The notes beneath the pieces were generated by a model. The model saw only the letters and a program-made list of their open reading frames with translations, made no database searches and was not told the DNA's origin. Below, one piece after another: positions 1 through 64,000 of a DNA stretch of 64,000 bases. The translations under genes and the position numbers were made by a program. The stretch covers positions 2,356,001 to 2,420,000 of the forward strand of contig JBNRSN020000094.1 of the NCBI GenBank assembly GCA_051313645.2, written 5' to 3'. The stretch is from Centroscyllium fabricii. Lineage: Eukaryota. How positions within the stretch are numbered: position 1 is the stretch's first letter; every line of letters starts with the position of its first letter.

Positions 1-10008: not shown

Positions 10009-10930
10009 CGTATTATTGCGGCATTCATACATTTCATTTCGCCGTTTCGCCAACAGCAGTAAACCACCGTGCAGGCAGTTTTGCTCAGTATTTTATCACT
10101 TCTTCACCATTTCCTTCAGTTGTTATTGACAGGCAGATAGGATTTGCAGAATTTCCTCTGCTTCGGGTAATTGGCATGAACCCAGCACCGAGGACGACAA
10201 ACACCGCCACCCAAGCAACTCAATTCACACCGTTCACTCACTCGTCTCCACACTGGCTGCGTCTCAAGTCAGATATGTTGACATTTTTGGTTGTTGCATT
10301 TTTTGCAATCTAGCGACCAGGCTCGAACCTTTGCACAAGACGGAACACCGTTACACAACAGGAAGATGCTTACACAACAGTGAACAACTTTACATGGCAG
10401 GGAACATCTTTAAACAGCGGGGAATCCCTTTACACCGCCGAAAGCACCAAGGTGCAAGTCTCTGTCTTGCTCTCAGTCTCCATTGCCCTGTTTGCCTTTC
10501 TCTCTCCTCTTTTGATGTTGCCTTTCTCTCTCTCTCGCTCTCTGTTTCTCTCGCAGTCTCCTTCTTTCCCGCAGTCTCTCCCTCGTGTTATTCGGGCTTA
10601 GTGTGTGTGTCTCTCTCTGTCTGGTTTCCTCAGTGTCTTTCTCTGTTCCTCCCGTGTTGTGTCCTGCAATACGCTTGCTGTTTTTCGGTGTCTCATCATT
10701 GTGTGTCTCTCCCATGGTGTGTTAGGTGTAATACTGAGTGTCTTTGTGACATTGTGCAGCCATGTGAGCCTGCCAAGCCGGCTGATGTGGTGTCCGGGTC
10801 TCGGGGCTGTTTGAAGGTCGTGCTGTTGCTTTCAACACAGCCTGGATGCTGACAATTGTCTCGCTGACACCCAGCACTGTGACGCATCGCAAGCTAAACA
10901 GCAGCCGGGATGTGTTGGCAATCGACAGAC

Positions 10931-11002
10931 AGCAGAGTGGCGCAGCGGCAGCGTGCTGGGCCCATAACCCAGAGGTCGATGGATCGAAACCATCCTCTGC
11001 TA
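10931..11002 (+). tRNA. trnam-cau: tRNA-iMet(CAT), D-loop A>C variant
   Basis: iMet consensus with one substitution. Confidence 0.93.
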
Positions 11003-11647
11003 TTTGCATTCTTATTTCCAGCAAAGCTAAAAAAAACAGCTGTTGCTGCCCACAATCACATCGCGCTTCATTTTGTCACTCTGGACACATTACTGACACC
11101 AACTTCCTGGTTGAAATACACAACAGGGCAAATGATGAATTTTGCCCTGTCCCTGGGACTAGGGACAGGGCCACTTGCAAGGCTTGGAATCTAAGCAGAG
11201 CCAGGCCTGGTTAGTACTTGGAGGGGTGACCACCAGGCAATACTAGGTGCAGAAGGTCACGAAAGGAGCCCCGGGGAGGGGCGGTTGGCTGAAGATTGTC
11301 GGAATGATGGAAAGATGGAATAGCGGCGTGCACAGATGCAGCGGCTTTGCTGGACTCTTGGGAGCTTGCAAGATCACATTTCGTTGTTCATGTCCTTGTA
11401 CATTGTATAATGACAATAAAGTTGAATTATTATTATTATTATTATGGGTTGTTCCAACACACGTCTATTTATTAGTGTTGCCCTGTGAACACGTCGCTTC
11501 ATCTGATCCAGTGGGTTGCATCAGAAGCGAGTTTGCCCTCCCTCCCCACCCCCCCCCCCCGAATTATAAGTACCTTGCAAAAGACAGAGCAAGCCACATT
11601 TACATCAGCAGCTAGCAATTAAAGAACGGAAGATAGGGCCATCATGT

Positions 11648-11729
11648 GGTAGCGTGGCCGAGCGGTCTAAGGCGCTGGATTAAGGCTCCAGTCTCTTCGG
11701 GGGCGTGGGTTCGAATCCCACCGCTGCCA
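11648..11729 (+). tRNA. trnal-aag: tRNA-Leu(AAG)
   Basis: Consensus Leu-AAG sequence. Confidence 0.97.
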
Positions 11730-12651
11730 CGTATTATTGCGGCATTCATACATTTCATTTCGCCGTTTCACCAACAGCAGTAAACCACCGTGCAGGCAGT
11801 TTTGCTCAGTATTTTATCACTTCTTCACCATTTCCTTCAGTTGTTATTGACAGGCAGATAGGATTTGCAGAATTTCCTCTGCTTCGGGTAATTGGCATGA
11901 ACCCAGCACCGAGGACGACAAACACCGCCACCCAAGCAACTCAATTCACACCGTTCACTCACTCGTCTCCACACTGGCTGCGTCTCAAGTCAGATATGTT
12001 GACATTTTTGGTTGTTGCATTTTTTGCAATCTAGCGACCAGGCTCGAACCTTTGCACAAGACGGAACACCGTTACACAACAGGAAGATGCTTACACAACA
12101 GTGAACAACTTTACATGGCAGGGAACATCTTTAAACAGCGGGGAATCCCTTTACACCGCCGAAAGCACCAAGGTGCAAGTCTCTGTCTTGCTCTCAGTCT
12201 CCATTGCCCTGTTTGCCTTTCTCTCTCCTCTTTTGATGTTGCCTTTCTCTCTCTCTCGCTCTCTGTTTCTCTCGCAGTCTCCTTCTTTCCCGCAGTCTCT
12301 CCCTCGTGTTATTCGGGCTTAGTGTGTGTGTCTCTCTCTGTCTGGTTTCCTCAGTGTCTTTCTCTGTTCCTCCCGTGTTGTGTCCTGCAATACGCTTGCT
12401 GTTTTTCGGTGTCTCATCATTGTGTGTCTCTCCCATGGTGTGTTAGGTGTAATACTGAGTGTCTTTGTGACATTGTGCAGCCATGTGAGCCTGCCAAGCC
12501 GGCTGATGTGGTGTCCGGGTCTCGGGGCTGTTTGAAGGTCGTGCTGTTGCTTTCAACACAGCCTGGATGCTGACAATTGTCTCGCTGACACCCAGCACTG
12601 TGACGCATCGCAAGCTAAACAGCAGCCGGGATGTGTTGGCAATCGACAGAC

Positions 12652-12723
12652 AGCAGAGTGGCGCAGCGGAAGCGTGCTGGGCCCATAACCCAGAGGTCGA
12701 TGGATCGAAACCATCCTCTGCTA
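12652..12723 (+). tRNA. trnam-cau: tRNA-iMet(CAT)
   Basis: Consensus initiator tRNA sequence. Confidence 0.97.
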
Positions 12724-13362
12724 TTTGCATTCTTATTTCCAGCAAAGCTAAAAAAAACAGCTGTTGCTGCCCACAATCACATCGCGCTTCATTTTGTCAC
12801 TCTGGACACATTACTGACACCAACTTCCTGGTTGAAATACACAACAGGGCAAATGATGAATTTTGCCCTGTCCCTGGGACTAGGGACAGGGCCACTTGCA
12901 AGGCTTGGAATCTAAGCAGAGCCAGGCCTGGTTAGTACTTGGAGGGGTGACCACCAGGCAATAGTAGGTGCAGAAGGTCACGAAAGGAGCCCCGGGGAGG
13001 GGCGGTTGGCTGAAGATTGTCGGAATGATGGAAAGATGGAATAGCGGCGTGCACAGATGCAGCGGCTTTGCTGGACTCTTGGGAGCTTGCAAGATCACAT
13101 TTCGTTGTTCATGTACTTGTACATTGTATAATGACAATAAAGTTGAATTATTATTATTATTATTATGGGTTGTTCCAACACACGTCTATTTATTAGTGTT
13201 GCCCTGTGAACACGTCGCTTCATCTGATCCAGTGGGTTGCATCAGAAGCGAGTTTGCCCTCCCTCCCCCCCCCCCGAATTATAAGTACCTTGCAAAAGAC
13301 AGAGCAAGCCACATTTACATCAGCAGCTAGCAATTAAAGAACGGAAGATAGGGCCATCATGT

Positions 13363-13444
13363 GGTAGCGTGGCCGAGCGGTCTAAGGCGCTGGATTAAGG
13401 CTCCAGTCTCTTCGGGGGCGTGGGTTCGAATCCCACCGCTGCCA
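13363..13444 (+). tRNA. trnal-aag: tRNA-Leu(AAG)
   Basis: Consensus Leu-AAG sequence. Confidence 0.97.
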
Positions 13445-14338
13445 CGTATTATGGTGGCATTCATACATTTCATTTCGCCGTTTCACCAACAGCAGTAAAC
13501 CACCGTGCAGGCAGTTTTGCTCAGTATTTTATCACTTCTTCACCATTTCCTTCAGTTGTTATTGACAGGCAGATAGGATTTGCAGAATTTCCTCTGCTTC
13601 GGGTAATTGGCATGAACCCAGCACCGAGGACGACAAACACCGCCACCCAAGCAACTCAATTCACACCGTTCACTCACTCGTCTCCACACTGGCTGCGTCT
13701 CAAGTCAGATATGTTGACATTTTTGGTTGTTGCATTTTTTGCAATCTAGCGACCAGGCTCGAACCTTTGCACAAGACGGAACACCGTTACACAACAGGAA
13801 GATGCTTACACAACAGTGAACAACTTTACATGGCAGGGAACATCGTTAAACAGCGGGGAATCCCTTTACACCGCCGAAAGCACCAAGGTGCAAGTCTCTG
13901 TCTTGCTCTCAGTCTCCATTGCCCTGTTTGCCTTTCTCTCTCTCTCGCTCTCTGTTTCTCTCGCAGTCTCCTTCTTTCCCGCAGTCTCTCCCTCGTGTTA
14001 TTCGGGCTTAGTGTGTGTCTCTCTCTGTCTGGTTTCCTCAGTGTCTTTCTCTGTTCCTCCCGTGTTGTGTCCTGCAATACGCTTGCTGTTTTTCGGTGTC
14101 TCATCATTGTGTGTCTCTCCCATGGTGTGTTAGGTGTAATACTGAGTGTCTTTGTGACATTGTGCAGCCATGTGAGCCTGCCAAGCCGGCTGATGTGGTG
14201 TCCGGGTCTCGGGGCTGTTTGAAGGTCGTGCTGTTGCTTTCAACACAGCCTGGATGCTGACAATTGTCTCGCTGACACCCAGCACTGTGACGCATCGCAA
14301 GCTAAACAGCAGCCGGGATGTGTTGGCAATCGACAGAC

Positions 14339-14410
14339 AGCAGAGTGGCGCAGCGGAAGCGTGCTGGGCCCATAACCCAGAGGTCGATGGATCGAAACCA
14401 TCCTCTGCTA
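14339..14410 (+). tRNA. trnam-cau: tRNA-iMet(CAT)
   Basis: Consensus initiator tRNA sequence. Confidence 0.97.
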
Positions 14411-15050
14411 TTTGCATTCTTATTTCCAGCAAAGCTAAAAAAAACAGCTGTTGCTGCCCACAATCACATCGCGCTTCATTTTGTCACTCTGGACACATTA
14501 CTGACACCAACTTCCTGGTTGAAATACACAACAGGGCAAATGATGAATTTTGCCCTGTCCCTGGGACTAGGGACAGGGCCACTTGCAAGGCTTGGAATCT
14601 AAGCAGAGCCAGGCCTGGTTAGTACTTGGAGGGGTGACCACCAGGCAATACTAGGTGCAGAAGGTCACGAAAGGAGCCCCGGGGAGGGGCGGTTGGCTGA
14701 AGATTGTCGGAATGATGGAAAGATGGAATAGCGGCGTGCACAGATGCAGCGGCTTTGCTGGACTCTTGGGAGCTTGCAAGATCACATTTCGTTGTTCATG
14801 TACTTGTACATTGTATAATGACAATAAAGTTGAATTATTATTATTACTATTATGGGTTGTTCCAACACACGTCTATTTATTAGTGTTGCCCTGTGAACAC
14901 GTCGCTTCATCTGATCCAGTGGGTTGCATCAGAAGCGAGTTTGCCCTCCCTCCCCACCCCCCCGAATTATAAGTACCTTGCAAAAGACAGAGCAAGCCAC
15001 ATTTACATCAGCAGCTAGCAATTAAAGAACGGAAGATAGGGCCATCATGT

Positions 15051-15132
15051 GGTAGCGTGGCCGAGCGGTCTAAGGCGCTGGATTAAGGCTCCAGTCTCTT
15101 CGGGGGCGTGGATTCGAATCCCACAGCTGCCA
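15051..15132 (+). tRNA. trnal-aag: tRNA-Leu(AAG), G53A and C66A; B box damaged, possibly a pseudogene
   Basis: GTGGATTCGAATCCCACAGC. Confidence 0.78.
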
Positions 15133-16028
15133 CGTATTATTGCGGCATTCATACATTTCATTTCGCCGTTTCGCCAACAGCAGTAAACCACCGTGCAGGC
15201 AGTTTTGCTCAGTATTTTATCACTTCTTCACCATTTCCTTCAGTTGTTATTGACAGGCAGATAGGATTTGCAGAATTTCCTCTGCTTCGGGTAATTGGCA
15301 TGAACCCAGCACCGAGGACGACAAACACCGCCACCCAAGCAACTCAATTCACACCGTTCACTCACTCGTCTCCACACTGGCTGCGTCTCAAGTCAGATAT
15401 GTTGACATTTTTGGTTGTTGCATTTTTTGCAATCTAGCGACCAGGCTCGAACCTTTGCACAAGACGGAACACCGTTACACAACAGGAAGATGCTTACACA
15501 ACAGTGAACAACTTTACATGGCAGGGAACATCTTTAAACAGCGGGGAATCCCTTTACACCGCCGAAAGCACCAAGGTGCAAGTCTCTGTCTTGCTCTCAG
15601 TCTCCATTGCCCTGTTTGCCTTTCTCTCTCTCTCGCTCTCTGTTTCTCTCGCAGTCTCCTTCTTTCCCGCAGTCTCTCCCTCGTGTTATTCGGGCTTAGT
15701 GTGTGTGTCTCTCTCTGTCTGGTTTCCTCAGTGTCTTTCTCTGTTCCTCCCGTGTTGTGTCCTGCAATACGCTTGCTGTTTTTCGGTGTCTCATCATTGT
15801 GTGTCTCTCCCATGGTGTGTTAGGTGTAATACTGAGTGTCTTTGTGACATTGTGCAGCCATGTGAGCCTGCCAAGCCGGCTGATGTGGTGTCCGGGTCTC
15901 GGGGCTGTTTGAAGGTCGTGCTGTTGCTTTCAACACAGCCTGGATGCTGACAATTGTCTCGCTGACACCCAGCACTGTGACGCATCGCAAGCTAAACAGC
16001 AGCCGGGATGTGTTGGCAATCGACAGAC

Positions 16029-16100
16029 AGCAGAGTGGCGCAGCGGAAGCGTGCTGGGCCCATAACCCAGAGGTCGATGGATCGAAACCATCCTCTGCTA
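16029..16100 (+). tRNA. trnam-cau: tRNA-iMet(CAT)
   Basis: Consensus initiator tRNA sequence. Confidence 0.97.
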
Positions 16101-16744
16101 TTTGCATTCTTATTTCCAGCAAAGCTAAAAAAAACAGCTGTTGCTGCCCACAATCACATCGCGCTTCATTTTGTCACTCTGGACACATTACTGACACCAA
16201 CTTCCTGGTTGAAATACACAACAGGGCAAATGATGAATTTTGCCCTGTCCCTGGGACTAGGGACAGGGCCACTTGCAAGGCTTGGAATCTAAGCAGAGCC
16301 AGGCCTGGTTAGTACTTGGAGGGGTGACCACCAGGCAATACTAGGTGCAGAAGGTCACGAAAGGAGCCCCGGGGAGGGGCGGTTGGCTGAAGATTGTCGG
16401 AATGATGGAAAGATGGAATAGCGGCGTGCACAGATGCAGCGGCTTTGCTGGACTCTTGGGAGCTTGCAAGATCACATTTCGTTGTTCATGTCCTTGTACA
16501 TTGTATAATGACAATAAAGTTGAATTATTATTATTATTATTATGGGTTGTTCCAACACACGTCTATTTATTAGTGTTGCCCTGTGAACACGTCGCTTCAT
16601 CTGATCCAGTGGGTTGCATCAGAAGCGAGTTTGCCCTCCCTCCCCACCCCCCCCCCCGAATTATAAGTACCTTGCAAAAGACAGAGCAAGCCACATTTAC
16701 ATCAGCAGCTAGCAATTAAAGAACGGAAGATAGGGCCATCATGT

Positions 16745-16826
16745 GGTAGCGTGGCCGAGCGGTCTAAGGCGCTGGATTAAGGCTCCAGTCTCTTCGGGGG
16801 CGTGGGTTCGAATCCCACCGCTGCCA
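16745..16826 (+). tRNA. trnal-aag: tRNA-Leu(AAG)
   Basis: Consensus Leu-AAG sequence. Confidence 0.97.
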
Positions 16827-17722
16827 CGTATTATTGCGGCATTCATACATTTCATTTCGCCGTTTCACCAACAGCAGTAAACCACCGTGCAGGCAGTTTT
16901 GCTCAGTATTTTATCACTTCTTCACCATTTCCTTCAGTTGTTATTGACAGGCAGATAGGATTTGCAGAATTTCCTCTGCTTCGGGTAATTGGCATGAACC
17001 CAGCACCGAGGACGACAAACACCGCCACCCAAGCAACTCAATTCACACCGTTCACTCACTCGTCTCCACACTGGCTGCGTCTCAAGTCAGATATGTTGAC
17101 ATTTTTGGTTGTTGCATTTTTTGCAATCTAGCGACCAGGCTCGAACCTTTGCACAAGACGGAACACCGTTACACAACAGGAAGATGCTTACACAACAGTG
17201 AACAACTTTACATGGCAGGGAACATCTTTAAACAGCGGGGAATCCCTTTACACCGCCGAAAGCACCAAGGTGCAAGTCTCTGTCTTGCTCTCAGTCTCCA
17301 TTGCCCTGTTTGCCTTTCTCTCTCTCTCGCTCTCTGTTTCTCTCGCAGTCTCCTTCTTTCCCGCAGTCTCTCCCTCGTGTTATTCGGGCTTAGTGTGTGT
17401 GTCTCTCTCTGTCTGGTTTCCTCAGTGTCTTTCTCTGTTCCTCCCGTGTTGTGTCCTGCAATACGCTTGCTGTTTTTCGGTGTCTCATCATTGTGTGTCT
17501 CTCCCATGGTGTGTTAGGTGTAATACTGAGTGTCTTTGTGACATTGTGCAGCCATGTGAGCCTGCCAAGCCGGCTGATGTGGTGTCCGGGTCTCGGGGCT
17601 GTTTGAAGGTCGTGCTGTTGCTTTCAACACAGCCTGGATGCTGACAATTGTCTCGCTGACACCCAGCACTGTGACGCATCGCAAGCTAAACAGCAGCCGG
17701 GATGTGTTGGCAATCGACAGAC

Positions 17723-17794
17723 AGCAGAGTGGCGCAGCGGAAGCGTGCTGGGCCCATAACCCAGAGGTCGATGGATCGAAACCATCCTCTGCTA
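17723..17794 (+). tRNA. trnam-cau: tRNA-iMet(CAT)
   Basis: Consensus initiator tRNA sequence. Confidence 0.97.
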
Positions 17795-18434
17795 TTTGCA
17801 TTCTTATTTCCAGCAAAGCTAAAAAAAACAGCTGTTGCTGCCCACAATCACATCGCGCTTCATTTTGTCACTCTGGACACATTACTGACACCAACTTCCT
17901 GGTTGAAATACACAACAGGGCAAATGATGAATTTTGCCCTGTCCCTGGGACTAGGGACAGGGCCACTTGCAAGGCTTGGAATCTAAGCAGAGCCAGGCCT
18001 GGTTAGTACTTGGAGGGGTGACCACCAGGCAATACTAGGTGCAGAAGGTCACGAAAGGAGCCCCGGGGAGGGGCGGTTGGCTGAAGATTGTCGGAATGAT
18101 GGAAAGATGGAATAGCGGCGTGCACAGATGCAGCGGCTTTGCTGGACTCTTGGGAGCTTGCAAGATCACATTTCGTTGTTCATGTACTTGTACATTGTAT
18201 AATGACAATAAAGTTGAATTATTATTATTATTATTATGGGTTGTTCCAACACACGTCTATTTATTAGTGTTGCCCTGTGAACACGTCGCTTCATCTGATC
18301 CAGTGGGTTGCATCAGAAGCGAGTTTGCCCTCCCTCCCCACCCCCCCGAATTATAAGTACCTTGCAAAAGACAGAGCAAGCCACATTTACATCAGCAGCT
18401 AGCAATTAAAGAACGGAAGATAGGGCCATCATGT

Positions 18435-18516
18435 GGTAGCGTGGCCGAGCGGTCTAAGGTGCTGGATTAAGGCTCCAGTCTCTTCGGGGGCGTGGGTTCG
18501 AATCCCACCGCTGCCA
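18435..18516 (+). tRNA. trnal-aag: tRNA-Leu(AAG), C25T variant
   Basis: AAGGTGCTGG; D-stem wobble. Confidence 0.93.
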
Positions 18517-19412
18517 CGTATTATTGCGGCATTCATACATTTCATTTCGCCGTTTCGCCAACAGCAGTAAACCACCGTGCAGGCAGTTTTGCTCAGTATT
18601 TTATCACTTCTTCACCATTTCCTTCAGTTGTTATTGACAGGCAGATAGGATTTGCAGAATTTCCTCTGCTTCGGGTAATTGGCATGAACCCAGCACCGAG
18701 GACGACAAACACCGCCACCCAAGCAACTCAATTCACACCGTTCACTCACTCGTCTCCACACTGGCTGCGTCTCAAGTCAGATATGTTGACATTTTTGGTT
18801 GTTGCATTTTTTGCAATCTAGCGACCAGGCTCGAACCTTTGCACAAGACGGAACACCGTTACACAACAGGAAGATGCTTACACAACAGTGAACAACTTTA
18901 CATGGCAGGGAACATCTTTAAACAGCGGGGAATCCCTTTACACCGCCGAAAGCACCAAGGTGCAAGTCTCTGTCTTGCTCTCAGTCTCCATTGCCCTGTT
19001 TGCCTTTCTCTCTCTCTCGCTCTCTGTTTCTCTCGCAGTCTCCTTCTTTCCCGCAGTCTCTCCCTCGTGTTATTCGGGCTTAGTGTGTGTGTCTCTCTCT
19101 GTTTGGTTTCCTCAGTGTCTTTCTCTGTTCCTCCCGTGTTGTGTCCTGCAATACGCTTGCTGTTTTTCGGTGTCTCATCATTGTGTGTCTCTCCCATGGT
19201 GTGTTAGGTGTAATACTGAGTGTCTTTGTGACATTGTGCAGCCATGTGAGCCTGCCAAGCCGGCTGATGTGGTGTCCGGGTCTCGGGGCTGTTTGAAGGT
19301 CGTGCTGTTGCTTTCAACACAGCCTGGATGCTGACAATTGTCTCGCTGACACCCAGCACTGTGACGCATCGCAAGCTAAACAGCAGCCGGGATGTGTTGG
19401 CAATCGACAGAC

Positions 19413-19484
19413 AGCAGAGTGGCGCAGCGGAAGCGTGCTGGGCCCATAACCCAGAGGTCGATGGATCGAAACCATCCTCTGCTA
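19413..19484 (+). tRNA. trnam-cau: tRNA-iMet(CAT)
   Basis: Consensus initiator tRNA sequence. Confidence 0.97.
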
Positions 19485-20114
19485 TTTGCATTCTTATTTC
19501 CAGCAAAGCTAAAAAAAACAGCTGTTGCTGCCCACAATCACATCGCGCTTCATTTTGTCACTCTGGACACATTACTGACACCAACTTCCTGGTTGAAATA
19601 CACAACAGGGCAAATGATGAATTTTGCCCTGTCCCTGGGACTAGGGACAGGGCCACTTGCAAGGCTTGGAATCTAAGCAGAGCCAGGCCTGGTTAGTGCT
19701 TGGAGGGGTGACCACCAGGCAATACTAGGTGCAGAAGGTCACGAAAGGAGGGGCGGTTGGCTGAAGATTGTCGGAATGATGGAAAGATGGAATAGCGGCG
19801 TGCACAGATGCAGCGGCTTTGCTGGACTCTTGGGAGCTTGCAAGATCACATTTCGTTGTTCATGTACTTGTACATTGTATAATGACAATAAAGTTGAATT
19901 ATTATTATTATTATTATGGGTTGTTCCAACACACGTCTATTTATTAGTGTTGCCCTGTGAACACGTCGCTTCATCTGATCCAGTGGGTTGCATCAGAAGC
20001 GAGTTTGCCCTCCCTCCCCACCCCCCCGAATTATAAGTACCTTGCAAAAGACAGAGCAAGCCACATTTACATCAGCAGCTAGCAATTAAAGAACGGAAGA
20101 TAGGGCCATCATGT

Positions 20115-20196
20115 GGTAGCGTGGCCGAGCGGTCTAAGGCGCTGGATTAAGGCTCCAGTCTCTTCGGGGGTGTGGGTTCGAATCCCACCGCTGCCA
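20115..20196 (+). tRNA. trnal-aag: tRNA-Leu(AAG), C48T variant
   Basis: Leu-AAG consensus with one substitution. Confidence 0.92.
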
Positions 20197-21092
20197 CGTA
20201 TTATTGCGGCATTCATACATTTCATTTCGCCGTTTCACCAACAGCAGTAAACCACCGTGCAGGCAGTTTTGCTCAGTATTTTATCACTTCTTCACCATTT
20301 CCTTCAGTTGTTATTGACAGGCAGATAGGATTTGCAGAATTTCCTCTGCTTCGGGTAATTGGCATGAACCCAGCACCGAGGACGACAAACACCGCCACCC
20401 AAGCAACTCAATTCACACCGTTCACTCACTCGTCTCCACACTGGCTGCGTCTCAAGTCAGATATGTTGACATTTTTGGTTGTTGCATTTTTTGCAATCTA
20501 GCGACCAGGCTCGAACCTTTGCACAAGACGGAACACCGTTACACAACAGGAAGATGCTTACACAACAGTGAACAACTTTACATGGCAGGGAACATCGTTA
20601 AACAGCGGGGAATCCCTTTACACCGCCGAAAGCACCAAGGTGCAAGTCTCTGTCTTGCTCTCAGTCTCCATTGCCCTGTTTGCCTTTCTCTCTCTCTCGC
20701 TCTCTGTTTCTCTCGCAGTCTCCTTCTTTCCCGCAGTCTCTCCCTCGTGTTATTCGGGCTTAGTGTGTGTGTCTCTCTCTGTCTGGTTTCCTCAGTGTCT
20801 TTCTCTGTTCCTCCCGTGTTGTGTCCTGCAATACGCTTGCTGTTTTTCGGTGTCTCATCATTGTGTGTCTCTCCCATGGTGTGTTAGGTGTAATACTGAG
20901 TGTCTTTGTGACATTGTGCAGCCATGTGAGCCTGCCAAGCCGGCTGATGTGGTGTCCGGGTCTCGGGGCTGTTTGAAGGTCGTGCTGTTGCTTTCAACAC
21001 AGCCTGGATGCTGACAATTGTCTCGCTGACACCCAGCACTGTGACGCATCGCAAGCTAAACAGCAGCCGGGATGTGTTGGCAATCGACAGAC

Positions 21093-21164
21093 AGCAGAGT
21101 GGCGCAGCGGCAGCGTGCTGGGCCCATAACCCAGAGGTCGATGGATCGAAACCATCCTCTGCTA
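21093..21164 (+). tRNA. trnam-cau: tRNA-iMet(CAT), D-loop A>C variant
   Basis: iMet consensus with one substitution. Confidence 0.93.
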
Positions 21165-21812
21165 TTTGCATTCTTATTTCCAGCAAAGCTAAAAAAAACA
21201 GCTGTTGCTGCCCACAATCACATCGCGCTTCATTTTGTCACTCTGGACACATTACTGACACCAACTTCCTGGTTGAAATACACAACAGGGCAAATGATGA
21301 ATTTTGCCCTGTCCCTGGGACTAGGGACAGGGCCACTTGCAAGGCTTGGAATCTAAGCAGAGCCAGGCCTGGTTAGTACTTGGAGGGGTGACCACCAGGC
21401 AATACTAGGTGCAGAAGGTCACGAAAGGAGCCCCGGGGAGGGGCGGTTGGCTGAAGATTGTCGGAATGATGGAAAGATGGAATAGCGGCGTGCACAGATG
21501 CAGCGGCTTTGCTGGACTCTTGGGAGCTTGCAAGATCACATTTCGTTGTTCATGTCCTTGTACATTGTATAATGACAATAAAGTTGAATTATTATTATTA
21601 TTATTATGGGTTGTTCCAACACACGTCTATTTATTAGTGTTGCCCTGTGAACACGTCGCTTCATCTGATCCAGTGGGTTGCATCAGAAGCGAGTTTGCCC
21701 TCCCTCCCCACCCCCCCCCCCCCCCGAATTATAAGTACCTTGCAAAAGACAGAGCAAGCCACATTTACATCAGCAGCTAGCAATTAAAGAACGGAAGATA
21801 GGGCCATCATGT

Positions 21813-21894
21813 GGTAGCGTGGCCGAGCGGTCTAAGGCGCTGGATTAAGGCTCCAGTCTCTTCGGGGGCGTGGGTTCGAATCCCACCGCTGCCA
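21813..21894 (+). tRNA. trnal-aag: tRNA-Leu(AAG)
   Basis: Consensus Leu-AAG sequence. Confidence 0.97.
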
Positions 21895-22816
21895 CGTATT
21901 ATTGCGGCATTCATACATTTCATTTCGCCGTTTCACCAACAGCAGTAAACCACCGTGCAGGCAGTTTTGCTCAGTATTTTATCACTTCTTCACCATTTCC
22001 TTCAGTTGTTATTGACAGGCAGATAGGATTTGCAGAATTTCCTCTGCTTCGGGTAATTGGCATGAACCCAGCACCGAGGACGACAAACACCGCCACCCAA
22101 GCAACTCAATTCACACCGTTCACTCACTCGTCTCCACACTGGCTGCGTCTCAAGTCAGATATGTTGACATTTTTGGTTGTTGCATTTTTTGCAATCTAGC
22201 GACCAGGCTCGAACCTTTGCACAAGACGGAACACCGTTACACAACAGGAAGATGCTTACACAACAGTGAACAACTTTACATGGCAGGGAACATCTTTAAA
22301 CAGCGGGGAATCCCTTTACACCGCCGAAAGCACCAAGGTGCAAGTCTCTGTCTTGCTCTCAGTCTCCATTGCCCTGTTTGCCTTTCTCTCTCCTCTTTTG
22401 ATGTTGCCTTTCTCTCTCTCTCGCTCTCTGTTTCTCTCGCAGTCTCCTTCTTTCCCGCAGTCTCTCCCTCGTGTTATTCGGGCTTAGTGTGTGTGTCTCT
22501 CTCTGTCTGGTTTCCTCAGTGTCTTTCTCTGTTCCTCCCGTGTTGTGTCCTGCAATACGCTTGCTGTTTTTCGGTGTCTCATCATTGTGTGTCTCTCCCA
22601 TGGTGTGTTAGGTGTAATACTGAGTGTCTTTGTGACATTGTGCAGCCATGTGAGCCTGCCAAGCCGGCTGATGTGGTGTCCGGGTCTCGGGGCTGTTTGA
22701 AGGTCGTGCTGTTGCTTTCAACACAGCCTGGATGCTGACAATTGTCTCGCTGACACCCAGCACTGTGACGCATCGCAAGCTAAACAGCAGCCGGGATGTG
22801 TTGGCAATCGACAGAC

Positions 22817-22888
22817 AGCAGAGTGGCGCAGCGGAAGCTTGCTGGGCCCATAACCCAGAGGTCGATGGATCGAAACCATCCTCTGCTA
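22817..22888 (+). tRNA. trnam-cau: tRNA-iMet(CAT), G24T D-stem variant
   Basis: GGAAGCTTGCTGGG. Confidence 0.88.
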
Positions 22889-23528
22889 TTTGCATTCTTA
22901 TTTCCAGCAAAGCTAAAAAAAACAGCTGTTGCTGCCCACAATCACATCGCGCTTCATTTTGTCACTCTGGACACATTACTGACACCAACTTCCTGGTTGA
23001 AATACACAACAGGGCAAATGATGAATTTTGCCCTGTCCCTGGGACTAGGGACAGGGCCACTTGCAAGGCTTGGAATCTAAGCAGAGCCAGGCCTGGTTAG
23101 TACTTGGAGGGGTGACCACCAGGCAATAGTAGGTGCAGAAGGTCACGAAAGGAGCCCCGGGGAGGGGCGGTTGGCTGAAGATTGTCGGAATGATGGAAAG
23201 ATGGAATAGCGGCGTGCACAGATGCAGCGGCTTTGCTGGACTCTTGGGAGCTTGCAAGATCACATTTCGTTGTTCATGTACTTGTACATTGTATAATGAC
23301 AATAAAGTTGAATTATTATTATTATTATTATGGGTTGTTCCAACACACGTCTATTTATTAGTGTTGCCCTGTGAACACGTCGCTTCATCTGATCCAGTGG
23401 GTTGCATCAGAAGCGAGTTTGCCCTCCCTCCCCACCCCCCCGAATTATAAGTACCTTGCAAAAGACAGAGCAAGCCACATTTACATCAGCAGCTAGCAAT
23501 TAAAGAACGGAAGATAGGGCCATCATGT

Positions 23529-23610
23529 GGTAGCGTGGCCGAGCGGTCTAAGGCGCTGGATTAAGGCTCCAGTCTCTTCGGGGGCGTGGGTTCGAATCCC
23601 ACAGCTGCCA
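23529..23610 (+). tRNA. trnal-aag: tRNA-Leu(AAG), C66A variant
   Basis: Leu-AAG consensus with acceptor-stem mismatch. Confidence 0.9.
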
Positions 23611-37157: not shown

Positions 37158-38053
37158 CGTATTATTGCGGCATTCATACATTTCATTTCGCCGTTTCACC
37201 AACAGCAGTAAACCACCGTGCAGGCAGTTTTGCTCAGTATTTTATCACTTCTTCACCATTTCCTTCAGTTGTTATTGACAGGCAGATAGGATTTGCAGAA
37301 TTTCCTCTGCTTCGGGTAATTGGCATGAACCCAGCACCGAGGACGACAAACACCGCCACCCAAGCAACTCAATTCACACCGTTCACTCACTCGTCTCCAC
37401 ACTGGCTGCGTCTCAAGTCAAATATGTTGACATTTTTGGTTGTTGCATTTTTTGCAATCTAGCGACCAGGCTCGAACCTTTGCACAAGACGGAACACCGT
37501 TACACAACAGGAAGATGCTTACACAACAGTGAACAACTTTACATGGCAGGGAACATCTTTAAACAGCGGGGAATCCCTTTACACCGCCGAAAGCACCAAG
37601 GTGCAAGTCTCTGTCTTGCTCTCAGTCTCCATTGCCCTGTTTGCCTTTCTCTCTCTCTCGCTCTCTGTTTCTCTCGCAGTCTCCTTCTTTCCCGCAGTCT
37701 CTCCCTCGTGTTATTCGGGCTTAGTGTGTGTGTCTCTCTCTGTCTGGTTTCCTCAGTGTCTTTCTCTGTTCCTCCCGTGTTGTGTCCTGCAATACGCTTG
37801 CTGTTTTTCGGTGTCTCATCATTGTGTGTCTCTCCCATGGTGTGTTAGGTGTAATACTGAGTGTCTTTGTGACATTGTGCAGCCATGTGAGCCTGCCAAG
37901 CCGGCTGATGTGGTGTCCGGGTCTCGGGGCTGTTTGAATGTCGTGCTGTTGCTTTCAACACAGCCTGGATGCTGACAATTGTCTCGCTGACACCCAGCAC
38001 TGTGACGCATCGCAAGCTAAACAGCAGCCGGGATGTGCTGGCAATCGACAGAC

Positions 38054-38125
38054 AGCAGAGTGGCGCAGCGGAAGCGTGCTGGGCCCATAACCCAGAGGTC
38101 GATGGATCGAAACCATCCTCTGCTA
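38054..38125 (+). tRNA. trnam-cau: tRNA-iMet(CAT)
   Basis: Consensus initiator tRNA sequence. Confidence 0.97.
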
Positions 38126-38765
38126 TTTGCATTCTTATTTCCAGCAAAGCTAAAAAAAACAGCTGTTGCTGCCCACAATCACATCGCGCTTCATTTTGTC
38201 ACTCTGGACACATTACTGACACCAACTTCCTGGTTGAAATACACAACAGGGCAAATGATGAATTTTGCCCTGTCCCTGGGACTAGGGACAGGGCCACTTG
38301 CAAGGCTTGGAATCTAAGCAGAGCCAGGCCTGGTTAGTACTTGGAGGGGTGACCACCAGGCAATACTAGGTGCAGAAGGTCACGAAAGGAGCCCCGGGGA
38401 GGGGCGGTTGGCTGAAGATTGTCGGAATGATGGAAAGATGGAATAGCGGCGTGCACAGATGCAGCGGCTTTGCTGGACTCTTGGGAGCTTGCAAGATCAC
38501 ATTTCGTTGTTCATGTACTTGTACATTGTATAATGACAATAAAGTTGAATTATTATTATTATTATTATGGGTTGTTCCAACACACGTCTATTTATTAGTG
38601 TTGCCCTGTGAACACGTCGCTTCATCTGATCCAGTGGGTTGCATCAGAAGCGAGTTTGCCCTCCCTCCCCACCCCCCCGAATTATAAGTACCTTGCAAAA
38701 GACAGAGCAAGCCACATTTACATCAGCAGCTAGCAATTAAAGAACGGAAGATAGGGCCATCATGT

Positions 38766-38847
38766 GGTAGCGTGGCCGAGCGGTCTAAAGCGCTGGATTA
38801 AGGCTCCAGTCTCTTCGGGGGCGTGGGTTCGAATCCCACCGCTGCCA
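38766..38847 (+). tRNA. trnal-aag: tRNA-Leu(AAG), D-stem G>A variant
   Basis: TCTAAAGCGCTGG. Confidence 0.9.
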
Positions 38848-39743
38848 CGTATTATTGCGGCATTCATACATTTCATTTCGCCGTTTCACCAACAGCAGTA
38901 AACCACCGTGCAGGCAGTTTTGCTCAGTATTTTATCACTTCTTCACCATTTCCTTCAGTTGTTATTGACAGGCAGATAGGATTTGCAGAATTTCCTCTGC
39001 TTCGGGTAATTGGCATGAACCCAGCACCGAGGACGACAAACACCGCCACCCAAGCAACTCAATTCACACCGTTCACTCACTCGTCTCCACACTGGCTGCG
39101 TCTCAAGTCAAATATGTTGACATTTTTGGTTGTTGCATTTTTTGCAATCTAGCGACCAGGCTCGAACCTTTGCACAAGACGGAACACCGTTACACAACAG
39201 GAAGATGCTTACACAACAGTGAACAACTTTACATGGCAGGGAACATCTTTAAACAGCGGGGAATCCCTTTACACCGCCGAAAGCACCAAGGTGCAAGTCT
39301 CTGTCTTGCTCGCAGTCTCCATTGCCCTGTTTGCCTTTCTCTCTCTCTCGCTCTCTGTTTCTCTCGCAGTCTCCTTCTTTCCCGCAGTCTCTCCCTCGTG
39401 TTATTCGGGCTTAGTGTGTGTGTCTCTCTCTGTCTGGTTTCCTCAGTGTCTTTCTCTGTTCCTCCCGTGTTGTGTCCTGCAATACGCTTGCTGTTTTTCG
39501 GTGTCTCATCATTGTGTGTCTCTCCCATGGTGTGTTAGGTGTAATACTGAGTGTCTTTGTGACATTGTGCAGCCATGTGAGCCTGCCAAGCCGGCTGATG
39601 TGGTGTCCGGGTCTCGGGGCTGTTTGAATGTCGTGCTGTTGCTTTCAACACAGCCTGGATGCTGACAATTGTCTCGCTGACACCCAGCACTGTGACGCAT
39701 CGCAAGCTAAACAGCAGCCGGGATGTGTTGGCAATCGACAGAC

Positions 39744-39815
39744 AGCAGAGTGGCGCAGCGGAAGCGTGCTGGGCCCATAACCCAGAGGTCGATGGATCGA
39801 AACCATCCTCTGCTA
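39744..39815 (+). tRNA. trnam-cau: tRNA-iMet(CAT)
   Basis: Consensus initiator tRNA sequence. Confidence 0.97.
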
Positions 39816-40455
39816 TTTGCATTCTTATTTCCAGCAAAGCTAAAAAAAACAGCTGTTGCTGCCCACAATCACATCGCGCTTCATTTTGTCACTCTGGACA
39901 CATTACTGACACCAACTTCCTGGTTGAAATACACAACAGGGCAAATGATGAATTTTGCCCTGTCCCTGGGACTAGGGACAGGGCCACTTGCAAGGCTTGG
40001 AATCTAAGCAGAGCCAGGCCTGGTTAGTACTTGGAGGGGTGACCACCAGGCAATACTAGGTGCAGAAGGTCACGAAAGGAGCCCCGGGGAGGGGCGGTTG
40101 GCTGAAGATTGTCGGAATGATGGAAAGATGGAATAGCGGCGTGCACAGATGCAGCGGCTTTGCTGGACTCTTGGGAGCTTGCAACATCACATTTCGTTGT
40201 TCATGTACTTGTACATTGTATAATGACAATAAAGTTGAATTATTATTATTATTATTATGGGTTGTTCCAACACACGTCTATTTATTAGTGTTGCCCTGTG
40301 AACACGTCGCTTCATCTGATCCAGTGGGTTGCATCAGAAGCGAGTTTGCCCTCCCTCCCCACCCCCCCGAATTATAAGTACCTTGCAAAAGACAGAGCAA
40401 GCCACATTTACATCAGCAGCTAGCAATTAAAGAACGGAAGATAGGGCCATCATGT

Positions 40456-40537
40456 GGTAGCGTGGCCGAGCGGTCTAAAGCGCTGGATTAAGGCTCCAGT
40501 CTCTTCGGGGGCGTGGGTTCGAATCCCACCGCTGCCA
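40456..40537 (+). tRNA. trnal-aag: tRNA-Leu(AAG), D-stem G>A variant
   Basis: TCTAAAGCGCTGG. Confidence 0.9.
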
Positions 40538-41431
40538 CGTATTTTTGCGGCATTCATACATTTCATTTCGCCGTTTCACCAACAGCAGTAAACCACCGTG
40601 CAGGCAGTTTTGCTCAGTATTTTATCACTTCTTCACCATTTCCTTCAGTTGTTATTGACAGGCAGATAGGATTTGCAGAATTTCCTCTGCTTCGGGTAAT
40701 TGGCATGAACCCAGCACCGAGGACGACAAACACCGCCACCCAAGCAACTCAATTCACACCGTTCACTCACTCGTCTCCACACTGGCTGCGTCTCAAGTCA
40801 AATATGTTGACATTTTTGGTTGTTGCATTTTTTGCAATCTAGCGACCAGGCTCGAACCTTTGCACAAGACGGAACACCGTTACACAACAGGAAGATGCTT
40901 ACACAACAGTGAACAACTTTACATGGCAGGGAACATCTTTAAACAGCGGGGAATCCATTTACACCGCCGAAAGCACCAAGGTGCAAGTCTCTGTCTTGCT
41001 CTCAGTCTCCATTGCCCTGTTTGCCTTTCTCTCTCTCTCGCTCTGTTTCTCTCGCAGTCTCCTTCTTTCCCGCAGTCTGTCCCTCGTGTTATTCGGGCTT
41101 AGTGTGTGTGTCTCTCTCTGTCTGGTTTCCTCAGTGTCTTTCTCTGTTCCTCCCGTGTTGTGTCCTGCAATACGCTTGCTGTTTTTCGGTGTCTCATCAT
41201 TGTGTGTCTCTCCCATGGTGTGTTAGGTGTAATACTGAGTGTCTTTGTGACATTGTGCAGCCATGTGAGCCTGCCAAGCCGGCTGATGTGGTGTCCGGGT
41301 CTCGGGGCTGTTTGAAGGTCGTGCTGTTGCTTTCAACACAGCCTGGATGCTGACAATTGTCTCGCTGACACCCAGCACTGTGACGCATCGCAAGCTAAAC
41401 AGCAGCCGGGATGTGTTGGCAATCGACAGAC

Positions 41432-41503
41432 AGCAGAGTGGCGCAGCGGAAGCGTGCTGGGCCCATAACCCAGAGGTCGATGGATCGAAACCATCCTCTG
41501 CTA
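41432..41503 (+). tRNA. trnam-cau: tRNA-iMet(CAT)
   Basis: Consensus initiator tRNA sequence. Confidence 0.97.
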
Positions 41504-42143
41504 TTTGCATTCTTATTTCCAGCAAAGCTAAAAAAAACAGCTGTTGCTGCCCACAATCACATCGCGCTTCATTTTGTCACTCTGGACACATTACTGACAC
41601 CAACTTCCTGGTTGAAATACACAACAGGGCAAATGATGAATTTTGCCCTGTCCCTGGGACTAGGGACAGGGCCACTTGCAAGGCTTGGAATCTAAGCAGA
41701 GCCAGGCCTGATTAGTACTTGGAGGGGTGACCACCAGGCAATACTAGGTGCAGAAGGTCACGAAAGGAGCCCCGGGGAGGGGCGGTTGGCTGAAGATTGT
41801 CGGAATGATGGAAAGATGGAATAGCGGCGTGCACAGATGCAGCGGCTTTGCTGGACTCTTGGGAGCTTGCAAGATCACATTTCGTTGTTCATGTACTTGT
41901 ACATTGTATAATGACAATAAAGTTGAATTATTATTATTATTATTATGGGTTGTTCCAACACACGTCTATTTATTAGTGTTGCCCTGTGAACACGTCGCTT
42001 CATCTGATCCAGTGGGTTGCATCAGAAGCGAGTTTGCCCTCCCTCCCCACCCCCCCGAATTATAAGTACCTTGCAAAAGACAGAGCAAGCCACATTTACA
42101 TCAGCAGCTAGCAATTAAAGAACGGAAGATAGGGCCATCATGT

Positions 42144-42225
42144 GGTAGCGTGGCCGAGCGGTCTAAGGCGCTGGATTAAGGCTCCAGTCTCTTCGGGGGC
42201 GTGGGTTCGAATCCCACCGCTGCCA
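42144..42225 (+). tRNA. trnal-aag: tRNA-Leu(AAG)
   Basis: Consensus Leu-AAG sequence. Confidence 0.97.
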
Positions 42226-43121
42226 CGTATTATTGCTGCATTCATACATTTCATTTCGCCGTTTCGCCAACAGCAGTAAACCACCGTGCAGGCAGTTTTG
42301 CTCAGTATTTTATCACTTCTTCACCATTTCCTTCAGTTGTTATTGACAGGCAGATAGGATTTGCAGAATTTCCTCTGCTTCGGGTAATTGGCATGAACCC
42401 AGCACCGAGGACGACAAACACCGCCACCCAAGCAACTCAATTCACACCGTTCACTCACTCGTCTCCACACTGGCTGCGTCTCAAGTCAGATATGTTGACA
42501 TTTTTGGTTGTTGCATTTTTTGCAATCTAGCGACCAGGCTCGAACCTTTGCACAAGACGGAACACCGTTACACAACAGGAAGATGCTTACACAACAGTGA
42601 ACAACTTTACATGGCAGGGAACATCTTTAAACAGCGGGGAATCCCTTTACACCGCCGAAAGCACCAAGGTGCAAGTCTCTGTCTTGCTCTCAGTCTCCAT
42701 TGCCCTGTTTCCCTTTCTCTCTCTCTCGCTCTCTGTTTCTCTCGCAGTCTCCTTCTTTCCCGCAGTCTCTCCCTCGTGTTATTCGGGCTTAGTGTGTGTG
42801 TCTCTCTCTGTCTGGTTTCCTCAGTGTCTTTCTCTGTTCCTCCCGTGTTGTGTCCTGCAATACGCTTGCTGTTTTTCGGTGTCTCATCATTGTGTGTCTC
42901 TCCCATGGTGTGTTAGGTGTAATACTGAGTGTCTTTGTGACATTGTGCAGCCATGTGAGCCTGCCAAGCCGGCTGATGTGGTGTCCGGGTCTCGGGGCTG
43001 TTTGAATGTCGTGCTGTTGCTTTCAACACAGCCTGGATGCTGACAATTGTCTCGCTGACACCCAGCACTGTGACGCATCGCAAGCTAAACAGCAGCCGGG
43101 ATGTGTTGGCAATCGACAGAC

Positions 43122-43193
43122 AGCAGAGTGGCGCAGCGGAAGCGTGCTGGGCCCATAACCCAGAGGTCGATGGATCGAAACCATCCTCTGCTA
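43122..43193 (+). tRNA. trnam-cau: tRNA-iMet(CAT)
   Basis: Consensus initiator tRNA sequence. Confidence 0.97.
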
Positions 43194-43833
43194 TTTGCAT
43201 TCTTATTTCCAGCAAAGCTAAAAAAAACAGCTGTTGCTGCCCACAATCACATCGCGCTTCATTTTGTCACTCTGGACACATTACTGACACCAACTTCCTG
43301 GTTGAAATACACAACAGGGCAAATGATGAATTTTGCCCTGTCCCTGGGACTAGGGACAGGGCCACTTGCAAGGCTTGGAATCTAAGCAGAGCCAGGCCTG
43401 GTTAGTACTTGGAGGGGTGACCACCAGGCAATACTAGGTGCAGAAGGTCACGAAAGGAGCCCCGGGGAGGGGCGGTTGGCTGAAGATTGTCGGAATGATG
43501 GAAAGATGGAATAGCGGCGTGCACAGATGCAGCGGCTTTGCTGGACTCTTGGGAGCTTGCAAGATCACATTTCGTTGTTCATGTACTTGTACATTGTATA
43601 ATGACAATAAAGTTGAATTATTATTATTATTATTATGGGTTGTTCCAACACACGTCTATTTATTAGTGTTGCCCTGTGAACACGTCGCTTCATCTGATCC
43701 AGTGGGTTGCATCAGAAGCGAGTTTGCCCTCCCTCCCCACCCCCCCGAATTATAAGTACCTTGCAAAAGACAGAGCAAGCCACATTTACATCAGCAGCTA
43801 GCAATTAAAGAACGGAAGATAGGGCCATCATGT

Positions 43834-43915
43834 GGTAGCGTGGCCGAGCAGTCTAAAGCGCTGGATTAAGGCTCCAGTCTCTTCGGGGGCGTGGGTTCGA
43901 ATCCCACCGCTGCCA
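43834..43915 (+). tRNA. trnal-aag: tRNA-Leu(AAG), G18A (A box) and D-stem G>A; insertion immediately downstream; possibly a pseudogene
   Basis: TGGCCGAGCAGTCTAAAGCG. Confidence 0.78.
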
Positions 43916-43926
43916 CGTATTATTGC
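43915..43926. repeat. Target-site duplication, left copy (ACGTATTATTGC)
   Basis: Repeated at 44266-44277; single copy in the uninterrupted units. Confidence 0.92.
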
Positions 43927-44016
43927 CATAATGTGGAGGTGCCGGTGTTGGACTGGGGTGGACAAATGCAAAAAGTCACACAACACCAGGTTTATAGTCC
44001 AACGTTTTATTTTAAA

Positions 44017-44054
44017 TCACAAGCTTTCGGAGCGTCGCTCCTTCGTCAAGGTGA
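44017..44054 (-). ncRNA. Minimal type I hammerhead-ribozyme-like motif (minus-strand copy)
   Basis: Reverse complement reads TCAC-CTTGACGA-A-GGAGC-GAC-GCTCC-GAAA-GCTT-GTGA. Confidence 0.62.
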
Positions 44055-44187
44055 ACAGAGAGAGACTGAACTTAAACATCACACATCAGGGGAGGGGAGA
44101 AATCCGATCTCTTACATGTGAGATGTGTAAGAGATCGGATTTCTCCCCTCCCCTGATGTGTGATATTTAAGTTCAGTCTCTCTCTGT

Positions 44188-44225
44188 TCACCTTGACGAA
44201 GGAGCGACGCTCCGAAAGCTTGTGA
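44188..44225 (+). ncRNA. Minimal type I hammerhead-ribozyme-like motif (plus-strand copy)
   Basis: Helix I TCAC/GTGA; core C(T)TGACGA; helix II GGAGC/GCTCC; GAAA; palindromic AAGCTT in place of helix III; one extra T in the core. Confidence 0.62.
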
Positions 44226-44265
44226 TTTAAAATAAAACGTTGGACTATAAACCTGGTGTTGTGTG

Positions 44266-44277
44266 ACGTATTATTGC
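44266..44277. repeat. Target-site duplication, right copy
   Basis: ACGTATTATTGC; first 2 nt overlap the end of the inverted repeat. Confidence 0.92.
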
Positions 44278-45162
44278 GGCATTCATACATTTCATTTCGC
44301 CGTTTCACCAACAGCAGTAAACCACCGTGCAGGCAGTTTTGCTCAGTATTTTATCACTTCTTCACCATTTCCTTCAGTTGTTATTGACAGGCAGATAGGA
44401 TTTGCAGAATTTCCTCTGCTTCGGGTAATTGGCATGAACCCAGCACCGAGGACGACAAACACCGCCACCCAAGCAACTCAATTCACACCGTTCACTCACT
44501 CGTCTCCACACTGGCTGCGTCTCAAGTCAAATATGTTGACATTTTTGGTTGTTGCATTTTTTGCAATCTAGCGACCAGGCTCGAACCTTTGCACAAGACG
44601 GAACACCGTTACACAACAGGAAGATGCTTACACAACAGTGAACAACTTTACATGGCAGGGAACATCTTTACACAGCGGGGAATCCCTTTACACCGCCGAA
44701 AGCACCAAGGTGCAAGTCTCTGTCTTGCTCTCAGTCTCCATTGCCCTGTTTGCCTTTCTCTCTCTCTCGCTCTCTGTTTCTCTCGCAGTCTCCTTCTTTC
44801 CCGCAGTCTGTCCCTCGTGTTATTCGGGCTTAGTGTGTGTGTCTCTCTCTGTCTGGTTTCCTCAGTGTCTTTCTCTGTTCCTCCCGTGTTGTGTCCTGCA
44901 ATACGCTTGCTGTTTTTCGGTGTCTCATCATTGTGTGTCTCTCCCATGGTGTGTTAGGTGTAATACTGAGTGTCTTTGTGACATTGTGCAGCCATGTGAG
45001 CCTGCCAAGCCGGCTGATGTGGTGTCCGGGTCTCGGGGCTGTTTGAAGGTCGTGCTGTTGCTTTCAACACAGCCTGGATGCTGACAATTGTCTCGCTGAC
45101 ACCCAGCACTGTGACGCATCGCAAGCTAAACAACAGCCGGGATGTGTTGGCAATCGACAGAC

Positions 45163-45234
45163 AGCAGAGTGGCGCAGCGGAAGCGTGCTGGGCCCATAAC
45201 CCAGAGGTCGATGGATCGAAACCATCCTCTGCTA
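45163..45234 (+). tRNA. trnam-cau: tRNA-iMet(CAT)
   Basis: Consensus initiator tRNA sequence. Confidence 0.97.
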
Positions 45235-45874
45235 TTTGCATTCTTATTTCCAGCAAAGCTAAAAAAAACAGCTGTTGCTGCCCACAATCACATCGCGCTT
45301 CATTTTGTCACTCTGGACACATTACTGACACCAACTTCCTGGTTGAAATACACAACAGGGCAAATGATGAATTTTGCCCTGTCCCTGGGACTAGGGACAG
45401 GGCCACTTGCAAGGCTTGGAATCTAAGCAGAGCCAGGCCTGGTTAGTACTTGGAGGGGTGACCACCAGGCAATACTAGGTGCAGAAGGTCAGGAAAGGAG
45501 CCCCGGGGAGGGGCGGTTGGCTGAAGATTGTCGGAATGATGGAAAGATGGAATAGCGGCGTGCACAGATGCAGCGGCTTTGCTGGACTCTTGGGAGCTTG
45601 CAAGATCACATTTCGTTGTTCATGTACTTGTACATTGTATAATGACAATAAAGTTGAATTATTATTATTATTATTATGGGTTGTTCCAACACACGTCTAT
45701 TTATTAGTGTTGCCCTGTGAACACGTCGCTTCATCTGATCCAGTGGGTTGCATCAGAAGCGAGTTTGCCCTCCCTCCCCACCCCCCCGAATTATAAGTAC
45801 CTTGCAAAAGACAGAGCAAGCCACATTTACATCAGCAGCTAGCAATTAAAGAACGGAAGATGGGGCCATCATGT

Positions 45875-45956
45875 GGTAGCGTGGCCGAGCGGTCTAAGGC
45901 GCTGGATTAAGGCTCCAGTCTCTTCGGGGGCGTGGGTTCGAATCCCACCGCTGCCA
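45875..45956 (+). tRNA. trnal-aag: tRNA-Leu(AAG)
   Basis: Consensus Leu-AAG sequence. Confidence 0.97.
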
Positions 45957-46852
45957 CGTATTATTGCGGCATTCATACATTTCATTTCGCCGTTTCACCA
46001 ACAGCAGTAAACCACCGTGCAGGCAGTTTTGCTCAGTATTTTATCACTTCTTCACCATTTCCTTCAGTTGTTATTGACAGGCAGATAGGATTTGCAGAAT
46101 TTCCTCTGCTTCGGGTAATTGGCATGAACCCAGCACCGAGGACGACAAACACCGCCACCCAAGCAACTCAATTCACACCGTTCACTCACTCGTCTCCACA
46201 CTGGCTGCGTCTCAAGTCAGATATGTTGACATTTTTGGTTGTTGCATTTTTTGCAATCTAGCGACCAGGCTCGAACCTTTGCACAAGACGGAACACCGTT
46301 ACACAACAGGAAGATGCTTACACAACAGTGAACAACTTTACATGGCAGGGAACATCTTTAAACAGCAGGGAATCCCTTTACACCGCCGAAAGCACCAAGG
46401 TGCAAGTCTCTGTCTTGCTCTCAGTCTCCATTGCCCTGTTTGCCTTTCTCTCTCTCTCGCTCTCTGTTTCTCTCGCAGTCTCCTTCTTTCCCGCAGTCTC
46501 TCCCTCGTGTTATTCGGGCTTAGTGTGTGTGTCTCTCTCTGTCTGGTTTCCTCAGTGTCTTTCTCTGTTCCTCCCGTGTTGGGTCCTGCAATACGCTTGC
46601 TGTTTTTCGGTGTCTCATCATTGTGTGTCTCTCCCATGGTGTGTTAGGTGTAATACTGAGTGTCTTTGTGACATTGTGCAGCCATGTGAGCCTGCCAAGC
46701 CGGCTGATGTGGTGTCCGGGTCTCGGGGCTGTTTGAAGGTCGTGCTGTTGCTTTCAACACAGCCTGGATGCTGACAATTGTCTCGCTGACACCCAGCACT
46801 GTGACGCATCGCAAGCTAAACAGCAGCCGGGATGTGTCGGCAATCGACAGAC

Positions 46853-46924
46853 AGTAGAGTGGCGCAGCGGAAGCGTGCTGGGCCCATAACCCAGAGGTCG
46901 ATGGATCGAAACCATCCTCTGCTA
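46853..46924 (+). tRNA. trnam-cau: tRNA-iMet(CAT), C3T variant
   Basis: AGTAGAGTGG; U3-G70 wobble. Confidence 0.92.
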
Positions 46925-47564
46925 TTTGCATTTTTATTTCCAGCAAAGCTAAAAAAAACAGCTGTTGCTGCCCACAATCACATCGCGCTTCATTTTGTCA
47001 CTCTGGACACATTACTGACACCAACTTCCTGGTTGAAATACACAACAGGGCAAATGATGAATTTTGCCCTGTCCCTGGGACTAGGGACAGGGCCACTTGC
47101 AAGGCTTGGAATCTAAGCAGAGCCAGGCCTGGTTAGTACTTGGAGGGGTGACCACCAGGCAATACTAGGTGCAGAAGGTCACGAAAGGAGCCCCGGGGAG
47201 GGGCGGTTGGCTGAAGATTGTCGGAATGATGGAAAGATGGAATAGCGGCGTGCACAGATGCAGCGGCTTTGCTGGACTCTTGGGAGCTTGCAAGATCACA
47301 TTTCGTTGTTCATGTACTTGTACATTGTATAATGACAATAAAGTTGAATTATTATTATTATTATTATGGGTTGTTCCAACACACGTCTATTTATTAGTGT
47401 TGCCCTGTGAACACGTCGCTTCATCTGATCCAGTGGGTTGCATCAGAAGCGAGTTTGCCCTCCCTCCCCACCCCCCCGAATTATAAGTACCTTGCAAAAG
47501 ACAGAGCAAGCCACATTTACATCAGCAGCTAGCAATTAAAGAACGGAAGATAGGGCCATCATGT

Positions 47565-47646
47565 GGTAGCGTGGCCGAGCGGTCTAAGGCGCTGGATTAA
47601 GGCTCCAGTCTCTTCAGGGGCGTGGGTTCGAATCCCACCGCTGCCA
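47565..47646 (+). tRNA. trnal-aag: tRNA-Leu(AAG), variable-arm G>A
   Basis: CTCTTCAGGGGC. Confidence 0.93.
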
Positions 47647-48542
47647 CGTATTATTGCGGCATTCATACATTTCATTTCGCCGTTTCACCAACAGCAGTAA
47701 ACCACCGTGCAGGCAGTTTTGCTCAGTATTTTATCACTTCTTCACCATTTCCTTCAGTTGTTATTGACAGGCCGATAGGATTTGCAGAATTTCCTCTGCT
47801 TCGGGTAATTGGCATGAACCCAGCACCGAGGACGACAAACACCGCCACCCAAGCAACTCAATTCACACCGTTCACTCACTCGTCTCCACACTGGCTGCGT
47901 CTCAAGTCAGATATGTTGACATTTTTGGTTGTTGCATTTTTTGCAATCTAGCGACCAGGCTCGAACCTTTGCACAAGACGGAACACCGTTACACAACAGG
48001 AAGATGCTTACACAACAGTGAACAACTTTACATGGCAGGGAACATCTTTAAACAGCGGGGAATCCCTTTACACCGCCGAAAGCACCAAGGTGCAAGTCTC
48101 TGTCTTGCTCTCAGTCTCCATTGCCCTGTTTGCCTTTCTCTCTCTCTCGCTCTCTGTTTCTCTCGCAGTCTCCTTCTTTCCCGCAGTCTCTCCCTCGTGT
48201 TATTCGGGCTTAGTGTGTGTGTCTCTCTCTGTCTGGTTTCCTCAGTGTCTTTCTCTGTTCCTCCCGTGTTGTGTCCTGCAATACGCTTGCTGTTTTTCGG
48301 TGTCTCATCATTGTGTGTCTCTCCCATGGTGTGTTAGGTGTAATACTGAGTGTCTTTGTGACATTGTGCAGCCATGTGAGCCTGCCAAGCCGGCTGATGT
48401 GGTGTCCGGGTCTCGGGGCTGTTTGAAGGTCGTGCTGTTGCTTTCAACACAGCCTGGATGCTGACAATTGTCTCGCTGACACCCAGCACTGTGACGCATC
48501 GCAAGCTAAACAGCAGCCGGGATGTGTTGGCAATCGACAGAC

Positions 48543-48614
48543 AGCAGAGTGGCGCAGCGGAAGCGTGCTGGGCCCATAACCCAGAGGTCGATGGATCGAA
48601 ACCATCCTCTGCTA
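48543..48614 (+). tRNA. trnam-cau: tRNA-iMet(CAT)
   Basis: Consensus initiator tRNA sequence. Confidence 0.97.
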
Positions 48615-49254
48615 TTTGCATTCTTATTTCCAGCAAAGCTAAAAAAAACAGCTGTTGCTGCCCACAATCACATCGCGCTTCATTTTGTCACTCTGGACAC
48701 ATTACTGACACCAACTTCCTGGTTGAAATACACAACAGGGCAAATAATGAATTTTGCCCTGTCCCTGGGACTAGGGACAGGGCCACTTGCAAGGCTTGGA
48801 ATCTAAGCAGAGCCAGGCCTGGTTAGTACTTGGAGGGGTGACCACCAGGCAATACTAGGTGCAGAAGGTCACGAAAGGAGCCCCGGGGAGGGGCGGTTGG
48901 CTGAAGATTGTCGGAAAGATGGAAAGATGGAATAGCGGCGTGCACAGATGCAGCGGCTTTGCTGGACTCTTGGGAGCTTGCAAGATCACATTTCGTTGTT
49001 CATGTCCTTGTACATTGTATAATGACAATAAAGTTGAATTATTATTATTATTATTATGGGTTGTTCCAACACACGTCTATTTATTAGTGTTGCCCTGTGA
49101 ACACGTCGCTTCATCTGATCCAGTGGGTTGCATCAGAAGCGAGTTTGCCCTCCCTCCCCACCCCCCCGAATTATAAGTACCTTGCAAAAGACAGAGCAAG
49201 CCACATTTACATCAGCAGCTAGCAATTAAAGAACGGAAGATAGAGCCATTATGT

Positions 49255-49336
49255 GGTAGCGTGGCCGAGCGGTCTGAGGCGCTGGATTAAGGCTCCAGTC
49301 TCTTCGGGGGCGTGGGTTCGAATCCCACCGCTGCCA
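49255..49336 (+). tRNA. trnal-aag: tRNA-Leu(AAG), D-loop A>G variant
   Basis: GGTCTGAGGCG. Confidence 0.9.
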
Positions 49337-50232
49337 CGTATTATTGCGGCATTCATACATTTCATTTCGCCGTTTCACCAACAGCAGTAAACCACCGTGC
49401 TGGCAGTTTTGCTCAGTATTTTATCACTTCTTCACCATTTCCTTCAGTTGTTATTGACAGGCAGATAGGATTTGCAGAATTTCCTCTGCTTCGGGTAATT
49501 GGCATGAACCCAGCACCGAGGACGACAAACACCGCCACCCAAGCAACTCAATTCACACCGTTCACTCACTCGTCTCCACACTGGCTGCGTCTCAAGTCAG
49601 ATATGTTGACATTTTTGGTTGTTGCATTTTTTGCAATCTAGCGACCAGGCTCGAACCTTTGCACAAGACGGAACACCGTTACACAACAGGAAGATGCTTA
49701 CACAACAGTGAACAACTTTACATGGCAGGGAACATCTTTAAACAGCGGGGAATCCCTTTACACCGCCGAAAGCACCAAGGTGCAAGTCTCTGTCTTGCTC
49801 TCAGTCTCCATTGCCCTGTTTGCCTTTCTCTCTCTCTCGCTCTCTGTTTCTCTCGCAGTCTCCTTCTTTCCCGCAGTCTCTCCCTCGTGTTATTCGGGCT
49901 TAGTGTGTGTGTCTCTCTCTGTCTGGTTTCCTCAGTGTCTTTCTCTGTTCCTCCCGTGTTGTGTCCTGCAATACGCTTGCTGTTTTTCGGTGTCTCATCA
50001 TTGTGTGTCTCTCCCATGGTGTGTTAGGTGTAATACTGAGTGTCTTTGTGACATTGTGCAGCCATGTGAGCCTGCCAAGCCGGCTGATGTGGTGTCCGGG
50101 TCTCGGGGCTGTTTGAAGGTCGTGCTGTTGCTTTCAACACAGCCTGGATGCTGACAATTGTCTCGCTGGCACCCAGCACTGTGACGCATCGCAAGCTAAA
50201 CAGCAGCCGGGATGTGTTGGCAATCGACAGAC

Positions 50233-50304
50233 AGCAGAGTGGCGCAGCGGAAGCGTGCTGAGCCCATAACCCAGAGGTCGATGGATCGAAACCATCCTCT
50301 GCTA
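50233..50304 (+). tRNA. trnam-cau: tRNA-iMet(CAT), G30A variant
   Basis: CTGAGCCCATAACCCAG. Confidence 0.9.
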
Positions 50305-50933
50305 TTTGCATTCTTATTTCCAGCAAAGCTAAAAAAAACAGCTGTTGCTGCCCACAATCACATCGCGCTTCATTTTGTCACTCTGGACACATTACTGACA
50401 CCAACTTCCTGGTTGAAATACACAACAGGGCAAATGATGAATTTTGCCCTGTCCCTGGGACTAGGGACAGGGCCACTTGCAAGGCTTGGAATCTAAGCAG
50501 AGCCAGGCCTGGTTAGTACTTGGAGGGGTGACCACCAGGCAATACTAGGTGCTGAAGGTCACGAAAGGAGGGGCGGTTGGCTGAAGATTGTCGGAATGAT
50601 GGAAAGATGGAATAGCGGCGTGCACAGATGCAGCGGCTTTGCTGGACTCTTGGGAGCTTGCAACATCACATTTCGTTGTTCATGTACTTGTACATTGTAT
50701 AATGACAATAAAGTTGAATTATTATTATTATTATTATGGGTTGTTCCAACACACGTCTATTTATTAGTGTTGCCCTGTGAACACGTCGCTTCATCTGATC
50801 CAGTGGGTTGCATCAGAAGCGAGTTTGCCCTCCCTCCCCACCCCCCGAATTATAAGTACCTTGCAAAAGACAGAGCAAGCCACATTTACATCAGCAGCTA
50901 GCAATTAAAGAACGGAAGATAGGGCCATCATGT

Positions 50934-51015
50934 GGTAGCGTGGCCGAGCGGTCTAAGGCGCTGGATTAAGGCTCCAGTCTCTTCGGGGGCGTGGGTTCGA
51001 ATTCCACCGCTGCCA
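50934..51015 (+). tRNA. trnal-aag: tRNA-Leu(AAG), C61T (B box) variant
   Basis: GGTTCGAATTCCAC. Confidence 0.82.
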
Positions 51016-51911
51016 CGTATTATTGCGGCATTCATACATTTCATTTCGCCGTTTCACCAACAGCAGTAAACCACCGTGCAGGCAGTTTTGCTCAGTATTT
51101 TATCACTTCTTCACCATTTCCTTCAGTTGTTATTGACAGGCAGATAGGATTTGCAGAATTTCCTCTGCTTCGGGTAATTGGCATGAACCCAGCACCGAGG
51201 ACGACAAACACCGCCACCCAAGCAACTCAATTCACACCGTTCACTCACTCGTCTCCACACTGGCTGCGTCTCAAGTCAGATATGTTGACATTTTTGGTTG
51301 TTGCATTTTTTGCAATCTAGCGACCAGGCTCGAACCTTTGCACAAGACGGAACACCGTTACACAACAGGAAGATGCTTACACAACAGTGAACAACTTTAC
51401 ATGGCAGGGAACATCTTTAAACAGCGGGGAATCCCTTTACACCGCCGAAAGCACCAAGGTGCAAGTCTCTGTCTTGCTCTCAGTCTCCATTGCCCTGTTT
51501 GCCTTTCTCTCTCTCTCGCTCTCTGTTTCTCTCGCAGTCTCCTTCTTTCCCGCAGTCTCTCCCTCGTGTTATTCGGGCTTAGTGTGTGTGTCTCTCTCTG
51601 TCTGGTTTCCTCAGTGTCTTTCTCTGTTCCTCCCGTGTTGTGTCCTGCAATACGCTTGCTGTTTTTCGGTGTCTCATCATTGTGTGTCTCTCCCATGGTG
51701 TGTTAGGTGTAATACTGAGTGTCTTTGTGACATTGTGCAGCCATGTGAGCCTGCCAAGCCGGCTGATGTGGTGTCCGGGTCTCGGGGCTGTTTGAAGGTC
51801 GTGCTGTTGCTTTCAACACAGCCTGGATGCTGACAATTGTCTCGCTGACACCCAGCACTGTGACGCATCGCAAGCTAAACAGCAGCCGGGATGTGTTGGC
51901 AATCGACAGAC

Positions 51912-51983
51912 AGCAGAGTGGCGCAGCGGAAGCGTGCTGAGCCCATAACCCAGAGGTCGATGGATCGAAACCATCCTCTGCTA
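51912..51983 (+). tRNA. trnam-cau: tRNA-iMet(CAT), G30A variant
   Basis: CTGAGCCCATAACCCAG. Confidence 0.9.
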
Positions 51984-52613
51984 TTTGCATTCTTATTTCC
52001 AGCAAAGCTAAAAAAAACAGCTGTTGCTGCCCACAATCACATCGCGCTTCATTTTGTCACTCTGGACACATTACTGACACCAACTTCCTGGTTGAAATAC
52101 ACAACAGGGCAAATGATGAATTTTGCCCTGTCCCTGGGACTAGGGACAGGGCCACTTGCAAGGCTTGGAATCTAAGCAGAGCCAGGCCTGGTTAGTACTT
52201 GGAGGGGTGACCACCAGGCAATACTAGGTGCAGAAGGTCACGAAAGGAGGGGCGGTTGGCTGAAGATTGTCGGAATGATGGAAAGATGGAATAGCGGCGT
52301 GCACAGATGCAGCGGCTTTGCTGGACTCTTGGGAGCTTGCAAGATCACATTTCGTTGTTCATGTACTTGTACATTGTATAATGACAATAAAGTTGAATTA
52401 TTATTATTATTATTATGGGTTGTTCCAACACACGTCTATTTATTAGTGTTGCCCTGTGAACACGTCGCTTCATCTGATCCAGTGGGTTGCATCAGAAGCG
52501 AGTTTGCCCTCCCTCCCCACCCCCCCGAATTATAAGTACCTTGCAAAAGACAGAGCAAGCCACATTTACATCAGCAGCTAGCAATTAAAGAACGGAAGAT
52601 AGGGTCATCATGT

Positions 52614-52695
52614 GGTAGCGTGGCCGAGCGGTCTAAGGCGCTGGATTAAGGCTCCATTCTCTTCGGGGGCGTGGGATCGAATCCCACCGCTGCCA
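52614..52695 (+). tRNA. trnal-aag: tRNA-Leu(AAG), G43T and T54A variant
   Basis: CTCCATTCTC; GTGGGATCGAATCC. Confidence 0.8.
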
Positions 52696-53591
52696 CGTAT
52701 TACTGCGGCATTCATACATTTCATTTCGCCGTTTCACCAACAGCAGTAAACCACCGTGCAGGCAGTTTTGCTCAGTATTTTATCACTTCTTCACCATTTC
52801 CTTCAGTTGTTATTGACAGGCAGATAGGATTTGCAGAATTTCCTCTGCTTCGGGTAATTGGCATGAACCCAGCACCGAGGACGACAAACACCGCCACCCA
52901 AGCAACTCAATTCACACCGTTCACTCACTCGTCTCCACACTGGCTGCGTCTCAAGTCAGATATGTTGACATTTTTGGTTGTTGCATTTTTTGCAATCTAG
53001 CGACCAGGCTCGAACCTTTGCACAAGACGGAACACCGTTACACAACAGGAAGATGCTTACACAACAGTGAACAACTTTACATGGCAGGGAACATCGTTAA
53101 ACAGCGGGGAATCCCTTTACACCGCCGAAAGCACCAAGGTGCAAGTCTCTGTCTTGCTCTCAGTCTCCATTGCCCTGTTTGCCTTTCTCTCTCTCTCGCT
53201 CTCTGTTTCTCTCGCAGTCTCCTTCTTTCCCGCAGTCTCTCCCTCGTGTTATTCGGGCTTAGTGTGTGTGTCTCTCTCTGTCTGGTTTCCTCAGTGTCTT
53301 TCTCTGTTCCTCCCGTGTTGTGTCCTGCAATACGCTTGCTGTTTTTCGGTGTCTCATCATTGTGTGTCTCTCCCATGGTGTGTTAGGTGTAATACTGAGT
53401 GTCTTTGTGACATTGTGCAGCCATGTGAGCCTGCCAAGCCGGCTGATGTGGTGTCCGGGTCTCGGGGCTGTTTGAAGGTCGTGCTGTTGCTTTCAACACA
53501 GCCTGGATGCTGACAATTGTCTCGCTGACACCCAGCACTGTGACGCATCGCAAGCTAAACAGCAGCCGGGATGTGTTGGCAATCGACAGAC

Positions 53592-53663
53592 AGCAGAGTG
53601 GCGCAGCGGAAGCGTGCTGGGCCCATAACCCAGAGGTCGATGGATCGAAACCATCCTCTGCTA
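53592..53663 (+). tRNA. trnam-cau: tRNA-iMet(CAT)
   Basis: Consensus initiator tRNA sequence. Confidence 0.97.
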
Positions 53664-54304
53664 TTTGCATTCTTATTTCCAGCAAAGCTAAAAAAAACAG
53701 CTGTTGCTGCCCACAATCACATCGCGCTTCATTTTGTCACTCTGGACACATTACTGACACCAACTTCCTGGTTGAAATACACAACAGGGCAAATGATGAA
53801 TTTTGCCCTGTCCCTGGGACTAGGGACAGGGCCACTTGCAAGGCTTGGAATCTAAGCAGAGCCAGGCCTGGTTAGTACTTGGAGGGGTGACCACCAGGCA
53901 ATACTAGGTGCAGAAGGTCACGAAAGGAGCCCCGGGGAGGGGCGGTTGGCTGAAGATTGTCGGAATGATGGAAAGATGGAATAGCGGCGTGCACAGATGC
54001 AGCGGCTTTGCTGGACTCTTGGGAGCTTGCAAGATCACATTTCGTTGTTCATGTACTTGTACATTGTATAATGACAATAAAGTTGAATTATTATTATTAT
54101 TATTATGGGTTGTTCCAACACACGTCTATTTATTAGTGTTGCCCTGTGAACACGTCGCTTCATCTGATCCAGTGGGTTGCATCAGAAGCGAGTTTGCCCT
54201 CCCTCCCCACCCCCCCCGAATTATAAGTACCTTGCAAAAGACAGAGCAAGCCACATTTACATCAGCAGCTAGCAATTAAAGAACGGAAGATAGGGCCATC
54301 ATGT

Positions 54305-54386
54305 GGTAGCGTGGCCGAGCGGTCTAAGGCGCTGGATTAAGGCTCCAGTCTCTTCGGGGGCGTGGGTTAGAATCCCACCGCTGCCA
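54305..54386 (+). tRNA. trnal-aag: tRNA-Leu(AAG), C56A (invariant B-box base); likely inactive
   Basis: GGGTTAGAATCC. Confidence 0.75.
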
Positions 54387-55282
54387 CGTATTATTGCGGC
54401 ATTCATACATTTCATTTCGCCGTTTCACCAACAGCAGTAAACCACCGTGCAGGCAGTTTTGCTCAGTATTTTATCACTTCTTCACCATTTCCTTCAGTTG
54501 TTATTGACAGGCAGATAGGATTTGCAGAATTTCCTCTGCTTCGGGTAATTGGCATGAACCCAGCACCGAGGACGACAAACACCGCCACCCAAGCAACTCA
54601 ATTCACACCGTTCACTCACTCGTCTCCACACTGGCTGCGTCTCAAGTCAGATATGTTGACATTTTTGGTTGTTGCATTTTTTGCAATCTAGCGACCAGGC
54701 TCGAACCTTTGCACAAGACGGAACACCGTTACACAACAGGAAGATGCTTACACAACAGTGAACAACTTTACATGGCAGGGAACATCTTTAAACAGCGGGG
54801 AATCCCTTTACACCGCCGAAAGCACCAAGGTGCAAGTCTCTGTCTTGCTCTCAGTCTCCATTGCCCTGTTTGCCTTTCTCTCTCTCTCGCTCTCTGTTTC
54901 TCTCGCAGTCTCCTTCTTTCCCGCAGTCTCTCCCTCGTGTTATTCGGGCTTAGTGTGTGTGTCTCTCTCTGTCTGGTTTCCTCAGTGTCTTTCTCTGTTC
55001 CTCCCGTGTTGTGTCCTGCAATACGCTTGCTGTTTTTCGGTGTCTCATCATTGTGTGTCTCTCCCATGGTGTGTTAGGTGTAATACTGAGTGTCTTTGTG
55101 ACATTGTGCAGCCATGTGAGCCTGCCAAGCCGGCTGATGTGGTGTCCGGGTCTCGGGGCTGTTTGAAGGTCGTGCTGTTGCTTTCAACACAGCCTGGATG
55201 CTGACAATTGTCTCGCTGACACCCAGCACTGTGACGCATCGCAAGCTAAACAGCAGCCGGGATGTGTTGGCAATCGACAGAC

Positions 55283-55354
55283 AGCAGAGTGGCGCAGCGG
55301 AAGCGTGCTGGGCCCATAACCCAGAGGTCGATGGATCGAAACCATCCTCTGCTA
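55283..55354 (+). tRNA. trnam-cau: tRNA-iMet(CAT)
   Basis: Consensus initiator tRNA sequence. Confidence 0.97.
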
Positions 55355-55994
55355 TTTGCATTCTTATTTCCAGCAAAGCTAAAAAAAACAGCTGTTGCTG
55401 CCCACAATCACATCGCGCTTCATTTTGTCACTCTGGACACATTACTGACACCAACTTCCTGGTTGAAATACACAACAGGGCAAATGATGAATTTTGCCCT
55501 GTCCCTGGGACTAGGGACAGGGCCACTTGCAAGGCTTGGAATCTAAGCAGAGCCAGGCCTGGTTAGTACTTGGAGGGGTGACCACCAGGCAATACTAGGT
55601 GCAGAAGGTCACGAAAGGAGCCCCGGGGAGGGGCGGTTGGCTGAAGATTGTCGGAATGATGGAAAGATGGAATAGCGGCGTGCACAGATGCAGCGGCTTT
55701 GCTGGACTCTTGGGAGCTTGCAAGATCACATTTCGTTGTTCATGTACTTGTACATTGTATAATGACAATAAAGTTGAATTATTATTATTATTATTATGGG
55801 TTGTTCCAACACACGTCTATTTATTAGTGTTGCCCTGTGAACACGTCGCTTCATCTGATCCAGTGGGTTGCATCAGAAGCGAGTTTGCCCTCCCTCCCCA
55901 CCCCCCCGAATTATAAGTACCTTGCAAAAGACAGAGCAAGCCACATTTACATCAGCAGCTAGCAATTAAAGAACGGAAGACAGGGCCATCATGT

Positions 55995-56076
55995 GGTAGC
56001 GTGGCCGAGCGGTCTAAGGCGCTGGATTAAGGCTCCAGTCTCTTCGGGGGCGTGGGTTCGAATCCCACCGCTGCCA
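55995..56076 (+). tRNA. trnal-aag: tRNA-Leu(AAG)
   Basis: Consensus Leu-AAG sequence. Confidence 0.97.
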
Positions 56077-56972
56077 CGTATTATTGCGGCATTCATACAT
56101 TTCATTTCGCCGTTTCACCAACAGCAGTAAACCACCGTGCAGGCAGTTTTGCTCAGTATTTTATCACTTCTTCACCATTTCCTTCAGTTGTTATTGACAG
56201 GCAGATAGGATTTGCAGAATTTCCTCTGCTTCGGGTAATTGGCATGAACCCAGCACCGAGGACGACAAACACCGCCACCCAAGCAACTCAATTCACACCG
56301 TTCACTCACTCGTCTCCACACTGGCTGCGTCTCAAGTCAGATATGTTGACATTTTTGGTTGTTGCATTTTTTGCAATCTAGCGACCAGGCTCGAACCTTT
56401 GCACAAGACGGAACACCGTTACACAACAGGAAGATGCTTACACAACAGTGAACAACTTTACATGGCAGGGAACATCGTTAAACAGCGGGGAATCCCTTTA
56501 CACCGCCGAAAGCACCAAGGTGCAAGTCTCTGTCTTGCTCTCAGTCTCCATTGCCCTGTTTGCCTTTCTCTCTCTCTCGCTCTCTGTTTCTCTCGCAGTC
56601 TCCTTCTTTCCCGCAGTCTCTCCCTCGTGTTATTCGGGCTTAGTGTGTGTGTCTCTCTCTGTCTGGTTTCCTCAGTGTCTTTCTCTGTTCCTCCCGTGTT
56701 GTGTCCTGCAATACGCTTGCTGTTTTTCGGTGTCTCATCATTGTGTGTCTCTCCCATGGTGTGTTAGGTGTAATACTGAGTGTCTTTGTGACATTGTGCA
56801 GCCATGTGAGCCTGCCAAGCCGGCTGATGTGGTGTCCGGGTCTCGGGGCTGTTTGAAGGTCGTGCTGTTGCTTTCAACACAGCCTGGATGCTGACAATTG
56901 TCTCGCTGACACCCAGCACTGTGACGCATCGCAAGCTAAACAGCAGCCGGGATGTGTTGGCAATCGACAGAC

Positions 56973-57044
56973 AGCAGAGTGGCGCAGCGGAAGCGTGCTG
57001 GGCCCATAACCCAGAGGTCGATGGATCGAAACCATCCTCTGCTA
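56973..57044 (+). tRNA. trnam-cau: tRNA-iMet(CAT)
   Basis: Consensus initiator tRNA sequence. Confidence 0.97.
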
Positions 57045-57684
57045 TTTGCATTCTTATTTCCAGCAAAGCTAAAAAAAACAGCTGTTGCTGCCCACAATCA
57101 CATCGCGCTTCATTTTGTCACTCTGGACACATTACTGACACCAACTTCCTGGTTGAAATACACAACAGGGCAAATGATGAATTTTGCCCTGTCCCTGGGA
57201 CTAGGGACAGGGCCACTTGCAAGGCTTGGAATCTAAGCAGAGCCAGGCCTGGTTAGTACTTGGAGGGGTGACCACCAGGCAATACTAGGTGCAGAAGGTC
57301 ACGAAAGGAGCCCCGGGGAGGGGCGGTTGGCTGAAGATTGTCGGAATGATGGAAAGATGGAATAGCGGCGTGCACAGATGCAGCGGCTTTGCTGGACTCT
57401 TGGGAGCTTGCAAGATCACATTTCGTTGTTCATGTCCTTGTACATTGTATAATGACAATAAAGTTGAATTATTATTATTATTATTATGGGTTGTTCCAAC
57501 ACACGTCTATTTATTAGTGTTGCCCTGTGAACACGTCGCTTCATCTGATCCAGTGGGTTGCATCAGAAGCGAGTTTGCCCTCCCTCCCCACCCCCCCGAA
57601 TTATAAGTACCTTGCAAAAGACAGAGCAAGCCACATTTACATCAGCAGCTAGCAATTAAAGAACGGAAGACAGGGCCATCATGT

Positions 57685-57766
57685 GGTAGCGTGGCCGAGC
57701 GGTCTAAGGCGCTGGATTAAGGCTCCAGTCTCTTCGGGGGCGTGGGTTCGAATCCCACCGCTGCCA
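57685..57766 (+). tRNA. trnal-aag: tRNA-Leu(AAG)
   Basis: Consensus Leu-AAG sequence. Confidence 0.97.
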
Positions 57767-58662
57767 CGTATTATTGCGGCATTCATACATTTCATTTCGC
57801 CGTTTCACCAACAGCAGTAAACCACCGTGCAGGCAGTTTTGCTCAGTATTTTATCACTTCTTCACCATTTCCTTCAGTTGTTATTGACAGGCAGATAGGA
57901 TTTGCAGAATTTCCTCTGCTTCGGGTAATTGGCATGAACCCAGCACCGAGGACGACAAACACCGCCACCCAAGCAACTCAATTCACACCGTTCACTCACT
58001 CGTCTCCACACTGGCTGCGTCTCAAGTCAGATATGTTGACATTTTTGGTTGTTGCATTTTTTGCAATCTAGCGACCAGGCTCGAACCTTTGCACAAGACG
58101 GAACACCGTTACACAACAGGAAGATGCTTACACAACAGTGAACAACTTTACATGGCAGGGAACATCGTTAAACAGCGGGGAATCCCTTTACACCGCCGAA
58201 AGCACCAAGGTGCAAGTCTCTGTCTTGCTCTCAGTCTCCATTGCCCTGTTTGCCTTTCTCTCTCTCTCGCTCTCTGTTTCTCTCGCAGTCTCCTTCTTTC
58301 CCGCAGTCTCTCCCTCGTGTTATTCGGGCTTAGTGTGTGTGTCTCTCTCTGTCTGGTTTCCTCAGTGTCTTTCTCTGTTCCTCCCGTGTTGTGTCCTGCA
58401 ATACGCTTGCTGTTTTTCGGTGTCTCATCATTGTGTGTCTCTCCCATGGTGTGTTAGGTGTAATACTGAGTGTCTTTGTGACATTGTGCAGCCATGTGAG
58501 CCTGCCAAGCCGGCTGATGTGGTGTCCGGGTCTCGGGGCTGTTTGAAGGTCGTGCTGTTGCTTTCAACACAGCCTGGATGCTGACAATTGTCTCGCTGAC
58601 ACCCAGCACTGTGACGCATCGCAAGCTAAACAGCAGCCGGGATGTGTTGGCAATCGACAGAC

Positions 58663-58734
58663 AGCAGAGTGGCGCAGCGGAAGCGTGCTGGGCCCATAAC
58701 CCAGAGGTCGATGGATCGAAACCATCCTCTGCTA
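58663..58734 (+). tRNA. trnam-cau: tRNA-iMet(CAT)
   Basis: Consensus initiator tRNA sequence. Confidence 0.97.
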
Positions 58735-59375
58735 TTTGCATTCTTATTTCCAGCAAAGCTAAAAAAAACAGCTGTTGCTGCCCACAATCACATCGCGCTT
58801 CATTTTGTCACTCTGGACACATTACTGACACCAACTTCCTGGTTGAAATACACAACAGGGCAAATGATGAATTTTGCCCTGTCCCTGGGACTAGGGACAG
58901 GGCCACTTGCAAGGCTTGGAATCTAAGCAGAGCCAGGCCTGGTTAGTACTTGGAGGGGTGACCACCAGGCAATACTAGGTGCAGAAGGTCACGAAAGGAG
59001 CCCCGGGGAGGGGCGGTTGGCTGAAGATTGTCGGAATGATGGAAAGATGGAATAGCGGCGTGCACAGATGCAGCGGCTTTGCTGGACTCTTGGGAGCTTG
59101 CAAGATCACATTTCGTTGTTCATGTCCTTGTACATTGTATAATGACAATAAAGTTGAATTATTATTATTATTATTATGGGTTGTTCCAACACACGTCTAT
59201 TTATTAGTGTTGCCCTGTGAACACGTCGCTTCATCTGATCCAGTGGGTTGCATCAGAAGCGAGTTTGCCCTCCCTCCCCACCCCCCCCGAATTATAAGTA
59301 CCTTGCAAAAGACAGAGCAAGCCACATTTACATCAGCAGCTAGCAATTAAAGAACGGAAGAGAGGGCCATCATGT

Positions 59376-59457
59376 GGTAGCGTGGCCGAGCGGTCTAAGG
59401 CGCTGGATTAAGGCTCCAGTCTCTTCGGGGGCGTGGGTTCGAATCCCACCGCTGCCA
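59376..59457 (+). tRNA. trnal-aag: tRNA-Leu(AAG)
   Basis: Consensus Leu-AAG sequence. Confidence 0.97.
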
Positions 59458-60353
59458 CGTATTATTGCGGCATTCATACATTTCATTTCGCCGTTTCACC
59501 AACAGCAGTAAACCACCGTGCAGGCAGTTTTGCTCAGTATTTTATCACTTCTTCACCATTTCCTTCAGTTGTTATTGACAGGCAGATAGGATTTGCAGAA
59601 TTTCCTCTGCTTCGGGTAATTGGCATGAACCCAGCACCGAGGACGACAAACACCGCCACCCAAGCAACTCAATTCACACCGTTCACTCACTCGTCTCCAC
59701 ACTGGCTGCGTCTCAAGTCAGATATGTTGACATTTTTGGTTGTTGCATTTTTTGCAATCTAGCGACCAGGCTCGAACCTTTGCACAAGACGGAACACCGT
59801 TACACAACAGGAAGATGCTTACACAACAGTGAACAACTTTACATGGCAGGGAACATCGTTAAACAGCGGGGAATCCCTTTACACCGCCGAAAGCACCAAG
59901 GTGCAAGTCTCTGTCTTGCTCTCAGTCTCCATTGCCCTGTTTGCCTTTCTCTCTCTCTCGCTCTCTGTTTCTCTCGCAGTCTCCTTCTTTCCCGCAGTCT
60001 CTCCCTCGTGTTATTCGGGCTTAGTGTGTGTGTCTCTCTCTGTCTGGTTTCCTCAGTGTCTTTCTCTGTTCCTCCCGTGTTGTGTCCTGCAATACGCTTG
60101 CTGTTTTTCGGTGTCTCATCATTGTGTGTCTCTCCCATGGTGTGTTAGGTGTAATACTGAGTGTCTTTGTGACATTGTGCAGCCATGTGAGCCTGCCAAG
60201 CCGGCTGATGTGGTGTCCGGGTCTCGGGGCTGTTTGAAGGTCGTGCTGTTGCTTTCAACACAGCCTGGATGCTGACAATTGTCTCGCTGACACCCAGCAC
60301 TGTGACGCATCGCAAGCTAAACAGCAGCCGGGATGTGTTGGCAATCGACAGAC

Positions 60354-60425
60354 AGCAGAGTGGCGCAGCGGAAGCGTGCTGGGCCCATAACCCAGAGGTC
60401 GATGGATCGAAACCATCCTCTGCTA
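60354..60425 (+). tRNA. trnam-cau: tRNA-iMet(CAT)
   Basis: Consensus initiator tRNA sequence. Confidence 0.97.
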
Positions 60426-61065
60426 TTTGCATTCTTATTTCCAGCAAAGCTAAAAAAAACAGCTGTTGCTGCCCACAATCACATCGCGCTTCATTTTGTC
60501 ACTCTGGACACATTACTGACACCAACTTCCTGGTTGAAATACACAACAGGGCAAATGATGAATTTTGCCCTGTCCCTGGGACTAGGGACAGGGCCACTTG
60601 CAAGGCTTGGAATCTAAGCAGAGCCAGGCCTGGTTAGTACTTGGAGGGGTGACCACCAGGCAATACTAGGTGCAGAAGGTCAGGAAAGGAGCCCCGGGGA
60701 GGGGCGGTTGGCTGAAGATTGTCGGAATGATGGAAAGATGGAATAGCGGCGTGCACAGATGCAGCGGCTTTGCTGGACTCTTGGGAGCTTGCAAGATCAC
60801 ATTTCGTTGTTCATGTACTTGTACATTGTATAATGACAATAAAGTTGAATTATTATTATTATTATTATGGGTTGTTCCAACACACGTCTATTTATTAGTG
60901 TTGCCCTGTGAACACGTCGCTTCATCTGATCCAGTGGGTTGCATCAGAAGCGAGTTTGCCCTCCCTCCCCACCCCCCCGAATTATAAGTACCTTGCAAAA
61001 GACAGAGCAAGCCACATTTACATCAGCAGCTAGCAATTAAAGAACGGAAGATGGGGCCATCATGT

Positions 61066-61147
61066 GGTAGCGTGGCCGAGCGGTCTAAGGCGCTGGATTA
61101 AGGCTCCAGTCTCTTCGGGGGCGTGGGTTCGAATCCCACCGCTGCCA
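61066..61147 (+). tRNA. trnal-aag: tRNA-Leu(AAG)
   Basis: Consensus Leu-AAG sequence. Confidence 0.97.
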
Positions 61148-62043
61148 CGTATTATTGCGGCATTCATACATTTCATTTCGCCGTTTCACCAACAGCAGTA
61201 AACCACCGTGCAGGCAGTTTTGCTCAGTATTTTATCACTTCTTCACCATTTCCTTCAGTTGTTATTGACAGGCAGATAGGATTTGCAGAATTTCCTCTGC
61301 TTCGGGTAATTGGCATGAACCCAGCACCGAGGACGACAAACACCGCCACCCAAGCAACTCAATTCACACCGTTCACTCACTCGTCTCCACACTGGCTGCG
61401 TCTCAAGTCAGATATGTTGACATTTTTGGTTGTTGCATTTTTTGCAATCTAGCGACCAGGCTCGAACCTTTGCACAAGACGGAACACCGTTACACAACAG
61501 GAAGATGCTTACACAACAGTGAACAACTTTACATGGCAGGGAACATCTTTAAACAGCAGGGAATCCCTTTACACCGCCGAAAGCACCAAGGTGCAAGTCT
61601 CTGTCTTGCTCTCAGTCTCCATTGCCCTGTTTGCCTTTCTCTCTCTCTCGCTCTCTGTTTCTCTCGCAGTCTCCTTCTTTCCCGCAGTCTCTCCCTCGTG
61701 TTATTCGGGCTTAGTGTGTGTGTCTCTCTCTGTCTGGTTTCCTCAGTGTCTTTCTCTGTTCCTCCCGTGTTGGGTCCTGCAATACGCTTGCTGTTTTTCG
61801 GTGTCTCATCATTGTGTGTCTCTCCCATGGTGTGTTAGGTGTAATACTGAGTGTCTTTGTGACATTGTGCAGCCATGTGAGCCTGCCAAGCCGGCTGATG
61901 TGGTGTCCGGGTCTCGGGGCTGTTTGAAGGTCGTGCTGTTGCTTTCAACACAGCCTGGATGCTGACAATTGTCTCGCTGACACCCAGCACTGTGACGCAT
62001 CGCAAGCTAAACAGCAGCCGGGATGTGTCGGCAATCGACAGAC

Positions 62044-62115
62044 AGTAGAGTGGCGCAGCGGAAGCGTGCTGGGCCCATAACCCAGAGGTCGATGGATCGA
62101 AACCATCCTCTGCTA
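62044..62115 (+). tRNA. trnam-cau: tRNA-iMet(CAT), C3T variant
   Basis: AGTAGAGTGG; U3-G70 wobble. Confidence 0.92.
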
Positions 62116-62755
62116 TTTGCATTTTTATTTCCAGCAAAGCTAAAAAAAACAGCTGTTGCTGCCCACAATCACATCGCGCTTCATTTTGTCACTCTGGACA
62201 CATTACTGACACCAACTTCCTGGTTGAAATACACAACAGGGCAAATGATGAATTTTGCCCTGTCCCTGGGACTAGGGACAGGGCCACTTGCAAGGCTTGG
62301 AATCTAAGCAGAGCCAGGCCTGGTTAGTACTTGGAGGGGTGACCACCAGGCAATACTAGGTGCAGAAGGTCACGAAAGGAGCCCCGGGGAGGGGCGGTTG
62401 GCTGAAGATTGTCGGAATGATGGAAAGATGGAATAGCGGCGTGCACAGATGCAGCGGCTTTGCTGGACTCTTGGGAGCTTGCAAGATCACATTTCGTTGT
62501 TCATGTACTTGTACATTGTATAATGACAATAAAGTTGAATTATTATTATTATTATTATGGGTTGTTCCAACACACGTCTATTTATTAGTGTTGCCCTGTG
62601 AACACGTCGCTTCATCTGATCCAGTGGGTTGCATCAGAAGCGAGTTTGCCCTCCCTCCGCACCCCCCCGAATTATAAGTACCTTGCAAAAGACAGAGCAA
62701 GCCACATTTACATCAGCAGCTAGCAATTAAAGAACGGAAGATAGGGCCATCATGT

Positions 62756-62837
62756 GGTAGCGTGGCCGAGCGGTCTAAGGCGCTGGATTAAGGCTCCAGT
62801 CTCTTCAGGGGCGTGGGTTCGAATCCCACCGCTGCCA
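62756..62837 (+). tRNA. trnal-aag: tRNA-Leu(AAG), variable-arm G>A
   Basis: CTCTTCAGGGGC. Confidence 0.93.
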
Positions 62838-63733
62838 CGTATTATTGCGGCATTCATACATTTCATTTCGCCGTTTCACCAACAGCAGTAAACCACCGTG
62901 CAGGCAGTTTTGCTCAGTATTTTATCACTTCTTCACCATTTCCTTCAGTTGTTATTGACAGGCAGATAGGATTTGCAGAATTTCCTCTGCTTCGGGTAAT
63001 TGGCATGAACCCAGCACCGAGGACGACAAACACCGCCACCCAAGCAACTCAATTCACACCGTTCACTCACTCGTCTCCACACTGGCTGCGTCTCAAGTCA
63101 GATATGTTGACATTTTTGGTTGTTGCATTTTTTGCAATCTAGCGACCAGGCTCGAACCTTTGCACAAGACGGAACACCGTTACACAACAGGAAGATGCTT
63201 ACACAACAGTGAACAACTTTACATGGCAGGGAACATCTTTAAACAGCGGGGAATCCCTTTACACCGCCGAAAGCACCAAGGTGCAAGTCTCTGTCTTGCT
63301 CTCAGTCTCCATTGCCCTGTTTGCCTTTCTCTCTCTCTCGCTCTCTGTTTCTCTCGCAGTCTCCTTCTTTCCCGCAGTCTCTCCCTCGTGTTATTCGGGC
63401 TTAGTGTGTGTGTCTCTCTCTGTCTGGTTTCCTCAGTGTCTTTCTCTGTTCCTCCCGTGTTGTGTCCTGCAATACGCTTGCTGTTTTTCGGTGTCTCATC
63501 ATTGTGTGTCTCTCCCATGGTGTGTTAGGTGTAATACTGAGTGTCTTTGTGACATTGTGCAGCCATGTGAGCCTGCCAAGCCGGCTGATGTGGTGTCCGG
63601 GTCTCGGGGCTGTTTGAAGGTCGTGCTGTTGCTTTCAACACAGCCTGGATGCTGACAATTGTCTCGCTGACACCCAGCACTGTGACGCATCGCAAGCTAA
63701 ACAGCAGCCGGGATGTGTTGGCAATCGACAGAC

Positions 63734-63805
63734 AGCAGAGTGGCGCAGCGGAAGCGTGCTGGGCCCATAACCCAGAGGTCGATGGATCGAAACCATCCTC
63801 TGCTA
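63734..63805 (+). tRNA. trnam-cau: tRNA-iMet(CAT)
   Basis: Consensus initiator tRNA sequence. Confidence 0.97.
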
Positions 63806-64000
63806 TTTGCATTCTTATTTCCAGCAAAGCTAAAAAAAACAGCTGTTGCTGCCCACAATCACATCGCGCTTCATTTTGTCACTCTGGACACATTACTGAC
63901 ACCAACTTCCTGGTTGAAATACACAACAGGGCAAATAATGAATTTTGCCCTGTCCCTGGGACTAGGGACAGGGCCACTTGCAAGGCTTGGAATCTAAGCA

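Follow-up and report, generated by a model that had tools for sequence, protein, structure and literature searches.

A 341-nt insertion in a tRNA gene array of Centroscyllium fabricii: probably a truncated Penelope-like element with head-to-head arms

An inverted, 5'-truncated copy with a tail of 30-40 bp at one end is typical of Penelope-like elements (PLEs; PMC8557442). For some of these elements, inverted pLTRs have been described together with target duplications of 9 and 10 bp, a 31-bp tail and palindromes at the head-to-head junction, and self-priming has been proposed as their source (PMC3846280). PLEs can also carry dual minimal hammerhead ribozymes (min-HHRs), one on each strand and separated by 100-700 bp (PMC4209133). 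In work with a purified PLE protein, both strands were nicked and extended, ATT was preferred, and synthesis started at two internal sites, which mark the limits of the tail (PMC11167929). The origin of the inverted arms and of the one-sided tail has been called unresolved (PMC8557442; PMC11167929). Retrozymes are also derived from PLEs, but they are arranged head to tail (bioRxiv 10.64898/2026.07.22.740005). In the whale shark, expanded Penelope-like elements have been reported (10.1101/443036).

The window, the whole 64-kb stretch of DNA analysed here, is a homogeneous tandem array from end to end. Its units are about 1690 bp long and each contains a tRNA-Met and a tRNA-Leu gene. One unit is 2041 nt long instead of 1690, because 341 nt of foreign sequence and a 10-bp target duplication add 351 bp. 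The features of this site are as follows.

43834..43915, plus strand: host tRNA-Leu(AAG), directly upstream of the insertion, with G>A at 43850 and at 43857.
43917..43926, plus strand: left copy of the target duplication (12 bp from 43915 when the 2-nt AC overlap is included); present once in empty units, the exact 10-mer at 33 of 37 sites.
43927..43974, minus strand: unpaired 3' extension of 48 nt, read as a PLE tail; its outer end is a conserved family boundary.
43975..44116, minus strand: left arm, 142 nt, read as a 5'-truncated pLTR in sense orientation on this strand and continuous with the tail.
44017..44054, minus strand: minimal type I hammerhead motif, left copy, after the grammar of PMC4209133 (Fig. 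S3).
44117..44125, no strand: unpaired spacer, 9 nt.
44126..44267, plus strand: right arm, 142 nt, inverted, read as a 5'-truncated pLTR without tail, in sense orientation on this strand.
44188..44225, plus strand: minimal type I hammerhead motif, right copy; its minimum-energy structure in isolation consists of helices I and II.
44268..44277, plus strand: right copy of the target duplication, after which the array resumes in the same orientation.

The arms differ at a single base pair (44077, a C, against 44165). Lengths of tail, arms and spacer, the mismatch, the duplication and the 351-bp total had been given in an earlier reading of the sequence alone, and recomputation reproduced them exactly. 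The two copies of the duplicated 10-mer, GTATTATTGC, start at 43917 and 44268. The duplication extends to 12 nt if the AC common to the arm end is counted, 7 of its 10 bases are A or T, and ATT occurs in it twice. A 6-nt palindrome, ACATGT (44114-44119), spans the end of the left arm and is a candidate for a microhomology or a snap-back point. Between the tail and the outer arm we also noted a short stem (43950-43957 with 43996-44003), both stretches of which are well conserved in relatives; it is a candidate stem-loop at the RT start sites.

The insert is the sole copy within the window and its only long inverted repeat: all 206 of the window's 20-mers whose reverse complement is also present fall in 43975-44267. 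The folding energy of the hairpin is -279.5 kcal/mol (z -43 relative to 100 shuffles), and the DNA hairpin, calculated at -180.8 kcal/mol, should in principle be very stable. Spacer, arm and tail taken as a single strand are as stable as shuffled sequence (z -0.16), which lends no support to an overall structure beyond local helices. The two open frames of the insert, of 79 and 64 codons, match no Pfam family and leave it without a coding remnant, in keeping with the claim that there is no credible ORF.

We interpret the insert, with considerable confidence, as a recent, dead-on-arrival, truncated insertion of an EN+ Penelope-like element. It would consist of two pLTR segments head to head, with their 3' ends outward. 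The head-to-head junction was most likely made during integration. Membership among the PLEs is suggested by non-coding signatures: a minimal type I hammerhead motif in the pLTR, a one-sided tail that ends at a family boundary, an inverted 5'-truncated join and an AT-rich duplication of about 8-10 bp. Inverted truncated insertions of Penelope/Poseidon and Neptune (PMC3846280; PMC8557442; PMC2377424) share the head-to-head pLTRs, the one-sided tail, a 9-10-bp duplication, the junction palindrome and the AT-rich target. The insert differs from them in that no coding sequence lies between its arms and in that its unpaired end measures 48 nt, which exceeds the published 30-40 and counts against the PLE reading. 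The best reading is that of a known PLE insertion structure reduced to its smallest form.

Two quite different kinds of object would also look like a short palindrome. The first is a MITE, or a fold-back DNA transposon, with 142-bp terminal inverted repeats. Like MITEs, the insert is short, lacks an ORF, and has long inverted repeats and a target duplication of 10 bp. However, inverted repeats of MITEs abut the duplication at both ends, whereas here the left repeat stops 48 nt away from the duplication, which makes the repeats non-terminal. The hammerhead grammar, the one-sided tail, the variable arm lengths and the many relatives that show a single end likewise argue against a MITE, which we consider very improbable. 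The second is an artefact of sequencing or assembly, since perfect palindromes are a known artefact of sequencing reads. Yet the flanks stay in direct orientation, unlike those of a fold-back read. The site also has a target duplication, what is inserted does not derive from the array, there is one mismatch between the arms, and relatives show the same asymmetry. An artefact is hardly credible on these grounds.

The grammar of the ribozyme motif, which is that of metazoan PLE pLTRs, was taken from PMC4209133. Each arm contains one minimal type I hammerhead of the PLE kind, with a helix I of 4 bp, a helix II of 5 bp, then GAAA, a 2-nt palindrome that replaces helix III, and UU. The core, CUUGACGA in the left copy, has one base too many in each arm. 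A strict core descriptor finds nothing on either strand of the 64 kb. A relaxed core that allows one extra base, chosen after inspection of the sequence, finds exactly two matches on the two strands, one per arm. With this relaxed core, dinucleotide shuffles of an arm give any motif in 3 of 3000 cases and an equally good one in none of 3000. A 65-nt region folds unaided into helices I and II. Rfam lists 25 matches at E up to 10 for 43800-44400, none of them a hammerhead. Apart from tRNA, they score below the gathering score, the best ones mirror the palindrome, and matches to microRNAs are sub-threshold; a single arm gives no Rfam match.

Comparison with the dual min-HHRs of Schistosoma and bracovirus PLEs (PMC4209133, Fig. 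S4A) shows the same placement on opposite strands, here 142 bp apart. A U-rich flank, a short helix I, an extra base before helix II, the 2-nt palindrome and an AU-rich 3' flank are also shared with the min-HHRs of that paper. Differences are the one extra base beside C3/U4 and the vertebrate host. Natural insertions beside C3 impair hammerhead cleavage (PMC3088659), and minimal hammerheads work as dimers, which requires a partner on the same strand (PMC4209133). The inverted pair supplies no such partner. In a full palindromic transcript, a predicted 142-bp duplex would lock the ribozyme inside. Because of the extra core base, the missing same-strand partner and the duplex, the ribozyme of this copy is probably inactive. 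Together with the absence of an ORF, the altered core makes the insert most likely inert.

Non-LTR retrozymes (bioRxiv 10.64898/2026.07.22.740005) resemble the insert in being short, non-coding, PLE-derived and equipped with a type I hammerhead. Their units are arranged in head-to-tail tandems, and their ribozymes, which share a strand, can dimerise, whereas the insert is an inverted pair that occurs once in the window. Neither head-to-tail units nor complete same-strand hammerheads are found in it.

We searched for relatives through spurious gene predictions in protein collections, as a proxy for copies in eukaryotic DNA. The 79-codon frame led to proteins P0001 and P0002-P0004, and the 64-codon frame led to P0033. 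P0002 (5143 aa), an unrelated protein with a repeat-driven match, was removed before all counts. A profile built from the 79-codon frame, P0001 and parts of P0003 and P0004 matched 30 proteins among 41 candidates, 28 with E < 0.005, two of these being seeds. All 32 short proteins align with the tail and the outer arm, and none of 34 proteins contains a Pfam family. The terminus of the insert, we assume, resembles repeats of shark genomes. Many spurious ORFs from this repeat sit in protein collections, and back-translation can expose DNA palindromes among them where a DNA collection is lacking.

These relatives define where the family ends. In 23 proteins anchored on an LD motif, conservation is strong back to the codon of 43930 (D or E in 17 of 19) and partial at the codon of 43927 (H or Y in 9 of 19). 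Upstream there is none, the top residue occurring at most 5 times in 15-19. Since conservation begins at the codon that matches 43927, the end of the insert as set by the duplication is also the end of the family. The family is dispersed, with flanks that are unrelated from one relative to the next.

Relatives are known as amino-acid translations from other sources and apparently belong to sister subfamilies. P0033 alone has the tail frame of the insert, and 23 of 32 relatives read LKSNRF where the insert reads IVQRF. Two peculiarities of the insert, a +1/-1 change that compensates itself and the extra base of the core, occur in both arms and have no counterpart in the relatives. At the family level the sequences follow the hammerhead grammar, from which the insert itself deviates by one core base. 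In GTDB, a 16-nt arm pattern hit 117 loci against about 278 expected by chance, with none extending past 25 nt, and plasmid and phage collections gave no match to the insert. A literature search in which subscription papers, Repbase and Dfam were scarcely represented found neither a published palindromic non-autonomous PLE family nor a shark-specific description.

For each protein we asked whether a DNA able to fold back could encode it. This was possible for four of the 32 (z 18.2, 15.7, 11.8 and 4.5; scores reached by none of 300, 120, 300 and 120 shuffles, respectively), while the remaining 28 have z of at most 2.0. In P0014, for example, 17 of 19 residue pairs are exactly compatible with a fold-back, against a null mean of 3.4. 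Seven of the 30 proteins caught by the anchor were long enough to assess, and the four fold-backs are among these seven; P0026 and P0033, missed by the anchor, show no fold-back. Short fold-back copies therefore appear common in the family, to the extent that translations can tell. The inner ends of the left arms lie at positions equivalent to 44051, 44057, 44006 and 43996 of the window, compared with 44116 in the insert, and the spacers measure 7, 11, 12 and 45 nt instead of 9. Fold-back anatomy with a variable junction is thus found in the insert and four relatives. A stop just past the core ends many relatives (K stands there in 15 of 26 anchored proteins, and most stop), and junctions as far in as 44116 are consequently invisible to this test.

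In two of the fold-backs both strands fix the core. P0030 has the canonical C3-G8 pair (CUGACGA) and P0014 the covariant U3-A8 pair (UUGAUAA), a core variant that has already been published. This covariation is suggestive, with one case each and possible CpG decay in P0014. In P0028 and P0022, whose right arms end within the protein, about 36-37 nt up to the tail end have no counterpart in the right arm (a 1-nt indel between subfamilies may shift the figure), in agreement with the published tail of 30-40 bp; unrelated flank follows the arm. With an unpaired part of 48 nt against about 36-37, the second arm of the insert is about 12 nt shorter than in these two relatives. In P0012 and P0015 the unrelated flank is reached about 12 nt further out than the arm end of the insert, roughly where P0022 and P0028 have the end of their right arms. 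This point is probably the usual tail-less end of the family.

The four junctions bear directly on an alternative, a non-autonomous hairpin family derived from a PLE, which has a fixed junction and is copied as a unit in trans by the PLE protein. Near-perfect arms fit such a family, as do the +1/-1 change and the extra core base common to both arms, as a diverged non-coding donor would lead one to expect; non-autonomous derivatives of PLEs do exist (PMC8557442; bioRxiv 10.64898/2026.07.22.740005). However, the four related fold-backs have four different junctions, none of which is that of the insert, and the published non-autonomous derivatives are head-to-tail tandems (bioRxiv 10.64898/2026.07.22.740005). 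Frames that cover the inner arm or the junction have no credible protein match, a weak point against the family as the host genome may be absent from the collection. A full transcript would also bury the ribozyme in the 142-bp duplex.

Transcription is a further obstacle, the nearest promoter being that of the tRNA-Leu gene. Pol III terminates at T runs. The first T4 run downstream of tRNA-Leu lies 70 nt away in an empty unit and 89 nt away in the filled one, where it is inside the left arm (44005). Hence this promoter should not yield hairpin RNA. Taken together, a fixed-junction hairpin family is unlikely. We are equally doubtful about a young, ORF-less palindrome subfamily of PLEs with a fixed ACATGT junction and a non-canonical core. 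If it were real, it would correspond to MITEs but move by retro-mobilisation, and it would scatter 140-bp hairpins, and with them cruciforms and sources of small RNA, through the genome.

The sequence-only reading had proposed a PLE origin, a tail and a hammerhead, all of which gain support from the grammar, the shared terminus and the fold-back relatives. It had also suggested an undescribed hairpin family, and this part is not supported: the four related fold-backs differ in junction and spacer, and the architecture is in print (PMC4209133; PMC3846280; PMC8557442). That reading itself had named a spacer junction unique to this copy as evidence against its proposal, and at the family level each of the four fold-back relatives does have a junction of its own.

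How could a truncated PLE insertion acquire two arms and one tail? We propose that an RT/GIY-YIG protein encoded elsewhere cuts the AT-rich trailer of tRNA-Leu with one nick per strand, the two nicks being 10-12 bp apart. The nick in the top strand would prime cDNA from the outer RT start site and produce the tail and the left arm. The nick in the bottom strand would prime cDNA from the inner start site and produce the right arm without a tail. Both cDNAs would stop early, and their ends would be joined through a few paired bases at ACATGT. Nine nucleotides of the longer cDNA would be left as the spacer, and fill-in would create the target duplication. Read outward from the nicks, both halves have the cDNA strand, the top one beginning at the tail end and the bottom one 48 nt further in. 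These two starting points are what two primings at two start sites are expected to leave. We regard this two-nick route as slightly better than an even bet.

Alternatively, a PLE cDNA may have made the second arm itself, by snap-back self-priming (3 bp closing a 9-nt loop) and a later endonuclease cut, or by self-priming on an antisense template (PMC3846280). Spacers are loop-sized in four of five cases (7, 9, 11 and 12 nt), a palindrome sits at the junction, and self-priming has been proposed before in the paper just cited. Snap-back also explains the shared oddities of the arms better: a single round of twin priming on an intact donor does not account for changes common to both arms, and a diverged donor, snap-back copying or conversion between arms is needed. 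A diverged donor accounts for them under either route. Against snap-back, the second arm would end near the inner site only after an additional precise cut, the spacer of one relative measures 45 nt, and in vitro the protein extends both strands and has two start sites (PMC11167929). We treat snap-back as a tentative possibility, below even. Our literature search found no paper on twin priming with Penelope.

As a single copy the insert is of little consequence: it is dead and affects one tRNA unit among many redundant ones, and this redundancy is probably why it is tolerated. Its modest value lies in being a clean specimen, with 36 empty sister sites and both ends intact. A genome-wide set of such minimal PLE insertions could separate two-nick from snap-back priming computationally. 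Such copies are also easily misannotated as MITEs or as microRNA hairpins.

The insert begins 11 nt past the tRNA-Leu gene. Because the site lies directly 3' of tRNA-Leu, and 37 copies of this gene are in the window, 37 sites can be assayed. One of them is filled and the other 36 run on with empty-site sequence. The earlier count of one in 38 units was right about the single filled unit, but 38 is the number of tRNA-Met-type genes. The duplication starts 2 nt after the end of tRNA-Leu, as one would expect of a lineage with 3' flanks of tRNA genes as its target. However, this is a single event, the flanks of the relatives are mutually unrelated, and the site is merely AT-rich (17% of the unit's 10-mers are equally so). 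Such targeting is very unlikely. We also considered the tRNA-targeting Dada DNA transposons and rejected them: they insert inside the gene, make 6-7-bp duplications and were reportedly not found in elasmobranchs (PMC8869645).

The sequence-only reading called the element very young. An arm divergence of 0.7% (95% CI 0.02-3.9%) is compatible with this, beside a mean pairwise divergence of 0.46% (7.7 substitutions per pair) between the 37 complete units. Youth is not demonstrated by it, as conversion between the arms could mask age. The host unit has 6 substitutions relative to the consensus, 3 of them private, and units range from 1 to 9. Its divergence is thus nothing unusual, so the insertion does not predate the turnover of the array, unless conversion has reset the unit.

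In the host tRNA-Leu, G>A at 43850 is private and affects gene position 17 in the A box, which we take to be the conserved G18 in tRNA numbering. G>A at 43857 lies in the D stem and is common to two other, nearby units. At least one variant is carried by 21 of the 37 tRNA-Leu copies.

Some further features of the array deserve mention. A decayed 5S rRNA-like segment lies between the tRNAs, at the same place in each unit (45369-45490 in the one unit examined with Rfam; RF00001, E 0.013, 25.9 bits where the gathering score is 38). It is a 5S pseudogene or the head of a 5S-derived SINE, co-amplified with the unit. Positions 7489-21092 and 21093-34693 form a higher-order duplication of about eight units (13.6 kb), in which unit lengths recur in order and most paired units are 0-1 substitutions apart. 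ARAGORN finds 75 tRNA genes in the window: 37 Met(CAT), 37 Leu(AAG) and one with a CGT anticodon at a Met position. These tRNAs look vertebrate to us, and we assume that the tRNA-Met(CAT) is of the initiator type. The exceptional tRNA-Met copy (24533-24604), which has CGT for CAT and is called tRNA-Thr by ARAGORN, is either a point variant or a sequencing error.

Follow-up and report, generated by a model that had tools for sequence, protein, structure and literature searches.

A Penelope-like Element Stub with Extra-U Hammerhead-like Motifs in a tRNA Gene Array of Centroscyllium fabricii

The Locus and the Insertion

The window, as the whole stretch of DNA analyzed is called here, comprises 64,000 nucleotides of contig JBNRSN020000094.1 of Centroscyllium fabricii (assembly GCA_051313645.2, 7.2 Gb; positions 2,356,001 to 2,420,000, forward strand). 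All of it (1-64000) is a tandem array of units of about 1,690 bp, which contain tRNA-Met(CAT), a 5S-like sequence and tRNA-Leu(AAG). The 5S-like sequence, which includes a 28-nt near-palindrome, scores 24-31 bits and lies below the gathering score of 38. One unit measures 2041 nt instead of 1690 nt (+351 bp), and it carries at 43927-44267 a 341-bp insertion with a 10-bp target duplication and one tRNA-Leu of the array immediately upstream. The insertion begins 12 bases past the tRNA-Leu end, and the duplicated GTATTATTGC is found on both sides. The features of the locus are as follows.

43834..43915, plus strand: tRNA-Leu(AAG) of the unit that hosts the insertion
43917..43926, plus strand: left target-site duplication, GTATTATTGC; a 2-nt microhomology at each junction gives a range of 8-12 bp
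43927..44116, minus strand: long arm, a 5'-truncated 3' end (pLTR) of a Penelope-like element with an extra tail, reaching the ATG of the ORF
44005..44013, plus strand: first T-run past the tRNA-Leu, TTTTATTTT, overlapping the minus-strand AATAAA
44017..44054, minus strand: minimal type I hammerhead-like motif with an extra U, predicted cut between 44021 and 44020
44117..44118, no strand: 2-nt junction of the two truncated 5' ends
44119..44267, plus strand: short arm, an inverted 5'-truncated copy without the tail
44188..44225, plus strand: minimal type I hammerhead-like motif with an extra U, predicted cut after 44221
44231..44236, plus strand: AATAAA after the motif, kept in 13/13 subfamily alignments, a candidate poly(A) signal
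44268..44277, plus strand: right target-site duplication, GTATTATTGC

An inverted repeat of 147 nt within the insertion, absent from an earlier sequence-only reading of this DNA, corresponds to the two arms, each with one motif, and it forms a transposon insertion. Each arm is the 5'-truncated 3' end of a young Penelope-like element (PLE). When compared with a full element found elsewhere in the assembly (L115), the long arm is identical at 192/192 positions (100%, 2 nt of microhomology included) and the short arm at 148/149 (99.3%), the single difference being a private G>A at 44165. The short (plus) arm ends 46 nt past the predicted cut site and the long (minus) arm 94 nt past it, 48 nt apart. 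An identical insertion (394/395 bases, same junctions) is present in two further array units outside the window (L029, 2323-2717 and 7746-8140); the element therefore entered once and was then likely spread by copying of the array. The stub in the window is likely inert.

The tRNA-Leu at 43834-43915 has a D-arm unlike that of the neighboring copies and a lower score (50.4 vs 57.3 bits), and it may be a decaying copy. The T-run at 44005, judged by its sequence, is likely a Pol III stop, at which read-through from the tRNA-Leu would end before either motif.

The Hammerhead-like Motifs

The plus-strand motif is composed of TCAC (44188-44191), CTTGACGA (44192-44199), A (44200), GGAGC (44201-44205), GAC, GCTCC (44209-44213), GAAA (44214-44217), GCTT (44218-44221), and GTGA (44222-44225). 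Helix I is formed by TCAC/GTGA, helix II by GGAGC/GCTCC, and the palindrome is AAGCTT. When reverse-complemented, 44017-44054 reads exactly as 44188-44225, and AATAAA follows each motif. Core positions are given in the usual hammerhead numbering, and in a double hammerhead strands are exchanged between the two halves. The core reads CUUGACGA, with one extra U at 44193/44194, and CTGANGA was not found on either strand of the insertion. The sequence-only reading had placed the two motifs at these positions with their AATAAA, had called them PLE minimal type I hammerheads with a palindromic helix-III stub, and had noted an extra U in both copies. Every coordinate checks, the extra U is borne out for both copies, and the cut after 44221 stands as a prediction. 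The assignment of type holds for the described properties of sequence, fold and position except CUGANGA.

In the description of PLE minimal type I hammerheads (PMC4209133), CUGANGA stands straight after the 5' strand of helix I, whereas CUUGACGA occupies this place here. The other sequence, fold and position properties in that description agree: GAAANNUH in which 15.2-16.2 are palindromic, without a helix III in the monomer (GAAAGCTT at 44214-44221), helices I and II of 3-7 bp (4 and 5 bp), an unpaired base after A9 with a G10.1-C11.1 pair (A44200 and G44201-C44213, in the MFE fold), and a motif in both pLTRs of the element (in L115, two same-strand copies 3,359 nt apart). The MFE fold of the 43-nt motif consists of helix I and helix II with an energy that is ordinary in comparison with shuffles (z -0.92), and in a 60-nt motif the two helices are dominant (P 0.92 and 0.99).

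A relaxed hammerhead pattern gave one match per strand in the 64-kb window, and Rfam returned no hammerhead match for 40000-48000 at E<=5. Two miRNA-family matches in Rfam, below the gathering score, were attributed to the hairpin and set aside. Exact 57-nt window-type copies number 548 genome-wide vs 0 for a reversed control, and the motif is therefore not a product of chance.

The Parent Element and Its Mode of Insertion

Loci around other copies of the motif contain long ORFs with an RVT_1 domain. In the complete element L115, an inverted truncated copy is followed by an intact 890-aa ORF between two pLTRs, and same-strand extra-U motifs lie one on each side of the ORF. Its protein contains an RVT_1 domain (E 7e-10) with ADKG and YIDD, thus a PLE-type RT in a single ORF as in EN+ PLEs. 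The CX2-5CxxC linker between RT and EN, known from the Neptune clade and also from Nematis, is present as CHSNLCKTC (CX4CxxC) at residue 752, and GIY-YIG-like motifs (VYLIRC..YIGET) lie at residues 790-808; the C-terminal 137 aa gave no Pfam or NCBIfam match. Partial tandems, an inverted 5'-truncated copy and a one-sided tail, all typical of EN+ PLEs, are found as well. Judged by its sequence features, the parent is consistent with an EN+ PLE of the Neptune or the Nematis type (PMC8557442).

The ATG of the ORF lies 91 nt past the predicted cut site (L115 2742; L025), and the long 3' ends stop at or around it. The 3' UTR, from the stop codon to the motif, has lengthened: older subfamilies have about 250-380 nt, the window's subfamily about 580 nt, with short internal repeats (L104, L049, L052, L021).

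Among the first 100 exact copies listed, 54 form 27 head-to-head -/+ pairs with spacings of 78-4783 nt, and one pair is a direct tandem. The 3' ends of 61 distinct copies of the window's subfamily fall mainly 50-59 nt (25/61) or 90-99 nt (23/61) past the cut site. Complex insertions of EN+ PLEs with an inverted 5'-truncated copy and a one-sided tail of 30-40 bp have been described (PMC8557442, PMC11167929), and minimal PLE hammerheads have been reported in opposite-strand pairs 100-700 bp apart, as has an additional opposite-strand copy at the 5' end (PMC4209133, Fig S4A legend). Hammerheads on both strands are thus an already known, ordinary by-product of PLE insertion. The arrangement seen here is the commonest insertion product of the element, and its spacing is arbitrary.

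Distribution and History of the Extra U

The sequence-only reading had regarded restriction of the extra U to this copy, as in a dead mutant, together with absence of cleavage in any construct, as grounds for abandoning its proposal. The extra U is not so restricted: exact pattern counts genome-wide are 4,585 for the extra-U core vs 16,886 for the canonical core (C at N7), with 449 exact copies of the sister type I. When any three bases were allowed after CAC, 4,824 matches were obtained, and CTT was found in 98 of the 100 listed. By hand-made rules, 212 of 263 distinct copies were sorted into 13 subfamilies and 51 stayed unassigned. The extra U occurs in six of these subfamilies and in the motifs on both sides of the intact ORF.

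Divergence from the subfamily majority is 0-1% in the extra-U subfamilies B, C, and D and 3-5% in the old canonical subfamily; the 0% of the window's subfamily is biased, as its copies were sampled by identity to the window. Young subfamilies with a canonical core also exist. At loci picked by ORF similarity, their ORF ends are 98-99.6% identical to that of L115, and young canonical sisters are present in 998 and 1,855 exact copies. Since canonical and extra-U sisters were both amplified recently, both core states are compatible with recent amplification.

Trees were built from 36 rows with at most five per subfamily, the old family and the unassigned copies being excluded. In the ORF tree a single extra-U clade is rejected (p-AU 0.005) and at least two state changes are required; the 3' UTR tree requires three. 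One gain with two losses, two gains with one loss, and recombination all fit. Early trees had pointed to one long stem on which the extra U arose once, but the young canonical sisters and the one-clade test ruled this out. A canonical-core subfamily (L225, L227, L253) has exactly the downstream tail of the window's subfamily, which suggests recombination between pLTRs.

One contig in each of the runs X17 and X18 (depth 3.5 and 7.9) appears to cover the core with no gap at the U, a coverage too thin to establish the variant in other species. In RNA runs the maximal share of query words was 0.09, and the RNA contigs stop short of the 5' core.

Sequence Constraint and the Cut Site

In a hand tally, which omits the two-copy group X2, all 7/7 substitutions between subfamily majorities within the motif fall at N7, in loop II, at G.U wobbles of helices I and II, or at the last pair of helix I (rough p 7e-5), and in the strict core the U is the sole change. 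By this tally, structural selection acts on the motif across the family. The substrate half, GAAAGCTTGTGA, is identical in 13/13 subfamily majorities. In the extra-U clade (C,(B,(A,I))), no change was counted by eye in 35 non-loop motif positions vs six in the 48 nt downstream (Fisher p 0.037), which suggests that the motif is still constrained there; protein binding or a promoter role of the DNA could also account for its retention.

RNA cut at the predicted site would yield copies whose first bases are GTGA. For copies with the window-type tail, which also belongs to a canonical subfamily, apparent starts at -2, -1, 0, +1, and +2 number 61, 38, 63, 43, and 44, i.e., 63 at the cut vs a mean of 46.5, and 27/30 inspected position-0 loci are true boundaries. 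The subfamily I loci are 21/30 extra-U, 0 canonical and 9 truncated; starts at -1, 0, and +2 number 6, 12, and 11, with 694 copies crossing the site. The share at the cut, 1.7%, equals the background of about 12 lost per base (p 0.23). The old canonical-type tail gave about 563 vs 335 true boundaries by automatic call (17/30 and 7/30 loci), and several in both proved on inspection to be indels. The excess, partly explained by GTGA/TCAC microhomology (e.g., L235), would thus be weak at most in all sets and does not separate the cores; the footprint was dropped as a discriminator between them, the ratios of 1.3-1.7 being alike in all sets. In subfamily I about 2% of copies begin at the cut, no more than at neighboring positions, which indicates that nearly all integrated copies were made from RNA that had not been cut there.

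In numerous short inverted stubs the turn lies at the predicted cut or no more than 2 nt away (TCAC, 2-7 nt, GTGA; L238, L239, L243, L248, L289, L292, L241, L286, L294). They could come from cut RNA or from fold-back on the helix I microhomology.

Interpretation of the Locus

The explanation that we favor, with restrained confidence, is that the locus is a 341-bp stub of a young PLE in which a subfamily-wide extra U likely weakens self-cleavage without blocking retrotransposition, the canonical core returning or persisting in sister lineages. The protein of the element would have nicked the DNA behind a tRNA-Leu; uncut RNA would then have been copied onto opposite strands, with starts some 50 and 90 nt beyond the cut site and an early stop in both copies, and recombination in the array would later have duplicated the unit with its insertion. 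In a full tandem element, the two same-strand motifs 3,359 nt apart could pair via AGCU into a double hammerhead, where cleavage would likely be slowed by the extra U, which sits at the helix I/C3/U4 junction. Lineages would tolerate this because integration uses uncut RNA. Catalytic mutants of the anole PLE hammerhead left insertion in vitro unaffected (PMC11167929), Naiad PLEs proliferate without canonical hammerheads (PMC8557442), and the minimal PLE hammerheads show weak cleavage, as dimers (PMC4209133). A natural 2-nt insertion beside C3, different from the extra U here, made cleavage 425-fold slower in 4 M LiCl (PMC3088659). Two points besides the constraint on the motif speak against this explanation: the window's subfamily is extra-U and seems to be the youngest, although its copies were chosen by identity to the window, and the window-type tail, common with a canonical subfamily, shows the mild excess of starts at the cut. 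Stabilization by the U of an inhibitory CCUU/AAGG hairpin was rejected as a cause (P 0.00-0.21 for extra-U and 0.00-0.03 for canonical motifs; window's subfamily, 0.00-0.02).

The main evidence against an impaired ribozyme is the 0/35 vs 6/48 contrast in the extra-U clade, and it belongs to a tentative alternative that we rate clearly lower: the extra-U core would be a working natural variant, whose protein-assisted dimer cleaves about like the canonical one. The extra base could be bulged at the helix I/C3 junction, or the C could be bulged with U3 pairing to G8. Such a variant would agree with the structure-compatible nature of all seven motif substitutions, with the U in both pLTRs of an element whose 890-aa ORF is intact, and with the dominance of helices I and II in the predicted fold; a bulge could be buffered by protein, on which the anole PLE hammerhead depends (PMC11167929). 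However, canonical branches supply most of the selection signal, the canonical state appears again within the young clade, subfamily I has no significant cut-site footprint, and a natural hammerhead examined in the laboratory was impaired by insertions near C3 (PMC3088659). It is also conceivable, though doubtful, that an amplifying vertebrate-type PLE lineage carries a one-base insertion in the strict CUGA core, missed by standard descriptors, and retains protein-assisted dimer cleavage. Cleavage in trans, in which extra-U RNAs are poor enzymes and good substrates cut by canonical sister transcripts, seems improbable. It is conceivable because in a double hammerhead the core of one strand cuts the other strand, and it would suit the invariant GAAAGCTTGTGA in the 13 subfamily majorities, the co-amplification of canonical and extra-U subfamilies with near-identical ORF ends, and the predicted dimeric state of the PLE protein (PMC11167929). 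Yet it leaves the retention of helix II unexplained, and the predicted double hammerhead barely beats two monomers (-20.7 vs -20.2 kcal/mol) while a non-catalytic dimer is lower (-30.9); by this folding model it would be only marginally stable without protein.

The sequence-only reading had proposed that one ribozyme is present in the transcript whichever strand is read, and that the other arm can mask it, which would amount to a two-way switch. Its structural half stands: there is one motif per polarity, the arms are predicted to pair as a near-perfect hairpin (-293 kcal/mol), and the insertion recurs in two more array units. A functional masked ribozyme is nevertheless very improbable, as the arrangement is that of an ordinary inverted PLE insertion with arbitrary spacing, the plus-strand T-run lies before the motifs, and one arm has a private mutation. 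Each strand has a single minimal motif, for which no cleavage of the monomer was seen in the work described in PMC4209133; by analogy, monomer cleavage would not be expected here.

Significance and Comparison with Known Systems

Processing, a protein-assisted switch, and a passenger state are candidate roles of PLE hammerheads. Thousands of recent retrotransposition events have carried along a core insertion that would be expected to impair catalysis, and the near-identical canonical and extra-U sisters in one genome constitute a natural matched pair for studies of PLE hammerhead function, which could reveal either a new tolerated core or PLE amplification with a crippled ribozyme. Surveys based on CUGANGA undercount PLE hammerheads.

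Precedents exist for the element type, for the minimal motif, and for the inverted pair; the CUUGA core lies outside the published descriptor. A literature search for CUUGA or core-insertion PLE hammerheads found no description, although the study of small PLE hammerhead variants by Lunse et al. 2017, or supplementary file 1 of PMC4209133, may bear on it. The available portions of PMC6765202, PMC6155905, PMC7229834, and bioRxiv 10.64898/2026.07.22.740005 do not mention this core, and in supplementary file 2 of PMC4209133 the single CUUGA match lies within a helix II; the core variant given in that paper is U3-A8.

The motifs resemble the PLE minimal hammerheads of PMC4209133 in being type I with a 4-bp helix I, an unpaired base after A9 and G10.1-C11.1, in GAAANNUH with palindromic 15.2/16.2, and in their position in the pLTR. 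They differ in the core CUUGACGA, which the descriptor of that paper (CUGANGA straight after helix I) would miss. Non-LTR retrozymes are characterized by head-to-tail hammerhead units (PMC7229834; bioRxiv 10.64898/2026.07.22.740005), whereas the window has one inverted motif pair and its tandem repeat is the tRNA unit.

As in complex insertions of EN+ PLEs (PMC8557442, PMC11167929), truncated copies stand head to head with a tail on one arm in an AT-rich target, and the two classes of 3' ends match two RT start sites of the anole PLE (PMC11167929). The two arms in the window differ in their tails by 48 nt, a difference that amounts to about 40 nt family-wide, unlike the 30-40 bp tail of EN+ PLEs, and the ORF starts 91 nt past the cut site instead of in helix II as in the anole element (PMC11167929). 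A single ORF contains an RT, the CHSNLCKTC linker and, toward the C-terminus, GIY-YIG-like motifs, a putative likeness by linker and motifs to Neptune- or Nematis-type PLEs (PMC8557442); Pfam gave no GIY-YIG match.

A parallel to the extra U is offered by the saltern HHmeta and HHphage hammerheads with 2a/2b insertions (Perreault 2011, PMC3088659), in which a natural insertion likewise sits at the helix I/C3 corner. The one that was assayed has a 2-nt insertion, comes from saltern DNA, and needs very high Mg2+, whereas here the insertion is a single U, found thousands of times in the minimal, dimer-type motif of an animal retroelement.
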